A stretch of 64,000 bases of DNA from an uncultured bacterium (GTDB taxonomy: Bacteria > Patescibacteriota > Patescibacteriia > Magasanikbacterales > GWA2-37-8), in NCBI GenBank assembly GCA_937903605.1, contig CALCZC010000025.1, positions 281,372-345,371 of the forward strand. Direction: 5' to 3'. This document shows, in pieces, positions 1 through 64,000 of this stretch. The stretch's first letter is position 1, and every line of letters starts with the position of its first letter. The position numbers and the translations under genes were made by a program. The notes under the pieces were generated by a model. That model was not told the DNA's origin and did not search any database. It saw nothing but the letters and a program-made list of their open reading frames with translations.

Positions 1-165
1 ATTTTCTATTTTGTTTAGCACCCGAAGACCCAGAGGTAAAAAAATGTAAACCCCAGCCATTTGCTTAGTAATAAACCCGGCTTGGGTCAAAAGCTTGGCA
101 TTTGTACTATCCGCATCGGAAACTGCAGTTTTACTGGTTTTGGTAAAAAGTTGAGAAAATTTCAT
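1..165 (-). CDS. proS: proline--tRNA ligase, N-terminal fragment; the gene runs off the window edge at position 1 (its 3' end lies outside the window)
   Basis: Minus-strand translation from the ATG at 163-165 reads MKFSQLFTKTSKTAVSDADSTNAKLLTQAGFITKQMAGVYIFLPLGLRVLNKIEN. This matches the conserved ProRS N-terminus pattern (LLxRAGFI..AGxYxxLPLGxRVLxKIEN). The frame stays open to position 1. Confidence 0.6.
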   Translation of the reverse strand, partial: MKFSQLFTKTSKTAVSDADSTNAKLLTQAGFITKQMAGVYIFLPLGLRVLNKIEN

Positions 166-302
166 AAGATTAATAATAGTTATGAAAAAATTATACTAAA
201 ATAACGGTTTTTTGTCAAAAAAATCTTTATTTGACTAAACACTAAATAAGCCTTACACTTTATTTAGTACCTTAACATTTTTCCTTTATAACGGAGGTTA
301 TT

Positions 303-980
303 ATGGGTGAAAAAAAAGGATTTCTACAAGATCTTAAGGAAAAAGGTCTTGAGGCTCTTGAACAAATTGGTCATCTACCCAGAGAAGATCTGGACAGATT
401 AAAGAAAAAATTAACCAAGACCACTCTGAGTTTTATTAACAAAAGAAGAAATCCTGACAAATTAAACTCCGAGATTATCAAAAAGCTACATAGAAAAAGA
501 TGGCTCAAACCACTACTAGAGTTTCCTTACCAAGAAGTTGAAAACTCTACGATAGTCGTCATGGGAGTCAACGATTACCATTCTTTACTCGGACTCGGAC
601 TCAACACTACTTTTTTTCTCGCTCTTGACGGTGGTGGTATCATGTCCTATCCCGGTTGTCCGCTTATAAAATCCGAACTTCCTCCCCGCTACAAAGAAAG
701 TTTTTTTCTCAATGAGCAACTCTCAAAAATAATTCCGCATCACCCGGAAATCGAACGAATTTTCCTTATATCGTCATTTCCTCTTTCGGAATCTATAAAT
801 CAAGATCCTTTTTGGAATATCAAATTCGTTACTATTTGGTTGGCCGAAGCACAAGAATATCTTTTGCACGTAATCAAAAAAATCGAAGTCTTCCCTTTTC
901 TTATCTATAATGACAGGCTCTACCAAGTGATGACTGAAAAAGTTCTGATTGAAAAAAATGAAGGAAAAATCGGACTTTAA
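303..980 (+). CDS. hypothetical protein (225 aa)
   Basis: Clean ORF. An SD-like ACGGAGGT sits 7 nt upstream of the ATG. An upstream TTGACT-N17-TACACT promoter-like motif is present. Two GC hairpin terminators follow directly. No recognisable domain. Confidence 0.5.
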   Translation: MGEKKGFLQDLKEKGLEALEQIGHLPREDLDRLKKKLTKTTLSFINKRRNPDKLNSEIIKKLHRKRWLKPLLEFPYQEVENSTIVVMGVNDYHSLLGLGLNTTFFLALDGGGIMSYPGCPLIKSELPPRYKESFFLNEQLSKIIPHHPEIERIFLISSFPLSESINQDPFWNIKFVTIWLAEAQEYLLHVIKKIEVFPFLIYNDRLYQVMTEKVLIEKNEGKIGL

Positions 981-1002
981 TCCGAAAAAATAAAGCCTGG
1001 CC

Positions 1003-1050
1003 TGTTGGCCGGGCTTTTTATTTAAAAGACCCGCGTGAAACGGGTCTTTT
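1003..1050. terminator. pair of GC-rich hairpins (GCCTGGCC-tgtt-GGCCGGGC; GACCCG-cgtgaaa-CGGGTC) flanked by A/T runs; bidirectional intrinsic terminator between convergent genes
   Basis: Perfect inverted repeats are read directly from the sequence. T-runs follow on both strands. Confidence 0.6.
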
Positions 1051-1053
1051 ATT

Positions 1054-1506
1054 TTATTTTAAACTCAATTTTTCTTCCAATAACTTTTTATAAATATCTT
1101 TGCGATAAAGAGTGCCAATGGGTTTACCATTTTCCATTACAGTCAATCTATCAGTACTGCGTGCCAACATCAATGCTCCGGCCTTGAGTGCTGGTTCATT
1201 AGGGCCAATAGTAAAGACATCTCGTTTCATAAAAACCTCCACTCTCTTACTACGAATTTGTTCAGGTTTTCCTTCTCGTTCTTCAAAATCCGTATACATT
1301 TCCGGGTTATCATAATAACTGGTATAAAAAGGATAAAGAATACGGAACAAGTCTTTTTCTGATACAAAGCCAACCAATCTTTCATCTTCATCCAAAACAA
1401 TCGCTCCGCCGGCGTTATTTTCTTGTAAAGTTCTAAAAACTTGTTCATAAGTGGTGCCGGTATAAACGGCGAGGACCTTAGGGTCCATGAGATCACGGAC
1501 GAGCAT
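1054..1506 (-). CDS. CBS-domain pair protein (about 150 aa)
   Basis: Two CBS-like repeats (…VLAVYTGTTYEQVFRTLQENNAGGAIVLDEDERLVGFVSEKDLFRIL… and …KRDVFTIGPNEPALKAGALMLARSTDRLTVMENGKPIGTLYRKDIYK). The ORF-track start at 1557 is a TTG inside a hairpin. I place the start at the in-frame ATG at 1504-1506 (MLVRDLMDPKV). Confidence 0.7.
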   Translation of the reverse strand: MLVRDLMDPKVLAVYTGTTYEQVFRTLQENNAGGAIVLDEDERLVGFVSEKDLFRILYPFYTSYYDNPEMYTDFEEREGKPEQIRSKRVEVFMKRDVFTIGPNEPALKAGALMLARSTDRLTVMENGKPIGTLYRKDIYKKLLEEKLSLK

Positions 1507-1538
1507 ATGTTTAAAATTATTAATTTTTAATTTTTTTA

Positions 1539-1591
1539 CCCCGTGAAATCCTGTCAAAGACAGGATCGCCTTCGGCGATATTTCACAGGGG
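1539..1591 (-). promoter_or_regulatory. compact three-way-junction RNA element in the uppP/CBS intergenic region
   Basis: An outer stem CCCCGTGAAAT/ATTTCAC(A)GGGG (11 bp, one bulge) directly encloses two perfect hairpins (CCTGTC-aaa-GACAGG and ATCGCC-ttc-GGCGAT). The junction has no unpaired spacer. The element lies 33 nt upstream of the CBS-gene ATG. Confidence 0.35.
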
Positions 1592-1627
1592 TGAATTTTT
1601 AATTAATTTTTAACCTATACATTAATT

Positions 1628-2395
1628 TTATCTTATAAATAACCAAAAAACAATAGCTATGATAATGCGATAAACCCCAAACCCTACAAAAGTATATTTT
1701 TTAACTAAAGCTAGTAAAAATTTAATTGATAAAACAGCTACTAAAAAAGCGATTATAAAACCGACAAACAATAACCCAAACTGGTCAAATGAAAATGTGG
1801 TTGCATTTTTTAATAAATCATAGCCTGTGGCCGCACCCATAGTTGGAATAGCCAAAAGAAAAGAAAACTCTACTATTGTTTGTCTTTTCATTCTCTGGGT
1901 TAATCCACCGATAATCGTAGAGGCAGAACGAGAAACTCCGGGGATCATAGCAATACATTGATACAAACCGACGATAAGTGATTGTTTATAAGAAATATTT
2001 TCTACCGAAGAAATATCGGTTTCTTTTTCTTGGTGCCAAAGTTCAAAAATTATTAAAGCAATACCGCCTAAAAATAATGACCATAAAACTATAGTGTTAC
2101 CTGTGAGCATCTGTTTGATAAACGGATAAAAAGTAAAACCCAAAATCGCCGAGGGTAAAAAAGCAACCATAATTTTTTTCCAAATTTCAATACCAGCAAA
2201 AAGTTTTTTCCAATAAAGAAAGATCACAGCCAAAATAGCTCCAAGCTGTATACTGATAGTAAACGTAGATAAAAAATCACTATGCGGTAAAGAAAGCAGA
2301 TCAGCGGTTAAAATCATATGTCCAGTGGAAGAAATGGGCAAAAATTCGGTAATTCCTTCAACAATAGCAATGATAATAGCGTGAAGGTAAGACAT
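1628..2395 (-). CDS. uppP: undecaprenyl-diphosphatase
   Basis: MSYLHAIIIAIVEGITEFLPISSTGHMIL… is a typical BacA/UppP N-terminus. The protein is a polytopic membrane protein. The start is placed at the ATG at 2393-2395 (MSYLH) rather than the longer ORF-track start, which would overlap the upstream gene. Confidence 0.85.
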   Translation of the reverse strand: MSYLHAIIIAIVEGITEFLPISSTGHMILTADLLSLPHSDFLSTFTISIQLGAILAVIFLYWKKLFAGIEIWKKIMVAFLPSAILGFTFYPFIKQMLTGNTIVLWSLFLGGIALIIFELWHQEKETDISSVENISYKQSLIVGLYQCIAMIPGVSRSASTIIGGLTQRMKRQTIVEFSFLLAIPTMGAATGYDLLKNATTFSFDQFGLLFVGFIIAFLVAVLSIKFLLALVKKYTFVGFGVYRIIIAIVFWLFIR

Positions 2396-2405
2396 AATTG
2401 GATAT

Positions 2406-3464
2406 TTATTTTTTTGTTGTAGTAATGGTAGATGTAGCAACAATTTCTTCTTCCATGGTTGTAGTAGCGTTTGGCACGGTCGGAATTTCTATTTTTGCTC
2501 CATCAACTTCTACAGCAATCGGAGCAAAAGGGGTCTTATCACAATAGAAATTATTTTCACCACAACCCAGTTGAAGCCATTCATAAATACGACTCGGATC
2601 CTCGTCTATGGCCATATAAACTTGATAAACATGGGGAAATTGTTTCAAGGTATTTTCTATTTGCGATAAGAATTGTGCACTACCACAAGAACTGTTAGCG
2701 TTTGGGATCAGAGTGCGCAGATCCTTAAGATTTACCAAGGCCACATTTTCCACCACTTTTACACTACGTAAAATTTTCGCTGTAGTGGTGTTAAAAAAAC
2801 TTTGAAAACCAGCTTCTACTTGAGCATCATTTGGACCGGCAAATAAAGTGCGCAAAGCTTGTTCTTCGTAAGATTGAGTGCCGGAAACTGAGATTTCTAC
2901 CGGATAAGACAATCGACAATCTAACATCTCCGGATTTAATTTTATATTATTAAAAAAAACTTTAAATTTATTTAATTTAAATTCTTTACCCGAATCTATT
3001 TTAAAACTATTGATAACCTCGTTTACACCGCGATGCAAAATAATAAATTCCTCCATTTGCGGAGAAGTATAAGGATTATCCAGTGTACGTACCAAGACAA
3101 AAACATGATTATTGGTATAGGCAAAAACTTGTTGATTCAAAATAAGTTCCTGATTGTTTTTATAAGTTTGCCAGGTTTCAAAAGGATAAACAACTAGACG
3201 AAAAATAGGATATTCCTGTCCTGGTAAGCCATTATAAACAAAAGATAAAACCTCAATATCGTTTTGCATTTCTTCTACCAAACTAAAATTACCAAGCCAA
3301 CCATCAGGAAATGAAAGTGAAAAACCATATTTATCCGAATAATAATTTTTTTGATTATATCCTTCCATCTTTTGTGGACCAGATTGTTTTTGTGTACAAC
3401 CAGAAAAAACAATGACGCACACAAACAACAGTGATACAAAAAAGACTTTTTTAAATCTTAACAT
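2406..3464 (-). CDS. lipoprotein of unknown function (352 aa)
   Basis: Lipoprotein signal peptide MLRFKKVFFVSLLFVCVIVFSGC with lipobox cysteine. The remainder has no confidently recognisable domain. Confidence 0.6.
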   Translation of the reverse strand: MLRFKKVFFVSLLFVCVIVFSGCTQKQSGPQKMEGYNQKNYYSDKYGFSLSFPDGWLGNFSLVEEMQNDIEVLSFVYNGLPGQEYPIFRLVVYPFETWQTYKNNQELILNQQVFAYTNNHVFVLVRTLDNPYTSPQMEEFIILHRGVNEVINSFKIDSGKEFKLNKFKVFFNNIKLNPEMLDCRLSYPVEISVSGTQSYEEQALRTLFAGPNDAQVEAGFQSFFNTTTAKILRSVKVVENVALVNLKDLRTLIPNANSSCGSAQFLSQIENTLKQFPHVYQVYMAIDEDPSRIYEWLQLGCGENNFYCDKTPFAPIAVEVDGAKIEIPTVPNATTTMEEEIVATSTITTTKK

Positions 3465-3532
3465 AGTTCGTATTTTAAAAATATTAAAAATTGGATATTA
3501 ATACTCTTATTTTAATCCAAAACAAATAAAAA

Positions 3533-3568
3533 GGCAATAAAAAAGGCGCAGCTATGGGAAGCTGCGCC
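3533..3568 (-). terminator. strong intrinsic terminator (GGCGCAGC-ttcccata-GCTGCGCC followed by TTTTTTATTG on the minus strand)
   Basis: Perfect 8-bp GC stem plus U-run, read on the minus strand. Confidence 0.75.
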
Positions 3569-4136
3569 AAGGTACGACACAAGGTACGAAACGGGACAAA
3601 AACAATTCGGATCCTTTGACAGGGATAAAGGCGAATACAACAGCCTCCGGTAAAAACCGCTTTAGTAGGACCTTTTTGGCCAGCGTGTTAGCCATCAGGA
3701 CCTCAAGACTGTTGTTTCCAAGAACTTGGATTGGAGAGGATAGCCAAGACCACATTACAACCTTACCTCTAACAAGCAAGAAAAAGCTACTTAACAGCGG
3801 CTTGCATCTTCGCACAAACTGTAAAATAGCTGGATACCTCTGCTTAAAAGCTACCGCTTCTGAAAAAACGGAGTAAGCTTTACCGATAAACTCGGCAGGT
3901 TTAGGCATCACTTACGATACGCTTGTTGCACTGCTATGACCTAGATGAAGGAAACAGTGCATGGGTTTTTTGATTGCAGCAGATAGAACTGCCAGGTCTT
4001 TGTTGGCGACCAAGTCCCTAGCACAGACAAAAGAGTTTAAGTTGTTTTTTTCTGTGCGAAAAAACACTCCATCTTTTTTCAGTAGTGACCGCTTACCTGT
4101 CTGTCAAAGAACATGTTTTCTGTCCAAAAAAACATA
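3537..4136 (-). ncRNA. candidate ~600-nt structured non-coding RNA of unknown family (orphan transcription unit)
   Basis: Bounded upstream by a near-consensus promoter (TTGACT-N16-TATAAT, minus strand, -10 at 4143-4148). Bounded downstream by the strong terminator at 3533-3568. G+C is clearly higher than the surrounding genes and local hairpins are numerous. The only ORFs (119 aa minus, 86 aa plus) lack an RBS and would read through the terminator stem. Confidence 0.45.
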
Positions 4137-4142
4137 AACAAA

Positions 4143-4170
4143 ATTATAAACCTTTTTTTGTAAAAGTCAA
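4143..4170 (-). promoter_or_regulatory. near-consensus sigma70-type promoter (TTGACT-N16-TATAAT) driving the orphan RNA unit
   Basis: Read on the minus strand: gTTGACTtttacaaaaaaaggttTATAATt. Confidence 0.6.
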
Positions 4171-4179
4171 CCTGTGGAT

Positions 4180-4203
4180 AAAAAAACCCGGACTAAATCC
4201 GGG
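4180..4203 (-). terminator. intrinsic terminator of the response-regulator gene (CCCGGA-tttagt-CCGGG plus T7 on minus strand)
   Basis: Hairpin plus U-run lies directly downstream of the stop at 4212. Confidence 0.65.
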
Positions 4204-4211
4204 CTATGTAA

Positions 4212-4601
4212 CTAATCACTCAATTTTTTCTTAAAAATTTCTAATAACTTTTCCAAATTAAGCGGTTTCAGAAAAAGGGATTCCGAAAAAGTTTCTTTTA
4301 CTTCATCGTAAAGTGATGAGTGAATGCTCGCAGTCATAAACATTACTTGCGGACACTCTTCGCCGAGAGCTTCGGTGTCAGCCTCTATCACCCGAATCAC
4401 ATCTAGTCCGGAGATAAATGGCATATGGAGATCTGTCAAAATGATTTTTATCTCTTTTTGATTCTGTATGAATTTCCGCAATCCTTCTTGGCCGTTTTTG
4501 GCCGTGATTATTTCCAAATCAGTTCCGCGAAAAAATCTCACCATGGTAAAAAGTGAAAGTTCGTCATCGTCAATAATTAAAATCTTCTTTTTTCCATTCA
4601 T
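4212..4601 (-). CDS. stand-alone response-regulator receiver (CheY-like) domain protein, 129 aa
   Basis: MNGKKKILIIDDDELSLFTMVRFF…ILTDLHMPFISGLDV… shows the receiver acidic pocket, phospho-acceptor Asp and a later Lys. No output domain. GGAG RBS. Own promoter-like TTGATT-N17-TAAGAT and own terminator, so monocistronic. Confidence 0.8.
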   Translation of the reverse strand: MNGKKKILIIDDDELSLFTMVRFFRGTDLEIITAKNGQEGLRKFIQNQKEIKIILTDLHMPFISGLDVIRVIEADTEALGEECPQVMFMTASIHSSLYDEVKETFSESLFLKPLNLEKLLEIFKKKLSD

Positions 4602-4710
4602 TTTATTCTCCTTTTTTGAAAAAATATTAAAGAACTCAACGGATCATCTTAGCACAAAACCAAATAAAAATCAAGGATTAATCACCCTTGATTTTTATCT
4701 TGATAAAATT

Positions 4711-5748
4711 TTAGTCTTTACCATGCGCAATACTTTCTTTTATTCCGGCGGAAGTAATAGAAATAAAATCGGCCTTTCCTTTTATATCTTCTATATTTTC
4801 CGCGCCCACATATGTCATCCCCGAAGCCAAACCGCCCAAAATCCTCTTTATTATCGGCGCTACTGGGCCTTTGAATGGCACAACTGTCATTTCTCCTTCT
4901 ACATGCACCACTTCATCGGTTTTTTGCCCATCCATCTGCATTTTCTTTATTGTGGCGGCAAAACTAGCCATCCCACGATATTCTTTGAATTTATTTTTTC
5001 CTTTGATAATTATCTTTCCCGGAGTTTCTGCTACGCCGGCAAACATAGAACCTATCATCACCGTGTCAGCCCCCGCACCAATAGCTTTACTGACATCACC
5101 GGGTTGTTTTATTCCACCGTCGGCACAAATCGGCACTCGGCCTTGTGCGGCTTCATAAGCATCCATTATAGCGGTAATTTGTGGTACCCCTGCTCCGGTC
5201 ATTACTCTGGTTGTACACATTGATCCTGGCCCTATCCCAACTTTTATTGCATCCGCTCCTTTATGAATAAAATATTCAGCTGCATCTTTGGTGGCAATAT
5301 TTCCCGCCATTACATCAATTTGAGGAAAGTTCTTTTTAATATATTCCACGATTTTACCCATGCGCTTGCAATGACCGTGTGCAATATCCAAAACAACTAT
5401 ATTGACTCCGGCTTTGGCCAAAGCCATTACTCTTTCTTCAAAATCTTTGACTCCGACAGCTGCAGCAGCCAATAATTTTTGTTTTTTGATTTTTTCTATT
5501 TCTTTCGCTTGTTCTTTTATAGTTAGAAAACGATGAACAACTCCCAAGCCCCCCAAACGACCAATGGCTATAGCCATATCGCTTTCACAAACGGTGTCCA
5601 TATTGGCGGCCAAAATCGGCATATCCAATTCATAATTTTTGGTAACTCTGGTTTTGAAACTAACATCTTTGCGCGAAAAAACTTTGTTGTATTTGGGAAC
5701 AATCAAAACATCGTCAAAAGAATATCCTGAGCCGATAATACGAGCCAT
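4711..5748 (-). CDS. IMP dehydrogenase/GMP reductase family protein lacking the CBS subdomain (345 aa)
   Basis: [35 protein letters not shown]…, catalytic loop [11 protein letters not shown], and C-terminal [28 protein letters not shown]. The length and absence of CBS fit GuaC-like or CBS-less GuaB. Confidence 0.8.
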
Positions 5749-5792
5749 ACAAATAATTTTAGATTGAGGATTTAAAGATTGAAGATTTTTTG

Positions 5793-5864
5793 TAGCCCGT
5801 AGGGGAATCGAACCCCTCTTACTGCCTTGAGAAGGCGGCGTCCTAACCGATAGACGAACGGGCC
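5793..5864 (-). tRNA. tRNA-Glu (anticodon CUC), 72 nt, CCA not encoded
   Basis: Minus-strand sequence GGCCCGTTCGTCTATCGGTTAGGACGCCGCCTTCTCAAGGCAGTAAGAGGGGTTCGATTCCCCTACGGGCTA folds as a cloverleaf. The acceptor stem starts with a G1-U wobble. T-arm is AGGGG/CCCCT with a TTCGATT loop. The anticodon loop is TTCTCAA, with one C-A mismatch in the anticodon stem. Overall layout is close to bacterial tRNA-Glu. Own TTGACT-N17-TATATT promoter upstream. Confidence 0.8.
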
Positions 5865-5941
5865 AAAACCAACAAATAATATAATAAAAAAACCAAAAAA
5901 AGTCAATCCGCCAAAACGGCGGATTGTGTTAATCTTTTTAT

Positions 5942-7237
5942 TTATTTCTTCATCCAATATTCTTCTTGTCGCACTAATAACTCTCCTGCTTTTTCCGGTT
6001 CAGCCATAACTTCTTTGACTATTTTTTCCATCCTGGTACTTTGTGAACCTTTTATCAAGATAACATCACCCTTTTCCATTTTATCTTGCAAAAACTTACC
6101 GGCTGAAGCACTATCATCAAAAACCGCCACTTTATTTTCATCCATCCCTGCTTCTCTGGCCGCAGCAGCAGTAAATTTTTTACTAGCTTGTCCAACAGTT
6201 ATCAAATAATCAATTTCTTTTTCCGCCACTTTGAAACCTATTTCTCGATGAGCATTTTCAGTATCAGTACCAAGTTCCAACATATCTCCTAAAACTGCTA
6301 TTCTTTTACCTTTGTCTTGAGGGTGAATTTTTGTCAAAGCATTCAAAGCACTTCTAACTGCGTCGGGACTAGAGTTGTAAGTATCGTCAATGAGTAAAGT
6401 TTGTTTGATTCCTGGGATAATACGCATATGTCCGCTCAACGGTTTTATTTTTCGCAAAGCCAAAGCCCCGTCAACTAAATTTATTCCAAAAATATGTCCG
6501 ACTGTCAAACCAGCCAATGCTGCAGGAATAAATTGTTCAGCAATAAATCCGGGTAGAAATACCGGTACAATATTACCTCGAAAAGAAACTTTAAAATTAA
6601 GCCCTGTTGGCCAACCTGTTTGTTCATCGTCAATAACATTAATGTCTGTGGCTTGAAAATCAGCTCCGTCTTTGAAACCGTAAGTAAAAGTTTCGGCGTT
6701 AGTTTTAGCACTTTGCATCACCATTTCATTATCAAAATTTAATACTGCAAAACCGTCTTCTTTGAGATGAGAAACTATCAAACGTTTTTCTTGCGCGATT
6801 TTTTTCACGGTTTTGAAAAATTCAATATGTGTATTACCGATAAAAGTCAGTACCCCGACTTTGCATGGCGCTATATCAATAAGATATTCAATATCTCCTG
6901 GCTTATCCGCACCCATTTCTAACACCAAGATATCAGGATAATTTTTATCACGATTAAAACGCAACGCAAAAGCTTTGGCAAAAACCTTAAACCAACCCAA
7001 AATATCCTTGCCTGGAGTTTTTTCCACCCCAATAATAGTAAGAGGCATTCCAATTTCATTGTTGTAATTTTTTTTGTTGGAACGCACATTAAATTTACTG
7101 GCAAGCACAGAGGCGATAGCTTCTTTGGCCGAGGTTTTACCGATAGAACCAGTAATCCCAATGATGTCGGGTTTATATTTTTTTAGAATTTTCTTCGCGC
7201 AATGACGAAGCAACATCTGCAAAATAGTTTTTAACAT
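5942..7237 (-). CDS. murF: UDP-N-acetylmuramoyl-tripeptide--D-alanyl-D-alanine ligase
   Basis: GITGSIGKTSAKEAIASVL P-loop of Mur ligases. Length and motif order fit MurF. A hairpin terminator (AATCCGCC-gtttt-GGCGGATT) follows. Confidence 0.85.
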   Translation of the reverse strand: MLKTILQMLLRHCAKKILKKYKPDIIGITGSIGKTSAKEAIASVLASKFNVRSNKKNYNNEIGMPLTIIGVEKTPGKDILGWFKVFAKAFALRFNRDKNYPDILVLEMGADKPGDIEYLIDIAPCKVGVLTFIGNTHIEFFKTVKKIAQEKRLIVSHLKEDGFAVLNFDNEMVMQSAKTNAETFTYGFKDGADFQATDINVIDDEQTGWPTGLNFKVSFRGNIVPVFLPGFIAEQFIPAALAGLTVGHIFGINLVDGALALRKIKPLSGHMRIIPGIKQTLLIDDTYNSSPDAVRSALNALTKIHPQDKGKRIAVLGDMLELGTDTENAHREIGFKVAEKEIDYLITVGQASKKFTAAAAREAGMDENKVAVFDDSASAGKFLQDKMEKGDVILIKGSQSTRMEKIVKEVMAEPEKAGELLVRQEEYWMKK

Positions 7238-7272
7238 ACTTTTTATAATTTAAAATTTATAATTTAAAATCT

Positions 7273-9003
7273 CTATCTGTCTTCCTCCACCCCATAATAA
7301 TCCATAGTAAATTTTGCCAGATCTTTAAAAGTTACCGCTGCTGTACCCTCGGCCCAGAGACGCTGCGGTTTCTCATATTTTACCACAATAACAACTTTAG
7401 GATTTTTGGCCGGCAAAAAACCGCAAAAAGTATGATTAGTATCAGTCTCACTATAACCTCGCGGACCAGCAATTTGTGCTGTCCCGGTTTTGCCAGCCAC
7501 AAAATAATGATCCAACCTAACTGTCTGTGTATAAGTTCTTTCTACCACCGATGTTAACATAGCTGAAAGTAATTTGGAAGCTCGAGAAGAAATAATTTGA
7601 ACAGGCTCTTTTGTTTGACTTTCTTCTATACCTCCATCACTTCTTATTATTTTTTCAACTATATGTGGTTGAATTATTTTTCCACCATTGGCTATAACAC
7701 TATAAGCAGAAGCAAGTTGAACCGGTGTCACCATAAGACCTTGTCCAAAAGATGCTTGGGCCGGACCAATTTGTGATTTTTTTTCCAAATTTTTCAAATT
7801 TCCCGGCATTTCTCTATCCAATTCTACACCGGTCTTTTCGCCAAAACCATATTGTTTCAAATATTCATTCATCTTTTCCCAGCCAATTTTTTCTGCTAAC
7901 CACATCATCCCTGTATTAACAGAATTTTCTAAAACACCGGTCATAGAAATAGTACCATAACATTTTTTCATGGCATTACGAATCGTATACGGACCGTATT
8001 TCATCTCGCAAGGATCGTTAAACAAAGTATCAGGAGTAACCAGTTCCATATCTAAACCCATACTCATCACTACTGGTTTAAAAACAGAACCCGGTTCATA
8101 TGGGGTAAAAATAGCCTGATTATTGTAATGAGAAACTTCAGAAACTTTACCATAATCATTGGGATCAAAATCCGGATAAGAACACATTGCCAAAATCGCA
8201 CCAGTTTGTGGATTCATCATTATCAGCGCTGCAGTCTGTGCTTTGTAACTTTCTACTCCCTTTTTCAATAATTCACAGGCTTTGTGCTGTAATGCTCTAT
8301 CAATTGTCAAAATCAGACTATCACCATCTTTGGCTTCAATTGTCGTCATATCCGCTAAAGTTATCCAACTTCCACGAGCTCCACGCTCCCCAAAAAGATA
8401 TCCACCTTTCCCAGCTAAAACTTTATTCCAATAACCTTCTACTCCGTAATTTCCACGCATATTATTATCCGCATCCATATTACAAAAACCCAAAACCGGT
8501 CCACCTAATTCGTTCTCCGGATAATAACGGTATTCTTCAGCAGAATTATAAATTCCTTTTAAATTAGCTTCTACTATTTTTTCTTTTACATCATCTGTAA
8601 TTTTACGTGCCAAAGATTCAAAAGGATCATTATCTTTGGATAATTTGGCGCGAATCGCTTCTTTTTTTTCTTCATCCAATTGCAGAATCTCGGCAATTTT
8701 TTCTGTTGTGCTATTGATATCTATTTTATCTATTTCTTTAGGAACGGCATATATTTGATAATAATAACGATTTATAGCCGCCGGAAAATTTTCACCGGTA
8801 CGTGTATCTTGAAAAAAAACTTGCCCACGTTTAGGATGAATCTTCTGATAAATCTCGTGAGTACTCAAAGCTAAAGTTTTATAATAATCGTGTTGAAATA
8901 CTTGTAAATAAAAAAGTTTGCCGATAATTATAACGGCAACTAAAACAAAAAATCCTGACAACAAGCGAAGTTCTAACGAATTGTCCTCCTCACGATTAAA
9001 CAT
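7273..9003 (-). CDS. ftsI: peptidoglycan D,D-transpeptidase (class B penicillin-binding protein, FtsI/PBP2-like)
   Basis: N-terminal membrane anchor and PBP dimerisation region. The transpeptidase domain carries SVFKP (SxxK), SSN-like and KTG(T) motifs (FVAGKTGTAQ). Confidence 0.85.
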   Translation of the reverse strand: MFNREEDNSLELRLLSGFFVLVAVIIIGKLFYLQVFQHDYYKTLALSTHEIYQKIHPKRGQVFFQDTRTGENFPAAINRYYYQIYAVPKEIDKIDINSTTEKIAEILQLDEEKKEAIRAKLSKDNDPFESLARKITDDVKEKIVEANLKGIYNSAEEYRYYPENELGGPVLGFCNMDADNNMRGNYGVEGYWNKVLAGKGGYLFGERGARGSWITLADMTTIEAKDGDSLILTIDRALQHKACELLKKGVESYKAQTAALIMMNPQTGAILAMCSYPDFDPNDYGKVSEVSHYNNQAIFTPYEPGSVFKPVVMSMGLDMELVTPDTLFNDPCEMKYGPYTIRNAMKKCYGTISMTGVLENSVNTGMMWLAEKIGWEKMNEYLKQYGFGEKTGVELDREMPGNLKNLEKKSQIGPAQASFGQGLMVTPVQLASAYSVIANGGKIIQPHIVEKIIRSDGGIEESQTKEPVQIISSRASKLLSAMLTSVVERTYTQTVRLDHYFVAGKTGTAQIAGPRGYSETDTNHTFCGFLPAKNPKVVIVVKYEKPQRLWAEGTAAVTFKDLAKFTMDYYGVEEDR

Positions 9004-9097
9004 AAAAAAGATTGCAAAATTAAAAGATTACAAAATTACAAGATTAATACCTTTCCAAATAATCTTTCAATCTTTAAATCTTGTAATCTTGAAATTT

Positions 9098-10918
9098 TTA
9101 AGAGATTCCTTTCGCTTTTCTTTTCGCTTCATCCAAATCTAAAATCATTTTTCTAATTCTGATATTTTGTGGTGTGACTTCGACTAATTCGTCGTCTCCA
9201 ATGTATTCAAGAGAATCTTCAAGCTCCATAATTTTTGGCGCATTGAAATGTTCTGTCACTCCATGCCCTTTACTGCGCATGTTAGAAAGTTGTTTTTCTT
9301 TACAAACATTTATTGCTAAATCTCCGGGACGAGAATTTTGTCCTACCACTTGTCCTTTATAAACTTTGACTCCCGGACCGACAAACAACACTCCTCTATC
9401 TTGAATATTCATTAGACCATAAGTATTACTTTCGCCGGTTTCATGAGCAACAAGCGACCCCTGCTCTCTTTCTTTCCAACTGGTATTGTCTTCTTGATAA
9501 TCAAAAAAACAGGTATTCATAATTCCAAGACCCTTGGTATCTGTCAAAAATTCACTTCGATAACCGAATAGTCCGCGCGTTGGAATAATAAACTCCAAAA
9601 AGCTAATGCCTCGTTCGTTGGCCATGTTAGTCATAGTGCCGTGACGATTGCCTAATTTTTGAATAACTATCCCAGCATAATCCTCTGGCACTTCAACAAA
9701 AATTTGATCAAAAGGAGACAGTTTTTTACCCTCTACTTCCTTTATTATAACCTGTGGACGAGAAACCTGCAATTCAAAACCTTCACGGCGCAATCTTTCA
9801 ATCAAAATCGCCAAATGCAATTCTCCGCGACCGCAAACAATCCAGCTACCACTGGAATCAGTATCGCTGACTCGCAGTGCCATATCGGTTTCCAATTCTT
9901 TATAAAGACGCTCTCTAAGTTGACGAGAAGTAGTGTATTTACCTTCTTTACCGGCAAACGGAGAATCATTAACGGAAAAAGTCATCTTTACTGTCGGCTC
10001 TTCAATATTGATAGTTGGTAAAGCAGTCGGTTCATTTACATCGGCAATGGTTTCGCCAATATTAATATCAGCAATACCGGAAATCGCGGCAATATCTCCG
10101 GCTTTAATTTCCGGAACTTCCACTTTTCCCAAACCGTCATAAGTCATCAATGAAGTAAGGCGATATTTTTTCATTTCTCCCGCGCGATTGATATGCATCA
10201 CATCTTGATTATTTTTTAATGTTCCGTTATAAACCCGTCCGATAGCTATACGTCCTTTGTAGTTATCTCCAACAATGGAAACAGTCAACATTTGCAGAGG
10301 TTTAGTTTCATCACCTTGAGGCGAAGGAACTTCTTTTATAATAGTTTCAAAAATATCAGTGACATCATTCATCTTTTCCAAATCCGGAGTCAGTCCGGAT
10401 TTACCCAATTTGGCACAAGCGTAGATAACCGGAAAATCGCAAGTTTTATCATCAGCTCCGAGCTCCATAAATAATTCCAAAGTTTTATCCAAAACATATT
10501 GGATTCGGGCGTCGGGCTTGTCTATTTTATTCACCACTACAATAACTCTTAAACCCAAACTTAGTGCTTTTTTCAAAACAAATCTGGTTTGTGGCATCGG
10601 ACCTTCTTTGGCATCTACCAACAGCAAACAACCGTCCGCCATCTTGAGTACGCGTTCCACTTCTCCGCCAAAATCAGCATGTCCCGGAGTATCTATAATA
10701 TTTATTTTAGTGCCATTGAAATTTACCGAAGCGTTTTTGGAAAAAATAGTAATCCCACGTTCTTTTTCTAGTTCATTGCTATCCATGATACAAATAGCAT
10801 TTTCATTTTCTTTATTTAACTTGGTTTTACTTTGGTGAAGCAAAGCATCCACGAGCGTGGTTTTGCCGTGGTCAACGTGAGCAATAATAGCGATATTTCT
10901 GATGTCTGTTTGTTTCAT
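9098..10918 (-). CDS. typA: translational GTPase TypA/BipA
   Basis: MKQTDIRNIAIIAHVDHGKTTLVDALL…DTPGHADFGGEVERVL…NKID. The protein is 606 aa with the EF-G-like domain order typical of BipA. Confidence 0.9.
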   Translation of the reverse strand: MKQTDIRNIAIIAHVDHGKTTLVDALLHQSKTKLNKENENAICIMDSNELEKERGITIFSKNASVNFNGTKINIIDTPGHADFGGEVERVLKMADGCLLLVDAKEGPMPQTRFVLKKALSLGLRVIVVVNKIDKPDARIQYVLDKTLELFMELGADDKTCDFPVIYACAKLGKSGLTPDLEKMNDVTDIFETIIKEVPSPQGDETKPLQMLTVSIVGDNYKGRIAIGRVYNGTLKNNQDVMHINRAGEMKKYRLTSLMTYDGLGKVEVPEIKAGDIAAISGIADINIGETIADVNEPTALPTINIEEPTVKMTFSVNDSPFAGKEGKYTTSRQLRERLYKELETDMALRVSDTDSSGSWIVCGRGELHLAILIERLRREGFELQVSRPQVIIKEVEGKKLSPFDQIFVEVPEDYAGIVIQKLGNRHGTMTNMANERGISFLEFIIPTRGLFGYRSEFLTDTKGLGIMNTCFFDYQEDNTSWKEREQGSLVAHETGESNTYGLMNIQDRGVLFVGPGVKVYKGQVVGQNSRPGDLAINVCKEKQLSNMRSKGHGVTEHFNAPKIMELEDSLEYIGDDELVEVTPQNIRIRKMILDLDEAKRKAKGIS

Positions 10919-10960
10919 ATATTTATTTCCGCAATAATATCATAATTTAGCGAAAAAAGC

Positions 10961-11042
10961 AACCCCGACGCTGAGCGTCGGTAAAGCCACGCTTAGCGTG
11001 GCCCGCGAAGATAAGTCGGGGTTATAGTCACGCTCAGCGTGA
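10961..11042. repeat. cluster of three GC-rich palindromic hairpins with GCTNAGC cores, nested in an outer 9-bp stem
   Basis: The three hairpins are GACGCTGAGCGTC, CCACGCTTAGCGTGG and TCACGCTCAGCGTGA. The outer stem is AACCCCGAC…GTCGGGGTT. The cluster lies in the typA leader. The exact 17-mer GCCACGCTTAGCGTGGC recurs at 11726-11742. Confidence 0.55.
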
Positions 11043-11123
11043 CAAGGGTTAAACTACTAGATTAAAATATTGAATATTGGATACTTGTCCGTCCATAGCT
11101 TTAGCGAAGGCGGATTAAATATT

Positions 11124-11155
11124 AAAAAAATAAAGGAGCCCGGGTTAGGGGCTCC
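11124..11155 (-). terminator. intrinsic terminator (GGAGCCC-ctaaccc-GGGCTCC plus T-run on minus strand)
   Basis: Perfect 7-bp stem and U-run lie 20 nt downstream of the stop of the small secreted-protein gene. Confidence 0.65.
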
Positions 11156-11175
11156 TATTGAAAGCGGTTGAGGTT

Positions 11176-11409
11176 TTACTTCAAGGCAAAGACTTTTTCC
11201 TCTTCGCCGTAATGAAGAACCTCTATGCAGAGATCTTTTTTTTCAGAGTACATTTCGCACTCTTCGTAAAGCGCTCTCTTGCATATCCCGATCTTAACCG
11301 GGAGACTTTCGTTTCCTTTCATGAAACGAGCATAGCTTTCACACATGTCGTTAGCAAAAAGACCGGAAAAAGAAGCAAGAACAACGATAGCAACGAAAAT
11401 TCTTCTCAT
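11176..11409 (-). CDS. small secreted cysteine-containing protein (77 aa precursor)
   Basis: MRRIFVAIVVLASFSGLFAN signal peptide followed by about 57 residues with 4 Cys. GGAGA RBS 7 nt upstream of the ATG at 11407-11409. A terminator follows immediately. The longer ORF-track N-terminus has no RBS. Confidence 0.5.
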   Translation of the reverse strand: MRRIFVAIVVLASFSGLFANDMCESYARFMKGNESLPVKIGICKRALYEECEMYSEKKDLCIEVLHYGEEEKVFALK

Positions 11410-11649
11410 GATAATCTCCTTCAAATTTAATTTATAATACGGACCGCTTGTTATTAAAGAACAACTTTCTTCATTCCAGCCCTCATTGTATTGAATAAGG
11501 GCTTGATAAAAGAAAAACTCCCCAAATATGGAGAGATGCATCAAAAAACTTGTTTGTATCGCTTTTATCCTCTCTCCAAGATAAAGTTGATACGATTTGG
11601 GTTTTTATTATTTAACTACATAGTATAGCACATTTTGACGGTTTTGTCA

Positions 11650-11742
11650 AGCCCGCTGAGCGGGCTAAAATTTGGCTATAATTAGAGAAAATAATTTAAT
11701 TTTAACTTAAATTTTGCTAAAATTAGCCACGCTTAGCGTGGC
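11650..11742. repeat. two further members of the GCTNAGC-loop hairpin family (AGCCCGCTGAGCGGGCT and GCCACGCTTAGCGTGGC-AAGGGATAAA)
   Basis: The second copy shares about 27 nt (yCACGCTyAGCGTGrCAAGGGwTAAA) with the element at 11028-11055. Confidence 0.55.
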
Positions 11743-11848
11743 AAGGGATAAAAGTGGCTAAGATTAGCGAAATTGAAATTTGAGAGATTTCAAAGATTTA
11801 ATGGATTTAAAAGATTTATTGATATTTTGGCTAAGCTTGGATAAAAAA

Positions 11849-11880
11849 CTAAAAAACCGCTTATTTCAGCGGTTTTTATA
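11849..11880 (-). terminator. bidirectional hairpin terminator (AACCGC-ttatttca-GCGGTT) ending the hyd-por-acd operon
   Basis: Stem plus T/A runs on both sides, 24 nt downstream of the acd stop. Confidence 0.6.
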
Positions 11881-11903
11881 CTTAATACTTGATACTTAAT
11901 ACT

Positions 11904-13913
11904 TTATACTATTCTCACATCCACCAAACTCACCCCATTTTCATCGCAAAACACCGGATTAAAGTCCATTTCTTTGATTTCCGGATGTTTTACTGCCAAA
12001 TCAGATACCGCCAAAATAGTCTTTTTGAGAGCTTCAAAATTTATCGCCTTTTGTCCTCTAGTTCCTTGCAAAATATTTATCCCTTTTATATCACCAATCA
12101 AATCATCTACATCGTTTGGCATTAATGGCGCTACACGCATAGAAACATCTTTGAGAACCTCTACAAATATTCCACCCAGACCAAAAACTATAGTCGGACC
12201 AAAAACAGCGTCCCGTTTCATCCCGATAATCACTTCCCTACCAGCAGTCATACTTTGCAACAACATGCCAGTTATTTTTACACCGACAGATTTTTCAGAA
12301 ACATTTTTTGAAATTTCTTCCCAAGCGTTTTCAATATCTCCTCTTGTTTGTAAATTCAATTTCAAAGCTCCAATATCGCTTTTGTGTAAAACTTTGTCAG
12401 TAATTGCTTTGAGTACATATGGTCCCGGTAATTTTCCCGTAGCGGAAATAATTTCTTTTTTATCAGAAAGCAAAATCCCGGAAGTTGCCAGCCCGACACT
12501 TTGTAACAGTTTTTCCGTTTGCAAAAAATCCAATTGATCAACAGCGACCTCTTCTTTTTTATTTTGTATAACAGTTTTATTTTTGAAAGACAGATAATCC
12601 AAGGCTTTGACCAAATGAATAGGGTCGGAAAAATAAGCAATATTTTTTTGTCGGAAAATTTTCAAAGCCGGTTCTATTTGTGTTCCGCCGATAAAAAGCG
12701 GAAGAACAATTTTCTTTTTATTTATTTTGGCGATGATTTTCGCAGTTTCTTTAATTTGAGTCATCTTTTGCGGAGTGAGGATTACCGCCAAGGCATCAAT
12801 GTCTTTTACTTTGCTCAGAATTTTCAAAGCACTTTCATATCTGTCGCTTAACGCGTCACCTATAACATCCACCGGATTACCAACTGCTGCGGTCGCGGGC
12901 AAGACTTCACGCAAAGCGGTTTTTGTTTTGTCCGTCAAAGTCGCCAGATTCAAACTTTGTGAAAGTTCCAACAAATCTGCCAGAATAATAGATGGTCCCC
13001 CGCCATTGGTAACTATACCGATATTTTCAAGCGGCTGATAGATGCCAGTATTAAACATTTTCAGTAAATCAAACATCTCAGAAATAGTTTCCACGTTTAC
13101 AACATTAGCTTGGGCACAAACAGCTTCAAATATTTTATTTTCCGAAGCAAGCGACCCTGTATGCGATGCTACCGCAGCAGCACCTCGAGCGGTTTTACCG
13201 GCCTTGAGCACAACCAACGGTTTTACCGGAGTTATTTTTTTTGCTAATTCCAAAAATCTTTTTCCATCCGACACTGCTTCCAAATACAGCGCTATGGCTT
13301 TGGTATTTTCATCAGTCAATAAATATTCTAGGAAATCATTTTCCGTGAGTCCGGCTTCGTTGCCAACAGAAATAAATTTGGCAAAACCAATATTTTCTTT
13401 TTTGGCAAAATCAAGCATAGAGGTGCCAACAGCTCCGGATTGAGAAATCACGGAAATATTTCCAACACCAGGAAGTTTGTCGCCAAAAGTCACATTGAGA
13501 TTATTTTGACAATCGAAAATCCCCAAACAATTCGGACCGATAATTTTTATGTTAAAATTCTTCGCGATTTGTTTGAGTTCATCTTCGCGTTTTTTTCCTT
13601 CTTCTCCGGTTTCTTTGTAACCGGCGGTGATGATAATACAATAAGAAATTTTCTTTTCTCCGCAAGATTTCAGAATACTCGGCACAATTTCCGGCTTGAC
13701 AGCTATTACTGCCAAATCTATTTCTTCTTTTATTTCCGCTATAGAAGAAAAAACTTTTTCACCTAAAATTTCTTTTTCACTTGGGTTAACCAAAAAAATC
13801 CGACGTTCTTTTTTACCATCAAGTAAATTAGAAGCCAAGGCATAACCGATTTTTTCTTTATTGGCTGATGCGCCGATAACCACTACCCCCTTTGGATTGA
13901 ATAAATTATGCAT
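11904..13913 (-). CDS. acd: acetate--CoA ligase (ADP-forming), fused alpha/beta type (acetyl-CoA synthetase, ADP-forming)
   Basis: MHNLFNPKGVVVIGASANKEKIGYALASNLL… is a CoA-binding domain. Succinyl-CoA-synthetase-like and ATP-grasp regions follow. The start is placed at the ATG at 13911-13913, 5 nt after the porB stop. The longer ORF-track start would overlap porB by 160 nt. Confidence 0.8.
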   Translation of the reverse strand: MHNLFNPKGVVVIGASANKEKIGYALASNLLDGKKERRIFLVNPSEKEILGEKVFSSIAEIKEEIDLAVIAVKPEIVPSILKSCGEKKISYCIIITAGYKETGEEGKKREDELKQIAKNFNIKIIGPNCLGIFDCQNNLNVTFGDKLPGVGNISVISQSGAVGTSMLDFAKKENIGFAKFISVGNEAGLTENDFLEYLLTDENTKAIALYLEAVSDGKRFLELAKKITPVKPLVVLKAGKTARGAAAVASHTGSLASENKIFEAVCAQANVVNVETISEMFDLLKMFNTGIYQPLENIGIVTNGGGPSIILADLLELSQSLNLATLTDKTKTALREVLPATAAVGNPVDVIGDALSDRYESALKILSKVKDIDALAVILTPQKMTQIKETAKIIAKINKKKIVLPLFIGGTQIEPALKIFRQKNIAYFSDPIHLVKALDYLSFKNKTVIQNKKEEVAVDQLDFLQTEKLLQSVGLATSGILLSDKKEIISATGKLPGPYVLKAITDKVLHKSDIGALKLNLQTRGDIENAWEEISKNVSEKSVGVKITGMLLQSMTAGREVIIGMKRDAVFGPTIVFGLGGIFVEVLKDVSMRVAPLMPNDVDDLIGDIKGINILQGTRGQKAINFEALKKTILAVSDLAVKHPEIKEMDFNPVFCDENGVSLVDVRIV

Positions 13914-13917
13914 ATTT

Positions 13918-14691
13918 TTATAATTGTTCTTCAAAAGTCGCTTTTTCCACTTCATAAAAAATTCCCAGCGGAATACGTTCTTTTTCTTGCACCTTTTGCA
14001 TTGCCCATTGCAAATCGTTTTTGGGAGAATTTTGATCCAAGTTATAAACTCTTTCTTTGAAATAATCACGAGTGTCATTGAAACTGATACACGGCTGGAT
14101 AATTTCCAAATGCGCGAAACCTTTGTGTAAAATCGCTTTTTTCATAATCTGTGTCATGAATGGCAGATCGCCGGTATAAACACGAGCAACAAAAGTAGCA
14201 CCGCTGGCAAGCATCACCAATTGCGGATTGATAGGTTCTTCCACACTCCCCTGCGGAGTTGATTTGCCTTTGTAACCTCTGTTAGAGGTTGGAGTAACTT
14301 GTCCGGTAGTCAAACCAAAAACTTGATTATTATGTACAAATAATTTGATATCACTATTACGTTTAGCCGCATGGACGAGATGTTCTATCCCTTCGGCATA
14401 AGAATCACCATCGCCGGAAAATGCGATAGTCGTCAAATCTGGATTACCCAATTTCACTCCGGTCATAGTCGGTACTACACGACCGTGAAGTGAAATAATA
14501 CTGTTGGTACCCACATAATCCGCGATTTTACCATGACACCCGATACCGGCTCCAACTACAATATTATCTTTTTTGATTTTTCCCTCAGTTATCAATTCGG
14601 ACAGGGCATTTTTAAACGCAGTCAAAATCATGAAATTGGTACAACCGGGGCACCAGGTATTTTTGGCTTTGGTATTTAAATCTATATTCAT
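13918..14691 (-). CDS. porB: 2-oxoacid (pyruvate):ferredoxin oxidoreductase beta subunit (TPP-binding)
   Basis: MNIDLNTKAKNTWCPGCTNFMILTAFKNAL…GIGCHGKIADYV… is a TPP-binding fold with N-terminal Cys cluster ligands. Confidence 0.85.
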   Translation of the reverse strand: MNIDLNTKAKNTWCPGCTNFMILTAFKNALSELITEGKIKKDNIVVGAGIGCHGKIADYVGTNSIISLHGRVVPTMTGVKLGNPDLTTIAFSGDGDSYAEGIEHLVHAAKRNSDIKLFVHNNQVFGLTTGQVTPTSNRGYKGKSTPQGSVEEPINPQLVMLASGATFVARVYTGDLPFMTQIMKKAILHKGFAHLEIIQPCISFNDTRDYFKERVYNLDQNSPKNDLQWAMQKVQEKERIPLGIFYEVEKATFEEQL

Positions 14692-14695
14692 ATAT

Positions 14696-16393
14696 TTATA
14701 GTATTTTATCTATTTTTTTAGCCAATTCTATCGGTTCAAAAGCAAAAGTGTCATATTTCAAAATCTTATTTTTAATTTTCAAGCCGGTTTTTTCCGCAAT
14801 AACCTGCGCCAATTGTCCGGTATGATTGAGTTCAATATCAATGATTTTTTTGGCCCCCTTGAAAGCTTCCAACAAACTTTTAACCGGCAATGGTTCTATC
14901 ACCAAAACTTGCACGGCTTTGACCGGTTTTTTGACATATTTTATCGCTTCCAGAACTGCGCCTTTGGTAGAACCCCAAAACACCACTATGTTTTTACTTT
15001 TTTTATCACCATAAATTTTAACTCCTTTGAAACTATTTATTTCTTTTTCTAGATTTTTTAATTTAGCAAATCTTTTATCAAACATTTTTTGTGTCATCTC
15101 TGCACTCTCGGTTATCAAACCATCTTCACTATGTTCATAACTATTCACTTTGACAATTGTATCTTTTGTTCCAGGAAAACAAAGCGTTGAAACACCGTCA
15201 GTACTAAAAGCATAGCGTTGATAATTTTTTCCTCCTTTGCTAATTTTTATTTTTTCCGGTTTGATTTTGATTTTACTAAAATCCGCATTTGATAAACTTT
15301 CGGATAAATGTTTATCAAGCGCTATCATCACCGGTAATTGATATTGCCAAGCCAAATTCATAGCTTTTCCGCCTATCTCATAAGATTCTTGTTGATCACC
15401 CGGCGCCAAAACAATACGCGGAAATTCTCCCAAAATTTGTCGGACAAATTGCAAATCACCTTGGGCAGTTCTGGTTGGCACGCCGGTTGACGGTCCCGGG
15501 CGTTGCGATTCTACTACTACGGTCGGAATTTCAGCAATCCCGGCCATACTCAAAGCTTCGGTCATCAAAGCAAAACCTCCACCGGAAGTTCCAGTGGCAG
15601 TACGAACTCCAGCATAAGCACTACCCAAAACCATATTGATAACAGCTACTTCACTTTCCGCTTGCGTAACTTTCAATCCGTATTTGGGCGCTTGTTTGGC
15701 CAAATGATGTAAAACACTGGTAGCGGGAGTCATGGGATAAGCGATATAATTTTTCATTCCCGCGGCCATCATCCCCTCGCCTGTTGCCGCATTACCATCA
15801 ATAATTTGTCCTTTAATTTTTTTGTCCGGTTTTGAAAATTTTGTTTGACCAAAATTTTTATCTTGCAAATAATCAAATCCTTTTTTTGCTAAATCAATAT
15901 TTATTTGAGCTTTACTGCCAAAAATATCCGTAAAAACTTCGTTTAATTTCAAAAGTGACAGATCATAATATCGACAAAAAGCGCCCAGAGCCACGGCTGT
16001 ACGAGCCAGAGACGGCGCAGAAAGTTCTTTGGCATAAGAAGTTATCGGTAAACTTATCAATTGTCCAGATTTACCAATAATAGAATTTATATTGTTATCA
16101 AAAAATATCACCCCAGATTTTTTGAGTTCGTTCTTGTGCAAATCCGCTGTTTCTTGGTTGAGCGCGATAATCGCATCAAGCTCGCGATAGTCACTGTAAA
16201 TTTTTTCTTTAGAAAAAGAAACGCGACAAAAATTATGTCCTCCGCGAATCAGTGACGGATATTCCATACTAGCAAAAACATAATAACCTAATTTACAAAA
16301 CAAACGTGCTAAATTTACTCCAGCCTCTCTGGCTCCATCTCCAGCTTGCCCACCAATTAAAATAGTGTATATTTTCTCTTGATTTTTTTTCAT
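14696..16393 (-). CDS. porA: 2-oxoacid (pyruvate):ferredoxin oxidoreductase, fused gamma-alpha subunit
   Basis: An N-terminal gamma-like segment (ILIGGQAGDGAREAGVNLARLF) is followed by an alpha-subunit core (GNAATGEGMMAAGMKNYIAYPMTPATSVL). The start is placed at the ATG at 16391-16393 (MKKNQEK), 1 nt after the hydA stop. Confidence 0.8.
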   Translation of the reverse strand: MKKNQEKIYTILIGGQAGDGAREAGVNLARLFCKLGYYVFASMEYPSLIRGGHNFCRVSFSKEKIYSDYRELDAIIALNQETADLHKNELKKSGVIFFDNNINSIIGKSGQLISLPITSYAKELSAPSLARTAVALGAFCRYYDLSLLKLNEVFTDIFGSKAQINIDLAKKGFDYLQDKNFGQTKFSKPDKKIKGQIIDGNAATGEGMMAAGMKNYIAYPMTPATSVLHHLAKQAPKYGLKVTQAESEVAVINMVLGSAYAGVRTATGTSGGGFALMTEALSMAGIAEIPTVVVESQRPGPSTGVPTRTAQGDLQFVRQILGEFPRIVLAPGDQQESYEIGGKAMNLAWQYQLPVMIALDKHLSESLSNADFSKIKIKPEKIKISKGGKNYQRYAFSTDGVSTLCFPGTKDTIVKVNSYEHSEDGLITESAEMTQKMFDKRFAKLKNLEKEINSFKGVKIYGDKKSKNIVVFWGSTKGAVLEAIKYVKKPVKAVQVLVIEPLPVKSLLEAFKGAKKIIDIELNHTGQLAQVIAEKTGLKIKNKILKYDTFAFEPIELAKKIDKIL

Positions 16394-16394
16394 A

Positions 16395-18143
16395 TTATTT
16401 TTTGATCTTAATTTTACTTTTACCTTCCGGTTTAAAATCAACTTCAAACATTTTTTTAGTCAATTTTTTATCAGTCAAAAATTCTTTGTAAACCTGTTGA
16501 ACTTGCGGATTTTGGTGTGCAAGACGAATCTTCTTGGTTTTATCTATCTGATAAAGAGATGCTGACCTCTTTTTGCGAATCTCCTCGTTGATTGGTAAAG
16601 GTTGCCCGCCACCGCCAATACAACCGCCGGGACAGGCCATCACCTCTATAAATTGATATTTTTTCGGATCTTGTTTTAATTCATCTAAAATTATTTTGGC
16701 GTTTTTCAAACCATTAACTACCGCTACACGCAATTCCACACACTTATCACCACCAAATTTTACCGGCTTGCAAAGTCTGACAACCGCGCGTTTTACACCG
16801 TCTTGCCCGCGCACTTGTTCAAAATCCACTTTTTGCAAATCGCGACCAAACAAACGAAAATAAGCGGTGCGCAAAGCGCTTTCCATCACACCGCCAGATG
16901 CGCCATAAAGCACACCTGCACCACTTGGATCGCCCAGTGGATTATCCGCTGGATCGTCTTTGATAGTTTTGAGATCTATTTTTTTATCTTTCAAAATCCA
17001 AGCCAATTCTCTGGTAGTCCAAACATAATCTATAGGTTTAAGCCCATTTTCAAAATTTAACTCCGGACGACTAGCTTCATATTTTTTGGCCGTGCACGGC
17101 ATAATAGAAACCATCACAATATTTTTGGGGTCTATTTTTTGTTTGGGCGCAAAATAATTTTTTACAATACTGGACAACATCATCTGTGGCGATCTGGCAT
17201 GAGAAATATTTTTACGCAAATGCGGATGATAAAATTCCACATATTTTACCCAAGACGGACAACAGGAGGTAAAAATTGGTAAATCCTTACCCGACAAAAT
17301 TCTTTCAATAGCTTCACCGGCTTCCTCTGTCGTGGTAAAATCAGCACCCACGGATGTGTCAAACACATAATCAAAGCCAAGTTTTTTCAAAGCTGCGGAT
17401 AATTTATCGGTAGCAATAGAACCATAAGGCATGCCGAATTCTTCTCCGATACTGGTGCGAATAGAAGGCGCAAACTGGGCGACTAAAACTTTACCTTGTT
17501 TTTTGAGTTCAAAAACTTTTTCCATTTCTTCAAATTCTCCGTCGCTTTTGATAGCCCCGGCCGGACAATGGACGATACACTGACCACAATAAACACAATC
17601 TTTATTTTTATTAGTACTTGGTTCAATGGATATATCAATGCCTCTTTTTTCTATTTCATAGTAACCGACCGGACAAACCTCTACACAATTCCGACAATCT
17701 ATACATTTCTTACCTTCAAAAATAATCGGACCAAATTGTTTACTTGGCCTTTTTTCTTTACGATTGGAAAAACGGGTTATTTTGGCACGAAGCGGTTTTT
17801 GGTATTGTAACAATCCGCAACGTTTACCCCAGGTACAATTTTCACAATCCAAATGATGTTCTCCAAAAATCAACTCTAGATTAGTCTTACGACTACGACG
17901 AATTTCTCTGTCATCAGTAATTATATCCATTTCATCTTCCACCGGAGTAGAACAAGCAGTAAATAAACCGTTACGGCCTTTAATTTTTATCACACACATC
18001 CGACAATTGGCTTTGACTTGTAAATCAGGATGGTCACAAAGGTGAGGAATTTCTATCCCATTTTCTTGTGCCACATGCAAAATCATCTTGCCTTCGGCAC
18101 AGGTTATTTTTTTATCGTCAATTTTTATGGTTATTTTTTTCAT
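16395..18143 (-). CDS. hydA: [FeFe]-hydrogenase catalytic subunit, M3-type (N-terminal 2Fe-2S plus multiple 4Fe-4S domains plus H-cluster domain)
   Basis: H-cluster signature motifs read in order: L1 TSCCPSW, L2 MPCTAKKYE, L3 EVMACPGGCIGGGGQP. Upstream are a 2Fe-2S ferredoxin-like N-terminus, a His-ligated cluster (HHLDCENCTWGKRCG) and two CxxCxxCxxxCP ferredoxin motifs. Confidence 0.9.
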   Translation of the reverse strand: MKKITIKIDDKKITCAEGKMILHVAQENGIEIPHLCDHPDLQVKANCRMCVIKIKGRNGLFTACSTPVEDEMDIITDDREIRRSRKTNLELIFGEHHLDCENCTWGKRCGLLQYQKPLRAKITRFSNRKEKRPSKQFGPIIFEGKKCIDCRNCVEVCPVGYYEIEKRGIDISIEPSTNKNKDCVYCGQCIVHCPAGAIKSDGEFEEMEKVFELKKQGKVLVAQFAPSIRTSIGEEFGMPYGSIATDKLSAALKKLGFDYVFDTSVGADFTTTEEAGEAIERILSGKDLPIFTSCCPSWVKYVEFYHPHLRKNISHARSPQMMLSSIVKNYFAPKQKIDPKNIVMVSIMPCTAKKYEASRPELNFENGLKPIDYVWTTRELAWILKDKKIDLKTIKDDPADNPLGDPSGAGVLYGASGGVMESALRTAYFRLFGRDLQKVDFEQVRGQDGVKRAVVRLCKPVKFGGDKCVELRVAVVNGLKNAKIILDELKQDPKKYQFIEVMACPGGCIGGGGQPLPINEEIRKKRSASLYQIDKTKKIRLAHQNPQVQQVYKEFLTDKKLTKKMFEVDFKPEGKSKIKIKK

Positions 18144-18145
18144 AG

Positions 18146-19156
18146 CTATTTAGTATCTCTTTTATTTTTATAATTGACTTTTACACTTTCAAGCATTGAA
18201 TCAATAGGTAGATAAACACTTTTTCCCAATGGGCAAAAAGATGTGTCCCGCATTGTACGTAAAACACTGCGCAAAAGCACCATATCAATCTCATTTTTTT
18301 GCAACATTTCTTTTAAACGATAAAGCCCTTCTCGGCACGGCACACATTTACCACAATTATAATCAAAGAAAAAATTAACCCATTTTTTAATCAGTTCTTT
18401 GGTATCTGTTTTTTTTAAATTGTAAATTATAATCCCCCCGGCACCAATAAGTGGTTTGTTTAATTCTTCTTTGGTCAAAATTTCTCCGGCCGCTCCTCCG
18501 CCAACTTGTACAAAATAATTAAAACGCGGAACATTCTTGGTTCTTTTTAAAATTTCTCCGATCGACATATCCACCGGAAATTCATAAACGCCTTTTTTGG
18601 GAGCATCACCACTGATACAAAAAAATCTGGTATTTTTGTATTCATTGTGTTGAATTTGAGAAATCTGGTAAAAAGTTTCCACGTTATTTATTAAAGTCGG
18701 GCAACCTAACAATCCAAACTCGGTCGGATATGGCGGTTTGAGTCGTGGTTCGGGTCTATCGCCTTGTATAGTTTCCAATAATGTTGTTTCTTCTCCGCCC
18801 AAATAACCGATTTTTTCCGCTGTCAGCTCAATCGGTAATTTACCAATATATTTTTTCAGATGATTTTTGAATTTTTTCAAATAATCTTGGCGCAAATAAA
18901 TATATCCTTTTTCTGCACCCAAGGTATCCATAGCAATTTTTATTCCTTCAATAACTTTTTCCGGATAGTTTTGTAATATATATCCGTCTTTGAACATCCC
19001 CGGTTCACCTTCGGCACCGTTGCAAACTACAAACACAGGTTGATTAAATTCTTTCAAGTGACCTTTGGCTACACTAAGCCATTTGAACGCTGTCGGGAAT
19101 TCTGCCCCGCCACGCCCCTTGAGATTAGCAACTTGAATTTTATTGATAAATTTCAT
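18146..19156 (-). CDS. hydB: NuoF-like (51-kDa) flavoprotein subunit of NADH-dependent hydrogenase (HydB/HndC-like); start uncertain
   Basis: RGGAEFPTAFKW, FMN/NADH region IGYLGGEETTLLETIQGDR and C-terminal 4Fe-4S CGKCVPCREG. I favour the ATG at 19154-19156 (MKFINK…) because a TTGTCA-N17-TATAAT promoter lies inside the longer ORF-track N-terminus. This choice leaves only about 14 residues before the GG(A)EFPT motif. Confidence 0.75.
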   Translation of the reverse strand: MKFINKIQVANLKGRGGAEFPTAFKWLSVAKGHLKEFNQPVFVVCNGAEGEPGMFKDGYILQNYPEKVIEGIKIAMDTLGAEKGYIYLRQDYLKKFKNHLKKYIGKLPIELTAEKIGYLGGEETTLLETIQGDRPEPRLKPPYPTEFGLLGCPTLINNVETFYQISQIQHNEYKNTRFFCISGDAPKKGVYEFPVDMSIGEILKRTKNVPRFNYFVQVGGGAAGEILTKEELNKPLIGAGGIIIYNLKKTDTKELIKKWVNFFFDYNCGKCVPCREGLYRLKEMLQKNEIDMVLLRSVLRTMRDTSFCPLGKSVYLPIDSMLESVKVNYKNKRDTK

Positions 19157-19183
19157 AAAATATTTATTTTTAATTGCGAAAAT

Positions 19184-19212
19184 ATTATACCATTTTTTGA
19201 TATTATTGACAA
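19184..19212 (-). promoter_or_regulatory. sigma70-type promoter (TTGTCA-N17-TATAAT) of the hydB-hydA-porGA-porB-acd operon
   Basis: Read on the minus strand about 28 nt upstream of the hydB ATG. It is preceded by the terminator-like hairpin of the upstream gene. Confidence 0.55.
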
Positions 19213-19247
19213 AAAAACCGACCCCTTGAAAGAGATCGGTGGAAACC

Positions 19248-19820
19248 TTATTTTCCTTGGCGACGAAGGAGTTTGAAATACTCGGAGTTATCCTGAGTAA
19301 GTCTGGAAATCCGGATAACCTTGGCATTGCATGCAGGATCATATTTCTTATCTTTTTTGTCCAAAAAAACCTTGTAAAAATTCATCTTTTCTCCTTTTTC
19401 TGCCAGATAAAGAACTTCCGTTATCAAGGGTCTGATAACCGAATCTTTTTCACCTTTGAGTAGAAATTCTTTACCTGATAAAAAATCGAGTTGCTCAAAG
19501 TTAATTTTCCCGAACTGTTCGTCATAGACGGTAAAATTGGAAGAAGTGTTTGTCGGATCGAAAACTATACCGCAATTTTTGATATCTCTGAAATTTCTTT
19601 CCGGCATAAAAACAACTTCCTCATCATTGGAAAAATCTTTGTAAATCTTTCCTTTGCAAAACTGCGGGTGGTTTCCTTCTGTTTCTGGAACCAACAGATA
19701 ATACAGGTCAATACCCGTTTTTTTAAAAAAACATTCCCGCTTAAATTTTACCGGGGAACCGAATGTGCTTTTTTCCGCCCCAACCGAACCTTGACGACCA
19801 CTTAAAAAAAACAAGGACAT
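19248..19820 (-). CDS. hypothetical protein (190 aa)
   Basis: Strong RBS AGGAGGTGA 7 nt before the ATG. Own TTGACA-N17-TTAAAT promoter. No recognisable domain. Confidence 0.55.
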   Translation of the reverse strand: MSLFFLSGRQGSVGAEKSTFGSPVKFKRECFFKKTGIDLYYLLVPETEGNHPQFCKGKIYKDFSNDEEVVFMPERNFRDIKNCGIVFDPTNTSSNFTVYDEQFGKINFEQLDFLSGKEFLLKGEKDSVIRPLITEVLYLAEKGEKMNFYKVFLDKKDKKYDPACNAKVIRISRLTQDNSEYFKLLRRQGK

Positions 19821-19891
19821 GGAATCACCTCCTAGAAAATAAAAGTAAAAAGGACCTTGAACATTTAACCATTTTTTATTTTTATTGTCAA

Positions 19892-19927
19892 TAATTAAAA
19901 AACCCCCGTTATAATAACGGGGGTTTT
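19892..19927 (-). terminator. intrinsic terminator of hup (AACCCCCGTTATtATAACGGGGGTT plus T-run on minus strand)
   Basis: Perfect 11-bp GC-rich stem. Confidence 0.7.
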
Positions 19928-19942
19928 TGCTATTTTTGAAAA

Positions 19943-20224
19943 TTATAGTACTGCGTCTTTAGCAGCTTTGGCAACACGGAATTTTACCACAGTTTTTGCC
20001 GGAATTTTGATAGTTTCACCGGTGGCTGGGTTACGACCCATACGAGCGGCTCTTTTGATTTTGATCAATTTTCCAAAACCAGGAATAACGAATTCATTTC
20101 CTTTTTTAACTTCTTTGTAAGCAACGTTTGTCATTGCGTCCAAAAAATTAGCAACTTCTTTCTTGCTCAAGTTGGTAGCTTCGGAAAGCACTCCCAACAA
20201 TTGAGACTTAGTCATTTTTGCCAT
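19943..20224 (-). CDS. hup: DNA-binding protein HU
   Basis: MAKMTKSQLLGVLSEATNLSKKEVANFLDAMTNVAYKEVKKGNEFVIPGFGKLIKIKRAARMGRNPATGETIKIP…, 93 aa with the HU/IHF arm motif. Confidence 0.9.
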   Translation of the reverse strand: MAKMTKSQLLGVLSEATNLSKKEVANFLDAMTNVAYKEVKKGNEFVIPGFGKLIKIKRAARMGRNPATGETIKIPAKTVVKFRVAKAAKDAVL

Positions 20225-20390
20225 AGTGGTAAAAATTAAATTAATTAATAAATAAATTAATTTTCGGGCGGAAATTATACTTTCCTTACCCGACCTTTAT
20301 TATACACCAATAAAATCAATAGCAACAGCCCCCCACCTGTGGAAAACCCCTTTATTTTTAAGATTATTTCTATAAACTAACGCTAAAACC

Positions 20391-20900
20391 TTATTTTTTA
20401 AGGTAATTTTCACCAAAAAGACCACCTTCTATCACTCTTTCGTCCTGTTCTTCTTTATATTCTGGAGCTTCATCACCTATCTCTTTTCTCCACTGATTCC
20501 AATCAAAGTTATCAATTTCACCTTCATAACCTATATTATCAAAATATTCTTGAATTAAAGAATCTGGCAAATAAGGTCGATCTTCAGAAGATAGGCGGTG
20601 TTCATTTCTTTGCAACAAACTTTCTATTGTCGCCATTTTTTCAAAATACTCGTCTGTTTTAGCATATTCTTTTTCTTTCTCTTCAAACTCTTTGTTATCT
20701 TCTTGATATTGTCTTTGAGTCATGCGATAAATATAATCTCTTCTTTTGCTTGCCCCTGGAATTCTCTTGCCATAAATTTCATCACAGGCCTTATTGATGA
20801 GATTAACTTTGTTTTCATCCCAATCCTCTTTTAATTTTTCTACCAAATTTACCACCCTATCAACTTCTTTTCTATCTTCTTTGTTTAAATATAAAGCCAT
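20391..20900 (-). CDS. hypothetical acidic protein (169 aa)
   Basis: ORF only. Highly charged E/K/D-rich sequence, no motif recognised. Confidence 0.45.
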   Translation of the reverse strand: MALYLNKEDRKEVDRVVNLVEKLKEDWDENKVNLINKACDEIYGKRIPGASKRRDYIYRMTQRQYQEDNKEFEEKEKEYAKTDEYFEKMATIESLLQRNEHRLSSEDRPYLPDSLIQEYFDNIGYEGEIDNFDWNQWRKEIGDEAPEYKEEQDERVIEGGLFGENYLKK

Positions 20901-20919
20901 ATTATTTGCAATTTAATTT

Positions 20920-21789
20920 TTAGCTTTCTTTGTTTTGATTTTGTAAATCTTTTATATAGTTTTCTTGGACTAATCTTTTGATAACCTCTCTGACTAAATA
21001 AGCTTTCTTGGTTTCCGGAGAAAGTTTGCCTGTTTTTTTATTTCTTTTTTCTTTATTTAAAGAAACAACTCTAGTAAAGGTTTTTTCTGTTAAATTATCC
21101 GTACCGAAAGGATAGCATTCTATTTCTTCAGGTTTATCCAAAGTGATATAATCCACGGGAAATTTATCTTTAAATTCTTCGTTTTTCTTATGCACGACAA
21201 AAATTTTAATATTGGTAAATCCGTTTTTTTCAAAAAACTTTAAAACATTCTGTAACGACTCGCCTTCATGAACACAATTATCATAAATCAAAAGCGGTTT
21301 ATCTTTGTCCTGTATTAACCTGGCGTAAGTATTTTTAAAATCTTCATCAATTTCTGCTTCATCTCTTATCAGATCAATGTCTTCCGGTTTGTCATATTGC
21401 ATTTTCCTATTATAGAATCTTTTGTCCGCTATGGTTGGATATTTTTCATTACTTACAAAACCCCGAGGATTTATAAAATAAATATGCGGGTTTTCTTTTT
21501 CTCTTTCTTCGTTTTCTTGAAGCAATCGCCAATATTCACGCAATCCCGTGCAAACGTTTCTGGCGCTACGATCTAACAAAACCATATTTTCAATATTGTT
21601 TTCATCTACATATTCGGCTATTTTTTTAATATATTCATAAGACTGTCTTTCCAATTTGGGATTTTTAGAAAATTCTGCTGCGTAAGGATTTTTATATCCT
21701 TCTTGTCTGAGCTCTTCCTTTTTAAGAATTTCTTTTTCTTTGACTTTTTCTATCTGAGGAATATATTTTTCTGTAAAACCCTCTTTCAT
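20920..21789 (-). CDS. hypothetical protein (289 aa)
   Basis: ORF only. The segment LLIYDNCVHEGESL faintly resembles a PRTase-type loop but this is not convincing. Confidence 0.45.
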   Translation of the reverse strand: MKEGFTEKYIPQIEKVKEKEILKKEELRQEGYKNPYAAEFSKNPKLERQSYEYIKKIAEYVDENNIENMVLLDRSARNVCTGLREYWRLLQENEEREKENPHIYFINPRGFVSNEKYPTIADKRFYNRKMQYDKPEDIDLIRDEAEIDEDFKNTYARLIQDKDKPLLIYDNCVHEGESLQNVLKFFEKNGFTNIKIFVVHKKNEEFKDKFPVDYITLDKPEEIECYPFGTDNLTEKTFTRVVSLNKEKRNKKTGKLSPETKKAYLVREVIKRLVQENYIKDLQNQNKES

Positions 21790-22538
21790 ATTTTATTTTT
21801 CAAATATTTTAATCTTTTATTTTCTGCAAATCTTTCTATCGCATAACGCAACATGGTTCGCGGCATTTTTTTGTAATATTTTTTTAAAAATTCTTCTTCA
21901 TCTTTTTCTCCGCAACGTTTACCAACTTCCCGGAGCATCCAACCCACGGCTTTGTGCATCAAATCATGTTTGTCACTTAGCAGTATTTCCGCAATTTGCA
22001 AGGTCAATTCGCTTTCGTCTTTTTTGATATAGTAAAAAGTAGATAAAACAGCTATTCGCCTCTCCCATAAATTTTTTGATCGAGCTAATTTAAACAAAAT
22101 ACTTTTGTCTTTTCCTTCCAAATACGAACCGACTATTTTTTCCGCGGTCAAATCAACTAAGTCCCAATTATTTATATTAAGCGTATTTTTCAAATAAAAC
22201 TTATAAATTTTTTCTTGTTCTTTTTTATCAACCTGCGGATATTTCAAAACCAAAATAAGCAATGATGTCAATCTTTCTTCATGATAAACACTATTGAGTA
22301 ATTTTTGTAAATCATGTAAATTCAAATCGAAAAATTGTTTGGCTACAACTCGTTGTTTTGGAACAGTAATACCCAAAAACTTGTCGCCTGCTCCATATTG
22401 TCCCGGACCGGTTTTAAAAAAACGAGAAAGAATTTTGGCCTTTTCTTTGCTAGCATTTTTTCTTAACTCTTTTTTGAGTAATTCAACTGTCACAAAATAT
22501 AACTTTATTTTCCGCACTCTCCGCGAAACAATGCCCAT
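21786..22538 (-). CDS. DNA alkylation repair protein (AlkD/AlkC-like HEAT-repeat family)
   Basis: …[33 protein letters not shown]…NNWDLVD…AVGWMLRE… are hallmark motifs of the DNA_alkylation family. The ATG at 22538 overlaps the upstream Kazal gene by 34 nt. An alternative GTG at 22493 is possible. Confidence 0.7.
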
Positions 22539-23056
22539 TCCTCACAAACTTTATCACCAGGTAAGGTGCAATAACCAACTTGACCATCGGCTTCATCTTT
22601 GATTTCCAACGTTCCGCCCATGTCAACACAATTCACACTAGCCGGATTAGCCAAACCGGTTTTACCGTTTTTTTCACATTCTCCTTGATAAGATATTTCC
22701 ACACCAGCGCAACCCGCTCCACAAGCATTGCCGTAGGTTTTACCATCAATTCCACAAACGGGCGTATAATCCATAGTACAAATACAATCTTCTTTTACTT
22801 TATTATTGTTATTACCATTATTATATAGAGCATCGCGAAGTACCGAACATTCACCATCATAAAGTTTTTTTGCCCCCGATTTTTCCATAAAACATTCATT
22901 AGCGTAAGTTAAGTTATCTTCTCCACAAACAAGCTTTTTCTCCAATGAACAGTTAGATAAATTCTTGGTTAATTCCTTGAAATAACAGAAACTACCTAAA
23001 TAAGCCAAGACGCTGACTATTAAAACTATGAATAGTAAAATAACCACTTTTTTCAT
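22505..23056 (-). CDS. secreted Kazal-type serine-protease-inhibitor protein (two Kazal domains plus DUF333-like C-terminal domain)
   Basis: Signal peptide [18 protein letters not shown]. First Kazal: [27 protein letters not shown]. Second Kazal: [36 protein letters not shown]-terminal [13 protein letters not shown]…GYC…C module. Confidence 0.75.
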
Positions 23057-23145
23057 ATTTTATATTATTTAATGATTTAAGGCTTTTTTTATTGTAAAGC
23101 TAAAAAGCAAATTAGTCAAAAAAAAGGCCCTGTAATGGGCCTTAA

Positions 23146-23592
23146 TTAAAAATATCCTTCTTTTTTAAGTTGTTGCGCAAGCTCGGGAAAAAATATCCCT
23201 ATTTCTCTTTGCGCATCCTTGATACAACCAGAGCAATGAGCGGCATTTTCTGTCATATCCGTATGATTGCCAAATAAGGCACGGATAGTTCCCGGTTCAG
23301 CCTTATTAGGATCGGTGTGACCAAGAAGTTTCCGAATTTTATCGATAATATCTTCGCCGGTCAAAACCAGCAATACGACTGACCCGGAAAGCATAAAAGA
23401 AAGAAGTTGTTGGAAAAAAGGCTTTCCCTTGTGCTCTTGATAAAGAGCGGAGATCTCTTTCTCTTTTAAACGAAAACGATGACTCTCGCGAGTGATCATA
23501 ACCCCGGTTTTTTTGAGTTGTGCCATTATCGGCACATATTTGCCGGATTTCATGGAATCAGGCTTGATGATAAACAAAGCCGCTTCTTTCAT
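23146..23592 (-). CDS. ndk: nucleoside-diphosphate kinase-like protein
   Basis: MKEAALFIIKPDSM…VVLLVLTGEDIIDKIRKLLGHTDPNKAEPGTIRALFGNHTDMTENAAHCSG. NDK fold with the active-site His context. Confidence 0.75.
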   Translation of the reverse strand: MKEAALFIIKPDSMKSGKYVPIMAQLKKTGVMITRESHRFRLKEKEISALYQEHKGKPFFQQLLSFMLSGSVVLLVLTGEDIIDKIRKLLGHTDPNKAEPGTIRALFGNHTDMTENAAHCSGCIKDAQREIGIFFPELAQQLKKEGYF

Positions 23593-23749
23593 GACACAAA
23601 ACTCCTAAAAATTGATAATGTACCGCAATTAAATTAGCAAAAAAATTATAAAAAGTCAAGGGGTTGATAAATAAAGTTGACAAAATATTAAAAATATAAA
23701 GATAATACCTACAGCATTGTTCATTAACAACTTAAAAAGGAGAAATGAA

Positions 23750-25315
23750 ATGAAAGGAGAACAAACGGACTTATTTCCTAGAAATCGTCAAAAACGTTTT
23801 TTTGATATGTACTGCCTGCCTTTTGAAAGTTTTACTATTGATAATCGTCCGGATTGGTTTACGATTGCCAAAGAAATAGTAAAAGAAATTGACGAAAAAA
23901 GAAATCCGTGTCTTATCGGGAAAAGTGGTAGTGGAAAAACCGTAGTGGCTATATTAGTTCATTATGTTTTGCAGGGTCGAGCTATTTTGATAGCCCCAAC
24001 CACTAACTTGGTAAACGAACACTACAAACTTTATCAAAAAGTAACCGGCAAAAAAGATGTAATTAAAATTATCGGCGATATACCGGAAAAAAAGAGATTT
24101 TGGAATAATTATACTGATGGGCTGATAATTTGCACGGCTGAGGTTTTTAACAGTGATTTTGAAAAAGGTAAAATAGCCGTAAACGATTTTGATTTTTTTA
24201 TGATTGATGAAACTCACCATGCTGTCAAAAATCATGCTTTTGTCAAAGCGGCCAAAATATTCAACGATACGGGAAAAAATATTTTTTCTCTAACCGCCAC
24301 TTTGGGTGACTGCGAACAAGAAGCTCAAGAAATTAAAAAAAATTGTTTTATCCAAACTGTTATAGAATTACAGGTTCCTATGCTTGCGCGTAGTGAAAGA
24401 AAAATAGACATTGAGCTCGATAAACATCTGAAACATTTACATCCGATTTTCGAAGAGATAATCGGCGGCATAACTTTGGAATTTGAGATGCTCTTGGGAA
24501 TAAACGAAGTCAAAATATGGATGACCGAACAAGAGCTCAAAGAATTGGAAAAGCTAGTAGAAAAAGAAAATAATGACGATTTTATTATTACCGCCGGGAT
24601 GAATAAATCTTATCGTTCCGGACTCTTCCTTTTGGCCAAATATCGCAAAGCCATGCATGCTTATCGTTTGGCGATGAACGAGAGTTATGCTTCTTTTTTG
24701 GAATATACCAAAACACTCGTAGATAAAAAGAAAAGCGGCTTAGCACTCTTACATGATCCACGTTTTGAAAAAATCATCCATTATGTTTCTGGCATCAAAG
24801 ACCTGCATCCCAAAGAAACCTTTTTCTTGGAAGAGCTCGGAAAAATAAAAGGTCGTTCCATGGTCTTTTTTCAAAACAAAACTACTGCCAAAAATATCAA
24901 GATTCTGTTAAAATCAATTGGCTGCAAAACCGGTTACATTTTCGGCGGCAAGGATAAAAAAACAGAAAAGGCCAAAGAGATCATTAAGGAACTGAAAACC
25001 TGCGGAATGGAACACCTGTTAGTTACTTCAGTCGCTGAAGAAGGAATAACTTTACCCGGAGTGGATGTAGTTATAAATTATAATCCACCAACTAGCAAAA
25101 CTGCACGCATCCAAAGAACCGGCCGTATCGGTCGCATGACTAAAGGTGAAAGTATTTTCTTGGTAATGAAAAATAGTTTTGAACAAGGACTCTATTGGAA
25201 AACTGTGCAGAGAAAACCAAAACCAAAAATCGCCGGGGATTTCATTAAAGAAAAAATTCCTACAAAAAAGAAGAAAAAAACGGATGATCCAAGACAAGTT
25301 GTTTTTCCTTTTTAG
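23750..25315 (+). CDS. SF2 helicase of the Hef/FANCM/Mph1 (ERCC4-helicase) type, helicase core only
   Basis: Motif I GKSGSGKT, II DETHH, III LTAT, V LLVTSVAEEGITLPGVDVVINYNPPTS, VI RIQRTGRIGR. The start is placed at the ATG at 23750 (MKGEQ…) with an AAAGGAGA RBS 8 nt upstream. The ORF-track start is a TTG. Confidence 0.75.
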   Translation: MKGEQTDLFPRNRQKRFFDMYCLPFESFTIDNRPDWFTIAKEIVKEIDEKRNPCLIGKSGSGKTVVAILVHYVLQGRAILIAPTTNLVNEHYKLYQKVTGKKDVIKIIGDIPEKKRFWNNYTDGLIICTAEVFNSDFEKGKIAVNDFDFFMIDETHHAVKNHAFVKAAKIFNDTGKNIFSLTATLGDCEQEAQEIKKNCFIQTVIELQVPMLARSERKIDIELDKHLKHLHPIFEEIIGGITLEFEMLLGINEVKIWMTEQELKELEKLVEKENNDDFIITAGMNKSYRSGLFLLAKYRKAMHAYRLAMNESYASFLEYTKTLVDKKKSGLALLHDPRFEKIIHYVSGIKDLHPKETFFLEELGKIKGRSMVFFQNKTTAKNIKILLKSIGCKTGYIFGGKDKKTEKAKEIIKELKTCGMEHLLVTSVAEEGITLPGVDVVINYNPPTSKTARIQRTGRIGRMTKGESIFLVMKNSFEQGLYWKTVQRKPKPKIAGDFIKEKIPTKKKKKTDDPRQVVFPF

Positions 25316-25329
25316 TTTTTTAAAAAAAT

Positions 25330-25353
25330 CCCGTCCCGCTTAGCGGGACGGGT
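25330..25353. terminator. bidirectional hairpin terminator (CCCGTCCCGC-ttag-GCGGGACGGG) between convergent helicase and dnaJ
   Basis: 10-bp GC stem with an A-run on one side and a T-run on the other. It is a member of the GCTTAGC-loop hairpin family. Confidence 0.7.
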
Positions 25354-25358
25354 CTTTT

Positions 25359-26459
25359 TTATAAATCGTTTTTCAAATCTTCCAATTTCTTTTTTAAATC
25401 TCTACTAATATTTTTAGGAACTTTAATTTTAACCTTCACATAATGATCGCCTCTGCCTTTTTGACGTAAGTATGGAATACCTTTGCCTTTGAGACGAATC
25501 AACTGTCCAGATTCAACACCTTCAGGAATCATTATTTTTTCCATACCATCTAGAGTTTCTATTTCCACCTTATCTCCTAATACGGCTTGTGGATAACTAA
25601 TTTCACAATCGGTAAATATTTCATATCCTTCGCGAGAAAAATATTTATTTTTCTTGATATGAATACGAACATAAAGATCTCCGCTCATGCCATTGTAAGC
25701 AGCGGCCTCACCATATCCACTCAAACGGATAGATTCACCGTCATTTATACCAGCGGGAATTTTTACTTGAAAAGTATTATTTTTAGTGATTACTCCGTCA
25801 CCACCGCAATGTTTACATTTAGTGTTTGGTTTTTGGCCGGCTCCTTTACAATCAGGACAAGTAGCAACTTGCTGAATCGTACCAAAAATAGTGCGCTGGT
25901 TATGAACAACTTGACCGCGACCTCCACAAGTACCACATTTTTCCATTTTACTTCCCGGCTCAGCTCCATTACCTTGGCAAATATCACAAGTGGTTTTTTT
26001 ACGTAAATTTAATTCTCTTTCCACGCCAAAAGCAGCTTCTTTAAAGTCCAATTCTACATCTACTTCTATATCACGTCCACGCGACTTACCTCCTCGTCCA
26101 CGTGAACCTCCGCTAAATCCAAAAAGGTCACCGAAAATATCTCCAAAATCATTTCCGCCAAAATTAAAATTAAAATCACCACCGCCTTGACCACGAGCTG
26201 CGCGCATAAAATCTTCCCAGCCGGCTCCACCGCCAAATCCACCCTGTTGTTCAAAATCAGCGCCAAACTGATCATATTGTTTACGTTTTTGTTCATTACC
26301 AAGCACCTGGTATGCTTCATTCACTTCTTTAAATTTAACTTCATCACCACCCTGTTTGTCAGGATGATATTGATGTGCCATTTTTTGAAATGCTTTGCGA
26401 ATTTCATCTTTGCTGGCATTTTTATCTACACCGAGTATTTTATAATAATCTTTTGACAT
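25359..26459 (-). CDS. dnaJ: molecular chaperone DnaJ
   Basis: J-domain with HPD (YHPDK), G/F-rich linker and four CxxCxGxG zinc-finger repeats. Confidence 0.95.
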   Translation of the reverse strand: MSKDYYKILGVDKNASKDEIRKAFQKMAHQYHPDKQGGDEVKFKEVNEAYQVLGNEQKRKQYDQFGADFEQQGGFGGGAGWEDFMRAARGQGGGDFNFNFGGNDFGDIFGDLFGFSGGSRGRGGKSRGRDIEVDVELDFKEAAFGVERELNLRKKTTCDICQGNGAEPGSKMEKCGTCGGRGQVVHNQRTIFGTIQQVATCPDCKGAGQKPNTKCKHCGGDGVITKNNTFQVKIPAGINDGESIRLSGYGEAAAYNGMSGDLYVRIHIKKNKYFSREGYEIFTDCEISYPQAVLGDKVEIETLDGMEKIMIPEGVESGQLIRLKGKGIPYLRQKGRGDHYVKVKIKVPKNISRDLKKKLEDLKNDL

Positions 26460-26542
26460 AGAAGTATATAGTATACCGTATATCGTATGTCGTATTACAA
26501 TATTTTAAAATACTATATACGATATACTAAATACGAAATACA

Positions 26543-28444
26543 TTATTTCACCACTTCCCCTTCTATCGGCCCCTGTTCATTATCATCTTTTTTATCTTCG
26601 GTTTTATTTTCTGCTCCAGGTTGTTGGGCCTGTTGGTTTTGTTGATACATTTTTGCACCAACAGCTTGAGCGTCTTTACTCAATGCATCAGCCGCTTTTT
26701 TGATTGCCTCTATATCATCTTTATCTTTTACATCTTTTAATGCCTTTACACCTTCTTCCACTTTTTTCTTTTCGTCGTCAGTGATAGCAACTTTCTTTTC
26801 GTCGATTTCTTTCATCATTTTTTCTGTCGTATAAATCATTGTATCGGCTAAATTACGAGCTTCGATAAGTTCTTGTTTTTTCTTATCTTCATCGGCATGA
26901 GCTTCGGCTTCTTTTTTCATTTTTTCTATTTCATCTTTATTTAAACCAGAAGATGATTCAATGCGTACAGATTGTTCTTTGCCTGTGCCCTTATCCTTGG
27001 CTTTGACATTAAGAATTCCGTTGGCATCAATATCAAAATGTACTTCAATTTGCGGTACACCACGCGGAGCCATAGGGATTCCATCCAACATAAACCTACC
27101 CAATGTTTTATTATCAGGAGCCATCGGACGTTCACCTTGTAAAATATGAATTTCTACGCTTGGTTGATTGTCAGCGGCTGTTGAAAATACTTGAGATTTA
27201 GAAGTTGGGATAGTGGTGTTGCGCTCAATAAGTTTAGTCATTACTCCGCCCATGGTTTCAATCCCTAGAGATAGCGGGGTAACATCAAGCAACAAAACAT
27301 CTTTGACATCACCTTGGAGCACTCCACCTTGTACCGCCGCTCCGGCAGCTACTACTTCATCGGGGTTTACGGTAATATTTGGTTTTTTGCCAAAGAATTT
27401 TTCTACGGTAGAAATAACCAGTGGCATGCGAGTCATACCACCAACCATAACCACTTCATGTAAATCACCGGTAGATAGTTTGGCATCTTCCAATGCTTTT
27501 TTAACCGGAATCAAAGTTTTTTGCACCAATTCCCCAACCAATTCTTCCAATTTAGCGCGGGTCAATTTCATCACCAAATGTTTCGGACCAGTTGAGTCAG
27601 AAGTAATAAAAGGTTGGTTGATTTCACTTTCTTGCGCGGTTGATAATTCAATTTTTGCTTTTTCTGCCGCTTCTTTAATTCGTTGAAGCGCTAAAGTGTC
27701 TTTACTCAAATCAATACCTTGATCTTTTTTAAATTCATCCAAAATCCAATTGATAACCACTTGATCAAAATCGTCCCCTCCAAGATGAGTGTCGCCGTTA
27801 GTAGATAATACTTGTACAGTATCGGCGGAAACATCCAAAATAGAAATATCAAAAGTACCACCACCTAAATCATAGACTGCAATTTTTTGATCTTTCTTTT
27901 TATCAAAACCATAAGCCAAAGCGGCGGCCGTTGGTTCATTGATAATACGCAAAACTTTCAAACCGGCAATTTCACCCGCATCTTTGGTAGCTTGACGTTG
28001 AGAATCATCAAAATAAGCCGGCACAGTGATAACCGCTTCAGTAATTTTTTCTCCCACTCTTTCTTCCGCGTCGGCTTTCATTTTCTGTAATATCATGGCG
28101 GAAATTTCTTGCGGTGAATATTCTTTATCACTCATTTTAACCTTTACCCCTTCACCTGATTTCACAATTTTATAAGGCATTAAACTAACATCACGTTGAA
28201 CTTCAGAATCATCAAAACGACGACCGATAAGACGCTTGATAGAATAAAGTGTATTTTCCGGATTGGTCACGGCTTGGCGTTTGGCCAATTGTCCGACTAA
28301 TCTTTCACCGGTTTTGGAAATCGCTACGATAGAAGGAGTTGTGCGATTACCCTCTTTATTTTCTAAAACTTTCGGTTGACCACCTTCGATAATAGCCATA
28401 CAGCTATTAGTGGTACCAAGATCTATTCCTAATACTTTTCCCAT
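26543..28444 (-). CDS. dnaK: molecular chaperone DnaK (Hsp70)
   Basis: [21 protein letters not shown]…DLGGGTFD…, 633 aa. Confidence 0.95.
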
Positions 28445-28480
28445 ATGTGTATTAAATTAAGTTATTAATTAGGTTATTAA

Positions 28481-29404
28481 TTATTTTATTGTTAAATTAT
28501 ATTCATTGGCCGGTTCATCAGTATATTGTTTAATATATTTATCTGTGTCGGCCGTATTTTCAATGGGTCCTTCAAATACATAAGCTCTCTTAAAAGTTTT
28601 TACTTTGATATGATTATTATCAATCCAACTAATAAGCCCGGAAGTAACCCAACAACCCTCTCCGCAAGAAACTAGTGTTTCATTTTTTGGTATATCCAAC
28701 ACTTTTGTTTCTACCTTATTCTTCCAATTATAAACATATATCGATTCCAAATCTTTATCATCAAATTTCACAAAATATATATTTTCTTTATTTGGCGAAT
28801 AAGGAGGGTCAAACAAAATAGAAGGGGAATTTAAAATTGGAAATGAGTTGTCGTATTGTATTTTAGCCACATCCTTCTCTTTGTCTAACTCAATATAATA
28901 TTTTAGAGAGAAACCAATAACTTCATTGCTGCCTCGCAAAAAAATAAACAGTTTATTGTTTTCCTCATAACGAAACCATTCTTCAACGCCACTAAGCTTG
29001 TTATATTCCACCCTATCATCTTTAATATAATTTACGAGATTTTCATTAAATATTTTTTTATTTCCGTGCCATAAATAATTATCGAAGACAGAATATCTAT
29101 TATTAGCCACAATATCGTCAAATATTCGCTTTCGTTCTTTGTCGTATGCTTCTTGTCTTGTTTTATCATTTTCTTCTAATTCAAGCTTCCAGTTACTTTT
29201 ATAGACACTCAATTCCGCTGATAAATCATCAATATTTTTCTGATAATCTACTAATTTTAATTTAATCGTATTCAATTCATTGTTGGCTTTTGAATAATTA
29301 TCAAATAATTTGTTGTATTTATTTATCTGCCAAATCAAAACTCCGCTAATTGCAACTAGTACAACCAATAAAACTCCCCCTGCTATTTTTATTTTATTTT
29401 TCAT
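28481..29404 (-). CDS. membrane-anchored coiled-coil/beta-rich protein of unknown function (307 aa) inserted between grpE-fusion and dnaK
   Basis: N-terminal TM helix (IAGGVLLVVLVAISGVLIW), predicted coiled coil, then a beta-rich domain. No motif recognised. Confidence 0.5.
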   Translation of the reverse strand: MKNKIKIAGGVLLVVLVAISGVLIWQINKYNKLFDNYSKANNELNTIKLKLVDYQKNIDDLSAELSVYKSNWKLELEENDKTRQEAYDKERKRIFDDIVANNRYSVFDNYLWHGNKKIFNENLVNYIKDDRVEYNKLSGVEEWFRYEENNKLFIFLRGSNEVIGFSLKYYIELDKEKDVAKIQYDNSFPILNSPSILFDPPYSPNKENIYFVKFDDKDLESIYVYNWKNKVETKVLDIPKNETLVSCGEGCWVTSGLISWIDNNHIKVKTFKRAYVFEGPIENTADTDKYIKQYTDEPANEYNLTIK

Positions 29405-29407
29405 AAA

Positions 29408-30334
29408 TTATTTATTAATTATTACTTTAGCTGCTTTGATTACTTTATCTCCAACTTTATATCCTCCATCTATTTCTTTCAAAATTATATGGGATTCTAC
29501 ACCATCTTGCATTTCTTCTCCCATAGCTTCATGAAACTTCGGATTAAATTTCTCACCAACAGTTTTAATTTCCTCCACTCCATGCGCTTTTAGCACGCTT
29601 TCAAACTGTTTCATAATAAACCCGATGCCATCTATCCAGTTTTTGAAAGTTTTATGCTCTTCGTTATCGGGATTTACTTCCAGGCGGTGGTAAAAAGCTT
29701 TTTTAAAATTTTCATAAACCGGAATAAATTCTTCCAAAATTTGCGTTTCGCTCATTTGTGCCCATTCTCCACGGCGGGTATTGATTTCGTTTTGAAGATT
29801 TTTATAATCCGCAAGAGCCCTTTGCCAGCCGGCTTTGTATTCATCTGACTCTATTTTGTGTTTCTCACAATCCTTGCAAGCTTTGCTGAATAATCCTTTT
29901 TTAATTTTTAAAAAATGTTTTTTTACAGTTTCCAAACAACTCTCTTCCACATCGTCGCGTTTTACTATTTCCTCGGGCGCGAGCCAAATATACTCTTGGC
30001 CTTCCCGGCCATCCACTTTTACTTCATCTTCGTTTAAGGTCCGGGCTTTGTAGTCCAAACCAATAAAGTGTCTCATGGACCCGGAAAAATTTGGCGGATC
30101 CACAAATTCCACATGTCCCAAAAATTCTATTTGATCTATATCCAAATTGGTTTCTTCTTTCACTTCCCGTTTAAGCGCATCTTCCATTTTTTCCATATAG
30201 TCTATTTTTCCACCCGGTACTACCAGTTTATCGCTCCATTTTTTGGAACGCATCAAAAATATTTTTCCGTCGTTATTGTAAATAAACGCGCCGACAGAAA
30301 CCACGGGTCTAGTTGTATTGTTTTGATCCGCCAT
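29408..30334 (-). CDS. grpE: NUDIX hydrolase domain fused to GrpE nucleotide-exchange factor (308 aa)
   Basis: Residues ~10-130 form a Nudix fold with box GGKIDYMEKMEDALKREVKEETNL. Residues ~150-308 form GrpE (YKAGWQRALADYKNLQNE coiled coil, FNPKFHEAMGEE, GYKVGDKVIKAAKVII). A single continuous ORF sits in the hrcA-grpE-dnaK-dnaJ position. Confidence 0.8.
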   Translation of the reverse strand: MADQNNTTRPVVSVGAFIYNNDGKIFLMRSKKWSDKLVVPGGKIDYMEKMEDALKREVKEETNLDIDQIEFLGHVEFVDPPNFSGSMRHFIGLDYKARTLNEDEVKVDGREGQEYIWLAPEEIVKRDDVEESCLETVKKHFLKIKKGLFSKACKDCEKHKIESDEYKAGWQRALADYKNLQNEINTRRGEWAQMSETQILEEFIPVYENFKKAFYHRLEVNPDNEEHKTFKNWIDGIGFIMKQFESVLKAHGVEEIKTVGEKFNPKFHEAMGEEMQDGVESHIILKEIDGGYKVGDKVIKAAKVIINK

Positions 30335-30335
30335 A

Positions 30336-31058
30336 TTATAAACTATTTAATATTTCACTGATTTTTTGCATCAAAGCGTAATTTCTTTTGTAATCCATTC
30401 TATTCAAACCCACCATCAACAACATATCGGATTTGTCTTTACGGACACGCGTGGCCAAAACACTCAAATCTTCACCAAACGGCTGTTCCTCGCCTAGGAA
30501 AAATCTCGGATCATCTATAATCATATTCTCAAATTCATCCAGATAATCTTCACAATGATCAAATATTCCGGAGATGTTTACCACTAATTCCGGTTCCATA
30601 AATTCTTTCTTACCAAATAAATTTGAAAGTCCCGTATAATAAACTTTATCCGGACCAAAGGCGTAAATTATAGCTTCTCCGCTGATTTGCGCCAAACCTT
30701 TGGCTAGAGTGCGAACTCCGCTTTCAAAATCTTGTTTTTCTCCCATCAAGATTTCTTCCACTTTCTTTTCATCTTTACCGCTTATTTTTACACCACCTAA
30801 ATTCATGGAATTAATATAATGACGGTAACCGGCTGCAGTCGGAACTCTGCCGGCGCTGGTGTGCGGATGAGTCAAATAACCTACTTCTTCCAAAGCGCGC
30901 AGATCGTTGCGTACCGTGGCTTCGCTCCAATCAAGACCTTCTTGTTTAACTAAAAACTTAGAACCAACGGGCTGCGCTGTTTCTATGTGAGTTTCAACCA
31001 CCAATTTAAAAAGCTTCTCTTGGCGTTCATTTAGATTTTTTTTCTTATTGGAAGCCAT
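30336..31058 (-). CDS. hrcA: heat-inducible transcription repressor HrcA (short, 240 aa)
   Basis: N-terminal winged-HTH LNERQEKLFKLVVETHIETAQPVGSKFL…VRNDLRALEEVGYLTHPHTSAGRVPT. A CIRCE operator lies directly upstream. Confidence 0.8.
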   Translation of the reverse strand: MASNKKKNLNERQEKLFKLVVETHIETAQPVGSKFLVKQEGLDWSEATVRNDLRALEEVGYLTHPHTSAGRVPTAAGYRHYINSMNLGGVKISGKDEKKVEEILMGEKQDFESGVRTLAKGLAQISGEAIIYAFGPDKVYYTGLSNLFGKKEFMEPELVVNISGIFDHCEDYLDEFENMIIDDPRFFLGEEQPFGEDLSVLATRVRKDKSDMLLMVGLNRMDYKRNYALMQKISEILNSL

Positions 31059-31067
31059 AGTTAAAAA

Positions 31068-31094
31068 TTATCACTCTCTCTTCTTGAGTGATAA
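31068..31094 (-). promoter_or_regulatory. CIRCE-like HrcA operator (TTATCACTC-N9-GAGTGATAA)
   Basis: Perfect 9-bp inverted repeat with a 9-nt spacer. It differs from canonical TTAGCACTC-N9-GAGTGCTAA at one position per arm. It sits between the promoter -10 and the hrcA ATG. Confidence 0.75.
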
Positions 31095-31121
31095 TATAAC
31101 ACAAGTAAAAAAGGTCGTCAA
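31093..31121 (-). promoter_or_regulatory. promoter of the hrcA operon (TTGACG-N17-TATATT)
   Basis: Read on the minus strand. The -10 overlaps the CIRCE right arm by 2 nt. Confidence 0.55.
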
Positions 31122-31351
31122 TAGTATTTTTTTAGCTAGAATAAGCTAATTTTCAAAAGTGTTCTTACTTATCCACAAATAGTATTATCAAGCCCGAATG
31201 CTGAGCGTTGAAATTATTAGACTTAGCTTGACCCCTAACCTTGACAATCATATCTTCTACCAAATAATTTTGGCTAGGTATTGACAAAATTTTTAATTTA
31301 TGATAGGTTAAATTATCGATCTTTATTATCAACTTCCAAGAGGAGGAAGAA

Positions 31352-31750
31352 ATGGAAAACTCAAAAATTCCAAACCAAATTGAAGAAATTCTTTTAAACC
31401 AGTTAGACAGTAGTCTAAAGAGTTTGAAAGAACTTCTGCATCGTAAATGGTTAACATTGGGTGAACTTTTTACAGCTCTTACCTGTTGTCGCACCATCGA
31501 AAGCGCCCTTTTCCGCGTTGATCACTTTCAAGCTGAAAATTATCTTGTCACGGCCAAAGAAAAGTTGCTGAAGAAATTTCAAGAAATGGAAAAAAGTGGT
31601 CGAGAATGGACATTTATATTTGTCATAAGCAATGAGGCTTATAACAAATATAAGAAGAAAATTGCGATTTACCCCGCCAAAAAAAATATACTCCCTTGGT
31701 GGGAGGAGATAAAAAAAATCTCCGAAACAAAAAAAAGATCCTCCGCGTAA
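31352..31750 (+). CDS. hypothetical protein (132 aa)
   Basis: Strong RBS AGGAGGAAGAA before the ATG. Terminator CCTCCGC-gtaaa-GCGGAGG plus T-run at 31739-31770. Confidence 0.5.
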   Translation: MENSKIPNQIEEILLNQLDSSLKSLKELLHRKWLTLGELFTALTCCRTIESALFRVDHFQAENYLVTAKEKLLKKFQEMEKSGREWTFIFVISNEAYNKYKKKIAIYPAKKNILPWWEEIKKISETKKRSSA

Positions 31751-31777
31751 AGCGGAGGAGTTTTTATTTTATAAATA

Positions 31778-32362
31778 TTATTTTATTGGTGTTTGACTGA
31801 TAATGGAAATCTCTGAAAGCAATACATTTTCTACATAAATACCACGTGTATAAAATATTTTTTCCAATTCATTTTTTAACTCTGTCTCTACTACATCGCG
31901 TTTACTGCCAATAATATCAGCGAAATCAAAACGAGAAAAAACCATACGAACACGAGAACGAATAGTTGGGCGAACAATTTTTGCAACAAAATCTTCACCG
32001 ATGGTCTGCCAAAGAGAAGGTATTTGTTGAACATCCAAACGTAACAAAATAGTACCTTCCACTCCGGCGCGTTTACTATCTTGAGTGACCGCAGCTATAG
32101 GTATGTCCCCCATTGCTCTTTCATTTTCTGGATTAAACTGACGAGAAATACTGTATTCTAAGGTTTGGGTATTAAATAATTTTGCTTTTTGCCAAAAAGG
32201 AATTTTCAAATGTAAACCGGGGGTTAGAACTTTTTTTAGAACTCCGTGTCCCATATCATAAACACAAGCCACATAACCTGGTGGTACGTAAATAAAAAAA
32301 CCCTTTAATACATCCTCCATAACGAAGGAATACATCAATTTATCAAGTGAATCTCCAGCCAT
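31778..32362 (-). CDS. SPFH/band-7 (prohibitin-like) domain protein
   Basis: …FFIYVPPGYVACVYDMGHGVLKKVLTPGLHLKIPFWQKAKLFNTQTLEYS… is the typical start of an SPFH domain. Confidence 0.65.
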   Translation of the reverse strand: MAGDSLDKLMYSFVMEDVLKGFFIYVPPGYVACVYDMGHGVLKKVLTPGLHLKIPFWQKAKLFNTQTLEYSISRQFNPENERAMGDIPIAAVTQDSKRAGVEGTILLRLDVQQIPSLWQTIGEDFVAKIVRPTIRSRVRMVFSRFDFADIIGSKRDVVETELKNELEKIFYTRGIYVENVLLSEISIISQTPIK

Positions 32363-32374
32363 ATTTTTGCTAAA

Positions 32375-33079
32375 TTAAGCTATTTTAACCGGATTTTTTA
32401 CCGGAAAGAATAAAATTCTTATTAACCTAAGTATATCAGAAAAAATTACAGAAGTCAAAATAAACAATGACTTTACCATGGGTAAATAATATAGGAAAAA
32501 AAATACAAAAGCTGGAAATAAAAATAAAAAATAAAGTTCTGATTTGTTTAAGTCTTTACGTCCAATCTCTTCTGCAAGTATAGAAATAAATAAATAAAAA
32601 GCACATATACCAGCCCAAATAAAATCTTTTCTCTTACTAATATCGAAACCATAAAAATCCAAATTTACTTTTCCAGTTAAATTATTATGTTCGTATAAAA
32701 CATTTACTGTCCTATCTCCGGCCATCCCGCCAACAAAAACTTGATAAATCAAAATTAACATCAAGCCTTGTACGGCCAGAGTAACAACTTTGGCCCAAGG
32801 CGAAACTCGATATTTACGAATAATTCTCCTTGCTTCTTCTTTTTGTGCTATTGGATCATTTTTGAAAGATTTAGCCACCTGTAAGGCTTCAAGTTCTACT
32901 TCTTTTTGTCGATTAACGTCTCGCTCGGAAATAATAGAAAGAGGCAAAAGACAAAGACGCAACATTACAGTCATGATAATAACAGCATAACCCATATTTC
33001 CTTGAGAAAGGTTATTATAGAGCCAAACCAAAAGATTGAAAACAGGCTGATAGAGTAGCGTAAACCAAATGTAAGACAT
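32375..33079 (-). CDS. yidC: membrane protein insertase YidC (short Oxa1-type)
   Basis: …GNMGYAVIIMTVMLRLCLLPLSI…RKYRVSPWA… is the conserved YidC core. 234 aa, like YidC2/SpoIIIJ. Confidence 0.8.
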   Translation of the reverse strand: MSYIWFTLLYQPVFNLLVWLYNNLSQGNMGYAVIIMTVMLRLCLLPLSIISERDVNRQKEVELEALQVAKSFKNDPIAQKEEARRIIRKYRVSPWAKVVTLAVQGLMLILIYQVFVGGMAGDRTVNVLYEHNNLTGKVNLDFYGFDISKRKDFIWAGICAFYLFISILAEEIGRKDLNKSELYFLFLFPAFVFFFLYYLPMVKSLFILTSVIFSDILRLIRILFFPVKNPVKIA

Positions 33080-33138
33080 AGGGGTAAGTAATTTTCAATT
33101 TTTAATTTAAAATTTTTAATGAATTTATAATTTACAAT

Positions 33139-33831
33139 TTATAATTTTATAAATTTCATTATATATTCCTTTATTTTCAGCTGTTCTGCTAAACTGTTCT
33201 CTAGCTCAATTGCTATAAATTCCGGAAAAAATTCTTGTGGATAATTTTTCAGATAGTCCATTTCTGATAAATTTTCCAAAACATGATAATCAAAACGTAT
33301 TTCTTCTGGTTTTTCCGGGTCATTTTTTGGTTCTTTTTTTATCGCACTCAAATGTGCACAACCGATTTTATGATTTTCTATCATCCTAATAGATTGTTCG
33401 TAACGCTCGGGAAAAATAATCTTATCGTTTTCCAGATGAGAAAAATCAATACAAACCCCGGCATATTCCAACAACTCGTCCTCAGGAAAACCCAGGTGGG
33501 TGTTTTCAATATAAATAACTTCTTTTTTATATTTATCCCAAGAATATTTAAGCGGATAAAGTCTTTCGCTGTGAGTATTAAAAACTTTGGTTTGATAATT
33601 TTCCCGCAACCAAGCAATTTCTTCTTCATCAAAATCACTACGTAGATGGATAAAAGGAATTCTTTTTAAATTTGTTTTAGCAAGCATTTCATACGCTTCT
33701 TTTCGTTCTTCCCGATTTAAACAAGTCGGAAATAAAGCGATTTCTTCTAAACCCAAAATATCAATTTCTAAGATTTTATCTTTCCAATTTGACCCCTTGG
33801 TAGTAGTAATTGTCGGCAAAACAAGCTTCAT
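33139..33831 (-). CDS. hypothetical protein (230 aa), possibly TIM-barrel sugar-phosphate isomerase/endonuclease-2-like
   Basis: ORF only. Weak motif resemblance (…CIDFSHL…GCAHLS…). Confidence 0.4.
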   Translation of the reverse strand: MKLVLPTITTTKGSNWKDKILEIDILGLEEIALFPTCLNREERKEAYEMLAKTNLKRIPFIHLRSDFDEEEIAWLRENYQTKVFNTHSERLYPLKYSWDKYKKEVIYIENTHLGFPEDELLEYAGVCIDFSHLENDKIIFPERYEQSIRMIENHKIGCAHLSAIKKEPKNDPEKPEEIRFDYHVLENLSEMDYLKNYPQEFFPEFIAIELENSLAEQLKIKEYIMKFIKL

Positions 33832-33833
33832 AA

Positions 33834-34643
33834 TTACTTTTCTAAAATTGTTATACTTTTTATTGTTACTGGGTTTATTGGGGTAGAATTTTCTCCACTC
33901 ATACCCATAGTAACCGGCGCAGTAGCAATCTTATCTACTACTTCTAAGCCTTTTATAACTTTGCCAAAAATCACATAATTTTTGGGAAGTGGATAATCTT
34001 TATGCATAATAAAAAACTGAGAACCATTGGTATTTGGTCCGGAATTAGCCATAGCTATAGTCCCACGCGTATAACTACCGTCAAAAGTTTCATCGTCAAA
34101 TTTATAACCTGGACCTCCGGTACCATTGCCTAGCGGATCTCCACCTTGAATCATAAAACCGTCAATAACACGGTGAAAAATAGTGTTGTTGTAAAATTTA
34201 TTTTTTGCCAAATAAACAAAATTATTGACTGTGATCGGAGTAAGTGATGCGGCCAAAGCGATTTCTATTTCACCTTCGGTAGTATTCAAAACAGCGGTAT
34301 ATTGTTTTGTTTTGTCAATTTGCATTTTTGGTTTTTCTAAAGTCATAGTATTTTTTGTTTGATTAGTTTGTTGATTTGTTGATGAAATTTCTGGCTGTTT
34401 TTGTTGGGTTTGTTGTTGTTCTACCAATGTTTGGTATTGTTCTGTAGTCATTTCCTGTTGGGGTTCTGCAGTTTGCTTGCCTAAATTTTCTATTTTTTCT
34501 TTCAAAATTTTATCACTATCTTTGAAATCATCCATTGTTATCCCCTGCTTCCCATTGGGCTCATAATCCCCGGCCAAAATATTACAACCGGACAAAATGA
34601 AAACACAAAATAAAAGCAACAAAAAAAACTTTTTGTTTTTCAT
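33834..34643 (-). CDS. ppiB: peptidyl-prolyl cis-trans isomerase (cyclophilin type), lipoprotein with Q/T-rich linker
   Basis: Lipobox LSGC. Cyclophilin core HRVIDGFMIQGGDPLGNGTGGPGYKFDDE…GTIAMANSGPNTNGSQFFI. Confidence 0.85.
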   Translation of the reverse strand: MKNKKFFLLLLFCVFILSGCNILAGDYEPNGKQGITMDDFKDSDKILKEKIENLGKQTAEPQQEMTTEQYQTLVEQQQTQQKQPEISSTNQQTNQTKNTMTLEKPKMQIDKTKQYTAVLNTTEGEIEIALAASLTPITVNNFVYLAKNKFYNNTIFHRVIDGFMIQGGDPLGNGTGGPGYKFDDETFDGSYTRGTIAMANSGPNTNGSQFFIMHKDYPLPKNYVIFGKVIKGLEVVDKIATAPVTMGMSGENSTPINPVTIKSITILEK

Positions 34644-34648
34644 AAATT

Positions 34649-34804
34649 TTATTTTTTTAATTTGGCAACTTCGGCTTCAAAATCTTCCAAAGTTATCTCA
34701 ATATATTTTTCCTTGCTTTGAAGACAAGTTGGACAAGGATCTGGCGGATTAACTCCGATGTGCAAATCCCCGCATATTGTACAAAGCCAGTATTTTTTTT
34801 GCAT
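34649..34804 (-). CDS. small rubredoxin-like zinc-ribbon protein (51 aa), not in the ORF track
   Basis: Minus-strand ORF MQKKYWLCTICGDLHIGVNPPDPCPTCLQSKEKYIEITLEDFEAEVAKLKK. It has a CxxCG…CPxC layout like the rubredoxin-like C-terminus of rubrerythrin. It ends 6 nt before the ppiB start. Confidence 0.55.
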   Translation of the reverse strand: MQKKYWLCTICGDLHIGVNPPDPCPTCLQSKEKYIEITLEDFEAEVAKLKK

Positions 34805-34940
34805 AAAAATTTAATTCTAAACTAACATCAGTTTATCATTTTATTTGGTAAAAAACAAGGTTTATGAATAAATTTTCTCTTAAATCAGCGATTTTTCAAA
34901 TAAAAAAGCCCGTAATTACAGACGGGCTTTGACTTATTTT

Positions 34941-35759
34941 TTATGTAAACTTTTTGGCGTTTGCCCTGGTAAAATCCCAGGTCAAACAAGCTATTTCTTG
35001 AAGATCCATTATGACCTTTAAATATTCCTCCTTATTTGGAGCAATCAACTGAGAATAAAGTTCTTTTGTGTATTTTTCATCGGCCACAACAATTCTCTTG
35101 AACATGTTCGACATTCTTGGCGGAGCGTACTTGGTATATTTTTCTATCACTGCTTGCTTGGTGTCCGGAGTCATAGAAAAACCGTATAAACGCAGTATTT
35201 GACGAGTTAAGTGGATAGGCAATTCCAAAATCTTTTGAAGAAATTGACACAATTCTTCTTCATCCGTTGTTTTGAGCCTGGAAAAACCTTTTTCTATTCT
35301 TCGCATTTTATTGCGAATAAATCCATAAACCTCGTCGGCTAAATTTGCCTTTTTGAAACAAAAAAGAGGCAATGGATTTTTTTTAATGATTCCACCTTGT
35401 TCTGCAGCAGAACGTAAATGTTCAAAAAAAGAAATCCCTACATGGTGCAACGAAGACTGTATGATTTGTGAGTCCAGAGGAATCAACTCTAACGGAACGT
35501 TTAAATCCAAAGCAAATTTATTAATCTCCTGCAAAACTTCAACTACCTTTTTCCTTTGTTTTAAATCATAAACTATAACACAATCGATATCACTGCGTTG
35601 ATTGTGTTTATTCCAAATAAAAGAACCACAGATAACCCCACCCAAAACACCTTTTGCCTGCTCTAGATCCTGTCTAATCTTTTTTTCCACAAGTAAAAAA
35701 TCGCTCAGTAGAGGAATTTTATTTTGTTCGATCTCCGACCATGTAAAGACCTTTCCCAT
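34941..35759 (-). CDS. Pol-beta-superfamily nucleotidyltransferase (KNTase/ANT-like) with C-terminal helical domain
   Basis: GS-x11-DxD signature (GGVICGSFIWNKHNQRSDIDCVIVY), then an ~170-residue helical region. A hairpin terminator follows. Confidence 0.65.
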   Translation of the reverse strand: MGKVFTWSEIEQNKIPLLSDFLLVEKKIRQDLEQAKGVLGGVICGSFIWNKHNQRSDIDCVIVYDLKQRKKVVEVLQEINKFALDLNVPLELIPLDSQIIQSSLHHVGISFFEHLRSAAEQGGIIKKNPLPLFCFKKANLADEVYGFIRNKMRRIEKGFSRLKTTDEEELCQFLQKILELPIHLTRQILRLYGFSMTPDTKQAVIEKYTKYAPPRMSNMFKRIVVADEKYTKELYSQLIAPNKEEYLKVIMDLQEIACLTWDFTRANAKKFT

Positions 35760-36143
35760 GTTATTTACTCCTGTTTATATAAATTTATAATGTACAATTT
35801 AATAGGAAATTATAAAATAAGATAGGAAGAAAGTCAAGGGCTGGCAAAAAAATACAACCTCTATATTTTGAATTTTTGAAATATATCTGGTTGACTCATG
35901 GAAAAAAAATTGATAAAATATGGCCGGACCTTTATCAAAGGAGGGAAAAATGGACCCACAAAAAAGAAAAGTGGATACCCTGGGAGATCCAGATGACAAT
36001 TTGGTCATCCAAGAAAAAGATAAGGGACAGGAACACCCTGACCCAGAAGAGTAATTTAAAACCGGCTTTTATGCCGGTTTTTATATCTGTTAAATTGACT
36101 TATTTTATTTTCTATGATAAAATCTGAAACAACAAAATCCTTT

Positions 36144-36228
36144 GGAGAGGTCGCCTAGTGGTCGATGGCGCACGCTTGGAAAGCGTGTAAACCGAAAGGT
36201 TTCGAGGGTTCGAATCCCTCTCTCTCCG
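36144..36228 (+). tRNA. tRNA-Ser (anticodon GGA), class II with long variable arm, CCA not encoded
   Basis: GGAGAGG-TC-GCC-TAGTGGTCGAT-GGC-G-CACGC-TTGGAAA-GCGTG-TAAACCGAAAGGTTTC-GAGGG-TTCGAAT-CCCTC-TCTCTCC-G. Three-base-pair D stem and long extra arm are typical of tRNA-Ser. A terminator TACCAGAT-taa-TCTGGTA plus T-run follows at 36239-36262. Confidence 0.85.
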
Positions 36229-36269
36229 CTTTAAAAAATACCAGATTAATCTGGTATTTTTTAAATTAG

Positions 36270-36496
36270 AAAGTTGAAAAGGGATTCGAACGGGAAAGGG
36301 AGAAAACGGGAGTTTTCTCTTGCTGAGGAAAGGTATTGGAAAACCCGAAGGTTTTCCAAGGAGGAGCGAAGCGACGACTTCAAATAGCGAAGCGCCCTCT
36401 CTCACCGCCACGCTAAGCGTGGCATTTGAGACGCTGCGCGTCTCGCCAAAATGTCATGATAATTATTACCATTCTTTGCATAGAATGGTTTTTTAT
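36270..36496. repeat. GC-rich cluster of hairpins and short direct repeats ending in a hairpin terminator
   Basis: Hairpins: GGAAAACC-cgaa-GGTTTTCC, CCACGC-taa-GCGTGG, GAGACGC-tgc-GCGTCTC. Direct repeat AGCGAAGCG x2. Terminator CCATTCT-ttgcat-AGAATGG plus T-run. The cluster abuts the stop of the LOG gene. Confidence 0.45.
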
Positions 36497-36497
36497 T

Positions 36498-37820
36498 TTA
36501 CAAATACTGTTCCAATTCTTCCGGACTATCTATAATATTTATTAACTCTTTATCACCTTGGCTGATAGTTTTAAAATCAGAATATAGTTTATTTATAATA
36601 TCCCGCATTGGTTTCCAAAAATCTTTTCCGTATAAAACAACTTTGACCCCAGACATTTTATTCGTTTCCATCAAGGTTAAAATTTCAAATAAATTATGCA
36701 TAGTACCAAGTGATCCTGGAAAAAATACCAGAACTTCTGATGACGCCATCAAAGTCATCTTACGCACAAAAGGAAAAGAAAATCCTATGGTTTGATTAGT
36801 AAACTTATTGAGCATTTCTTTGCTTTTCATTTTCATAAACACACCTATGCTTTTACCACTGTTTTCTATCGCTCCTTTATTGGTGGCTTCCATAATTCCT
36901 GTCCCCCCACCGGTAATAGTGATATAACTATTTTTTGCTAATATTTTACCGACTTCGTAAGCATCTTCATAGTATTTTGTTTTAGCTTTTATTTCTTTTG
37001 TACCTAAAACTGTCACACTTTTCATCGGAACATTATCAGTTAAAAAATCAAAACTATTTACCAATTCAGCCATTATTCTAAACATTCTCCAATTTATATC
37101 CCCTCTTAGATAAGGGTTATCTGTAGTTTCTGATTCTATCGAAGTAACATCTTCAGTATTTTTAAGAATTTCAAAAGCTTCGTCGGCTGTTTCCACTATA
37201 TGCCAAGAATTAATTTCTTCTTCTTTTACCGCTTTAATTTTTTCAGCCGACTGTTGGCGCACAAAATCAACTATCGGTTGCCAGAACTCTTTGCCTACTA
37301 GAATTATCGGTGATCTTTGCATTTGCCCCATTTCCATGGCATCTACCACTTCAAAAAATTCATCCATTGTTCCAAAACCTCCGGGAAAAAATACAAAGCC
37401 ATTGGCTGGGGCGGTCAACATTACTTTACGAGTATAAAAATATTCAAAAGCAATCGCTTTTTTAACATAAGGATTTATACGTTGTTCAAAAGGAAGTTGA
37501 ATGTTCAGTCCGATGCTTTCTCCGCCGGCTTCATAAGCACCTTTATTACCAGCTTCCATAATTCCCGGACCGCCTCCGGTTAAAACAGAAAAATTAGCTC
37601 TGGCCAATTTATAACCGAGCTCCTGCGCAATTTTATAATACTTATTATTGCTTGGTAAACGAGCTGAACCTAAAATAGTCACTTCTTTTTTAATTTCTTT
37701 TAAAAATTTTAAACCCTCTATCATTTCTGCCACCATGCTAAAAATTTTCCAACTGTCTCGAAAATTAACTAGCTGGCCGCCAGTGATTAGGGGTTGACCG
37801 TTGTTTTTATTATTAGACAT
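36498..37820 (-). CDS. tandem LOG-family (TIGR00730, cytokinin-riboside-5'-phosphate phosphoribohydrolase-like) protein, two fused LOG domains
   Basis: Both halves show LOG motifs (…ILGSARLPSNNKYY…TGGGPGIMEAGNKGA… and …GGGTGIMEATNKGA…). 440 aa is about twice a single LOG. Confidence 0.75.
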   Translation of the reverse strand: MSNNKNNGQPLITGGQLVNFRDSWKIFSMVAEMIEGLKFLKEIKKEVTILGSARLPSNNKYYKIAQELGYKLARANFSVLTGGGPGIMEAGNKGAYEAGGESIGLNIQLPFEQRINPYVKKAIAFEYFYTRKVMLTAPANGFVFFPGGFGTMDEFFEVVDAMEMGQMQRSPIILVGKEFWQPIVDFVRQQSAEKIKAVKEEEINSWHIVETADEAFEILKNTEDVTSIESETTDNPYLRGDINWRMFRIMAELVNSFDFLTDNVPMKSVTVLGTKEIKAKTKYYEDAYEVGKILAKNSYITITGGGTGIMEATNKGAIENSGKSIGVFMKMKSKEMLNKFTNQTIGFSFPFVRKMTLMASSEVLVFFPGSLGTMHNLFEILTLMETNKMSGVKVVLYGKDFWKPMRDIINKLYSDFKTISQGDKELINIIDSPEELEQYL

Positions 37821-37910
37821 ATAAAGAAATATTGAATATTAAATATTGGATATTATTTCGTAATTTCGTAATTTTTCGTAAGTTCGTAAGTAGTTATTAA
37901 TCTTTTAATT

Positions 37911-39344
37911 TCATTCTGTAAGATTTTTCGCAATTTGCATCAACAATCCCTCTTCCATTTTATTTCCAATCAGCTGTGTTCCTATCGGTAGCCCGCTTTT
38001 GGTAAACCCAGTTGGTACGGACAAAGCCGGGTATCCTGCAACTGCTGCCGGCGACAACATCACATCCGCCAAATACATCTGCATTGGATCATCTTTTTTT
38101 TCTCCCAAAGAAAAAGCTGGAAATGGTGAGGTTGGAGTAATGAGTAAATCAACTTTTTCAAAAACTTTTTCAAAATCTTTTTTTATGAGTGTGCGTACTT
38201 TTTGTGCTTTTTTATAATAAGCATCATAATAACCGGCAGATAGGGCATAAGTCCCTATCAAAATACGCCTTTTAACCTCTTCGTGAAAACCAGCAGCTTT
38301 GGATAAAGAATAAGTCTCATCCAAATTTTTGGCTTTTTTATCACGCATACCATAACGAATACCATCCAAACGAGCCATGTTGGAACTATCTTCACTTGGA
38401 ACGAGAATATAATAAACCGCCATAGCATATTTGGTATATGGTAAACTTACTTCAACTATTTTTATTCCTTCTTTTTTCAATTTTTCAATTTGCGCTAAAA
38501 TATTTTCCTTTATTTCTTTATTGATACCTTCTATCTCAAAATATTCTTTTGGTACACCAACAACCAAATCTTTTTTAATTTTATTTTCAACTATTTTTTC
38601 ATAGTTATCAACAACGGATAAAACAGAAGTCGAATCTTTTTCATCTTTTCCGGACATAAAACTCAAAACTATTGCTAAATCCTGTGCTGTTCGTGCCATC
38701 GGACCGACCACGTCAAGTGATGAAGCCATCGGCATGACACCAAATCTAGAATTGCGCCCATAAGTCGGACGTAGACCAAAAACTCCGCAAAAACTGGCTG
38801 GTTGACGAATAGATCCACCGGTATCCTCGGCAATAGAAAAAAAACACATATGATCAGCTACACTGGCTGCACTTCCTCCGGAACTACCACCACTAACTTT
38901 ATTTAGATCAAAAGGGTTCTTAACAGCACCGTACATACTATTTTCATTACTAGCACCATGTCCGAAAGAATCACAATTTGTTTTTCCTATCAAAACTCCA
39001 CCGGCTTTTCTAATTTTTTCCACTACCGTGGCTTCAAAAGAAGGAATATAATTGTCTAAAATTTTAGCCGCAGCAGTTGAACGAACTCCTTTGGTAACAA
39101 TAGAATCTTTGACGGAAAAAGGGATTCCAGTCAAAATAGTCGCTTTATCATTTTGAATCATCTCATCGGCCAGTTTGGCTTCTGCCAAGGCTTTATCCTC
39201 ACACACAGTAATGAAAGCATTTATTTCTTTGTTTTTCTTTTTAATCTGCGCCAAACAAGCCTTTGTCAAATCAACACTGGTGAATTCTTTTTTTCGCAAA
39301 CCTTCATAAGCCTCTTTAATTGTAAGTTTGTTGAGTTCTCTCAT
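37911..39344 (-). CDS. gatA: Asp-tRNA(Asn)/Glu-tRNA(Gln) amidotransferase subunit A
   Basis: Amidase signature GGSSGGSAASVA. 477 aa. Located directly downstream of gatC. Confidence 0.9.
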   Translation of the reverse strand: MRELNKLTIKEAYEGLRKKEFTSVDLTKACLAQIKKKNKEINAFITVCEDKALAEAKLADEMIQNDKATILTGIPFSVKDSIVTKGVRSTAAAKILDNYIPSFEATVVEKIRKAGGVLIGKTNCDSFGHGASNENSMYGAVKNPFDLNKVSGGSSGGSAASVADHMCFFSIAEDTGGSIRQPASFCGVFGLRPTYGRNSRFGVMPMASSLDVVGPMARTAQDLAIVLSFMSGKDEKDSTSVLSVVDNYEKIVENKIKKDLVVGVPKEYFEIEGINKEIKENILAQIEKLKKEGIKIVEVSLPYTKYAMAVYYILVPSEDSSNMARLDGIRYGMRDKKAKNLDETYSLSKAAGFHEEVKRRILIGTYALSAGYYDAYYKKAQKVRTLIKKDFEKVFEKVDLLITPTSPFPAFSLGEKKDDPMQMYLADVMLSPAAVAGYPALSVPTGFTKSGLPIGTQLIGNKMEEGLLMQIAKNLTE

Positions 39345-39346
39345 AA

Positions 39347-39637
39347 TTAATCATTATCAAAAACACCCGGGACTACTAACATACCGGCATATTTTTGCGG
39401 GAATTGTTCTATCAATTCTGTCCCATAATCACATTTTTTTGCCTTATCTTCTCGCCAAATATTTTTTAATTCATTTACTTCAAATGTTGGCTCGATATCT
39501 TCTGTATCAACTTCATTAAGAATTTTCATATATTCAAAAACCGCCGAAATAGTTTTGGCATGTCTTTCTTCTTCTTGAGCCGTGAGTTTAATTTTTGCCA
39601 AAGCGGCTATTTTTCTGACTTCTTCTATAGTTAACAT
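39347..39637 (-). CDS. gatC: Asp-tRNA(Asn)/Glu-tRNA(Gln) amidotransferase subunit C
   Basis: MLTIEEVRKIAALAKIKLTAQEEERHAKTISAVFEYMKILNEVDTEDIEP…, 96 aa. The gatC-gatA order is kept; gatB is not in the window. Confidence 0.85.
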   Translation of the reverse strand: MLTIEEVRKIAALAKIKLTAQEEERHAKTISAVFEYMKILNEVDTEDIEPTFEVNELKNIWREDKAKKCDYGTELIEQFPQKYAGMLVVPGVFDND

Positions 39638-39638
39638 T

Positions 39639-41078
39639 TTAAATTTCTTTAACTACTAAAAAATTAACTTTACCTTGCAATCCAACCGGTTCACCGCCAA
39701 TCATTACTGCCAAATCCCCTTTATTACTAATTTTATGATGTCGAACATAGTTAACAAAACCGCGGGTCAAATCCTCTACATTTTTACATTTATTCAAAAC
39801 AAAAGGTATTACTCCCCAAGAAAAGCAAAGCTGACGACATCCGCGCACAGTTTCTGTTCCTACCAAAACTTTTTTTTCTGAGCGAAAACGACTAACTAAT
39901 CTACCGGTCTTACCGGTAGAAGAAGCCACCAAAATAATTTTTGCATTTATTTTTTTGGCTAACATTGGTGTCAAACTGGAAATAGATTTACTAATAGAGG
40001 TGCTTTCTTTATAGGACATAATATTGAAATCGTCATATTTTGATTTTTCGGTTTCAATAATTATTTTTTTCATAGTTTCAACCACCAAAACCGGATGTTT
40101 ACCCACTGCTGTTTCGTTGCTAAGCATCAAAGCATCGGCATGATCGATAACTGCATTGGCCACATCAGTTATTTCCGCACGGGTCGGACGAATTTTTTCT
40201 TGCATTGAATCAAGCATTTGAGTGGCGACAATAACCGGTTTAGTAGCTTCATTGGCTTTATCCACTATTTTCTTTTGTAAAAGCGGTAATTGTGACATAT
40301 CTGTTTCCATAGCCAAATCACCGCGGGCCACCATCACCCCATCGGTTTCCGCAATAATTTCATCCAGATTATCAATAGCTTCATGCTGTTCTATTTTTGA
40401 AACGATAAAAATTGGTTGTTCACTTTTAATTTTAAACTTTTTTTCATAAGACATGATAAATTTTCTAACCTGAGTAATATCAGAAACGGTTTTCACAAAA
40501 GATAATGCCACAGCATCCACTCCTAATTTTATACCGAATTTCAAATCTTGTTTATCTTTTTCACTCAAGGCTGGAATTCCCGTTAAATCAGAATGTGGCA
40601 AATTGACACCTTTGTGAGAAAAAATTACTCCACCTTGAATTGTTTTGCATTTTATTTTTTTACCTTTTACTTCTTCTACTCTTAATTCAATATTACCATC
40701 GTCTATCAATACTCGATCACCTTTTTTCAATTTTTTTTCCAATCCCGGATAAATAAGAGGGATTTCTTGATCCTTAAAATTTTTTTCTCCGACCGCAATA
40801 ACAACTTTTTGACCGTCTAAAATTTTTACTCCGGTTTCCGGCATTTCACCGATACGAATTTTTGGGCCTTGCAAATCTTGCATGACCGCTACAGGAATAT
40901 TTAAATTTTTTTCCGCTTGACGAATACTTTTTATCAAAGCGGCATGATTTTCATAAGAACCGTGAGAAAAATTCAGCCGGAAGACATTAACTCCGGCTTT
41001 TATCATTTTTTCTATTGTCTTATAATCTTGACTACTCGGACCAAGAGTGGCGACTATTTTAGTTTTTTTCTCGAACAT
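39639..41078 (-). CDS. pyk: pyruvate kinase
   Basis: MFEKKTKIVATLGPSSQDYKTIEKMIKAGVNVFRLNFSHGSYENH…, 479 aa. Confidence 0.9.
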   Translation of the reverse strand: MFEKKTKIVATLGPSSQDYKTIEKMIKAGVNVFRLNFSHGSYENHAALIKSIRQAEKNLNIPVAVMQDLQGPKIRIGEMPETGVKILDGQKVVIAVGEKNFKDQEIPLIYPGLEKKLKKGDRVLIDDGNIELRVEEVKGKKIKCKTIQGGVIFSHKGVNLPHSDLTGIPALSEKDKQDLKFGIKLGVDAVALSFVKTVSDITQVRKFIMSYEKKFKIKSEQPIFIVSKIEQHEAIDNLDEIIAETDGVMVARGDLAMETDMSQLPLLQKKIVDKANEATKPVIVATQMLDSMQEKIRPTRAEITDVANAVIDHADALMLSNETAVGKHPVLVVETMKKIIIETEKSKYDDFNIMSYKESTSISKSISSLTPMLAKKINAKIILVASSTGKTGRLVSRFRSEKKVLVGTETVRGCRQLCFSWGVIPFVLNKCKNVEDLTRGFVNYVRHHKISNKGDLAVMIGGEPVGLQGKVNFLVVKEI

Positions 41079-41089
41079 AAATAATTAAT

Positions 41090-41494
41090 TTAACGTAACA
41101 AAGCTTTTATTTGTTCTTGTTTAGCTTGATCTATGGGAAACTGTTTTAAAAAATTATCTAAAAAAGCTTCTTGTGAAACATTTCCTTCTTTAGAGCTTCC
41201 TGCCCCGGAAAAAATATCAGCCGCTTTTAGTAAGTTATTAATACCGGGTAAAAGATAAAAAAATCCAACTATCAAAGGTATAATTATGATTAAAATTTTC
41301 AAATAATTAAAAATAGAAGACCATAAAAGTTTCCTGTTTATTTTACGATTCTGTTCATAAATAATCTGAGACCACTTTAAGTTATTGGTTAAAAGTTCAT
41401 TAATTTTTTCTAATGTCACCGGTTCTTCCGTCTTTTTTTCCGAAACCAAATCTTCGGTGGCTTTACTTTCTTCTTTTTGTTCTTCGTTTTTCAT
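41090..41494 (-). CDS. hypothetical membrane protein (134 aa)
   Basis: Charged N-terminus and one TM helix (ILIIIIPLIVGFFYLL). No motif recognised. Confidence 0.45.
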   Translation of the reverse strand: MKNEEQKEESKATEDLVSEKKTEEPVTLEKINELLTNNLKWSQIIYEQNRKINRKLLWSSIFNYLKILIIIIPLIVGFFYLLPGINNLLKAADIFSGAGSSKEGNVSQEAFLDNFLKQFPIDQAKQEQIKALLR

Positions 41495-41500
41495 ACTATT

Positions 41501-41956
41501 TTATTTTTTCTCTAAAATTTTTTTTGCTTCTTTTTCAAAATTTTTTACATCCTTAAAATCTCTATAAACACTGGCAAAGCGAATATAAGCGACTTTATCG
41601 AAATTTTTCAAATGTTTCATCGCCAACTCCCCCAGTTCTTTACTGGTTATTTCTCTTTTTTTCTTTTTTTGAATATCCCGTTCAATAGCATGGATAAGTT
41701 TACTAAAAGACTCTTCTGTATAGGAACGTTTCGTAAGAGGTATACGTAAACTTTTTTCCAATTTGTCTCTCATATAGGCTTCTCTGCGGCCGTCATTTTT
41801 AGTTACCACCAAATCCAGCAATTCTATCTCTTCAACTGTAGAAAAACGGTAGCGACATTTGTCACATTCTCTACGACGACGAACAATCATCCCGTCGTTA
41901 CTCGGACGTGAATCTACAACAGAAGTTTCTTTATTATTACAAACAGGACAATACAT
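41501..41956 (-). CDS. nrdR: transcriptional repressor NrdR
   Basis: MYCPVCNNKETSVVDSRPSNDGMIVRRRRECDKCRYRFSTVEE… shows the zinc ribbon and ATP-cone. The start is placed at the ATG at 41954-41956 (MYCPVC), 4 nt after the ftsZ stop, rather than the longer ORF-track start that overlaps ftsZ. Confidence 0.85.
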   Translation of the reverse strand: MYCPVCNNKETSVVDSRPSNDGMIVRRRRECDKCRYRFSTVEEIELLDLVVTKNDGRREAYMRDKLEKSLRIPLTKRSYTEESFSKLIHAIERDIQKKKKREITSKELGELAMKHLKNFDKVAYIRFASVYRDFKDVKNFEKEAKKILEKK

Positions 41957-41960
41957 AACT

Positions 41961-43313
41961 TTAATTATTACCCATTTTTTTTCGTATAAAGGCCGGTATT
42001 TCCAATTCGTTATTTTCTTCTTCACTAGCACTAGCGGTATTTATTGCGCTATTTTTAAAATTATCTGGCTGAACAAAGCTTTTATTTGTCGGATTGATAG
42101 GAGATCTCTTAAATCCTGAAAATTCCTCTTCTTTTTCTTTATTAACTTTATGAAAGCCGCCAAAAAAATTACCTAGACCACCACTTTCTTTTTCTTTGAC
42201 CACGTTGCTTGAAGCAGAGAAATTATTTTTCTTTATCAATTCATCAAATTTTTTTTCTTCTTCTTCTTTTATTTTTTGTACTTTAAATCTATCAGGGGTT
42301 GAAACTCCCGAATAAACAGGGCGAACAGAAATTTCATCTTCTGCCGCCAAATAGCGACGTTGATCTTCAAAACCAGTAGCAATAACGGTAATCTTGATTT
42401 TCCCTTTCATTTCTTCATCAATAGTGACGCCAAATATTACTTTAGCATCTTCAGAAGCCGAAGATGTGATTATTTTGGCCGCTTCATCTATCTCATGCAT
42501 CATCAAATCAGGCCCACCAGTAACAGTGAATAAAATCCCGGAAGCGCCGTCAATGGAGAGCTCCAAGAGCGGTGAAGAAATTGCCGCTTTGGCCGCTTCT
42601 GTTGCTTTGTTTTCACCTTCTCCTAAACCAATGCCCATCAAAGCCGAACCAGTATCTTGCATAATAGTTTTTACATCGGCAAAATCCACATTTATCATCC
42701 CATGTACAGTAATAGAATCAGAAATACCTTGTACACCTTGGCGTAAAACATCATCAACTATATTAAAGGCATCTAAAAGCGAAGTTTTTTTATCAATAAC
42801 TTGCATTACCTTGTCGTTTGGGACAGTAATAATAGTGTCAACATATTTAGCTAAATCTTCCCAAGATTTTTCTGCAATATCTCTACGTTTTGGACCTTCA
42901 AAAGAAAATGGTTTTGTAACGACCGCTACTGTCAAAGCTCCTAATTCTTTGGCAATTTCCGCAACTACCGGTGAAGCTCCAGAACCGGTTCCTCCTCCCA
43001 AACCACAAGTGATAAAAACCATATCAGCATCTTTGAGCGCTTCTCTGATTTCGTTTTGAGATTCTTCGGCAGCGCGACGTCCAATAAGAGGATCCATTCC
43101 GGCACCCAAACCTCTGGTAACAGATTTACCGATATGTATTTTTTGTGGAGCACTATTATGATGGAGAGCCTGGACATCGGTGTTCATGACTATAAAATCA
43201 ACACCGCGAATTCTAGCGGCCATCATCCTGTTTACAGCTGAACCCCCTGACCCACCTACACCGACAACTTTAATTTTAGCAAAAGTCTCGAGTTCCGGTT
43301 TAACTTGTGGCAT
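41961..43313 (-). CDS. ftsZ: cell division GTPase FtsZ
   Basis: Tubulin signature GGGTGSGASPVVAEIAKE. 450 aa with a disordered C-terminal tail. Confidence 0.95.
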   Translation of the reverse strand: MPQVKPELETFAKIKVVGVGGSGGSAVNRMMAARIRGVDFIVMNTDVQALHHNSAPQKIHIGKSVTRGLGAGMDPLIGRRAAEESQNEIREALKDADMVFITCGLGGGTGSGASPVVAEIAKELGALTVAVVTKPFSFEGPKRRDIAEKSWEDLAKYVDTIITVPNDKVMQVIDKKTSLLDAFNIVDDVLRQGVQGISDSITVHGMINVDFADVKTIMQDTGSALMGIGLGEGENKATEAAKAAISSPLLELSIDGASGILFTVTGGPDLMMHEIDEAAKIITSSASEDAKVIFGVTIDEEMKGKIKITVIATGFEDQRRYLAAEDEISVRPVYSGVSTPDRFKVQKIKEEEEKKFDELIKKNNFSASSNVVKEKESGGLGNFFGGFHKVNKEKEEEFSGFKRSPINPTNKSFVQPDNFKNSAINTASASEEENNELEIPAFIRKKMGNN

Positions 43314-43421
43314 AAACTTTTTCTTAGAAAACGAACACTTTTTGTGTTCGTTTTTTTAATTATTTATTAAAAAGAATTATGTACCTATTTTATAATTTAT
43401 CACGTATACTGTCAAGAAAAT

Positions 43422-44660
43422 TTATAAACTAAATTTACTAAAAATACCCTTAATTTTATCTTTCAAATTTTTGTGATTATAAACCTGCTGTTCCATAATA
43501 TAATCAGCCCCCCACTTGACCAAACTTATCGCTGTTGCATAAGAAGGGTCATTGATTTTATCTGTAGCAGAAATCAAGCCGTGCGGTAAACCCAATGAAG
43601 CCGGTAATCTGAGATATTTTCTACTTATTTCCAAAATTCCCGGTAATTTAGAAGTTCCGCCGATGAACACCGCTCCTGCCGGCAACATACCGCTTTTGCC
43701 TATTTTTTTCAATTCTTTATCGATCAAAAACATTATTTCTTCCACTCGCGCAGCGATAATCATAGCCATTTCTTTTTCTTTTATTTTATCGTGCTCTAGA
43801 GATCCAAATTCAAATAAATCATATTCTCCTTTTCCACTCAACGACTCACTTGTACAATTTCCGTATTCAACTTTCAATTTTTCCACCACATCAACATGAT
43901 TTCTCAAACCTACAGCCAAATCATTTGTAATATGCATCCCGCCAATAGGTATCACTGCGAGATGGAGTAATTCCCCATCCTCGTAAACTATCAAGGAAGT
44001 TGTTGTGGCTCCAATATTGATCAAAGCAACCCCCAATTCTTTTTGTTTTTGACCCAAGACCGTGTCAGCGGCTGCAATAAGAGACAATATCATTCCATCT
44101 ATGTCTATCCCGGTACGATAAACGGCCCTAGTCAAATTTTTAATTTGAGATGATTGGCCTAATAATATTTTTGTGTCCACTTCCAAGCGAACACCGGTCA
44201 TACCTACCGGTTCTTTTATTCCGCTTTGACCATCAACCATAAAAGATCTTGGAGTAACATGCAAAACCTCATAATTAAGCGGGGTAGCTACTGATTTGGA
44301 AGATTCTATAGCTCGCCATTTATCACTTTCGGTGATTTCGTTGTCTGCCTTGGAAACCACCGCGTAACCACGACTATTTTGAACAATGATTTGCGCCCCA
44401 GGAACCCCAACAAAAACACTTTCTATCGGATTACCGGTTATGTGTTCGGCAAGTTCTAGACATGAAGAAATAGAAGAAACCACGTCTTCGATATTGGTAA
44501 TAATGCCTTTATTTATACCCTCAGATGGTGTTTCAACACAGCCCAATATTTGAATTTCAGATAACCCCTTCTTATGTAAAATCAAATTACCAACAGCCAA
44601 ACGAACGGCCTGAGAGCCAATGTCCAAACCAACCAATAAATTTTGTAGATTCTTGCGCAT
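43422..44660 (-). CDS. ftsA: cell division protein FtsA
   Basis: Actin-like ATPase fold (VGLDIGSQAVRLAVG…). Located directly upstream of ftsZ. Confidence 0.9.
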   Translation of the reverse strand: MRKNLQNLLVGLDIGSQAVRLAVGNLILHKKGLSEIQILGCVETPSEGINKGIITNIEDVVSSISSCLELAEHITGNPIESVFVGVPGAQIIVQNSRGYAVVSKADNEITESDKWRAIESSKSVATPLNYEVLHVTPRSFMVDGQSGIKEPVGMTGVRLEVDTKILLGQSSQIKNLTRAVYRTGIDIDGMILSLIAAADTVLGQKQKELGVALINIGATTTSLIVYEDGELLHLAVIPIGGMHITNDLAVGLRNHVDVVEKLKVEYGNCTSESLSGKGEYDLFEFGSLEHDKIKEKEMAMIIAARVEEIMFLIDKELKKIGKSGMLPAGAVFIGGTSKLPGILEISRKYLRLPASLGLPHGLISATDKINDPSYATAISLVKWGADYIMEQQVYNHKNLKDKIKGIFSKFSL

Positions 44661-44664
44661 ATTT

Positions 44665-45063
44665 TTATTTTAGTTCTTGTATAACAGCACTCAAATAAGG
44701 CCAAAAAATTATTATTCCTACCAACAAAGCACCAAAAGCCATAGTTAACACGGCCGCCGCCATAACATCTTTTACGGCTTTTACATAATGATGAAGTCTG
44801 GGCTTTAAAAGATCGGTAAATTGTTCTAGTGCAGTATTCAAAATTTCCATTACTAAAACCATGATAACCAAAAGAATAACCACCACCCATTCCGATGTTC
44901 GTATTTTAAAAATATAAGCCAAAAATAAAGCAAATATTCCAAAAATTATCTGCAAACGAAAATTTGGCTCATTACGAAAAACAAAGGCCAGCCCTTCAAA
45001 GGCGGTTTTAAAACTTGAAAATATTCTTTTTAACGAAAACATATCCTGATATTTAATATTCAA
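44665..45063 (-). CDS. dgkA: diacylglycerol kinase / undecaprenol kinase family membrane protein
   Basis: …FKTAFEGLAFVFRNEPNFRLQIIFGIFALFLAY…EILNTALEQFTDLL… matches the prokaryotic DgkA pattern. Confidence 0.75.
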   Translation of the reverse strand: MNIKYQDMFSLKRIFSSFKTAFEGLAFVFRNEPNFRLQIIFGIFALFLAYIFKIRTSEWVVVILLVIMVLVMEILNTALEQFTDLLKPRLHHYVKAVKDVMAAAVLTMAFGALLVGIIIFWPYLSAVIQELK

Positions 45064-45497
45064 TATTTAATATTCAATATTTTTGAAATCATTGACTCTT
45101 GAAATTTAAACATTTTTTGTTCTTTTATAATTGTGTCATGATCGTATCCAACCAAATGCAGTAAACCGTGCACCAACATCCTGATAAATTCCTCTTTTTC
45201 GGAAACTTTATATTTTTTTGCCTGACTTTTAATTTGCGGGTAAGAAATAAAAATCTGTCCCAAAAAATCAGTTTTTATATTTTTATCTTCTTGAAAAGCA
45301 AAGGACAAAACATCGGTAGTTTTGTTTTTTCCGCGATAACAAAAATTTATTTTTTGCATTTCTTTATCATTTATTACCACAATTTCAACCTCGCCTTTGA
45401 AAAACTTGGTTTCTTTGGAAAAGAATTTAATCGTGTTTTCAATCAAACCCGATGTTATCGGGCAGTTTGTCTTCTTTAAATAATCAAAACCTATCAT
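45060..45497 (-). CDS. ybeY: rRNA maturation endoribonuclease YbeY
   Basis: HxxxHxxxxxH zinc motif HGLLHLVGYDH. 145 aa. It overlaps the dgkA start by 4 nt. Confidence 0.85.
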   Translation of the reverse strand: MIGFDYLKKTNCPITSGLIENTIKFFSKETKFFKGEVEIVVINDKEMQKINFCYRGKNKTTDVLSFAFQEDKNIKTDFLGQIFISYPQIKSQAKKYKVSEKEEFIRMLVHGLLHLVGYDHDTIIKEQKMFKFQESMISKILNIKY

Positions 45498-45519
45498 GAA
45501 ATATTTATTTTACTTATTA

Positions 45520-46695
45520 CTATTCATTTAATGGAACTTCTTCTTCAGAACTTACTTCTTCGATTGTAGCCTCCTCTTCTGTAGGTGGAGTAACCAAAAC
45601 CGGTTGTTTTTCTAATTCTGAATTTTTGACAATTTCAAAATTCAAACTACGAGCAACCAAGGATAATACAGATTTATAATTGACTATCATAGAATCGGTT
45701 GTGTGATACAACAAAACATACACTTTGTCATTATTAAGGAAATAATAAACCAAATTATCGTTTCGCGCTTTTCCCTGATATCCAGCACGGGTCTCAAAAT
45801 CTATCAACGAACTAAAACTTTGATTTAGAGCCATTCTGCTAAACCAATTTTCAAAACTTTCTTCCGGTTGCAAATCAAAAACACGAATTTCAATATTTTC
45901 TCCACTTAAAGTACTGAAAAGTACTTGCCTTTCTTCTTCGTCTACTGCACCAACAGCCCAATTGATAGGAATATAAACTCTATAAGAAAAATTTTGGTTT
46001 TCATAAACTTTAACCAAGCTAGAATCAACCAATTTTTGCGGTTCAAAACCCTTGGGGTTGTATAAATAATAAACTTCTACACCGTCCGGATAACTATCGC
46101 TATCACTATCAAAATTACCAGGGTCTGTACCAAATTCTTCTTCAGCCAAATCTGATAAATCATCGTCGTCTAAATCAGCGCTTTCTGCCAATAAAACAGA
46201 AGGAAATTCCATCGGTACTTCTGTGGATATAATTTCAGGCACTTCCGGCTCTTTTGGTGGTTCAACTTCTTGAACAATTTCCGGTTTCTGAGTTTCTACA
46301 ACGGGTTCGCTAGGTACCTCCGGAATTGTTTCAACCACTGGAGTAAGGCTTGGTTCGTTTTTTTCTGAAAAATAAGCATTTTTTATATAATAATAACCAC
46401 CGACTCCTAAAACTGAAATTATAAATATAATTCCGGCAAATAAAGCTAAGAACTTGGGATTTGTCACCAGATTTATCAAGTGCCATCCCCCTTCTTGCGC
46501 GCCAACGGAAGTTTTTTGATGAAAAGCCTTTTTTTCATTTTCAGTCAAAATGGGTTTTTTTTCTTTTATATCAACTTCGGTAGCCACGTTTTTAAAACTG
46601 ACTACCGGATTTTTTCCACCATAAAATTCTTCCGGAATAGTACTTACAACTATTTCGCTTTCAGACAATTGATTGTCCTGTTTTTTACCAAACAT
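45520..46695 (-). CDS. membrane-anchored protein with P/E-rich linker and TSP3-like acidic Ca-binding-type motif (391 aa)
   Basis: TM helix (FLALFAGIIFIISVLGVGGYYYI). PE-rich spacer. Motif EEEFGTDPGNFDSDSDSYPDGVEVYYLYNPKG shared with the neighbouring 241-aa protein. Confidence 0.55.
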   Translation of the reverse strand: MFGKKQDNQLSESEIVVSTIPEEFYGGKNPVVSFKNVATEVDIKEKKPILTENEKKAFHQKTSVGAQEGGWHLINLVTNPKFLALFAGIIFIISVLGVGGYYYIKNAYFSEKNEPSLTPVVETIPEVPSEPVVETQKPEIVQEVEPPKEPEVPEIISTEVPMEFPSVLLAESADLDDDDLSDLAEEEFGTDPGNFDSDSDSYPDGVEVYYLYNPKGFEPQKLVDSSLVKVYENQNFSYRVYIPINWAVGAVDEEERQVLFSTLSGENIEIRVFDLQPEESFENWFSRMALNQSFSSLIDFETRAGYQGKARNDNLVYYFLNNDKVYVLLYHTTDSMIVNYKSVLSLVARSLNFEIVKNSELEKQPVLVTPPTEEEATIEEVSSEEEVPLNE

Positions 46696-46703
46696 ATAAT
46701 AAA

Positions 46704-47429
46704 CTATTTTTCTGTATTAGTATTTACAGCTGGCTGATTTTCTATAAATAATTTTCCGGAACCAAGTGGGTTATAACCGCTTTTAACTTCTAAACCATCC
46801 AGATAACCATCTCCATCAGTATCGGAATTGAGCGGATTTGTTTTCCAAATTATAACTTCATCTCCATCTATCAGATCGTCCTTATCACTATCGGGATTAA
46901 ACGGATCTGTACCGATTTCTTTTTCACGAACATCGTCTAGTCCATCTTTATCATTATCAACCGGTTCACCAAAAAGCACTTCGTCAATTTTCATATCAAC
47001 CAAAACTCCTTCATTGGTGGATGTTTGGACTTCTTCTGGAGTTACTACTTGTAGTTCCGGTGTGGTGGTTACAATCGGTGTTTCTTGTTTTACAGTTTCA
47101 TCAATGATAATTATCTTGTCTTTGTTGTTCAAAAAATTATCATAAATCCAAAATCCACCGATGGCAATGCCAGCCAAAAGCACACCGATAAGCACTATTA
47201 AAATTATTTTACCCAAAATAGGCTCTTTAACAACTTGAATTTTTCCTATTCCGCTTTCTTCTTTGAAATTATCATAATCAGAATTTTCTTTCTTTTTTAG
47301 CATTCCGGCTTGCAAAGCATTGGGAGAAATATTAACAGTTTCATCTATGTCATCAAACATATCCTTTGGTTCATCTACCGGTAAATTTTGCGGCGGGGCA
47401 CTATTGGGTAAATTATTATCGTCAAACAT
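46704..47429 (-). CDS. membrane-anchored protein with TSP3-like DxDxDG repeats (241 aa)
   Basis: Central TM helix (IILIVLIGVLLAGIAIGGFWIY). C-terminal DNDKDGLDDVREKEIGTDPFNPDSDKDDLIDGDEVIIWKTNPLNSDTDGDGYLDGLEVKSGYNPLG. Confidence 0.55.
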   Translation of the reverse strand: MFDDNNLPNSAPPQNLPVDEPKDMFDDIDETVNISPNALQAGMLKKKENSDYDNFKEESGIGKIQVVKEPILGKIILIVLIGVLLAGIAIGGFWIYDNFLNNKDKIIIIDETVKQETPIVTTTPELQVVTPEEVQTSTNEGVLVDMKIDEVLFGEPVDNDKDGLDDVREKEIGTDPFNPDSDKDDLIDGDEVIIWKTNPLNSDTDGDGYLDGLEVKSGYNPLGSGKLFIENQPAVNTNTEK

Positions 47430-47458
47430 ATTTAATAAATTATTTTAATTAATTAAAT

Positions 47459-50400
47459 TTACATTCCACTCCAAATAGGTATTGATGTCCTTATAAACAT
47501 ACCCGGACATTCGTGATCATTATTAGCAACAAAACCTGCAGAGCATGAATTCCATTGTAATTTACAAACCGAAGAACACCAGGAACAACTTGAAAATCCA
47601 GTGGGTATTTCACAGGGTGTTCCGTTGGCTGCTCCAGCATCACATTCTTCGTTGTTTTCCGGTTGCCAAACACCATCCCCACAATCGGGGTTTTCTACAA
47701 GACCAGAGTTGGAAAAAGGAGCACAATACCAACTGTTTTCTTTATAATGAGACCTTATCTCATCCGGTGATAAAACTTTATTATAAAAAGAAGCATCGTC
47801 AATAAGTCCTTTAAAACTTTCTCCAAAATCATCCATTACTGAATATTCTTTGGTAAAATAATCAACTACACATTTTTGACCAAGACACAATGGAAACGGT
47901 GTGTCCCCCATTACTCTGGCATTTAGGTTTTGCTTACTTAATACCCCGTTTAAATATATCTTGATTTCACTCTTAGCTGAGCCTGTTTTTTTATAAGTAG
48001 CTACTATGTGATGCCAATTATAAAGCTCTCCACTACTAAGTGCTCTAGTATCCACTGAAGATGCCTTGGTTTTTTCTGCCGACCATATAATCCAACGAAT
48101 TTTATTAGCACCATTTTTTGGACTAAATTCTATACCATAACCACCCTGTTTAGTCGTGTGGGTAAACCAATTTTCTGTTGTACTTCTATATCTAGCAAAA
48201 GACATCCAACCTCCTTTTTCTAAAATTCTAGCTGCCGTAGAATTGCCAGAATATGGTTTTATCCATAATTCTATAGACATCTCATCTCTTATGAGCCGTT
48301 TATTTGGGTCTGTTGTTTCTGTAATCACCAAAGAAGCTTTGCTATCTTGTGAAAAATCTAAACCTTTGTTTCCACTATTTCTTCCATCAATCGGTAGTGG
48401 ACATTCTGAAATAGTTCCACAGGTAGCCATATTATTATTTTTACTGTCAGGAAACATCGCAAATGCACCAGCTCCTCCAGCCAAAGAATATTCATTAAAA
48501 TTCCAAAAACTTATCAATCCATCAATTTTACTGTTATCGGCCCGACAATCTGAAGTACAATATTTGGTACCAGAAATTTTAGCTCCGCCGGCTGTTTCTA
48601 TCGTGCAAGATTTGTTTCCATCACAATCCTCGTAATCAGATTCCCATTTACCATCCCCACAATAAGGTCCGTAACTTCTACAATTTGTATTGCAAGATTC
48701 CTCTTTTGTTAAACCCCATTTAATTTTTAAGTCGTTGTTTATAAAACATAATCTGCTGTCAGCACAAGTCTTTTTCCAATCACAAAGTTCACCCGTATTT
48801 AAAGTGCCATTTCCACAATTATTTGTGGCCAACCTACAATTAGTACCACAAAAACCCAATTTTCCATTATTGGGACCATCATCACAAATTTCACCGGCTT
48901 TTATTTGTACCAAACCGTCACCACAAACACCGCCAACAGCTGCTCTGCAAGTTGTAGCTGTTTGAGTACCCCAATTACATTTATCATTACACAATTTAAC
49001 TCCAGCTAATAAACTATTGGGATTATTGGCAGGTGGAGGACATTTGGTGGTAGTGTATTCTTTTGTTCCTGGAGGATCACATGCTTCACCCGGGTTTACA
49101 ACCCCATTTCCACACAAACCAGCACTATTGGAAATTATTGGACTTTCACAAAAATTACCTAGAACAAACTTATTGCCATCAAAACCAAACTTATTCCAAA
49201 CATTAAGCCATGCTCCACCTGATAAATTATCATTTTCACCCGTGCCCCTAATAACATAATTTCCATCATTTTTTAAATTATAACTATAAGCCATAGATTT
49301 ATCAGCACAAGCAAAACTCAAGCGCAAATCCTCGGCACTCCAACCTGTTGTTAGATTGTGCAGATGACAAATATTTTCAAATCTCTTGTTAAAATCCGGA
49401 ATCGCTTCATTAGTCCAAGGCAAGGAATATAAATATATTTCATCTATTTGCCCCTTTAATCCTTCGCCAATAATAATATCATCTTTGTTTTGTCCGATTT
49501 TTAAGTTAGGAACACTGCCTGTTGTATAAACATTACGTGAAGGAGAAGAAGTGCCGGTTTTTATTGTACGATAAATTGTCCCATCAACTACTAAGTACAT
49601 GTCCCCTTTAGTTCCATCATCATAATAACGCACCAAAACATGATGCCATTTATTTAAAGTTAAGGGGTTTTGTGTATCAATAGCAAAGTATTGTTTATTA
49701 GCTAAAGGATCGGTAGAAGAAGGAAAAATTGCAAAACGAATAGTGCCGTTGTTAGCTACCGGACTACTCCCAGCAAAACTCAATTTATTATATTCCACCA
49801 TAAATCCGCCTAAGGTATTATTTGACGCAGTATCAGACCAACCACCTTTTTTGATCAAAATCGCCGGAGTTTGTTCAGTTGGTTTAAACCAAAAAGACAA
49901 GGCGAATTGGTTTAAATTATCATTATAACTTTCTTGGTGTTTGATAGTTATTTTTTCAAATCCCTTCGGAAAATTAAAGGCAAAATCTCTACCGACTCCA
50001 GGAGCAAAAGTAACTCCTTGACCTATAGCATTATTTCTTTTTGTGGTACTGACGATATTATCATTAAAATTATTTTCTCCAGCCCAATAACCAACTTGAT
50101 TAGTCAAACCAACTGTAGTTGTCCCACAATCAGAATTTTGAATACAAGGGTCGGTACTACTCATAAAACAAGTTCCACCTGGAGCCAGCTTGTTTATAGG
50201 GTCTAGCGGAAGAGGCTTTCCTAATTTACTACCCAATTCCACCCAGGAACTCTGCCAGACACTCATGGCGCGATTAGGTAAATACGATTGCGTTATAGTA
50301 GGATATTTATTATCATTTTTACTATCATTATAATAATTGGTCAGAGAAGTAGAAACAAAACGAGCATCTTGAATTCTCTGGTAATTTCTTTGCATTTTTT

Positions 50401-53400
50401 CTTTTTGATTTAAACAGGTTGGTTTATCGGGAATTTTCAAACAATCTAAATCAGTGTTACAAAATCCTTCTGGTAAAGTACCTTTCGTTTTCCAATTATA
50501 CCCACTGGCACACATTTTTAAATTATGTTCTTCCAAAAAATCAATATTAAACTTCAAGTTAGTAAGTATTTGATCAAACACTTGTTTAGTTTGATTATTA
50601 GCGTTCAAATTTAAACTAAATAAATAAATATTTGAGTAAACCGTAGAAGAAATATTTAGTGCTGCCACATACACATTATTACCGGTTCCGTCAACTGCCG
50701 CTTCATAACCATCTACCTTCAAAAAATTGAAGTTTCCTTTCATGGTGGAACTATTTGATATTAACCATTCAGTTAAATTGAGATAATCAAGATTTTTAAA
50801 AACTTTAATTCCAATAGCATCAGCATTTTTATCATTAGTCAAAAGAAAATATTTTATAACTTCCGGTTCCAATCCAACAGAGTTAATTGCTGGTTTCATG
50901 TATGGCAAGTCGTCTTTTTTTCCTGTTGTTCCGGCATCAGCACAATAATGAGTACTAAATTTAGTAAAGGAATCACTGATAAAGGAGGTCCCGGTAAAAC
51001 CAGTGTCCTCTTCTCTTGTTTTATAACCAAAATCAAATCCGTCGTTATTTTTTGCTATATCTTCAAAAGGCCAGACCTTATTGCCGTTTACCTCAAATGG
51101 CGGCCAAGGATTTTCACATAAATTAACAGTAATTTTACTATTTCCCGGTGGAATTATTTCTCCTGTTTTGGTAGTAGAGACGGTCGCGAATACATTTCCT
51201 TCTCCGTTTTGATTAGTAGATATCACTGTATTGGTAGTAATAATCAAGTCTTCATTAATCCCAAAGGAAACACTGCCATCTTTACTCCAAACATAAGTCC
51301 AAAAATAAGAATCTACCGGTTGAATAAACTGAGTTGGAAACGTTTGAGAAACAGCTGTGGCTGTCAAAATTGTGGAAGAATTTGATTTAGTAAAAAAAAC
51401 TGAACTGGGGCTTATTTCCACTTTTCCCACAGTACAAATACCAGGCTCTTGCCAAGTAGTAAAAGTAAACTGATGTGGTTTGCCATCATTTCTCTTACCA
51501 ATACTAACCCCCTTATCATCTTTTATTCCTGGTAATAATAAAATTTTATACGTAGTACTACTACCAACAAGAGGTTTTTCAAGATCAATAACAATATCAA
51601 AACTATCTTCTTCAGCATTGTATTTTACATCGCTAGTACCAATTGTTTCTCCAGTACACCATTGGGCAACGGCTTTTTCCACGCCAAAAAACTTTTGAAA
51701 GAAACTGATTGTTATTTGCCAGATTTTTTTGTACCAAGGCAATAAATCATTATGGGAATAACTAAGAATATCAGAACTCTTAATAATTTGGGTGCCGGTA
51801 CAAAACTGAGTATTATCACTTGGATATTCTCTGGCGATTAATAAATTTCCTTGTAGTGTTGTAGCATCTATAGGTTTATCAAAAGAAATTTTTATTTCCG
51901 TGTTTGGACAAACATCATCTTTTTCAGGATAAGTCGAAAGTTTGGTTGGTCTTTGATAACAACAAGAATTTTTACCGACTCCAAAAGGCGCAGTCGCCCC
52001 AGCCGGTGTTCTAGCCACACACTCTTCATCAGTTGTATAACCACAAACAAGATTGAACTGGGCAGTTCCAGTTTTTCCAGAATTTCTCGCTTGACCGGTA
52101 ATATCAGTGCTTTGTTTGGGTAAGCTGGGATTGTATCCCAAACCAACCGCTTCTACCAAAACCCAGGGAGAAGTTGAAGCACTTGCATTATAACCAAAAA
52201 AAGTAGAGGTGGTTTCACAATATCTATCTTCATCACCCGTATAAACCCCATCACCGCAAACAGAAGGGGTATTATTAAACAAAGACGAGCCGACTTTTCT
52301 ATTTTCAAATAGACAAAATTTAGTACAATTACTCTCGTCCACTTCACATTCTTCACCGGGTTCTACCTTGCCATTTCCACATTGTGATACTGAATTTTTA
52401 CAAGCTGTTTCAAACTTACTTTTATCACCAACGAATGAACCGGAATCGTGAAATTTTTCATGATTTTCAGCGCACCATGTTGCACTCAACGGAGTTCCGG
52501 TGTGTAAACATCTCGTATTACAATTTAAACTTGAAGTGACTATCAAGGGGCCAGAAGGAATGGAAGGATTTGTATCACAATCTTCATCGCTTGGGTTAAT
52601 TATTCCATCCCCACACAACCTACAATCTAACAATCCCGAAGCTGTTGTTGTACAACTTCCTGTTTTGCTTTTATTTCTTAATAAACATTTTTCTGTGCAA
52701 CTACAATCCTGATTAAAGGGGTTAGCGCAAGCTCCGCTATTTGATATTTCACAATCCTCACCAGCCTCTATAACACCATTTCCACACATTGGTAAATTAT
52801 AATCAAACGAAGCAGAAGTAAAGGTACTGCCTTTTCTTAAGCAATTACTAGTACAAAATGGATTACTACCTTTTATACTAGTATCATATTTTATTGCGAC
52901 TTCGGGCTTAACAACATTCCATAACCAATCATAATTATTGGCATTAATTTTTTGTCCTTTTGTGTTACATTCGTCGGGAGCGGAAAAAACATTGCCTTTA
53001 TACATTCCTCTTTGTCCGATAAAAAACGCATTAAATACCAAAGGACTAACTTCAACTTTAGAGACATCACAAATTTTATCTTTCGTGCCAAAAATCCATG
53101 AAAAATCTGTTTTATAGGGTTTACCAGGTAAACCAAGATTTGTTGTAGAAGCTATTGTAAAAACCGAATTACTAGCAATATTCACTTTGTAATAAGCATT
53201 TACTGCCAACACCGAGCTTGAAGGCATTATAATAAAGCCGATGATTTGCGATCCCGAATACCACGGATCTATTCTTTTTATATCTTGAGGTTCTTTTTGG
53301 GAACAATCTACATTATTGCACCTTTCCAAGGTAAATCCACCCTGCAAAATATTACTTGACATTTGCTTATCAAACTTCACATTAATTTCCGCATTTGGGC

Positions 53401-56400
53401 AAGCAGTTAGACATTTTGGGGCATACTCAATAATTTTAGGATCACTCAAATCTATTTTTAAAGGACTTGTGCCAGTAGCTGAAATACTTTTACCTTCAGT
53501 GGTAGTAGAAATTTGTGAAATTATATTAACACTATCATCAGGATTATTTAGACCTTCGGCTACTGTATTTGCCTTGGCTTCAATGGTTGTATTTTTATTG
53601 GCAGGATTATTAACTTCTGCATAAGTTGGTCTTTGCGAAAACCAAGCATAATCATAACCATCAGTGTTCATCAAAAGACAGTCTATGTTTGATTTTCCTT
53701 CGGCTGTATAAAGCTGGGATTCAGTAGTTATTTCTTCTAAATCTTTTTTATCAATTCTTTTCATGATTGGATTTTCTAAAACCCCGGTCCAATATTCATT
53801 TGGATTTATTACCACTCCGGATAATTCACATTTTTCAGCAACAATCCCAAAGGTATAGCAATATGCCGTGTCACTGATGTTACCAATTTGTCCATCGCAT
53901 GGCAGAGTAGCTTCAAGCTTTTGTGCTCTCACACCCAATGATTTTATATCTTTTTTCAAAATTACTTGATAAAAACCAGGCTCCCAAATTCCATCTGTAG
54001 GTTTTATAACAACTAAATCTCTATCACTTTCTTGACCTCCTGACAAAGTTCTAAGAGGCTGGTCAATGAAATAACTATATTTATCTGGAGACAATTCAGC
54101 ACAAACATTAGGGTTACCTCCCGGTTCTTCAATACATTTATAAATCAAAATGTTATTTATGTTGGCAGTACTAGAATTGATTCTGGTGGTGAATCCAATA
54201 GTTATCAAAGCATTTTCACAGGCTTTTCTGTGTTTTTGGTATTGCAAAATCAAACTAGGCGCAGGAGAAGGAGTTATATTATTTCCACATTGTTCTACAA
54301 CCTTAGGAGCATCGGGAAATTCTCCGGTAGTAAACCGCCATTTATAACCGGTGGATTGTATTTCGCCCGAGCATAAAGATGATGATGGAACGCACATGCC
54401 TTTATCTGACCCTTCTGTACAACATCTAAAATTACCACTCTCGTCTATTTTTCCAGATTCATTCAGGCAGCGTTCATTGTTTTTAACACAATCAAAAACA
54501 GAGAAATTCAGAGGATTGCTATCTAAATTGCCATTTTTCATTAGAATCATTTCCCCGGTAATTGCAGAGGCCGGCACAGTACTAGTAATTACCTGTCCCT
54601 TGGTGACATTTCCTAGCAATTCAATACTACTAGTAGCCCTGACATTGTAATTAATATTGCTTGCACCCTGCTTCCAAAAATAAGCCATCAGATTTTCAGT
54701 AGCTGTTCCAAAATTTTGACCGTAAACTTTTACTTTTGTTCCTATTGGTCCGATTGAAGGAACTATTTTACAAATACCAGGACCAGGCTCTCCTGAACCT
54801 AATTCAAAAGTTATATCGTTACGTAAAATACTGGACTGTCCATTTTGTTTAAACACAATAACTTCATAATTTCCGTCAGTTGGAACACTGTTTTCTTCAA
54901 AAGAAGTAGGAAACTTAACAATTATTTTTTCATCTGTCCAAACATCGCTCACTGCACATTCAGGCATAAAACTCATGAAGTCTCCTGGAAAATAAGGACT
55001 GGTAGCTAAAGATAAACCGCCTACTCTTTTGTAAAATCTGACAGATCCACGACTATTGCCAAAATTTTTTCCAGTTATAGTGATGTATTCTCCTTTTGCG
55101 CCAGAAACAGGGCTAATTCTTTCTACTGTCGGAGCATTTGGATCTTGCATATTTCTAACCTGAACTGACAGAGAATTACTTTTTACTCCGTCTGCTTTTA
55201 TATATGTCAAAAAATTACCGTCTTCCGTGCTTCCAGCTTGGGTTACTATACTATACAATCCACCTGACATCGGTTGTCCCCAAGTACCTTGTTTTATCGT
55301 CATTACCAAATTTTCACTTTCATCATTAGACGTGCTCAAATAAGCCCTATCTCCAACATCATATGACCCAAATTTTTTACCAACATATCTGATACCATCT
55401 TGGAAAGAAGAAAAACTTATTGGAGATACAGAACACAGACTTGGATTATTATTACTTTCGTAAACAAATCTTAAACGATTACTACGATTATTAACTCCGT
55501 CTTTAATAGTATTGGCAACCTGTCTCGGATCCCCAGGTTTTTCAACCATAATTGCGGCCCCACTTTGATAAAAACCATCGGGTACTGTAACTACTATTTG
55601 GTTATTAGACCAGTTTTTGACATTTGTGCCACAGGTTGTTACTTCAGCTTCCACCCAATCAGTAGAAGTATTCGCCGATGATGGGTTTTCTTTATTGGCA
55701 AAATAAACCTTTCCCGGAGTGTTTCCAAAATAACGACCAAAAATCCCCACAAAATCACCTTTTTCTCCCTTGCTAGGATCTATAGAAATAATCCTCATTA
55801 AAGGAACACAAATATTATTTATACAGGCTCCACTGGCACAATCTTCATCTCGTTCACATATAATACCGTCGCATCTTCCACAAGAACCGCCACAATCTAT
55901 ACCGGTTTCATCTCCGTCTTTTACACCGTTAATACAGTGTTTTGGTTTTAATAAAATATTTTTTTCAGTTGTGGTTGATCTAGGAACTTTATCATAACCA
56001 GTAGCCAATAAATCATATGTCCCTGTTGGAAAATTACTGGTTGGCCAAATGATTTCTATATCTTTTTCTTTAACGCAGTCAGAAAGTTGACTGGAAGAAT
56101 AAAGTTGGTTTATATCAAGAGTAGAAGAAATAACATTCAAGGAAGCATAACCGATAGCTACATCATCGCTCATTCTAACAAAAAATCTAACCGAATCCCC
56201 TTGAACAGCTTCTGGTAATGAAAGTAGTTCTATCGTAGGTGACTGTAAATCAACTTCGGAGCCGGTTTTGAAATTTATTAAACCGCATTTATAATTTGGA
56301 GAATTAGGAAATTCGTTACCGCAAGAAAAAACTTCTTTATTGACACTTAAAATATTAGTAGTGTCGTAAAATTCTAGGGTATATTCAGTATTACCTTCTA

Positions 56401-57163
56401 AACAATCGGAGCTTTCTCCATCACCACAATCATTTGTTCCGGAAAAATAAATTTGTTTTTGATCTGTTTCGCCGGAAGTTTTTAAAAGATATTTCCATTC
56501 ACCGGCAATCTCCACCCCTCCTTTTTTAATGGAAATTCTTTTTGGTGAAGAGCTGTTTATAGTATTTAAATCAACACCCTTGGTAAAAGAAATTACCGGG
56601 TGATAGTTTGCTATACATTGAGAACCACCACTTGGTCTAGATTGTATAGTAAAAGTTCTATTAACATCTATAATCGTGTTTGGTCCTTCTTTTCTACATG
56701 ACGGACAACTACCACCACAATTGGGTCTGATACTTGGATCAGTTGTACAATCTTCATCGCCATCGCATTCCTGATTATAACAATGACTCGGATATGATTC
56801 TTTAAAAGCGTCCGTCAAATTCTTGATAACAAAACTAACTATTGCATAAGAAGTTAAAATAATAACCAAACCTATAAAACCATTGATTAATATTTTTTTA
56901 GCATCAGCCACCCTGTTTTCATCTCCCCCTGCAGTCATCCACATAAAACCACCCCACAAAACTATTACCACTGCCACCAAACCTAGTAGACCTAGGGCTA
57001 TTCGAATAATATTGGCTATAGTAATCCGGATATCTTGATTACTCAAACCTGTTTGTGCAGCATAATCTAAACCTAAATCCTGAGCTATGGCGTAACTAAA
57101 CAAACAAAACAAACCGACAAAAACAAAAGATAAAAATAAAGATTTTAAAAATATTTTTTTCAT
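47459..57163 (-). CDS. giant surface protein (3,234 aa): VirB2/TrbC-pilin-like N-terminal module plus IPT/TIG domains, CG[ND]G..EECD cysteine repeats and LamG domains
   Basis: Uninterrupted 9,705-nt ORF. Signal peptide, then two hydrophobic helices around the loop TAGGDENRVADAKK. IPT-like segments (ISIDPSKGEKGDFVGIFGRYFG and others). At least nine CG[ND]G-x(5-8)-[GE]E-x-C-[DE] repeats. Two LamG-type signatures (GQIDEIYLYSLPWTNEAI; GLIDDASFYNKVLSPDEIRSHY). Confidence 0.85.
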   Translation of the reverse strand: MKKIFLKSLFLSFVFVGLFCLFSYAIAQDLGLDYAAQTGLSNQDIRITIANIIRIALGLLGLVAVVIVLWGGFMWMTAGGDENRVADAKKILINGFIGLVIILTSYAIVSFVIKNLTDAFKESYPSHCYNQECDGDEDCTTDPSIRPNCGGSCPSCRKEGPNTIIDVNRTFTIQSRPSGGSQCIANYHPVISFTKGVDLNTINSSSPKRISIKKGGVEIAGEWKYLLKTSGETDQKQIYFSGTNDCGDGESSDCLEGNTEYTLEFYDTTNILSVNKEVFSCGNEFPNSPNYKCGLINFKTGSEVDLQSPTIELLSLPEAVQGDSVRFFVRMSDDVAIGYASLNVISSTLDINQLYSSSQLSDCVKEKDIEIIWPTSNFPTGTYDLLATGYDKVPRSTTTEKNILLKPKHCINGVKDGDETGIDCGGSCGRCDGIICERDEDCASGACINNICVPLMRIISIDPSKGEKGDFVGIFGRYFGNTPGKVYFANKENPSSANTSTDWVEAEVTTCGTNVKNWSNNQIVVTVPDGFYQSGAAIMVEKPGDPRQVANTIKDGVNNRSNRLRFVYESNNNPSLCSVSPISFSSFQDGIRYVGKKFGSYDVGDRAYLSTSNDESENLVMTIKQGTWGQPMSGGLYSIVTQAGSTEDGNFLTYIKADGVKSNSLSVQVRNMQDPNAPTVERISPVSGAKGEYITITGKNFGNSRGSVRFYKRVGGLSLATSPYFPGDFMSFMPECAVSDVWTDEKIIVKFPTSFEENSVPTDGNYEVIVFKQNGQSSILRNDITFELGSGEPGPGICKIVPSIGPIGTKVKVYGQNFGTATENLMAYFWKQGASNINYNVRATSSIELLGNVTKGQVITSTVPASAITGEMILMKNGNLDSNPLNFSVFDCVKNNERCLNESGKIDESGNFRCCTEGSDKGMCVPSSSLCSGEIQSTGYKWRFTTGEFPDAPKVVEQCGNNITPSPAPSLILQYQKHRKACENALITIGFTTRINSSTANINNILIYKCIEEPGGNPNVCAELSPDKYSYFIDQPLRTLSGGQESDRDLVVIKPTDGIWEPGFYQVILKKDIKSLGVRAQKLEATLPCDGQIGNISDTAYCYTFGIVAEKCELSGVVINPNEYWTGVLENPIMKRIDKKDLEEITTESQLYTAEGKSNIDCLLMNTDGYDYAWFSQRPTYAEVNNPANKNTTIEAKANTVAEGLNNPDDSVNIISQISTTTEGKSISATGTSPLKIDLSDPKIIEYAPKCLTACPNAEINVKFDKQMSSNILQGGFTLERCNNVDCSQKEPQDIKRIDPWYSGSQIIGFIIMPSSSVLAVNAYYKVNIASNSVFTIASTTNLGLPGKPYKTDFSWIFGTKDKICDVSKVEVSPLVFNAFFIGQRGMYKGNVFSAPDECNTKGQKINANNYDWLWNVVKPEVAIKYDTSIKGSNPFCTSNCLRKGSTFTSASFDYNLPMCGNGVIEAGEDCEISNSGACANPFNQDCSCTEKCLLRNKSKTGSCTTTASGLLDCRLCGDGIINPSDEDCDTNPSIPSGPLIVTSSLNCNTRCLHTGTPLSATWCAENHEKFHDSGSFVGDKSKFETACKNSVSQCGNGKVEPGEECEVDESNCTKFCLFENRKVGSSLFNNTPSVCGDGVYTGDEDRYCETTSTFFGYNASASTSPWVLVEAVGLGYNPSLPKQSTDITGQARNSGKTGTAQFNLVCGYTTDEECVARTPAGATAPFGVGKNSCCYQRPTKLSTYPEKDDVCPNTEIKISFDKPIDATTLQGNLLIAREYPSDNTQFCTGTQIIKSSDILSYSHNDLLPWYKKIWQITISFFQKFFGVEKAVAQWCTGETIGTSDVKYNAEEDSFDIVIDLEKPLVGSSTTYKILLLPGIKDDKGVSIGKRNDGKPHQFTFTTWQEPGICTVGKVEISPSSVFFTKSNSSTILTATAVSQTFPTQFIQPVDSYFWTYVWSKDGSVSFGINEDLIITTNTVISTNQNGEGNVFATVSTTKTGEIIPPGNSKITVNLCENPWPPFEVNGNKVWPFEDIAKNNDGFDFGYKTREEDTGFTGTSFISDSFTKFSTHYCADAGTTGKKDDLPYMKPAINSVGLEPEVIKYFLLTNDKNADAIGIKVFKNLDYLNLTEWLISNSSTMKGNFNFLKVDGYEAAVDGTGNNVYVAALNISSTVYSNIYLFSLNLNANNQTKQVFDQILTNLKFNIDFLEEHNLKMCASGYNWKTKGTLPEGFCNTDLDCLKIPDKPTCLNQKEKMQRNYQRIQDARFVSTSLTNYYNDSKNDNKYPTITQSYLPNRAMSVWQSSWVELGSKLGKPLPLDPINKLAPGGTCFMSSTDPCIQNSDCGTTTVGLTNQVGYWAGENNFNDNIVSTTKRNNAIGQGVTFAPGVGRDFAFNFPKGFEKITIKHQESYNDNLNQFALSFWFKPTEQTPAILIKKGGWSDTASNNTLGGFMVEYNKLSFAGSSPVANNGTIRFAIFPSSTDPLANKQYFAIDTQNPLTLNKWHHVLVRYYDDGTKGDMYLVVDGTIYRTIKTGTSSPSRNVYTTGSVPNLKIGQNKDDIIIGEGLKGQIDEIYLYSLPWTNEAIPDFNKRFENICHLHNLTTGWSAEDLRLSFACADKSMAYSYNLKNDGNYVIRGTGENDNLSGGAWLNVWNKFGFDGNKFVLGNFCESPIISNSAGLCGNGVVNPGEACDPPGTKEYTTTKCPPPANNPNSLLAGVKLCNDKCNWGTQTATTCRAAVGGVCGDGLVQIKAGEICDDGPNNGKLGFCGTNCRLATNNCGNGTLNTGELCDWKKTCADSRLCFINNDLKIKWGLTKEESCNTNCRSYGPYCGDGKWESDYEDCDGNKSCTIETAGGAKISGTKYCTSDCRADNSKIDGLISFWNFNEYSLAGGAGAFAMFPDSKNNNMATCGTISECPLPIDGRNSGNKGLDFSQDSKASLVITETTDPNKRLIRDEMSIELWIKPYSGNSTAARILEKGGWMSFARYRSTTENWFTHTTKQGGYGIEFSPKNGANKIRWIIWSAEKTKASSVDTRALSSGELYNWHHIVATYKKTGSAKSEIKIYLNGVLSKQNLNARVMGDTPFPLCLGQKCVVDYFTKEYSVMDDFGESFKGLIDDASFYNKVLSPDEIRSHYKENSWYCAPFSNSGLVENPDCGDGVWQPENNEECDAGAANGTPCEIPTGFSSCSWCSSVCKLQWNSCSAGFVANNDHECPGMFIRTSIPIWSGM

Positions 57164-57181
57164 GTTATTTAACCTATTATT

Positions 57182-59287
57182 TTAATTGCCAATATCATAA
57201 TAATTGTAATCTCCTGTTTTATCGATAGTACAAGTAGCAGAATAATTTTTTGCTTTTGCTACCCCATTACAACAATAAGGGCCACTACAACAATTACTAC
57301 TTTCTGTACAATAAACATTGCGACCTTCATTACTAGGTCCTTTGCCAGGGAAATAACAATTACCTTTATTATCTTTAACCGCAGAGGTAATTTCTGGTAA
57401 ATAATATTGATAAAAACCATCTAGAAATGGTGTATGTAAAATTTGAGTATAGGTATAAACAGGATCTTCACCAACAAGAACATTTGTAGAAGATGGGGCT
57501 TTACCGAGTGTTTCCAGAGAACATTGAGATTTATTATTAATTTTATTATCCGGAATATTAATTAATATTTCACACCTGTCTTCAGGGTTAGGATATTCAT
57601 CTATTTCAATACTATACAGAGAGCTTTTTTTCATCAATTTACTCCAAGTAATGTTGAGATCTTCCCCGGCTAACACAGTACCTGTTTCCGGTCCTAAAGA
57701 GAGATTGGTTATATATGGAGTGGTAGTATCTACTTTGTCTTCAAGCAAAAATTGCCAAGCATAGTTATCCGCATCTAAAAAACCGCCGTTAAAAGGAGTG
57801 CTGGTATTACGATTGTAGACCCCATCTTTGTTTCCATCCATAGCATTACCAGCCATATCCATAATACCACTACCACCACCTGCCAAATCGGCCACAAAAG
57901 GATTTATTCCTTCTCTTTGCGTTCCAGGGGCTGTTCTAAAAACAACCTGGTACAAATCTTCTTCACAGTTTGCACCCTGTTTATCACAAACTGGCAAACA
58001 ATATTTAAATTCACCGCAAGGATCTTTGCCACATTCCAAAGAAGAAATAAATTCCAGAGTGCGATATTGATTGGTTATTTTAAAAGTGCCAAGTGGCATA
58101 GTACTATTACCGGTTTTAATAAAAACTATTGGGTCATTTGTATTTACTTTATCTTTATAATATTCGCTAATACCGGATCCTGAAGTAACAAAAGATACTT
58201 GAGCATTAGGAAAAATAGGCTCATTGAAATTTATTTCAACAGTTACATCTTTGGTAGAGGTAATACCGTTGGTTGGGTATACCGATGTCACATACGGAGG
58301 GGTAAGATCCTCAACTATACTGCAAGTAAAAAACCATTCATAATAAGAAAATTTAGTATTACTGAAAATAGATCTACCATCAGCTCCTTGCAACGAACTA
58401 TTAACCTTAATCGAATAAGTGATATTGCTTTGATCATCACCCAATAATGTTTCTGGAGATAAAACAATAGTAAATATTTCACTGGTAGTAGCCCCTGATA
58501 GCGTTGTGGTTTCTATGGGGAAAATATACACTTTAACATTACCCGTGAAAGGAATTAAAACGAAACCCCTAGGAGCTGTCGTTGAAGAAACACGCGAATT
58601 TATCGCTATAGTGCTAGTAATCAAATTGTAGGATATTCTACCGAGTTCATCACTAACTTCCTGAGCAACACTTTCCAATTTTATTGGTTTAGCAAAAGTA
58701 ATGGCAATTTTGGTATTTCTTGGAACATCTGTTTGGTTGCGAAGAGGATAATGATCAGTAATAACTTTACCCCAGGCACCACTCCCAACAGCATTCATAA
58801 TACCCGGTTGTTGATAGGAATAATCTCCATCTCCAAAAAAAGACCCTCTTCCCCCCAATCCCAATAAATTCATAACAAAGACAACAATACTGTAAGCACT
58901 TAAAATTATAAACAAGCCTACGGAACCATTAATGAGTGTTTTTTTGGCTTTATCAATCTGTTCCTCATTACCCCCGGCACTCATCCATAACCAACCGCCA
59001 TAAATAATAATAATTACCGCCATAAGACCAAGCATTCCCAAGGCTACTCGAATAATATTGGCAATAATCAAACGAATATCGGTAGTTGGTAATCCAATTT
59101 GTTCAGCATATTCCAAGCCCAAATCTAATTCTGGTTGAACTATGGTGGTTGAATTTACTTCTTGCCCTTGTGTTAAACAAGGTGTTAAAAGAAAAATAAA
59201 AAAACAAAAAACCACCACTAACAATAGCCTGCTCTTGGTGGCGGTTTTAAATTTTTTGATTTGTCCTTTATTTATCAGTTGTAGCAT
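57182..59287 (-). CDS. surface protein (701 aa) with paralogous VirB2/TrbC-pilin-like N-terminal module
   Basis: Signal peptide. The N-module (DIRLIIANIIRVALGMLGLMAVIIIIYGGWLWMSAGGNEEQIDKAKKTLINGSVGLFIILSAYSIVVFVMNLL) is about 60% identical to that of the giant gene. A Cys-rich C-terminus follows. The gene lies 18 nt upstream of the giant gene. Confidence 0.8.
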   Translation of the reverse strand: MLQLINKGQIKKFKTATKSRLLLVVVFCFFIFLLTPCLTQGQEVNSTTIVQPELDLGLEYAEQIGLPTTDIRLIIANIIRVALGMLGLMAVIIIIYGGWLWMSAGGNEEQIDKAKKTLINGSVGLFIILSAYSIVVFVMNLLGLGGRGSFFGDGDYSYQQPGIMNAVGSGAWGKVITDHYPLRNQTDVPRNTKIAITFAKPIKLESVAQEVSDELGRISYNLITSTIAINSRVSSTTAPRGFVLIPFTGNVKVYIFPIETTTLSGATTSEIFTIVLSPETLLGDDQSNITYSIKVNSSLQGADGRSIFSNTKFSYYEWFFTCSIVEDLTPPYVTSVYPTNGITSTKDVTVEINFNEPIFPNAQVSFVTSGSGISEYYKDKVNTNDPIVFIKTGNSTMPLGTFKITNQYRTLEFISSLECGKDPCGEFKYCLPVCDKQGANCEEDLYQVVFRTAPGTQREGINPFVADLAGGGSGIMDMAGNAMDGNKDGVYNRNTSTPFNGGFLDADNYAWQFLLEDKVDTTTPYITNLSLGPETGTVLAGEDLNITWSKLMKKSSLYSIEIDEYPNPEDRCEILINIPDNKINNKSQCSLETLGKAPSSTNVLVGEDPVYTYTQILHTPFLDGFYQYYLPEITSAVKDNKGNCYFPGKGPSNEGRNVYCTESSNCCSGPYCCNGVAKAKNYSATCTIDKTGDYNYYDIGN

Positions 59288-59314
59288 GGTTCAATGATAA
59301 ATAATAAAAATGTT

Positions 59315-59554
59315 TTATTTTTTATTGTACCCTTTTTCTTCCGGCATTCTTCCGATTTTTTTAAGATAAGCGATTTTTTCACTCATTGCCAAACGATGCA
59401 AGGCGCTTTTTTTACGAAGCGTTTTATTTTCTTTTTTGGATTGATAACGAATTTTTTTAACTTGCAAAATCTTTCCGGACTGCTGCCAGCGCTTTTTCAC
59501 GCGACGCATAAATGCTTCAAAAGATTCGTTTTTCTTTCTTTTAATTTCTGACAC
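59315..59554 (-). CDS. rpsU: 30S ribosomal protein S21
   Basis: MSEIKRKKNESFEAFMRRVKKRWQQSGKILQVKKIRYQSKKENKTLRKKSALHRL matches the S21 pattern (…ENESFExAxRRFKR…). Confidence 0.85.
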   Translation of the reverse strand: MSEIKRKKNESFEAFMRRVKKRWQQSGKILQVKKIRYQSKKENKTLRKKSALHRLAMSEKIAYLKKIGRMPEEKGYNKK

Positions 59555-59646
59555 AGTAGTTCACCTCTCTTTCAAAATGGTATTTATTAAAAATTTATTA
59601 AAACTTAGTCAAAAAACGACCTTTTTGACCTGATTTTATTATACAC

Positions 59647-61050
59647 TTATTTATTTGTATCGTCAAACTTCTTTAGTTTCTTTTTCAAGGCTGTTTCTAT
59701 TTTCTTTTGATCTACTATTTCCTGGATTCCGCTTTCCATATCACGGATAATAATTGTCCCCTCTTGTACCTCTTTTTGACCCAAAATAAGAGCATAGGGA
59801 ACTTTCAATTCATTGGCAATATCCAATTGTGTTTTAAGTGAATTTTTATATAAATTAAAGGCTATTTTAATATCACTTCCTCTTAATTCATCCAATATCT
59901 TCATAGCTCTGCCTTTGGCTCTATCTCCCAATTGAGCAAAGAATATGTCGTAATTTTCTTTTTCCACTCTCAGTTGGTTTTGCTGATAATATTCCTTCAT
60001 GTAAATAACACTACGATCGATCCCGAGAGCCATTCCGGCGGCTGGGGTAGCTTTACCACCTAATTCTTCTACCAACAAATCATACCTTCCGCCTCCGCCC
60101 AAAGCACTTTGGGCAGCACCTTCTCCGCTTATCGGATAAACTTCAAACACCGTATGAGTATAGTAATCTAAACCTCTCACTAAAGACGGTCTTAAAACGT
60201 AAGGGATTCCCAATTCATCTAAATATTCCAAAACTTTCATAAAATAACTCTTGGAACTCTCCGATAACCAATCAATGATTTGTGGTGCTTCTTCTTTAAC
60301 TCCTTGACATTGTTCTTCTTTACAATCGAGTAAACGCAGTGGATTTTTTTGCATTCTCTTTCTGCATTCTTCACAAAGATAGCTTTTTTTGGTGCGATAA
60401 TAATTCAATAATTCATTTTTATAACGTTCTCTTTCTTCCGGAGTACCAATACTGTTGATATGAATTTCCACCGGCAAATTTAGATCTTTATAAAAATTAT
60501 AAGCAATCATGATAAGTTCGGCATCAGCGGCCGGATCAAGAATACCAATATTTTCAAAACCAACTTGGGTAAATTGACGATAACGTCCGGCTTGCGGTCT
60601 GTCATGACGAAACATCGGTCCCCAATACCATAATTTTACCGGTTGTGGATTATTCCACAAACCATCAGTCACATAAGCGCGCACAACCGAAGCGGTTGCT
60701 TCAGGACGTAAACAAATTTTTCCTCCATCAGCATCCTCAAAAACATACATTTCTTTTTCCACCACATCAGTACCTTTGCCGATAGAACGAATAAAAAGAG
60801 ATGACTCCTCCAAAATAGGAGTTTCTATACGACTAAACTGCATATATTCCGCTGATTTAGCGGCAACATTATACATGGTTTTCCAATACTTTTCCTCTTT
60901 GGGCAAAATATCATGCATTCCGCGTAAAGCAGCCCATGTTTTTTTATTTTTTTCCACACCACCTTTATTTTCATCAATTTTTTTAACTTTTTCTTTGACC
61001 GCTTGTTTTTTAACGTTCGTCTTTTTTACATTTTTATTTTTATTTTTCAT
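59647..61050 (-). CDS. hisS: histidine--tRNA ligase with K-rich N-terminal extension
   Basis: Class II aaRS motifs (…GMHDILP…, …FRHDRPQAGRYRQF…) and a C-terminal anticodon-binding domain. 467 aa. Confidence 0.9.
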   Translation of the reverse strand: MKNKNKNVKKTNVKKQAVKEKVKKIDENKGGVEKNKKTWAALRGMHDILPKEEKYWKTMYNVAAKSAEYMQFSRIETPILEESSLFIRSIGKGTDVVEKEMYVFEDADGGKICLRPEATASVVRAYVTDGLWNNPQPVKLWYWGPMFRHDRPQAGRYRQFTQVGFENIGILDPAADAELIMIAYNFYKDLNLPVEIHINSIGTPEERERYKNELLNYYRTKKSYLCEECRKRMQKNPLRLLDCKEEQCQGVKEEAPQIIDWLSESSKSYFMKVLEYLDELGIPYVLRPSLVRGLDYYTHTVFEVYPISGEGAAQSALGGGGRYDLLVEELGGKATPAAGMALGIDRSVIYMKEYYQQNQLRVEKENYDIFFAQLGDRAKGRAMKILDELRGSDIKIAFNLYKNSLKTQLDIANELKVPYALILGQKEVQEGTIIIRDMESGIQEIVDQKKIETALKKKLKKFDDTNK

Positions 61051-61061
61051 AAAAAACTAAA

Positions 61062-61652
61062 TTAAGGAGTGGAAAAAACAGCTAATTTATTTGGTGGCCA
61101 ACCGCGAAGCCATGCTCTACCTACCACCAAGCTCTTGTCTATAGGACCGAACCTGCGGGAATCAAAACTATTAGGACGGTTATCACCTAATACAAAAAGT
61201 TGATTTTCCCCGATTTTGGAAGTTCTATCTCCTTGCGTAATCAAATCTTTTGGTAAATAACTTTCTTTCAATTCAAACCCTTCAGGATTTTCGTTGTTAT
61301 AAATAAAAATTTTACCTTCGGTTATTTTAATCGTTTCACCAGGTAAACCAATAATTCTTTTCAAAAAATATTCTTTTGGGTCTTCGGGAAAACGAAAAAC
61401 TATTACTTCTCCACGAACAGGTTCACGAAAACGAAAAGAAAGTTCATCAATAATCAAATATTCTTTTTCATGAAAATTCGGTTCCATGGAAGCCCCTTTG
61501 ACATAAAAAGGTTTAAATAAGTAATAGCGAATAAGCGCAATGGTAATACCGGCCAAAACCGCCACTTTTAACATTTCTAAAATAAAAATCCCAGCAGAAA
61601 TCAAAAAATTAACTGTTTTTTTAGTATAATTTTCTTCCATATTTAATAACAA
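61062..61652 (-). CDS. lepB: signal peptidase I
   Basis: TM anchor. Catalytic Ser box GASMEPNF. Lys box region and C-terminal GDNRPNSFDSR. Confidence 0.85.
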   Translation of the reverse strand: MLLNMEENYTKKTVNFLISAGIFILEMLKVAVLAGITIALIRYYLFKPFYVKGASMEPNFHEKEYLIIDELSFRFREPVRGEVIVFRFPEDPKEYFLKRIIGLPGETIKITEGKIFIYNNENPEGFELKESYLPKDLITQGDRTSKIGENQLFVLGDNRPNSFDSRRFGPIDKSLVVGRAWLRGWPPNKLAVFSTP

Positions 61653-61735
61653 AAATGTAATTATTTAGCTAAAATAACCTTATTTAGATTGATTATACAC
61701 CAAAAAATCCTTCTTGGCAAGCGCTTATAATTGGC

Positions 61736-63016
61736 TTAATTTAGCTCTAAAACAGCTAGGGCTTCAATATGAGGCGTTCGAGGGAAAAAATTGTATAGTT
61801 TAAGGAATTTTACGCTGTACAGAGAGGAAAAATACTTTAAATCCCTGGCTTGGGTAGAGATATCACAAGAGAGATAAATGACTTTTTTGGGTTTTTCTTT
61901 CAAAATCTTTTTTACTAGGTGGGTGTGCAATCCGGCGCGCACGGGATCCACTATCACTATTTTATCTTTGGTAATATAATCGATCATTTTTTCCGCCGGG
62001 GAGCAGACAGCTTCAAAATTTCGAACTTTATTTTTCAAAATATTTTCTTTGGCAAATTTTACCGCTTCAGAATTATTTTCCACCAAAATTCCACTTTTTA
62101 TCTTTTTGTTTATTCCAAGACCAATAGTTCCAACTCCAGAATAATAGTCCACAATTTCACTGTTTTCATCCACGTGATCAGAAATATCTTTCAAGGCTTT
62201 TTTAAACATGTTTTCGTTTATTTGAAAAAAAGAAAGTAGTCCATAACTCAATTTTTTTTCATTGATTTTGGTAGTTAAAAATTCTTCACCAAGTACTTTT
62301 ATTTTTTCCGGTAGCCAATTGCTGGGTTTACGCGGATTGGCAAAATATATATGAAAACCTGCCAATTTAGGACCTATTTGAGGCATTGAAGAAAACTTGA
62401 TATTTTCACGAACAATTAAACCAGCCAATGTTTTTTCTCCGTCATATCGTAAAAGTAAATTCTTCAAAGCAGAAATTGGGGCTTTTATTTCATTTAACCA
62501 AATTAATATCTCTTTTGCCGCTTCGTTAATTTCTTTTTTTGCCAATAGACACCCTTCTTCCATAGATTTAAGTTTCAAACCCCCGCGTTCGTAAAAAGCC
62601 AATTTGATTATGTTGTTTTCTTGCACAAAATGATACTCCATTTTATTGCGATAATGTTCGCTTTCGTTTTCTTCATATTCTATTTCTGGTGGAACTTGCA
62701 AACTCAAACCACTAAGTTTTTCATAAGTTTCTTGGGCAATAATCCTTTTCCAAGCGTTTTCTTGTGCAAAATCCAAAATCTGCCAAGCACTGCATGACAT
62801 ATAATGATCTTCTTTTGGGGACAATCTGTAAGGTGAAGGTGTAATAATTTTAATCGCTTCGCCTTCGCAAAAATTCTTATTTTGTTTGATAATCTCTACT
62901 TCTACTTCTTCTCCAGGTAATCCGTTCCAAACAAAATAAACCTTACCTTCGTGACGAGCCAGGCCCTGTCCACCAAAAACCAACTTCTCAATTTTTAATT
63001 TCACAATTGGTCGCAT
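61736..63016 (-). CDS. 23S rRNA (uracil-5-)-methyltransferase RlmD/RumA family (TRAM plus SAM-MTase)
   Basis: N-terminal TRAM domain (MRPIVKLKIEKLVFGGQGLARHEGKVYFVWNGLPGEEVEVEII). C-terminal MTase (VVDYYSGVGTIGL…IVDPVRAGL…LSCD). Confidence 0.85.
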   Translation of the reverse strand: MRPIVKLKIEKLVFGGQGLARHEGKVYFVWNGLPGEEVEVEIIKQNKNFCEGEAIKIITPSPYRLSPKEDHYMSCSAWQILDFAQENAWKRIIAQETYEKLSGLSLQVPPEIEYEENESEHYRNKMEYHFVQENNIIKLAFYERGGLKLKSMEEGCLLAKKEINEAAKEILIWLNEIKAPISALKNLLLRYDGEKTLAGLIVRENIKFSSMPQIGPKLAGFHIYFANPRKPSNWLPEKIKVLGEEFLTTKINEKKLSYGLLSFFQINENMFKKALKDISDHVDENSEIVDYYSGVGTIGLGINKKIKSGILVENNSEAVKFAKENILKNKVRNFEAVCSPAEKMIDYITKDKIVIVDPVRAGLHTHLVKKILKEKPKKVIYLSCDISTQARDLKYFSSLYSVKFLKLYNFFPRTPHIEALAVLELN

Positions 63017-63320
63017 CTTTTTTGAATATATTTTTTATACACTGAATAAAATATTTGACATGCCACAAAGTATGAAAAAAACTTACCGTTATCATGGCAA
63101 AACCCCATTCAATGTGGTCTCCTCTGACATCCGACCTACCTCTGGTACCTGCCTCAAATTTTAAATACCAAACAATAGCCGTATAGGCCGTGATCACAAA
63201 AGTAATCAGTAAAACCAGATTCCAAAACAAGCGATGCGTGGCCAAAGAATAAATTTTAAACTTAACTAAAACTGCCGAAAAAATATAAAACGCGGCGATG
63301 GAAATGACGATAGTCAACAT
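62988..63320 (-). CDS. hypothetical small membrane protein (110 aa, about 3 TM helices)
   Basis: ORF only. It overlaps the 5' end of the methyltransferase gene by 29 nt. Hydrophobic profile. Downstream of a bidirectional hairpin terminator at 63387-63419. Confidence 0.35.
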   Translation of the reverse strand: MLTIVISIAAFYIFSAVLVKFKIYSLATHRLFWNLVLLITFVITAYTAIVWYLKFEAGTRGRSDVRGDHIEWGFAMITVSFFHTLWHVKYFIQCIKNIFKKDATNCEIKN

Positions 63321-63434
63321 AGAGATTAAATTAATTATTAGTCCAGTTATTATACAAATTTTTAGCTAAAAAATCAACTTTTCAACAATAAATACCACCT
63401 AATTTAGGTGGTATTTATTGTACTAAATATCAGA

Positions 63435-64000
63435 TCACTTCAACTCTTTTACCACTCCAACAAACAACATTTCTTTGGTTTTGTTATCAACAATAGTATA
63501 AACAAATGGATGATTAACTTCCATATAAAATGGTTTTGGCGGTTTAGGTGGGTTCGCAGATAGGCCCATTGCCATCATTTCAACTGCGGTGACCGCTGCC
63601 GCTTCTGTTCCCTCTTCATAAACATCGATATAAGTTTTATGTATAACTCTACTAATTGCTAATTCAGTATTACTAATTCCAGAAAAATCAGCACCACCAG
63701 TAAAAGCAGAAGAAATACCTAATTGAACTAACACGTCTTTTAATTCTGTTTCGTATTCCATTTTAAATTTCGGCAAAATAATTGTTCCCGGTCGTAAGTC
63801 ATATTTAGAAATCCATTTTCCCCAATTGGCAGCATTAAAGTCGGCAATAAATTTATTAATATCTTTTGGTAAAAACACATACATACTCAATCCGTTATTA
63901 CCTTTATACGGCAGAATAATACTTTGTAAATCTTTGTTTTCAAAATAATTAAAATCGTCGTACTGCTCCATTAATGGGTGTTTTTTAGTTACACCATCAA
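63435..64000 (-). CDS. serpin (serine protease inhibitor), C-terminal part; the frame stays open beyond the window end at 64000
   Basis: …ILPYKGNNGLSMYVFLPKD…, hinge/reactive-centre-loop region EEGTEAAAVTAVEMMAMG, C-terminal serpin signature FYMEVNHPFVYTIVDNKTKEMLFVGVV. The frame has no stop upstream of the first Met, up to the window end. Confidence 0.7.
   Translation of the reverse strand, partial: DGVTKKHPLMEQYDDFNYFENKDLQSIILPYKGNNGLSMYVFLPKDINKFIADFNAANWGKWISKYDLRPGTIILPKFKMEYETELKDVLVQLGISSAFTGGADFSGISNTELAISRVIHKTYIDVYEEGTEAAAVTAVEMMAMGLSANPPKPPKPFYMEVNHPFVYTIVDNKTKEMLFVGVVKELK

What the first reader, a model, noticed from the sequence alone, without database searches (positions are those of the whole stretch)
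3537..4136. Orphan ~600-nt GC-rich non-coding transcription unit with consensus promoter and strong terminator
On the minus strand a near-perfect TTGACT-N16-TATAAT promoter (4143-4170) sits just after the terminator of the receiver gene. It is followed by about 600 nt with no credible ORF. The only ORFs lack an RBS, and the longest would read through the terminator stem. This stretch is markedly more G+C-rich than the flanking genes and full of local hairpins. It ends in a perfect 8-bp GC stem plus U6 (3533-3568). High GC in an AT-rich genome plus strong signals is the signature of a structured stable RNA. I could not recognise the conserved cores of RNase P RNA (GNAAnnUCGGGC / ACAGAA.CCGGCUUA), tmRNA (tRNA-like ends, tag reading frame), SRP RNA domain IV, 6S RNA or group II domain V. 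It may therefore be an unclassified large ncRNA, or a highly divergent member of one of those families.
Basis: seen in the sequence. Interest (0 to 1): 0.7.

Follow-up and report, generated by a model that had tools for sequence, protein, structure and literature searches.

The report
Large structured RNA gene, CPR bacterium
A roughly 600-base stretch between two genes of an uncultured Magasanikbacteria (CPR) bacterium is a self-contained gene for a highly folded non-coding RNA that matches no known RNA family; its function is unknown.

Summary
On the minus strand, a TTGACT-N16-TATAAT promoter (4170..4143) and a 9-bp stem plus T6 terminator (3568..3539) bracket about 597 nt with no conserved ORF.

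It is a real structured-RNA gene:
- The same unit lies upstream of a GerMN lipoprotein gene in at least 8 related lineages.
- It is more conserved than its flanking genes. Against L014 it is 92.9% identical in nucleotides, versus 79-84% for the flanks.
- It folds far better than shuffled sequence (z -2.9 to -7.7; coding controls about 0).
- It shows many compensatory base-pair changes: 45 of 210 pairs in one subtype and 35 of 185 in the other. Shuffles give 21 and 13; slid controls give 3-10.
- A 5'-3' closing helix spanning 520-600 nt is predicted in all eight RNAs, although its sequence differs between them.

Relaxed Rfam 15 scans of three divergent members give no RNase P, tmRNA, SRP, 6S, OLE, GOLLD, ROOL, HEARO or intron match. 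The 119-aa ORF has no homolog among 1.84 billion representative proteins and no codon-position bias.

The promoter carries a conserved DnaA-box consensus directly upstream of the -35 element. The RNA occurs in three sequence types that cannot be aligned to each other, and the type tracks the adjacent receiver gene.

Verdict: a new family of large orphan ncRNA, seen only in a narrow clade. The mechanism is inferred, not shown.

The parts
4185..4205 (-). Intrinsic terminator of the upstream receiver (REC) gene. It marks the upstream boundary of the RNA unit.
   Evidence: 9-bp stem plus T-run. It is conserved in the REC-containing relatives.
4173..4181 (-). TTATCCACA, a DnaA-box consensus placed 2 nt upstream of the -35 hexamer.
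   Evidence: It is exact in window, L013, L014, L015, L016, L067 and L068. L066 has TTATGCACA, which changes only the degenerate position of TTATNCACA. The 2-nt spacer to the -35 varies (GG/GA/TC/CC). The other three exact copies in the window lie inside genes. DnaA binding is inferred, not tested.
4143..4170 (-). Sigma-70-type promoter TTGACT-N16-TATAAT. Its spacer holds an inverted repeat, CTTTT (4162-4166) and AAAAG (4152-4156).
   Evidence: 11 of 12. The roughly 40-nt promoter block is the only part that aligns across all sequence types. The spacer palindrome ACTTTT-N3-4-AAAAGT was read directly from the sequences; an operator role is inferred.
3539..4135 (-). Predicted primary transcript, about 597 nt. 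The start is taken as the A located 8 nt downstream of the -10 element (inferred). The end is the terminator T-tract.
   Evidence: Relatives carry units of about 600-700 nt.
4117..4125 (-). P1 5' strand, GGACAGAAA. It pairs with 3594-3602.
   Evidence: Pair probability is 0.78. Every relative has an equivalent helix with a different sequence (helix 3, 93).
3594..3602 (-). P1 3' strand, UUUUUGUCC.
4101..4112 (-). P2 5' strand, GUUCUUUGACAG. GUUCUUU is kept in types A and B. It pairs with 3611-3622.
   Evidence: (helix 2, 98% of cells paired). Pair probability is 0.97.
3611..3622 (-). P2 3' strand, CUGUCAAAGGAU.
4087..4097 (-). P3 5' strand, GGUAAGCGGUC. It pairs with 3624-3633 (CGCCUUUAUC). P1, P2 and P3 together form a closing stack of about 30 bp.
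   Evidence: helix 3, 100% of cells paired, one compensatory G-C to A-U change in L067.
3624..3633 (-). P3 3' strand.
4021..4057 (-). Hairpin H6, GCACAGA...UCUGUGC.
   Evidence: helix 5. L067 has GCACGAG...CUCGUGC; this is a by-eye register, and the scored alignment gives L067 5 of 7 pairs here.
4007..4020 (-). H7 5' strand, UAGGGACUUGGUCG. This long-range helix pairs with 3719-3732 and encloses the roughly 300-nt central domain.
   Evidence: helix 6. There are three double compensatory changes against L067 (UGGGAAUUAGG/CCUGAUUCUCG). Pair probability is 0.85.
3719..3732 (-). H7 3' strand, AAUCCAAGUUCUUG.
3785..3831 (-). Long hairpin H17, capped by a conserved 10-nt loop, GAAGAUGCAA, that is closed by GC/GC.
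   Evidence: helix 17: 7 of 17 pairs changed on both sides. Model R1 recovers it only in full A-type members.
3633..3718 (-). 3' domain H19, closed by GAAACAACAGUCUU/GAGGCUGUUGUAUUC, with two inner hairpins.
   Evidence: (helices 19-22).
3568..3588 (-). Single-stranded 3' tail carrying the direct repeat CGUACCUUG twice (3580-3588 and 3568-3576).
   Evidence: It is kept in L013, L014 and L070. Its role is unknown.
3539..3568 (-). Intrinsic terminator: 9-bp stem, 6-nt loop, T6.
   Evidence: Every relative ends in a terminator hairpin whose sequence differs (helix 37).
3509..3537 (-). Separate promoter of the downstream GerMN-uppP genes, TTGCCT-N17-TAAAAT. It is not part of the RNA and marks its downstream boundary.
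   Evidence: 9 of 12. The motif is also present in L062, which has no RNA.

Best explanation
This is an independent gene for a highly structured non-coding RNA of about 600 nt. It represents a previously undescribed family in a narrow clade of Candidatus Magasanikbacteria (Patescibacteria/CPR).

Shown here:
- It has its own near-consensus sigma-70 promoter and its own intrinsic terminator.
- It sits between the terminator of the upstream gene and the separate promoter of the downstream GerMN-uppP genes.
- The RNA folds into a multi-domain structure. The domains are closed by a stack of about 30 bp (P1-P2-P3) that joins the 5' end to a segment just before the 3' tail. A second long-range helix (H7) encloses a central domain of about 300 nt.

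Inferred:
- It acts in trans as a folded RNA, either as a scaffold for proteins or as an RNA-only assembly in the manner of OLE, ROOL and GOLLD. It does not act as an mRNA or as a leader.
- Its transcription is regulated through the conserved DnaA box abutting the -35 hexamer and through the palindrome in the promoter spacer.
- The long closing stack may serve as an RNase III-type processing stalk.
For: Boundaries: promoter and both terminators. The GerMN gene has its own promoter, which is conserved even where the RNA is absent.

Not coding:
- No ORF is conserved. L067 has none longer than 48 aa.
- Substitutions in the 119-aa frame fall 11/13/11 and 9/6/5 across codon positions, and there are 1-nt indels.
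- The ORF has no Pfam match and 0 homologs among 1.84 billion representative proteins.
- Gene callers leave the gap empty in 12 same-species contigs.

Selection on the RNA: it is 92.9% identical in nucleotides to L014, whose flanking genes are 78.7-84.0% identical. Against L013 the figures are 90.5% versus 84-87%.

Structure:
- z = -5.6 for the window RNA and -2.9 to -7.7 for six relatives. Three coding controls give +0.1, -0.2 and +1.6.
- Type B alignment: 94.2% of cells paired; 45 of 210 pairs changed on both sides, against 20.8 +/- 3.3 in shuffles (0 of 500 reach the observed value) and 3-9 in slid controls.
- Type A alignment: 93.0% paired; 35 of 185, against 13.2 +/- 2.5 (0 of 500) and 4-10 slid.
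- P1 has pair probability 0.78-0.99 in all eight RNAs, although the sequences differ.

Not a known family.

Same slot and same promoter block in at least 8 lineages.
Against: - No expression data exist, so the transcript and its ends are predicted only.
- The consensus structures came from RNAalifold on the same 3-5 sequences that were then counted. This inflates the paired fraction; the slid controls only partly address it.
- Sequence types A, B and D cannot be aligned in their interiors. A model of the most conserved A-type hairpin does not find types B, D or L069. That they form one family is inferred from position, promoter, size and the closing helix.
- P2 has low single-sequence probability in type B.
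- Two close relatives have no RNA in this slot: L017 has a 204-nt gap, and L062 has tRNAs plus rpmG. The RNA is therefore either dispensable or located elsewhere in those genomes.
- Nothing tested here bears directly on function.
Confidence: 0.8

Rival explanations
1. It is a highly divergent housekeeping RNA (RNase P RNA, tmRNA, SRP RNA or 6S RNA) that standard models miss. This has been reported for some CPR RNase P RNAs.
For: CPR genomes do carry diverged RNase P RNAs. In PMC8172020, 10 of 35 were missed at Rfam thresholds. This RNA has a 5'-3' closing helix, as RNase P, tmRNA and 6S RNA do. No rnpB, ssrA, ffs or ssrS is detectable elsewhere in the 64-kb window, so the genome's own copies could not be located.
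Against: - No RF00010, RF00011, tmRNA, SRP or 6S hit appears at E<=10 in three divergent members scanned on short stretches. In PMC8172020 the diverged RNase P RNAs were still found once thresholds were lowered.
- The best matches to CR-I, CR-II and CR-V have 3-5 mismatches (4-5 for CR-I and CR-II) and fall at inconsistent positions.
- There is no conserved strand between P2' and P1' where the 3' strand of P4 lies in RNase P (8 nt in type A, 0 nt in L067, a hairpin insert in type B).
- ARAGORN finds no tmRNA.
- At 600-700 nt it is far longer than these RNAs.
- It is missing from the syntenic slot in L017 and L062.
- Its interior differs completely between lineages whose MurF and IMPDH-like proteins are 82-86% identical. 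That is not how essential housekeeping RNAs evolve.
Confidence: 0.04
2. It is a giant cis-acting leader or attenuator of the downstream GerMN-uppP operon. Its terminator would then be a regulated read-through point.
For: In every lineage that has it, the RNA lies directly upstream of the GerMN gene and points the same way, whatever gene lies further upstream: REC, MurF or IF-2. Only 75-110 nt separate the terminator from the GerMN start.
Against: - A TTGCYT-N17-TAAAAT promoter follows the RNA terminator. It is conserved, including in L062, which has no RNA.
- GerMN genes in L017 and L062 do without the RNA.
- The terminator is strong (7 G-C pairs in 9, plus T6), and no alternative anti-terminator pairing was found.
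- At 600-700 nt, with a closing stack that joins the two ends, it looks like a self-contained fold rather than an expression platform.
- The RNA is more conserved than the gene it would regulate.
Confidence: 0.08
3. It is a protein-coding gene or a decaying pseudogene (the 119-aa ORF at 3552-3911, or another frame).
For: An ORF of 119 aa exists, and an ORF of the same length is present in L013.
Against: - The ORF is lost in L014, which is 93% identical, and is absent in all other types.
- Substitutions are spread evenly over codon positions, and three 1-nt indels lie inside it.
- It has no Pfam match and 0 hits among 1.84 billion representative proteins.
- A spurious ORF called in L072 matches only itself among 5.8 billion sequences.
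- The ORF has a GTG start with no RBS and runs through the terminator stem.
- A decaying pseudogene would not be more conserved than its neighbours, nor would it show compensatory pair changes.
Confidence: 0.02
4. It is the RNA of a mobile or defence element, such as a group II intron remnant, a retron msr-msd, an IscB/TnpB omega RNA, or a ROOL/GOLLD-like prophage RNA.
For: It is present in some close relatives and absent in others, and it comes in discrete sequence types. Its 5' and 3' ends pair, as in retron ncRNAs.
Against: - No reverse transcriptase, IscB, TnpB, integrase or phage gene lies in the neighbourhood, which consists of housekeeping cell-wall and translation genes.
- There are no intron, HEARO, ROOL or GOLLD hits.
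- blastn finds no match in 50,697 phage or 72,556 plasmid records.
- Position and promoter are fixed across lineages, and the window holds only one copy.
Confidence: 0.03

Closest known systems
OLE RNA (Rfam RF01071), a large ornate RNA of anaerobic Firmicutes
   Same: The size is similar (about 600 nt). Both are multi-domain folds with many covarying helices and are strongly conserved in sequence among close relatives. Both are bacterial chromosomal genes of unknown biochemical function. OLE, ROOL and GOLLD form RNA-only homo-oligomers (PMC12286853), which gives a precedent for how such an RNA could work.
   Different: There is no sequence or structure match at E<=10. The host phylum differs (Patescibacteria). 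No oapA-like partner gene is adjacent. This RNA has a 5'-3' closing stack and discrete sequence types that cannot be aligned to each other. Oligomerisation and protein partners were not tested.
ROOL and GOLLD RNAs
   Same: They are large (about 580-800 nt), ornate orphan RNAs that are stand-alone transcription units.
   Different: ROOL and GOLLD are typically associated with prophages and tRNA genes. This RNA sits among housekeeping genes and has no phage or plasmid relatives. There is no Rfam match.
Bacterial RNase P RNA (RF00010/RF00011), including the diverged CPR forms (PMC8172020)
   Same: Both have a 5'-3' closing helix followed by stacked helices, a multi-domain architecture, and a strong promoter with a terminator.
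   Different: It lacks CR-I and CR-V (the P4 strands), CR-II, and a P4 pseudoknot topology (and reading of the sequence). No model hit appears even at E<=10. It is about 200-300 nt longer. It is not universally present in the clade at this locus, and its interior is not conserved between lineages.
rRNA precursor processing stalks (RNase III substrates)
   Same: A long-range duplex of about 30 bp, interrupted by small internal loops, joins the 5' and 3' flanks of a large folded RNA.
   Different: Any cleavage is purely inferred. There is no rRNA similarity.

Membership tests
RNase P RNA (bacterial type A/B) | A match to the Rfam covariance models RF00010/RF00011, even below the gathering score | tested here: not met
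   No hit at E<=10 in window 3400-4300, L015 3280-3950 or L067 2260-2960.
RNase P RNA (bacterial type A/B) | Universally conserved CR-I (GAGGAAAGUCC) and CR-V (ACAGAA..CGGCUUA) strands that form P4 | tested here: not met
   The best matches have 3-5 mismatches (4-5 for CR-I) and fall at different positions in different homologs.
RNase P RNA (bacterial type A/B) | The 3' strand of P4 lies between P2' and P1' (pseudoknot topology) | tested here: not met
   The segment between P2' and P1' is CCGAAUUG in the window, absent in L067, and a variable hairpin insert in type B and L070.
RNase P RNA (bacterial type A/B) | One essential copy per genome, with no other rnpB present | not testable with these tools
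   Only 64 kb of the genome is available, and no rnpB lies in it.
tmRNA | A tRNA-like domain formed by the 5' and 3' ends, plus a tag reading frame | tested here: not met
   ARAGORN finds only two tRNAs in the window. There is no Rfam tmRNA hit.
SRP RNA / 6S RNA | A match to the Rfam models; a size of about 100-270 nt (SRP) or about 180 nt (6S) | tested here: not met
   No hits. The RNA is 600-700 nt long.
OLE, ROOL, GOLLD, HEARO, raiA (large ncRNA families in Rfam) | A match to the family covariance model | tested here: not met
   None appears among the E<=10 hits for three divergent members.
Group I / group II introns | A catalytic core (for example domain V), and for mobile copies an intron-encoded protein | tested here: not met
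   No Rfam intron hits. There is no domain V-like motif and no RT or maturase ORF.
Structured ncRNA gene (generic) | Its own promoter and terminator; no conserved ORF | tested here: met
Structured ncRNA gene (generic) | Compensatory base-pair changes in excess of controls | tested here: met
   45 versus 20.8 and 35 versus 13.2 in shuffles, and 3-10 in slid controls. The caveat is that the structure was derived from the same few sequences.
Structured ncRNA gene (generic) | A discrete transcript detected in cells | not testable with these tools
   No RNA-seq access.
DnaA-regulated promoter | A DnaA-box consensus TTATNCACA at the promoter, conserved across lineages | tested here: met
   The only variant is at the N position (L066).
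DnaA-regulated promoter | DnaA binding and an effect on transcription | not testable with these tools
   This needs EMSA or footprinting and reporter assays.

The most novel reading that the evidence does not exclude
The RNA is the founding member of a new class of large ornate RNAs in CPR bacteria with a sophisticated activity of its own, such as a ribozyme or an RNA-only or RNP assembly. Its expression would be tied to the replication cycle through DnaA. Its interior would co-diversify with the adjacent single-domain receiver protein, so that the two form a type-specific signalling RNP module.
Probability: 0.15. Interest if true: 0.85.

Novelty: new member of a known kind. Interest (0 to 1): 0.68.

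Why it matters
Bacterial non-coding RNAs longer than about 500 nt with intricate conserved folds are rare. The known ones are rRNAs, group II introns, OLE, GOLLD, ROOL and a few others. Those that have been understood turned out to be ribozymes, guide RNAs or unusual RNA-only assemblies.

A new example in Patescibacteria is notable for three reasons:
- These organisms have sharply reduced genomes, so keeping a 600-nt RNA gene that is more conserved than its neighbouring proteins implies a real cost-benefit.
- No large orphan RNA of CPR bacteria was found in the literature held here.
- The conserved DnaA box and the co-variation with an adjacent receiver gene give two concrete, testable leads to its function.

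Its value is limited by its narrow distribution as seen so far (about ten lineages of one Magasanikbacteria clade) and by the lack of any functional data.

Tried and rejected
- Rfam at gathering thresholds and at E<=10/E<=1 on the region, on two divergent homologs and on the whole window: only terminator-driven chance hits.
- RNase P, tmRNA, SRP and group II core motifs searched by mismatch scan: absent.
- Coding hypothesis: rejected.
- blastn ('distant' mode) against phage and plasmid collections: no match.
- Profile search with the GerMN alignment to reach further relatives: no new proteins.
- nhmmer profiles of types A and B against all loci: no cross-hits, and nothing in the more distant Patescibacteria GerMN loci L018-L061. 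The promoter pattern is also absent there.
- Covariance model R1 of the most conserved A-type hairpin: it recovers only full A-type members, not L069, B or D. The apparent shared motif GC-GAMRRKGCAA-GCC is therefore not established as homologous.
- RNAduplex of the 5' end against the 3' end versus shuffles: only weakly discriminating (z -0.6 to -4.3). It was replaced by pair probabilities.
- Promoter pattern scan of viral contigs: one hit, L079, which is an origin-like cluster of DnaA boxes unrelated to the RNA.
- MAFFT Q-INS-i structural alignment: could not run because an extension was missing. No family-wide structural alignment was obtained.
- Origin of replication at this locus: rejected. 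There is a single box and the GC skew is monotonic.
- SD/anti-SD mimicry by P1 of type B (AAGGAGG/CCUCCUU): not conserved in type A, so treated as coincidence.
Full report
**What is at the coordinates**

Read on the minus strand, the receiver (REC) gene at 4212-4601 ends in its own terminator at 4205..4185. Directly after it come TTATCCACA (4181..4173), then TTGACT-N16-TATAAT (4170..4143). About 597 nt of sequence follows, and the unit ends in GGCGCAGCT-TCCCAT-AGCTGCGCC plus T6 (3568..3539).

- The promoter scores 11 of 12 and is the best in the 3.5 kb scanned. The terminator is the strongest of nine found.
- The longest ORF is 119 aa with a GTG start (3552-3911), and it reads through the terminator stem.
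- The 748-nt gap is the largest non-coding stretch in the window.
- G+C is 0.42-0.44 against 0.355 for the window, but a nearby gene reaches 0.47. Composition alone is therefore a weak argument.
- The RNA strand folds to -197.9 kcal/mol, z = -5.6 against dinucleotide shuffles.

**Whose genome and which neighbours**

The neighbouring genes are PBP2, MurF, tRNA-Glu, an IMPDH-like gene, REC, the gap, a GerMN lipoprotein gene, UppP and a CBS-domain gene. The nearest named relatives of the GerMN protein come from Candidatus Magasanikbacteria, in the Patescibacteria group. Twelve same-species contigs carry a nearly identical gap, and no gene was called in it in any of them.

**Relatives**

Using the GerMN protein as an anchor, I recovered the same arrangement in L013/L073/L075/L078, L014, L015, L016/L071/L072, L066, L067 and L068. 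The arrangement is: conserved promoter block, 600-700 nt without a conserved ORF, terminator, then the GerMN gene. L069 and L070 carry 3' fragments of it.

- The gene further upstream varies: REC in most, MurF in L067 and IF-2 in L068.
- L017 has no RNA in this slot (204-nt gap), and L062 has tRNA-Tyr, Thr, Thr, rpmG and tRNA-Trp instead.
- A second promoter, TTGCYT-N17-TAAAAT, follows the RNA terminator and precedes GerMN. It is also present in L062, which lacks the RNA.

The RNA is therefore a separate transcription unit inserted between two others, not the GerMN leader.

**It is not coding**

- No ORF is conserved in position or frame. L014, at 93% identity, has lost the 119-aa ORF, and L067 has nothing longer than 48 aa on either strand.
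- Substitutions in the 119-aa frame fall 11/13/11 (against L013) and 9/6/5 (against L014) over the three codon positions. Three single-base indels lie inside it.
- The ORF has no Pfam match and no homolog among 1.84 billion representative proteins.
- A spurious ORF called in L072 matches only itself.

**It is under selection as an RNA**

Against L014 the RNA is 92.9% identical at the nucleotide level, while REC, GerMN, the IMPDH-like gene, UppP and MurF are 78.7-84.0% identical. Against L013 the figures are 90.5% versus 84-87%. Six relatives fold with z = -2.9 to -7.7, whereas three 600-nt coding controls from the window give +0.1, -0.2 and +1.6.

**Covariation**

- Type B (L015, L016, L066; alignment A4). 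On the RNAalifold consensus, 94.2% of cells are paired. 45 of 210 pairs change on both sides, against 20.8 +/- 3.3 in column shuffles (0 of 500 reach the observed value) and 3-9 when partners are slid by 1-3 columns.
- Type A (window, L013, L075, L014, L067; alignment A5). 93.0% of cells are paired. 35 of 185 pairs change on both sides, against 13.2 +/- 2.5 (0 of 500) and 4-10 slid.
- An example of a long-range helix: UAGGGACUUGG (4010-4020, within the H7 5' strand 4007-4020) pairs with CCAAGUUCUUG (3719-3729), 290 nt away. In L067 the two strands read UGGGAAUUAGG and CCUGAUUCUCG, which gives three double compensatory changes and 11 of 11 pairs.
- The caveat is that each structure was derived from the same few sequences. 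The paired percentage is therefore optimistic, and the slid controls are the fairer comparison.

**Architecture**

In the window RNA, three helices form an interrupted stack of about 30 bp that ties the 5' end to a segment just upstream of the 3' tail:
- P1 (4117-4125 with 3594-3602)
- P2 (4101-4112 with 3611-3622)
- P3 (4087-4097 with 3624-3633)

Inside this stack lie:
- hairpin H6;
- the long-range helix H7, which encloses a central domain of about 300 nt that includes the long hairpin H17 (3785-3831) with a conserved 10-nt loop;
- a 3' domain, H19.

After P1' comes a single-stranded tail with two copies of CGUACCUUG, then the terminator. Every relative has a 5'-3' closing helix made of a different sequence: GGACAGAAA, AAGGGAGAU, AAGGAGGGGAUU, AAGGAAGAAGUU, AGGAAGGGACU and GAGGGGG, each with its complement. 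In single-sequence ensembles this helix has probability 0.78-0.99 over spans of 520-600 nt.

**Three sequence types**

nhmmer profiles of type A (window, L013, L014, L070, L067, L069) and type B (L015, L016, L066) do not find each other, and neither finds L068, which I call type D. A covariance model of hairpin H17 finds only the full A-type members.

That the three types are one family rests on five shared features: the same slot, the same promoter block of about 40 nt, similar length, the closing stack with a GUUCUUU/AAAGRAY element in types A and B, and an H7-like helix at the equivalent place in A and B. This is an inference, not a demonstration.

The type tracks the adjacent REC gene:
- L014 and L015 are equally distant from the window in MurF (85 and 86.5% aa identity) and the IMPDH-like protein (85 and 82%).
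- L014 has an A-type RNA and an 83%-identical REC.
- L015 has a B-type RNA and a REC only 38% identical.
- The REC of L066 has lost the phospho-acceptor aspartate.

Either the two genes were replaced together by recombination or they co-evolve. The data do not distinguish these.

**Promoter**

TTATCCACA is the DnaA-box consensus known from E. coli and B. subtilis (TTATNCACA); I state this from established knowledge. It sits 2 nt upstream of the -35 element in every full-length member. The 2-nt spacer varies, and the only change in the box is at the degenerate position, in L066 (TTATGCACA). The other three exact copies in the window are inside genes, and GC skew shows no origin here. The promoter spacer carries an ACTTTT-N3-4-AAAAGT palindrome in most members (read). 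Regulated transcription, possibly by DnaA, is a reasonable inference but is untested.

**Known families**

- Rfam 15 at gathering thresholds finds only two tRNAs in the window.
- E<=10 scans of short stretches from three divergent members give only scattered chance hits driven by terminators. An E<=1 scan of the whole window adds nothing.
- ARAGORN finds no tmRNA.
- CPR bacteria are known to have diverged RNase P RNAs that need lowered thresholds (PMC8172020), so I tested that rival directly. CR-I, CR-II and CR-V are absent. There is no conserved strand between P2' and P1' where the 3' strand of P4 would lie. The RNA is 200-300 nt too long. Its interior is not conserved between lineages of similar housekeeping divergence.
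- No phage or plasmid relatives exist in the collections searched.
- No literature on large ncRNAs of CPR bacteria or Magasanikbacteria was found in the held library.

**How it probably works**

Shown: it is an independent, conserved gene for an intricately folded RNA. Inferred: it acts in trans as a folded RNA. The closest precedents are OLE, ROOL and GOLLD. These are large orphan RNAs that assemble into RNA-only homo-oligomers, and OLE also forms a membrane-associated RNP (PMC12286853; the RNP from my own knowledge). The closing stack resembles rRNA processing stalks and could be an RNase III site. I place about 0.8 on 'independent structured ncRNA gene of a new family' and much less, roughly 0.4, on the scaffold or assembly mode of action.

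**Limits**

- There are no expression data.
- Only 3-5 distinct sequences are available per type.
- The collections could be scanned only through the GerMN anchor because of caps, so the true distribution may be wider.
- Whole genomes could not be checked for the canonical housekeeping RNAs.

Noticed in passing
window 4173-4181 (-); L013-L016, L066-L068 at the same relative position: A perfect DnaA-box consensus, TTATCCACA, abuts the -35 element of the RNA promoter in every lineage. The only variant, TTATGCACA in L066, changes the degenerate position of TTATNCACA.
   Followed up: partly
window 4152-4166 (-): The promoter spacer contains the inverted repeat CTTTT...AAAAG (ACTTTT-N3-4-AAAAGT in most relatives). 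It looks like an operator and is conserved across RNA types whose transcribed sequence is otherwise unalignable.
   Followed up: no
window 4212-4601 (-) and L015 2837-3214, L016 388-789, L066 910-1341: The single-domain receiver gene upstream varies together with the RNA type. It is 83-92% identical next to A-type RNAs and 27-38% identical next to B-type RNAs, although MurF and the IMPDH-like protein are equally diverged in both cases. The L066 receiver lacks the acidic pocket and the phospho-acceptor Asp.
   Followed up: partly
window 3568-3588 (-): The direct repeat CGUACCUUG occurs twice in the single-stranded tail between P1' and the terminator. It is kept in L013, L014 and L070. B-type tails instead contain a second GUUCUUU-like element that could compete with the P2 5' strand.
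   Followed up: no
window 2406-3464 (-): The GerMN lipoprotein has a lipobox (SGC) and an N-terminal region of about 160 aa with no Pfam match. Full-length relatives number only about 12 clusters among 5.8 billion proteins. More distant hits (about 214 aa) cover only residues 166-314.
   Followed up: partly
L062 283-1027: In this relative, the slot upstream of GerMN holds tRNA-Tyr, tRNA-Thr (two copies), rpmG (L33), tRNA-Trp and a 118-aa ORF with no Pfam annotation on record, instead of REC plus the RNA. This indicates a local rearrangement.
   Followed up: yes
L068 about 2700-2800, and downstream of the RNA: The type D RNA contains an internal terminator-like hairpin (GGAGGC...GCCUC plus a U-run) upstream of its P2' and P1' strands. 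A tandem repeat, ACGTATTTAAAT in three copies, lies between the RNA and GerMN.
   Followed up: no
window 5792-5926 (-): tRNA-Glu(CUC) has its own TTGACT-N17-TATATT promoter (5906..5878). The -35 hexamer overlaps a bidirectional terminator hairpin (5904-5926) that closes the MurF gene.
   Followed up: no
window 4468-5223 (+): A 251-aa ORF lies antisense to the REC and IMPDH-like genes. It is low in complexity and almost certainly spurious.
   Followed up: no
window about 20225-20390 (-): An intergenic stretch holds TTTTCCACAGG, a near DnaA box with the same flank as at the RNA promoter. It is followed by TTGCTA...TGTATAAT and a G+C-rich hairpin, and weak Rfam leader-like hits lie nearby at 19858-19972 (+).
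   Followed up: no
L079 4700-5450 (IMG/VR contig): A dense cluster of DnaA boxes in both orientations, which looks like a replication origin. It was found by chance with the promoter pattern and is unrelated to the RNA.
   Followed up: partly

What the first reader, a model, noticed from the sequence alone, without database searches (positions are those of the whole stretch)
29408..30334. NUDIX hydrolase fused to GrpE inside the heat-shock operon
The gene in the canonical grpE position (between hrcA and dnaK) encodes one continuous 308-aa protein. Its first ~130 residues form a Nudix fold with a recognisable Nudix box (GGKIDYMEKMEDALKREVKEETNL). Its last ~160 residues form GrpE (coiled-coil YKAGWQRALADYKNLQNE…, FNPKFHEAMGEE, GYKVGDKVIKAAKVII). 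GrpE normally has only an unstructured N-tail. A nucleotide-diphosphate-X hydrolase fused to the DnaK nucleotide-exchange factor could couple nucleotide or alarmone turnover to chaperone cycling. I am not aware of this fusion being characterised.
Basis: partly seen in the sequence, partly recalled or inferred. Interest (0 to 1): 0.6.

Follow-up and report, generated by a model that had tools for sequence, protein, structure and literature searches.

The report
Swappable Nudix enzyme fused onto GrpE
The heat-shock co-chaperone GrpE of this tiny-genome bacterium (Magasanikbacteria, Patescibacteria/CPR) really carries an intact, apparently active Nudix hydrolase in place of its usual floppy N-terminal tail. 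The fusion is common in that lineage and I found no paper on it, but the Nudix part behaves as an optional, exchangeable add-on rather than a built-in part of the chaperone cycle.

Summary
Window 29408..30334 (- strand) is one uninterrupted 308-aa ORF. Residues 11-128 match Pfam NUDIX (E 2e-20) and residues 155-308 match GrpE (E 3e-31). It lies in a CIRCE/HrcA-type operon: hrcA, nudix::grpE, an unknown 307-aa gene, dnaK, dnaJ.

It is not an artefact. The identical protein occurs on 11 contigs from several separate assemblies. The same continuous ORF occurs in 54 of 80 related species genomes and in about 110 of the 120 best protein clusters, down to about 40% identity.

The Nudix catalytic residues are invariant or nearly so, and dN/dS is about 0.1. 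AlphaFold2 gives two confident domains joined by a disordered linker.

New here: the Nudix module is an optional, mosaic cassette.
- The closest relatives (HrcA 87-90%, DnaK 94-97% identical) have an ordinary acidic tail instead. The replaced segment has clean boundaries at codons 2-147.
- Fused and unfused forms interleave on the GrpE tree (about 46 switches among 229 proteins).
- The Nudix and GrpE halves have discordant histories.
- Both forms keep a KKxFF-CxxC segment just before the coiled coil.
- Free-standing relatives of the Nudix are not linked to chaperone genes (1 of about 46 loci).

Best reading: a modular two-function protein, co-regulated by heat shock. Mechanistic coupling to the DnaK cycle is unsupported but not excluded. 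I rate it a new variant of a known kind.

The parts
31093..31121 (-). Sigma-70-like promoter, TTGACG-17-TATATT with a TG-extended -10, upstream of hrcA
   Evidence: (10 of 12 matches, TG before the -10 hexamer) and the sequence read. This is a consensus match only; function is inferred.
31068..31094 (.). CIRCE-like inverted repeat TTATCACTC-N9-GAGTGATAA. It overlaps the -10 hexamer and lies 10 nt before the hrcA ATG.
   Evidence: the only match in 64 kb to TTAGCACTC-N9-GAGTGCTAA at up to 3 mismatches (it has 2). No match occurred in 100 shuffles.
30336..31058 (-). hrcA, short form (240 aa). Its stop codon is 1 nt before the grpE ATG.
   Evidence: Pfam HrcA scores 29.6 bits against a cut-off of 22.2. 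TIGR00331 scores 141.9 bits, below its cut-off of 197.2.
29408..30334 (-). Nudix-GrpE fusion gene (308 aa plus stop codon)
29915..30304 (-). Nudix hydrolase domain (residues 11-140)
   Evidence: Pfam. AlphaFold2 pLDDT about 95. Foldseek TM about 0.8 to small Nudix enzymes.
30143..30211 (-). Nudix box, G42...L64 (GKIDYMEKMEDALKREVKEETNL)
   Evidence: G42, E48, R56 and E60 are invariant and E57 and E61 are 51/52 among fused orthologues.
29894..30331 (-). Variable N-terminal cassette (codons 2-147). In unfused sister genomes this segment is replaced by an acidic tail of about 35 aa.
   Evidence: DNA comparison with L015 and L036. Analogous breaks occur in fused pairs.
29864..29914 (-). Linker and pre-helix segment (residues 141-157): FLKIKKGLFSKACKDCE. 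It holds the KK-x-LF-x-K motif and C153-x-x-C156.
   Evidence: pLDDT is below 50 at residues 145-152. The segment is shared by fused and unfused relatives.
29411..29872 (-). GrpE core (residues 155-308): long helix, four-helix-bundle helix, beta domain
   Evidence: Pfam, model, Foldseek to 9bls_C and 9a81_A.
28481..29404 (-). Unknown 307-aa protein inside the operon, in the slot where relatives carry hsp20. The N-terminus is hydrophobic.
   Evidence: no Pfam family above cut-off. No homologue in any of 80 related loci.
26543..28444 (-). dnaK
   Evidence: HSP70, E 1e-258.
25359..26459 (-). dnaJ
25330..25352 (-). Intrinsic-terminator-like hairpin (10 bp, 9 of them GC, then a T run) just after dnaJ. 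It closes the operon.

Best explanation
This is a real, modular two-function protein. [quoted passage not shown] The gene sits in the grpE slot of a heat-shock operon (promoter plus CIRCE operator, hrcA, nudix::grpE, unknown gene, dnaK, dnaJ, terminator).

The usual acidic, disordered N-terminal leader of GrpE has been replaced by a compact Nudix pyrophosphohydrolase that is probably catalytically active. It belongs to a widespread clade of small (about 139-aa) MutT/NudI-like enzymes. Its substrate is unknown; most likely it is a (d)NTP or another NDP-X 'house-cleaning' substrate.

A flexible linker tethers the Nudix upstream of a retained pre-helix segment (KK-x-[LF]F-x-K-x-CxxC). The [LF]F pair flanked by lysines may play the role that the 17-IIM-19 tail motif plays in E. 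coli GrpE, namely transient binding in the DnaK substrate groove.

I infer that the two modules act largely independently. The fusion would give the enzyme HrcA-controlled, stress-induced expression equimolar with GrpE, and would present two copies on a dimeric scaffold. It would leave nucleotide exchange untouched, because the GrpE N-terminus tolerates additions.

In evolution the Nudix behaves as an accessory cassette. It is swapped in, out and between lineages, presumably by homologous recombination using hrcA and the grpE core as flanking homology.

Shown: ORF continuity, domain identity, conservation, operon layout, the cassette boundaries, and the lability and mosaicism of the module.
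Inferred: enzymatic activity, heat-shock regulation, independence of the two functions, and the recombination mechanism.
For: Domain identity and fold.

Reality of the fusion.

Purifying selection on the enzyme:
- G42, E48, R56, E60 and H89 are 52/52; E57, E61, E111 and W117 are 51/52.
- dN/dS for window versus L001 is 0.106 in the Nudix half and 0.125 in the GrpE half.

Only grpE at the locus: no second GrpE or Nudix gene in the window. No assembly appears twice among the 80 loci.

Operon signals.

Flexible tether: pLDDT below 50 at residues 145-152 and pTM 0.47.

Optional module:
- 27 of 81 loci are unfused. They include the nearest relatives L015, L016, L018 and L036 (HrcA 87-90%, DnaK 94-97%).
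- 444 unfused protein clusters are 58-90% identical (best 120) to the GrpE half.
- There are 46 parsimony switches on a balanced tree of 229 tips. Shuffled labels give a mean of 77 and a minimum of 63.
- Clean boundaries at codons 2-147.

Mosaic module:
- L002 versus L008: HrcA 94%, Nudix 42%, GrpE 92%, DnaK 97%.
- L042 versus L037: 83%, 41%, 94%, 94%.
- L029 versus L034: Nudix 88% but GrpE 64%.
- 22 of 52 loci have strongly discordant nearest neighbours.

Shared pre-helix segment in both forms.

Clade of free-standing relatives, at most 54% identical, with no close split-off copy seen.

No chaperone genes near free-standing relatives: 1 of about 46 loci of 5 kb or more.

The same Nudix clade is also fused to HAD, FolB, PTPS, MazG, RpiB, DUF357 and Smr. 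That marks it as a promiscuous module.

Role and position of the GrpE N-terminus: PMC12915176 and PMC10803776.
Against: - No split version (separate nudix and grpE genes) was seen in any of 80 loci. If co-expression were the only benefit, operon membership would suffice. Persistence of the covalent link in hundreds of lineages hints at some advantage of tethering.
- One unrelated genome (L086) has two free-standing Nudix genes of this clade between dnaK and dnaJ. A functional link to the Hsp70 system may therefore exist.
- The Nudix sits immediately next to the tail motif thought to enter the DnaK substrate groove, so steric or regulatory cross-talk is plausible.
- Substrate and activity are untested.
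- The NJ trees are crude, so the number of switches is an overestimate of unknown size. The direction (gain versus loss) is unresolved: the root comes out fused in the biased sample and unfused in the balanced one.
Confidence: 0.55

Rival explanations
1. Functional coupling. The tethered Nudix binds or hydrolyses a nucleotide relevant to the Hsp70 cycle or to stress signalling, such as ADP, Ap4A-type dinucleotides or ADP-ribose. It thereby modulates GrpE action, for example by controlling access of the adjacent tail motif to the DnaK substrate-binding domain, or by biasing exchange when ADP is high.
For: - The covalent fusion is maintained, never split, in 54 of 54 fused loci.
- The Nudix is placed within about 10 residues of the conserved KKxFF pre-helix motif.
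- L086 has Nudix genes of the same clade embedded between dnaK and dnaJ.
- A variant with two tandem Nudix domains before GrpE exists (P0182).
Against: - The module is dispensable. Sister genomes with 94-97% identical DnaK lack it.
- At the DnaK columns most associated with fusion state, the window itself carries the 'unfused-type' residue, so those associations are phylogenetic and show no co-adaptation.
- Nudix halves only about 40% identical sit on GrpE and DnaK that are 92-97% identical.
- The attachment point is at the opposite end of GrpE from the beta domain that opens the nucleotide pocket.
- Local depletion of a freely diffusing nucleotide by a tethered enzyme is physically implausible (inference).
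- Free-standing relatives show no chaperone neighbourhood in about 45 loci.
Confidence: 0.2
2. Degenerate or non-catalytic Nudix. The domain serves only as a folded cap, a dimerisation aid or a ligand sensor at the tip of the GrpE coiled coil, for instance tuning its thermosensor behaviour.
For: - The window's box has N instead of the canonical penultimate G.
- No curated Nudix equivalog model is reached.
- The position at the end of the thermosensing helix pair is suggestive (inference).
Against: - All metal-binding and catalytic box residues (E48, R56, E57, E60, E61), plus H89 and E111, are conserved in 51-52 of 52 orthologues despite a mean of only about 38% identity in the domain.
- The G-to-N substitution is shared by 11 of 52 orthologues and is at a non-catalytic position.
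- dN/dS is about 0.1.
Confidence: 0.08
3. Chaperone-targeted editing or conflict module. GrpE delivers the Nudix to DnaK or its clients. There it removes nucleotide-derived protein modifications (for example trimming ADP-ribose) or destroys a signalling nucleotide used in phage-host or host-symbiont conflict. The rapid turnover of the cassette would then reflect an arms race.
For: - Presence/absence polymorphism and cassette-like replacement with sharp boundaries.
- In some pairs Nudix pN is up to 9-fold that of the GrpE half.
- A weak hit to the PADLOC candidate defence Nudix PDC-S07 (E 4.9e-12).
- grpE, dnaK and dnaJ are classic phage host factors (established knowledge).
Against: - The PADLOC hit is no better than generic Nudix similarity. 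Pfam NUDIX scores 73 bits against 44 bits for PDC-S07.
- No defence genes were recognised in the operon.
- In several pairs the Nudix is more conserved than the GrpE half (L012/L024: 95% versus 84%).
- No known modification of DnaK is implicated in these organisms.
Confidence: 0.07
4. Assembly, sequencing or gene-calling artefact that joins two separate genes.
For: None found. Two odd longer relatives (P0057, Nudix-GrpE-S1, 403 aa) could themselves be read-through calls.
Against: - The identical ORF is present in 11 contigs from separate assemblies.
- The continuous ORF is present in 54 species genomes and about 110 protein clusters, down to about 40% identity.
- Both halves are under purifying selection.
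Confidence: 0.01

Closest known systems
Canonical bacterial GrpE (E. coli GrpE; M. tuberculosis GrpE in the DnaK-GrpE cryo-EM complex; human GrpEL1, PDB 9bls)
   Same: It has a long N-terminal helix, a four-helix-bundle helix and a C-terminal beta domain. It matches Pfam GrpE over 19-165 of 165 profile positions. It occupies the position after hrcA and before dnaK-dnaJ under a CIRCE-like operator.
   Different: The disordered N-terminal tail of about 30-45 residues is replaced by a folded 130-residue enzyme domain. Only a short pre-helix segment remains, carrying a hydrophobic pair flanked by lysines plus a CxxC. Scores fall below every NCBIfam GrpE equivalog cut-off (81 bits against 137).
Unfused GrpE of sister Magasanikbacteria (for example P0042; loci L015, L016, L018, L036)
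   Same: The GrpE core is 77-90% identical. The pre-helix segment KK[GS][LF]FxKxCK[DN]CE is the same. The hrcA, dnaK and dnaJ neighbours are the same.
   Different: They carry an acidic low-complexity leader of about 35 residues (MTDEQKN...EEK...) where the window has the Nudix domain. There is no Nudix ORF anywhere in those loci.
Free-standing small Nudix clade of about 139 aa (JGI label 'nucleoside triphosphatase'; best curated model NudI, below cut-off)
   Same: The family motifs are shared: P-x-VGA-x-I-x-N, LMRS-x-KW, PGGH-x-E-x-GE, REVKEETNLD, an invariant His about 25 residues after the box, and L-x-x-E-x-x-EY-x-W. The minimal Nudix fold is the same.
   Different: These are at most 54% identical. 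They are stand-alone genes with no chaperone genes nearby in about 45 of 46 loci. No member is biochemically characterised as far as these tools show.
Other fusions of the same Nudix clade (HAD-Nudix, HAD-Nudix-FolB, PTPS-Nudix, Nudix-MazG, RpiB-Nudix, DUF357-Nudix, Smr-HAD-Nudix)
   Same: The same small Nudix module (38-46% identical) is attached through a short linker to another protein.
   Different: Nearly all of those partners are metabolic or nucleotide-handling enzymes, so the fusions can be read as consecutive or related reactions. GrpE is a non-enzymatic co-chaperone, so no pathway logic is evident.

Membership tests
GrpE nucleotide-exchange factor (Pfam PF01025) | Profile match above the curated threshold, covering the helix, bundle and beta domain | tested here: met
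   108.6 bits against a cut-off of 25.8; residues 155-308 cover profile positions 19-165 of 165.
GrpE nucleotide-exchange factor (Pfam PF01025) | Fold: long paired helix, four-helix-bundle helix, small C-terminal beta domain | tested here: met
   AlphaFold2 secondary structure H156-213, H225-250, strands 253-307. Foldseek to 9bls_C (GrpEL1, TM 0.81 on the target) and 9a81_A.
GrpE nucleotide-exchange factor (Pfam PF01025) | Genomic position with hrcA, dnaK and dnaJ, as the only grpE at the locus | tested here: met
   No assembly contributes two loci among the 80. Whole genomes could not be scanned.
GrpE nucleotide-exchange factor (Pfam PF01025) | NCBIfam equivalog-level score | tested here: not met
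   The best model, NF010738, scores 81 bits against a cut-off of 137. This reflects divergence of Patescibacteria sequences and concerns naming confidence, not the fold.
GrpE nucleotide-exchange factor (Pfam PF01025) | Homodimer that accelerates ADP release from DnaK | not testable with these tools
   This needs biochemistry or a multimer model.
Nudix hydrolase superfamily (Pfam PF00293) | Profile match above the curated threshold | tested here: met
   73.4 bits against a cut-off of 21.1; residues 11-128.
Nudix hydrolase superfamily (Pfam PF00293) | Nudix box GX5EX7REUXEEXGU with the catalytic Glu and Arg residues | tested here: met
   G42-x5-E48-x7-R56 E57 V x E60 E61 x N63 L64. Only the penultimate G is replaced, by N. 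G42, E48, R56 and E60 are 52/52 and E57 and E61 are 51/52 among fused orthologues.
Nudix hydrolase superfamily (Pfam PF00293) | Alpha/beta/alpha sandwich Nudix fold | tested here: met
   pLDDT about 95. Foldseek E 1e-10 and TM 0.73-0.83 on the target to 4kyx, 2i8t, 3grn, 3oga, 1vc8 and 4dyw.
Nudix hydrolase superfamily (Pfam PF00293) | Metal-dependent hydrolysis of a nucleoside diphosphate linked to X | not testable with these tools
   An enzyme assay is required.
Specific characterised Nudix subfamilies (MutT, NudI, GDP-mannose mannosyl hydrolase, NudB, RppH, NudC, ADP-ribose pyrophosphatase) | Equivalog-level profile score | tested here: not met
   The window protein scores 41.5 bits for GDPMH (cut-off 146) and 35.5 bits for MutT (cut-off 97.9). 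Free-standing relatives score 59.5 bits for NudI (cut-off 95). The nearest PDB sequences are only 21-26% identical.
HrcA/CIRCE heat-shock regulon | CIRCE inverted repeat TTAGCACTC-N9-GAGTGCTAA at the promoter | tested here: met
   TTATCACTC-N9-GAGTGATAA at 31068..31094 has 2 symmetric mismatches. No match occurred in 100 shuffles. It overlaps the -10 of TTGACG-17-TATATT.
HrcA/CIRCE heat-shock regulon | HrcA repressor encoded in the operon | tested here: inconclusive
   Pfam HrcA C-terminal domain scores 29.6 bits against a cut-off of 22.2. TIGR00331 scores 141.9 bits against 197.2, and the protein is 240 aa rather than about 340. The short form is conserved in 78 related loci.
PADLOC candidate defence gene PDC-S07 (single Nudix) | Specific profile match and a defence-island context | tested here: inconclusive
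   E 4.9e-12 and 43.7 bits, weaker than the generic Pfam NUDIX match. The library gives no cut-off, and no defence genes were recognised nearby.

The most novel reading that the evidence does not exclude
The N-terminus of GrpE in Magasanikbacteria is a recombining 'payload slot', and GrpE acts as a delivery vehicle. It would bring an interchangeable Nudix enzyme to the substrate-binding domain of DnaK. There the enzyme would edit nucleotide-derived modifications or destroy a signalling nucleotide on or near DnaK and its clients. The rapid presence/absence and allele turnover of the cassette would reflect conflict with phages or with the host cell of these symbiotic bacteria.
Probability: 0.08. 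Interest if true: 0.8.

Novelty: new variant of a known kind. Interest (0 to 1): 0.45.

Why it matters
GrpE is regarded as a simple, single-purpose co-chaperone. Its disordered N-terminal tail has only recently been shown to enter the DnaK substrate groove (PMC12915176). Here a whole bacterial lineage naturally carries either an acidic tail or a folded enzyme at that position, on otherwise near-identical GrpE and DnaK backgrounds.

That gives a ready-made natural experiment on two questions: what the GrpE N-terminus tolerates, and what it contributes. It also raises a concrete question about why a nucleotide-cleaning enzyme is tied to the heat-shock machinery in genome-reduced Patescibacteria.

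There is a practical point too. Hundreds of database entries labelled only 'nucleotide exchange factor GrpE' contain an unannotated hydrolase domain.

If the enzyme turns out to act on DnaK or its clients, or to gate substrate release, it would be a new layer of Hsp70 regulation. If not, it is a clear example of modular domain shuffling at a permissive terminus.

Tried and rejected
1. Artefact hypothesis. Rejected by independent assemblies and orthologues.

2. Split-gene ancestor or derivative. I looked for a separate Nudix ORF in the 27 unfused loci and found none. In the 5.8-billion-protein set I looked for a close (60% or more) free-standing copy and found nothing above 54%.

3. Co-adaptation of DnaK to the fused state. 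Column-by-column association gave 'significant' columns (p down to 2e-6). But the unfused genomes all fall in one major clade, and at the six columns I checked the window itself has the 'unfused' residue. The signal is phylogenetic, so I dropped it as evidence.

4. dN/dS to separate relaxed selection from recombination. Synonymous sites are near saturation (pS 0.5-0.8), so the ratios are unreliable for most pairs. I relied instead on discordant nearest neighbours and sharp identity breaks.

5. Root state (gain versus loss). The first sample was biased towards fused proteins because the full-length query favours them. The protein search tool seems to favour hits of similar length to the query. 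A balanced tree gives an unfused root but remains unreliable. Direction is left open.

6. Guilt by association for free-standing relatives. 80 metagenome loci plus 3 look-ups yielded only L086 with Hsp70-system genes.

7. Internal translation start that could yield a separate GrpE. The linker has no ATG. The GTG at codon 129 and the TTG at codon 134 lack an SD-like motif, but so do all true starts in this operon, so the test is uninformative.

8. Naming the free-standing relatives through cluster members. No names were on record.

9. An AlphaFold-database fold search, to find UniProt entries with the same architecture. The library was unavailable.

10. Substrate assignment from PDB or NCBIfam neighbours. 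The best hits carry mixed annotations (ADP-ribose pyrophosphatase, GDP-mannose hydrolase, MutT, NudI, NUDT15, Ap4A/Ap6A hydrolases) at 16-26% identity. No assignment was made.

11. Rfam and tRNA scans of the window found only two tRNAs, with nothing near the operon.
Full report
**1. The observation**

Window 29408..30334 on the minus strand is a single 308-aa ORF with an ATG start and no internal stop.

- Pfam places a NUDIX domain at residues 11-128 (E 2.3e-20) and a GrpE domain at residues 155-308 (E 3.4e-31). Both are far above the curated thresholds.
- The Nudix box is G42-x5-E48-x7-R56-E57-V-x-E60-E61-x-N63-L64. It is canonical except for N in place of the penultimate G.
- An AlphaFold2 model built on 29 homologues has mean pLDDT 84. 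The Nudix domain is at about 95. Residues 145-152 are disordered (below 50). The classical GrpE elements follow: a long helix 156-213, a helix 225-250 and a beta domain 253-307.
- Foldseek against the PDB returns minimal Nudix enzymes (4kyx, 2i8t, 3grn, 3oga, 1vc8, 4dyw; TM 0.73-0.83 on the target). It also returns GrpE chains (9bls_C, human GrpEL1, TM 0.81; 9a81_A).

One detail needs amending: a 307-aa gene of unknown function (28481..29404) lies between this gene and dnaK.

**2. Not an artefact**

- The identical 308-aa protein is encoded on 11 contigs from separate assemblies (ENA ERZ724087 on a 348-kb contig, Logan SRR31979759, SRR31979760 and others), with the same neighbours.
- A search of 5.8 billion protein clusters gave 539 relatives. 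About 110 of the best 120 carry both Pfam domains, at 44-82% identity. Where sources give a name, it is usually just 'nucleotide exchange factor GrpE' from Magasanikbacteria, Parcubacteria or Patescibacteria.
- A scan of one genome per species found 408 loci. Of the best 80, 54 have the same continuous Nudix-GrpE ORF directly after hrcA.
- Among 52 fused orthologues, G42, E48, R56, E60 and H89 are invariant. E57, E61, E111 and W117 are 51 of 52.
- For the closest pair (window and L001), dN/dS is 0.106 in the Nudix half and 0.125 in the GrpE half.

Both halves are maintained by selection, and the catalytic machinery of the Nudix half is intact.

**3. Context**

The transcription unit reads as follows.

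- A sigma-70-like promoter, TTGACG-17-TATATT, at 31121..31093.
- A CIRCE-like inverted repeat, TTATCACTC-N9-GAGTGATAA, at 31068..31094. It overlaps the -10 hexamer. It is the only such site in 64 kb, and none appeared in 100 shuffles.
- A short hrcA of 240 aa. The grpE ATG lies one nucleotide after its stop codon.
- The 307-aa unknown gene, then dnaK, then dnaJ.
- A strong hairpin terminator at 25352..25330.

The window contains no second GrpE or Nudix gene.

In related genomes the order hrcA, (nudix-)grpE, variable insert, dnaK, dnaJ is constant. The gene after grpE is an Hsp20 in 52 of 73 loci. The window's 307-aa gene has no homologue in any of them.

**4. The Nudix module is optional and mosaic**

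This goes beyond the original finding.

*Presence and absence.* 27 of the 81 loci have a GrpE with an ordinary acidic leader of about 35 residues and no Nudix ORF anywhere nearby. They include the genomes closest to the window by flanking genes: L015, L016, L018 and L036, with HrcA 87-90% and DnaK 94-97% identical.

*Clean boundaries.* DNA identity between the window and L015 or L036 runs at 80-97% through hrcA up to the grpE start codon. It collapses over window ~29900-30334 (codons 2-147). It resumes at about 85% at the motif LFSKACKDCE.

*Many unfused relatives.* A search with the GrpE half alone returned 444 unfused clusters; the best 120 are 58-90% identical. The search tool appears to favour hits of similar length to the query, which explains why the full-length query had returned mostly fused proteins.

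*Frequent switching.* On a neighbour-joining tree of GrpE halves from a balanced sample (112 fused, 117 unfused), the state changes about 46 times by parsimony. Shuffled labels give a mean of 77 and a minimum of 63. The window's nearest neighbours alternate between unfused and fused. The trees are crude, so the count is inflated. The interleaving at very short distances is robust all the same. The direction (gain versus loss) is unresolved.

*Discordant halves.*

| Pair | HrcA | Nudix | GrpE | DnaK |
|---|---|---|---|---|
| L002 / L008 | 94% | 42% | 92% | 97% |
| L042 / L037 | 83% | 41% | 94% | 94% |
| L029 / L034 | – | 88% | 64% | – |

- The identity breaks coincide sharply with the Nudix-coding segment.
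- 22 of 52 fused loci have strongly discordant nearest neighbours for the two halves.
- Each fused Nudix is nevertheless closest to another GrpE-fused Nudix in 51 of 52 cases. This fits one origin followed by exchange among lineages.

The simplest mechanism is homologous recombination that uses hrcA and the grpE core as flanking homology. That is an inference.

**5. What the Nudix is**

An exhaustive profile search with residues 1-140 found 3163 relatives at E ≤ 1e-3.

- Among the best 150 cluster representatives, 23 are GrpE-fused and 82 are free-standing proteins of 175 aa or fewer, most about 140 aa.
- The rest are fused to other partners. Ten that I scanned showed HAD hydrolase, HAD plus FolB, PTPS, MazG, RpiB, DUF357 or Smr.
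- The free-standing clade is coherent (66% mean column identity). It shares the family motifs: LMRS-x-KW, PGGH-x-E-x-GE, REVKEETNLD, an invariant His, and E-x-x-EY-x-W.
- Its members are at most 54% identical to the window domain.
- No curated Nudix subfamily model is reached. The best is NudI at 59.5 bits against a cut-off of 95 for the free-standing proteins.
- PDB neighbours carry mixed annotations at 16-26% identity.

The substrate therefore cannot be assigned. A small-molecule (d)NTP or NDP-X 'house-cleaning' activity is the default expectation.

Gene neighbourhoods of free-standing relatives give no general link to chaperones. Of about 46 loci of 5 kb or more, only L086 has Hsp70-system genes. 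There, two Nudix genes of this clade, a HAD and an HD hydrolase lie between dnaK and dnaJ.

**6. How it probably works**

Both fused and unfused GrpE share the segment KK-[GS]-[LF]-F-x-K-x-C-K-[DN]-C-E immediately before the coiled coil. The variable module, whether Nudix or acidic leader, is attached N-terminal to that segment.

Two papers set the structural frame.

- In E. coli the disordered tail of GrpE binds transiently in the DnaK substrate groove through a hydrophobic motif, 17-IIM-19 (PMC12915176).
[quoted passage not shown] Deleting the tail blocks substrate release. The beta domain at the other end opens the nucleotide pocket (PMC10803776).

By analogy, the [LF]F pair flanked by lysines is a candidate pseudo-substrate motif retained in both forms. 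The Nudix domain would dangle beside the DnaK substrate-binding domain, far from the nucleotide cleft. Both points are inferences.

Taking the flexible linker, the dispensability and the mosaic history together, the best-supported model is a modular two-function protein:

- an unaltered GrpE exchange factor;
- plus an independently acting Nudix hydrolase;
- which gains HrcA/CIRCE-controlled, GrpE-equimolar, dimer-displayed expression.

I put this at about 0.55.

The fusion is never found split. The Nudix abuts the tail motif. L086 shows an independent Nudix-Hsp70 neighbourhood. But comparative evidence for co-adaptation is absent.

A non-catalytic cap (about 0.08) is disfavoured by the invariant catalytic residues. 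A chaperone-targeted editing or conflict role (about 0.07) would explain the cassette turnover. It rests only on that turnover and a generic PADLOC Nudix hit.

**7. Comparison with the known, and novelty**

Both domains are members of well-known families, and the membership tests are met at superfamily level. The architecture is present in public databases under the plain name GrpE.

I found no description of it in 8 million full texts. That search does not cover most subscription-journal papers. Recent mechanistic papers on the GrpE tail treat the N-terminus as a disordered peptide.

I therefore class it as a new variant of a known kind: GrpE with an enzymatic N-terminal module that is, in addition, a presence/absence and allele-exchange polymorphism across a lineage.

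Interest is moderate (0.45). It is a genuine, widespread and unstudied architecture, and it offers a natural experiment on the GrpE N-terminus. There is no present evidence that it changes how the chaperone cycle works.

Noticed in passing
window 28481..29404 (- strand): A 307-aa protein with a hydrophobic N-terminus and no Pfam family above cut-off sits inside the heat-shock operon, where 52 of 73 related genomes carry hsp20. It has no homologue in any of 80 related loci. Its GC content is low (0.29 against 0.36 for the window), which suggests a recent strain-specific insertion.
   Followed up: partly
window 29867..29878 (residues C153-K-D-C156), and relatives: A CxxC motif lies immediately before the GrpE coiled coil. 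It is present in 98 of 114 unfused and 79 of 110 fused relatives. In a GrpE dimer this would place four cysteines together at the tip of the helix pair, so a Zn site or a redox switch is possible. I know of no description of this for GrpE.
   Followed up: partly
window 30336..31058 (- strand): HrcA is a short form of 240 aa, against the 338-position TIGR00331 model. It scores below the TIGR00331 cut-off, yet it is conserved at about 230-240 aa in 78 related loci. The cognate operator is a variant CIRCE, TTATCACTC-N9-GAGTGATAA.
   Followed up: partly
L086 1506..8738 (NCBI GCA_975968385.1, CDLUCE010000009.1): An unrelated genome has dnaK, Nudix (140 aa), HAD, HD, Nudix (138 aa, 45% identical to the window domain), a 558-aa protein and dnaJ in one cluster. 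Pfam domain calls on the called genes show no GrpE in the 10-kb locus. This is an independent neighbourhood link between this Nudix clade and the Hsp70 system. I saw it only once.
   Followed up: partly
L002, L025, L031, L032, L060, L061, L073 and others, between grpE and dnaK: The grpE-dnaK interval is a variable insertion hotspot of 0-4 kb (median about 1 kb). Besides hsp20, it recurrently holds queF, a Vut_1/YhhQ-type queuosine-precursor transporter and NYN-domain genes.
   Followed up: partly
P0182 (449 aa) and P0057 (403 aa): Architectural variants exist. P0182 has two tandem Nudix domains followed by GrpE. P0057 has Nudix, GrpE and a C-terminal S1 RNA-binding domain; the latter could be a read-through gene call.
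   Followed up: no
P0154, P0178, P0177, P0146, P0183, P0125, P0211: The same small Nudix clade is fused to HAD hydrolases, HAD plus FolB, PTPS/QueD-like, MazG, RpiB, DUF357 and Smr. The FolB and PTPS partners hint that some members act on dihydroneopterin triphosphate.
   Followed up: no
L001-L080 record titles: Many loci whose operon proteins (HrcA, GrpE, DnaK, DnaJ) clearly resemble those of Magasanikbacteria come from MAG records titled 'uncultured Gammaproteobacteria bacterium'. These are apparently placeholder or erroneous organism names.
   Followed up: no
window 25359..31058, gene starts: None of the five operon genes has a Shine-Dalgarno-like motif in the 25 nt before its start codon. 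The hrcA stop and the grpE start are separated by a single nucleotide, which suggests translational coupling.
   Followed up: no
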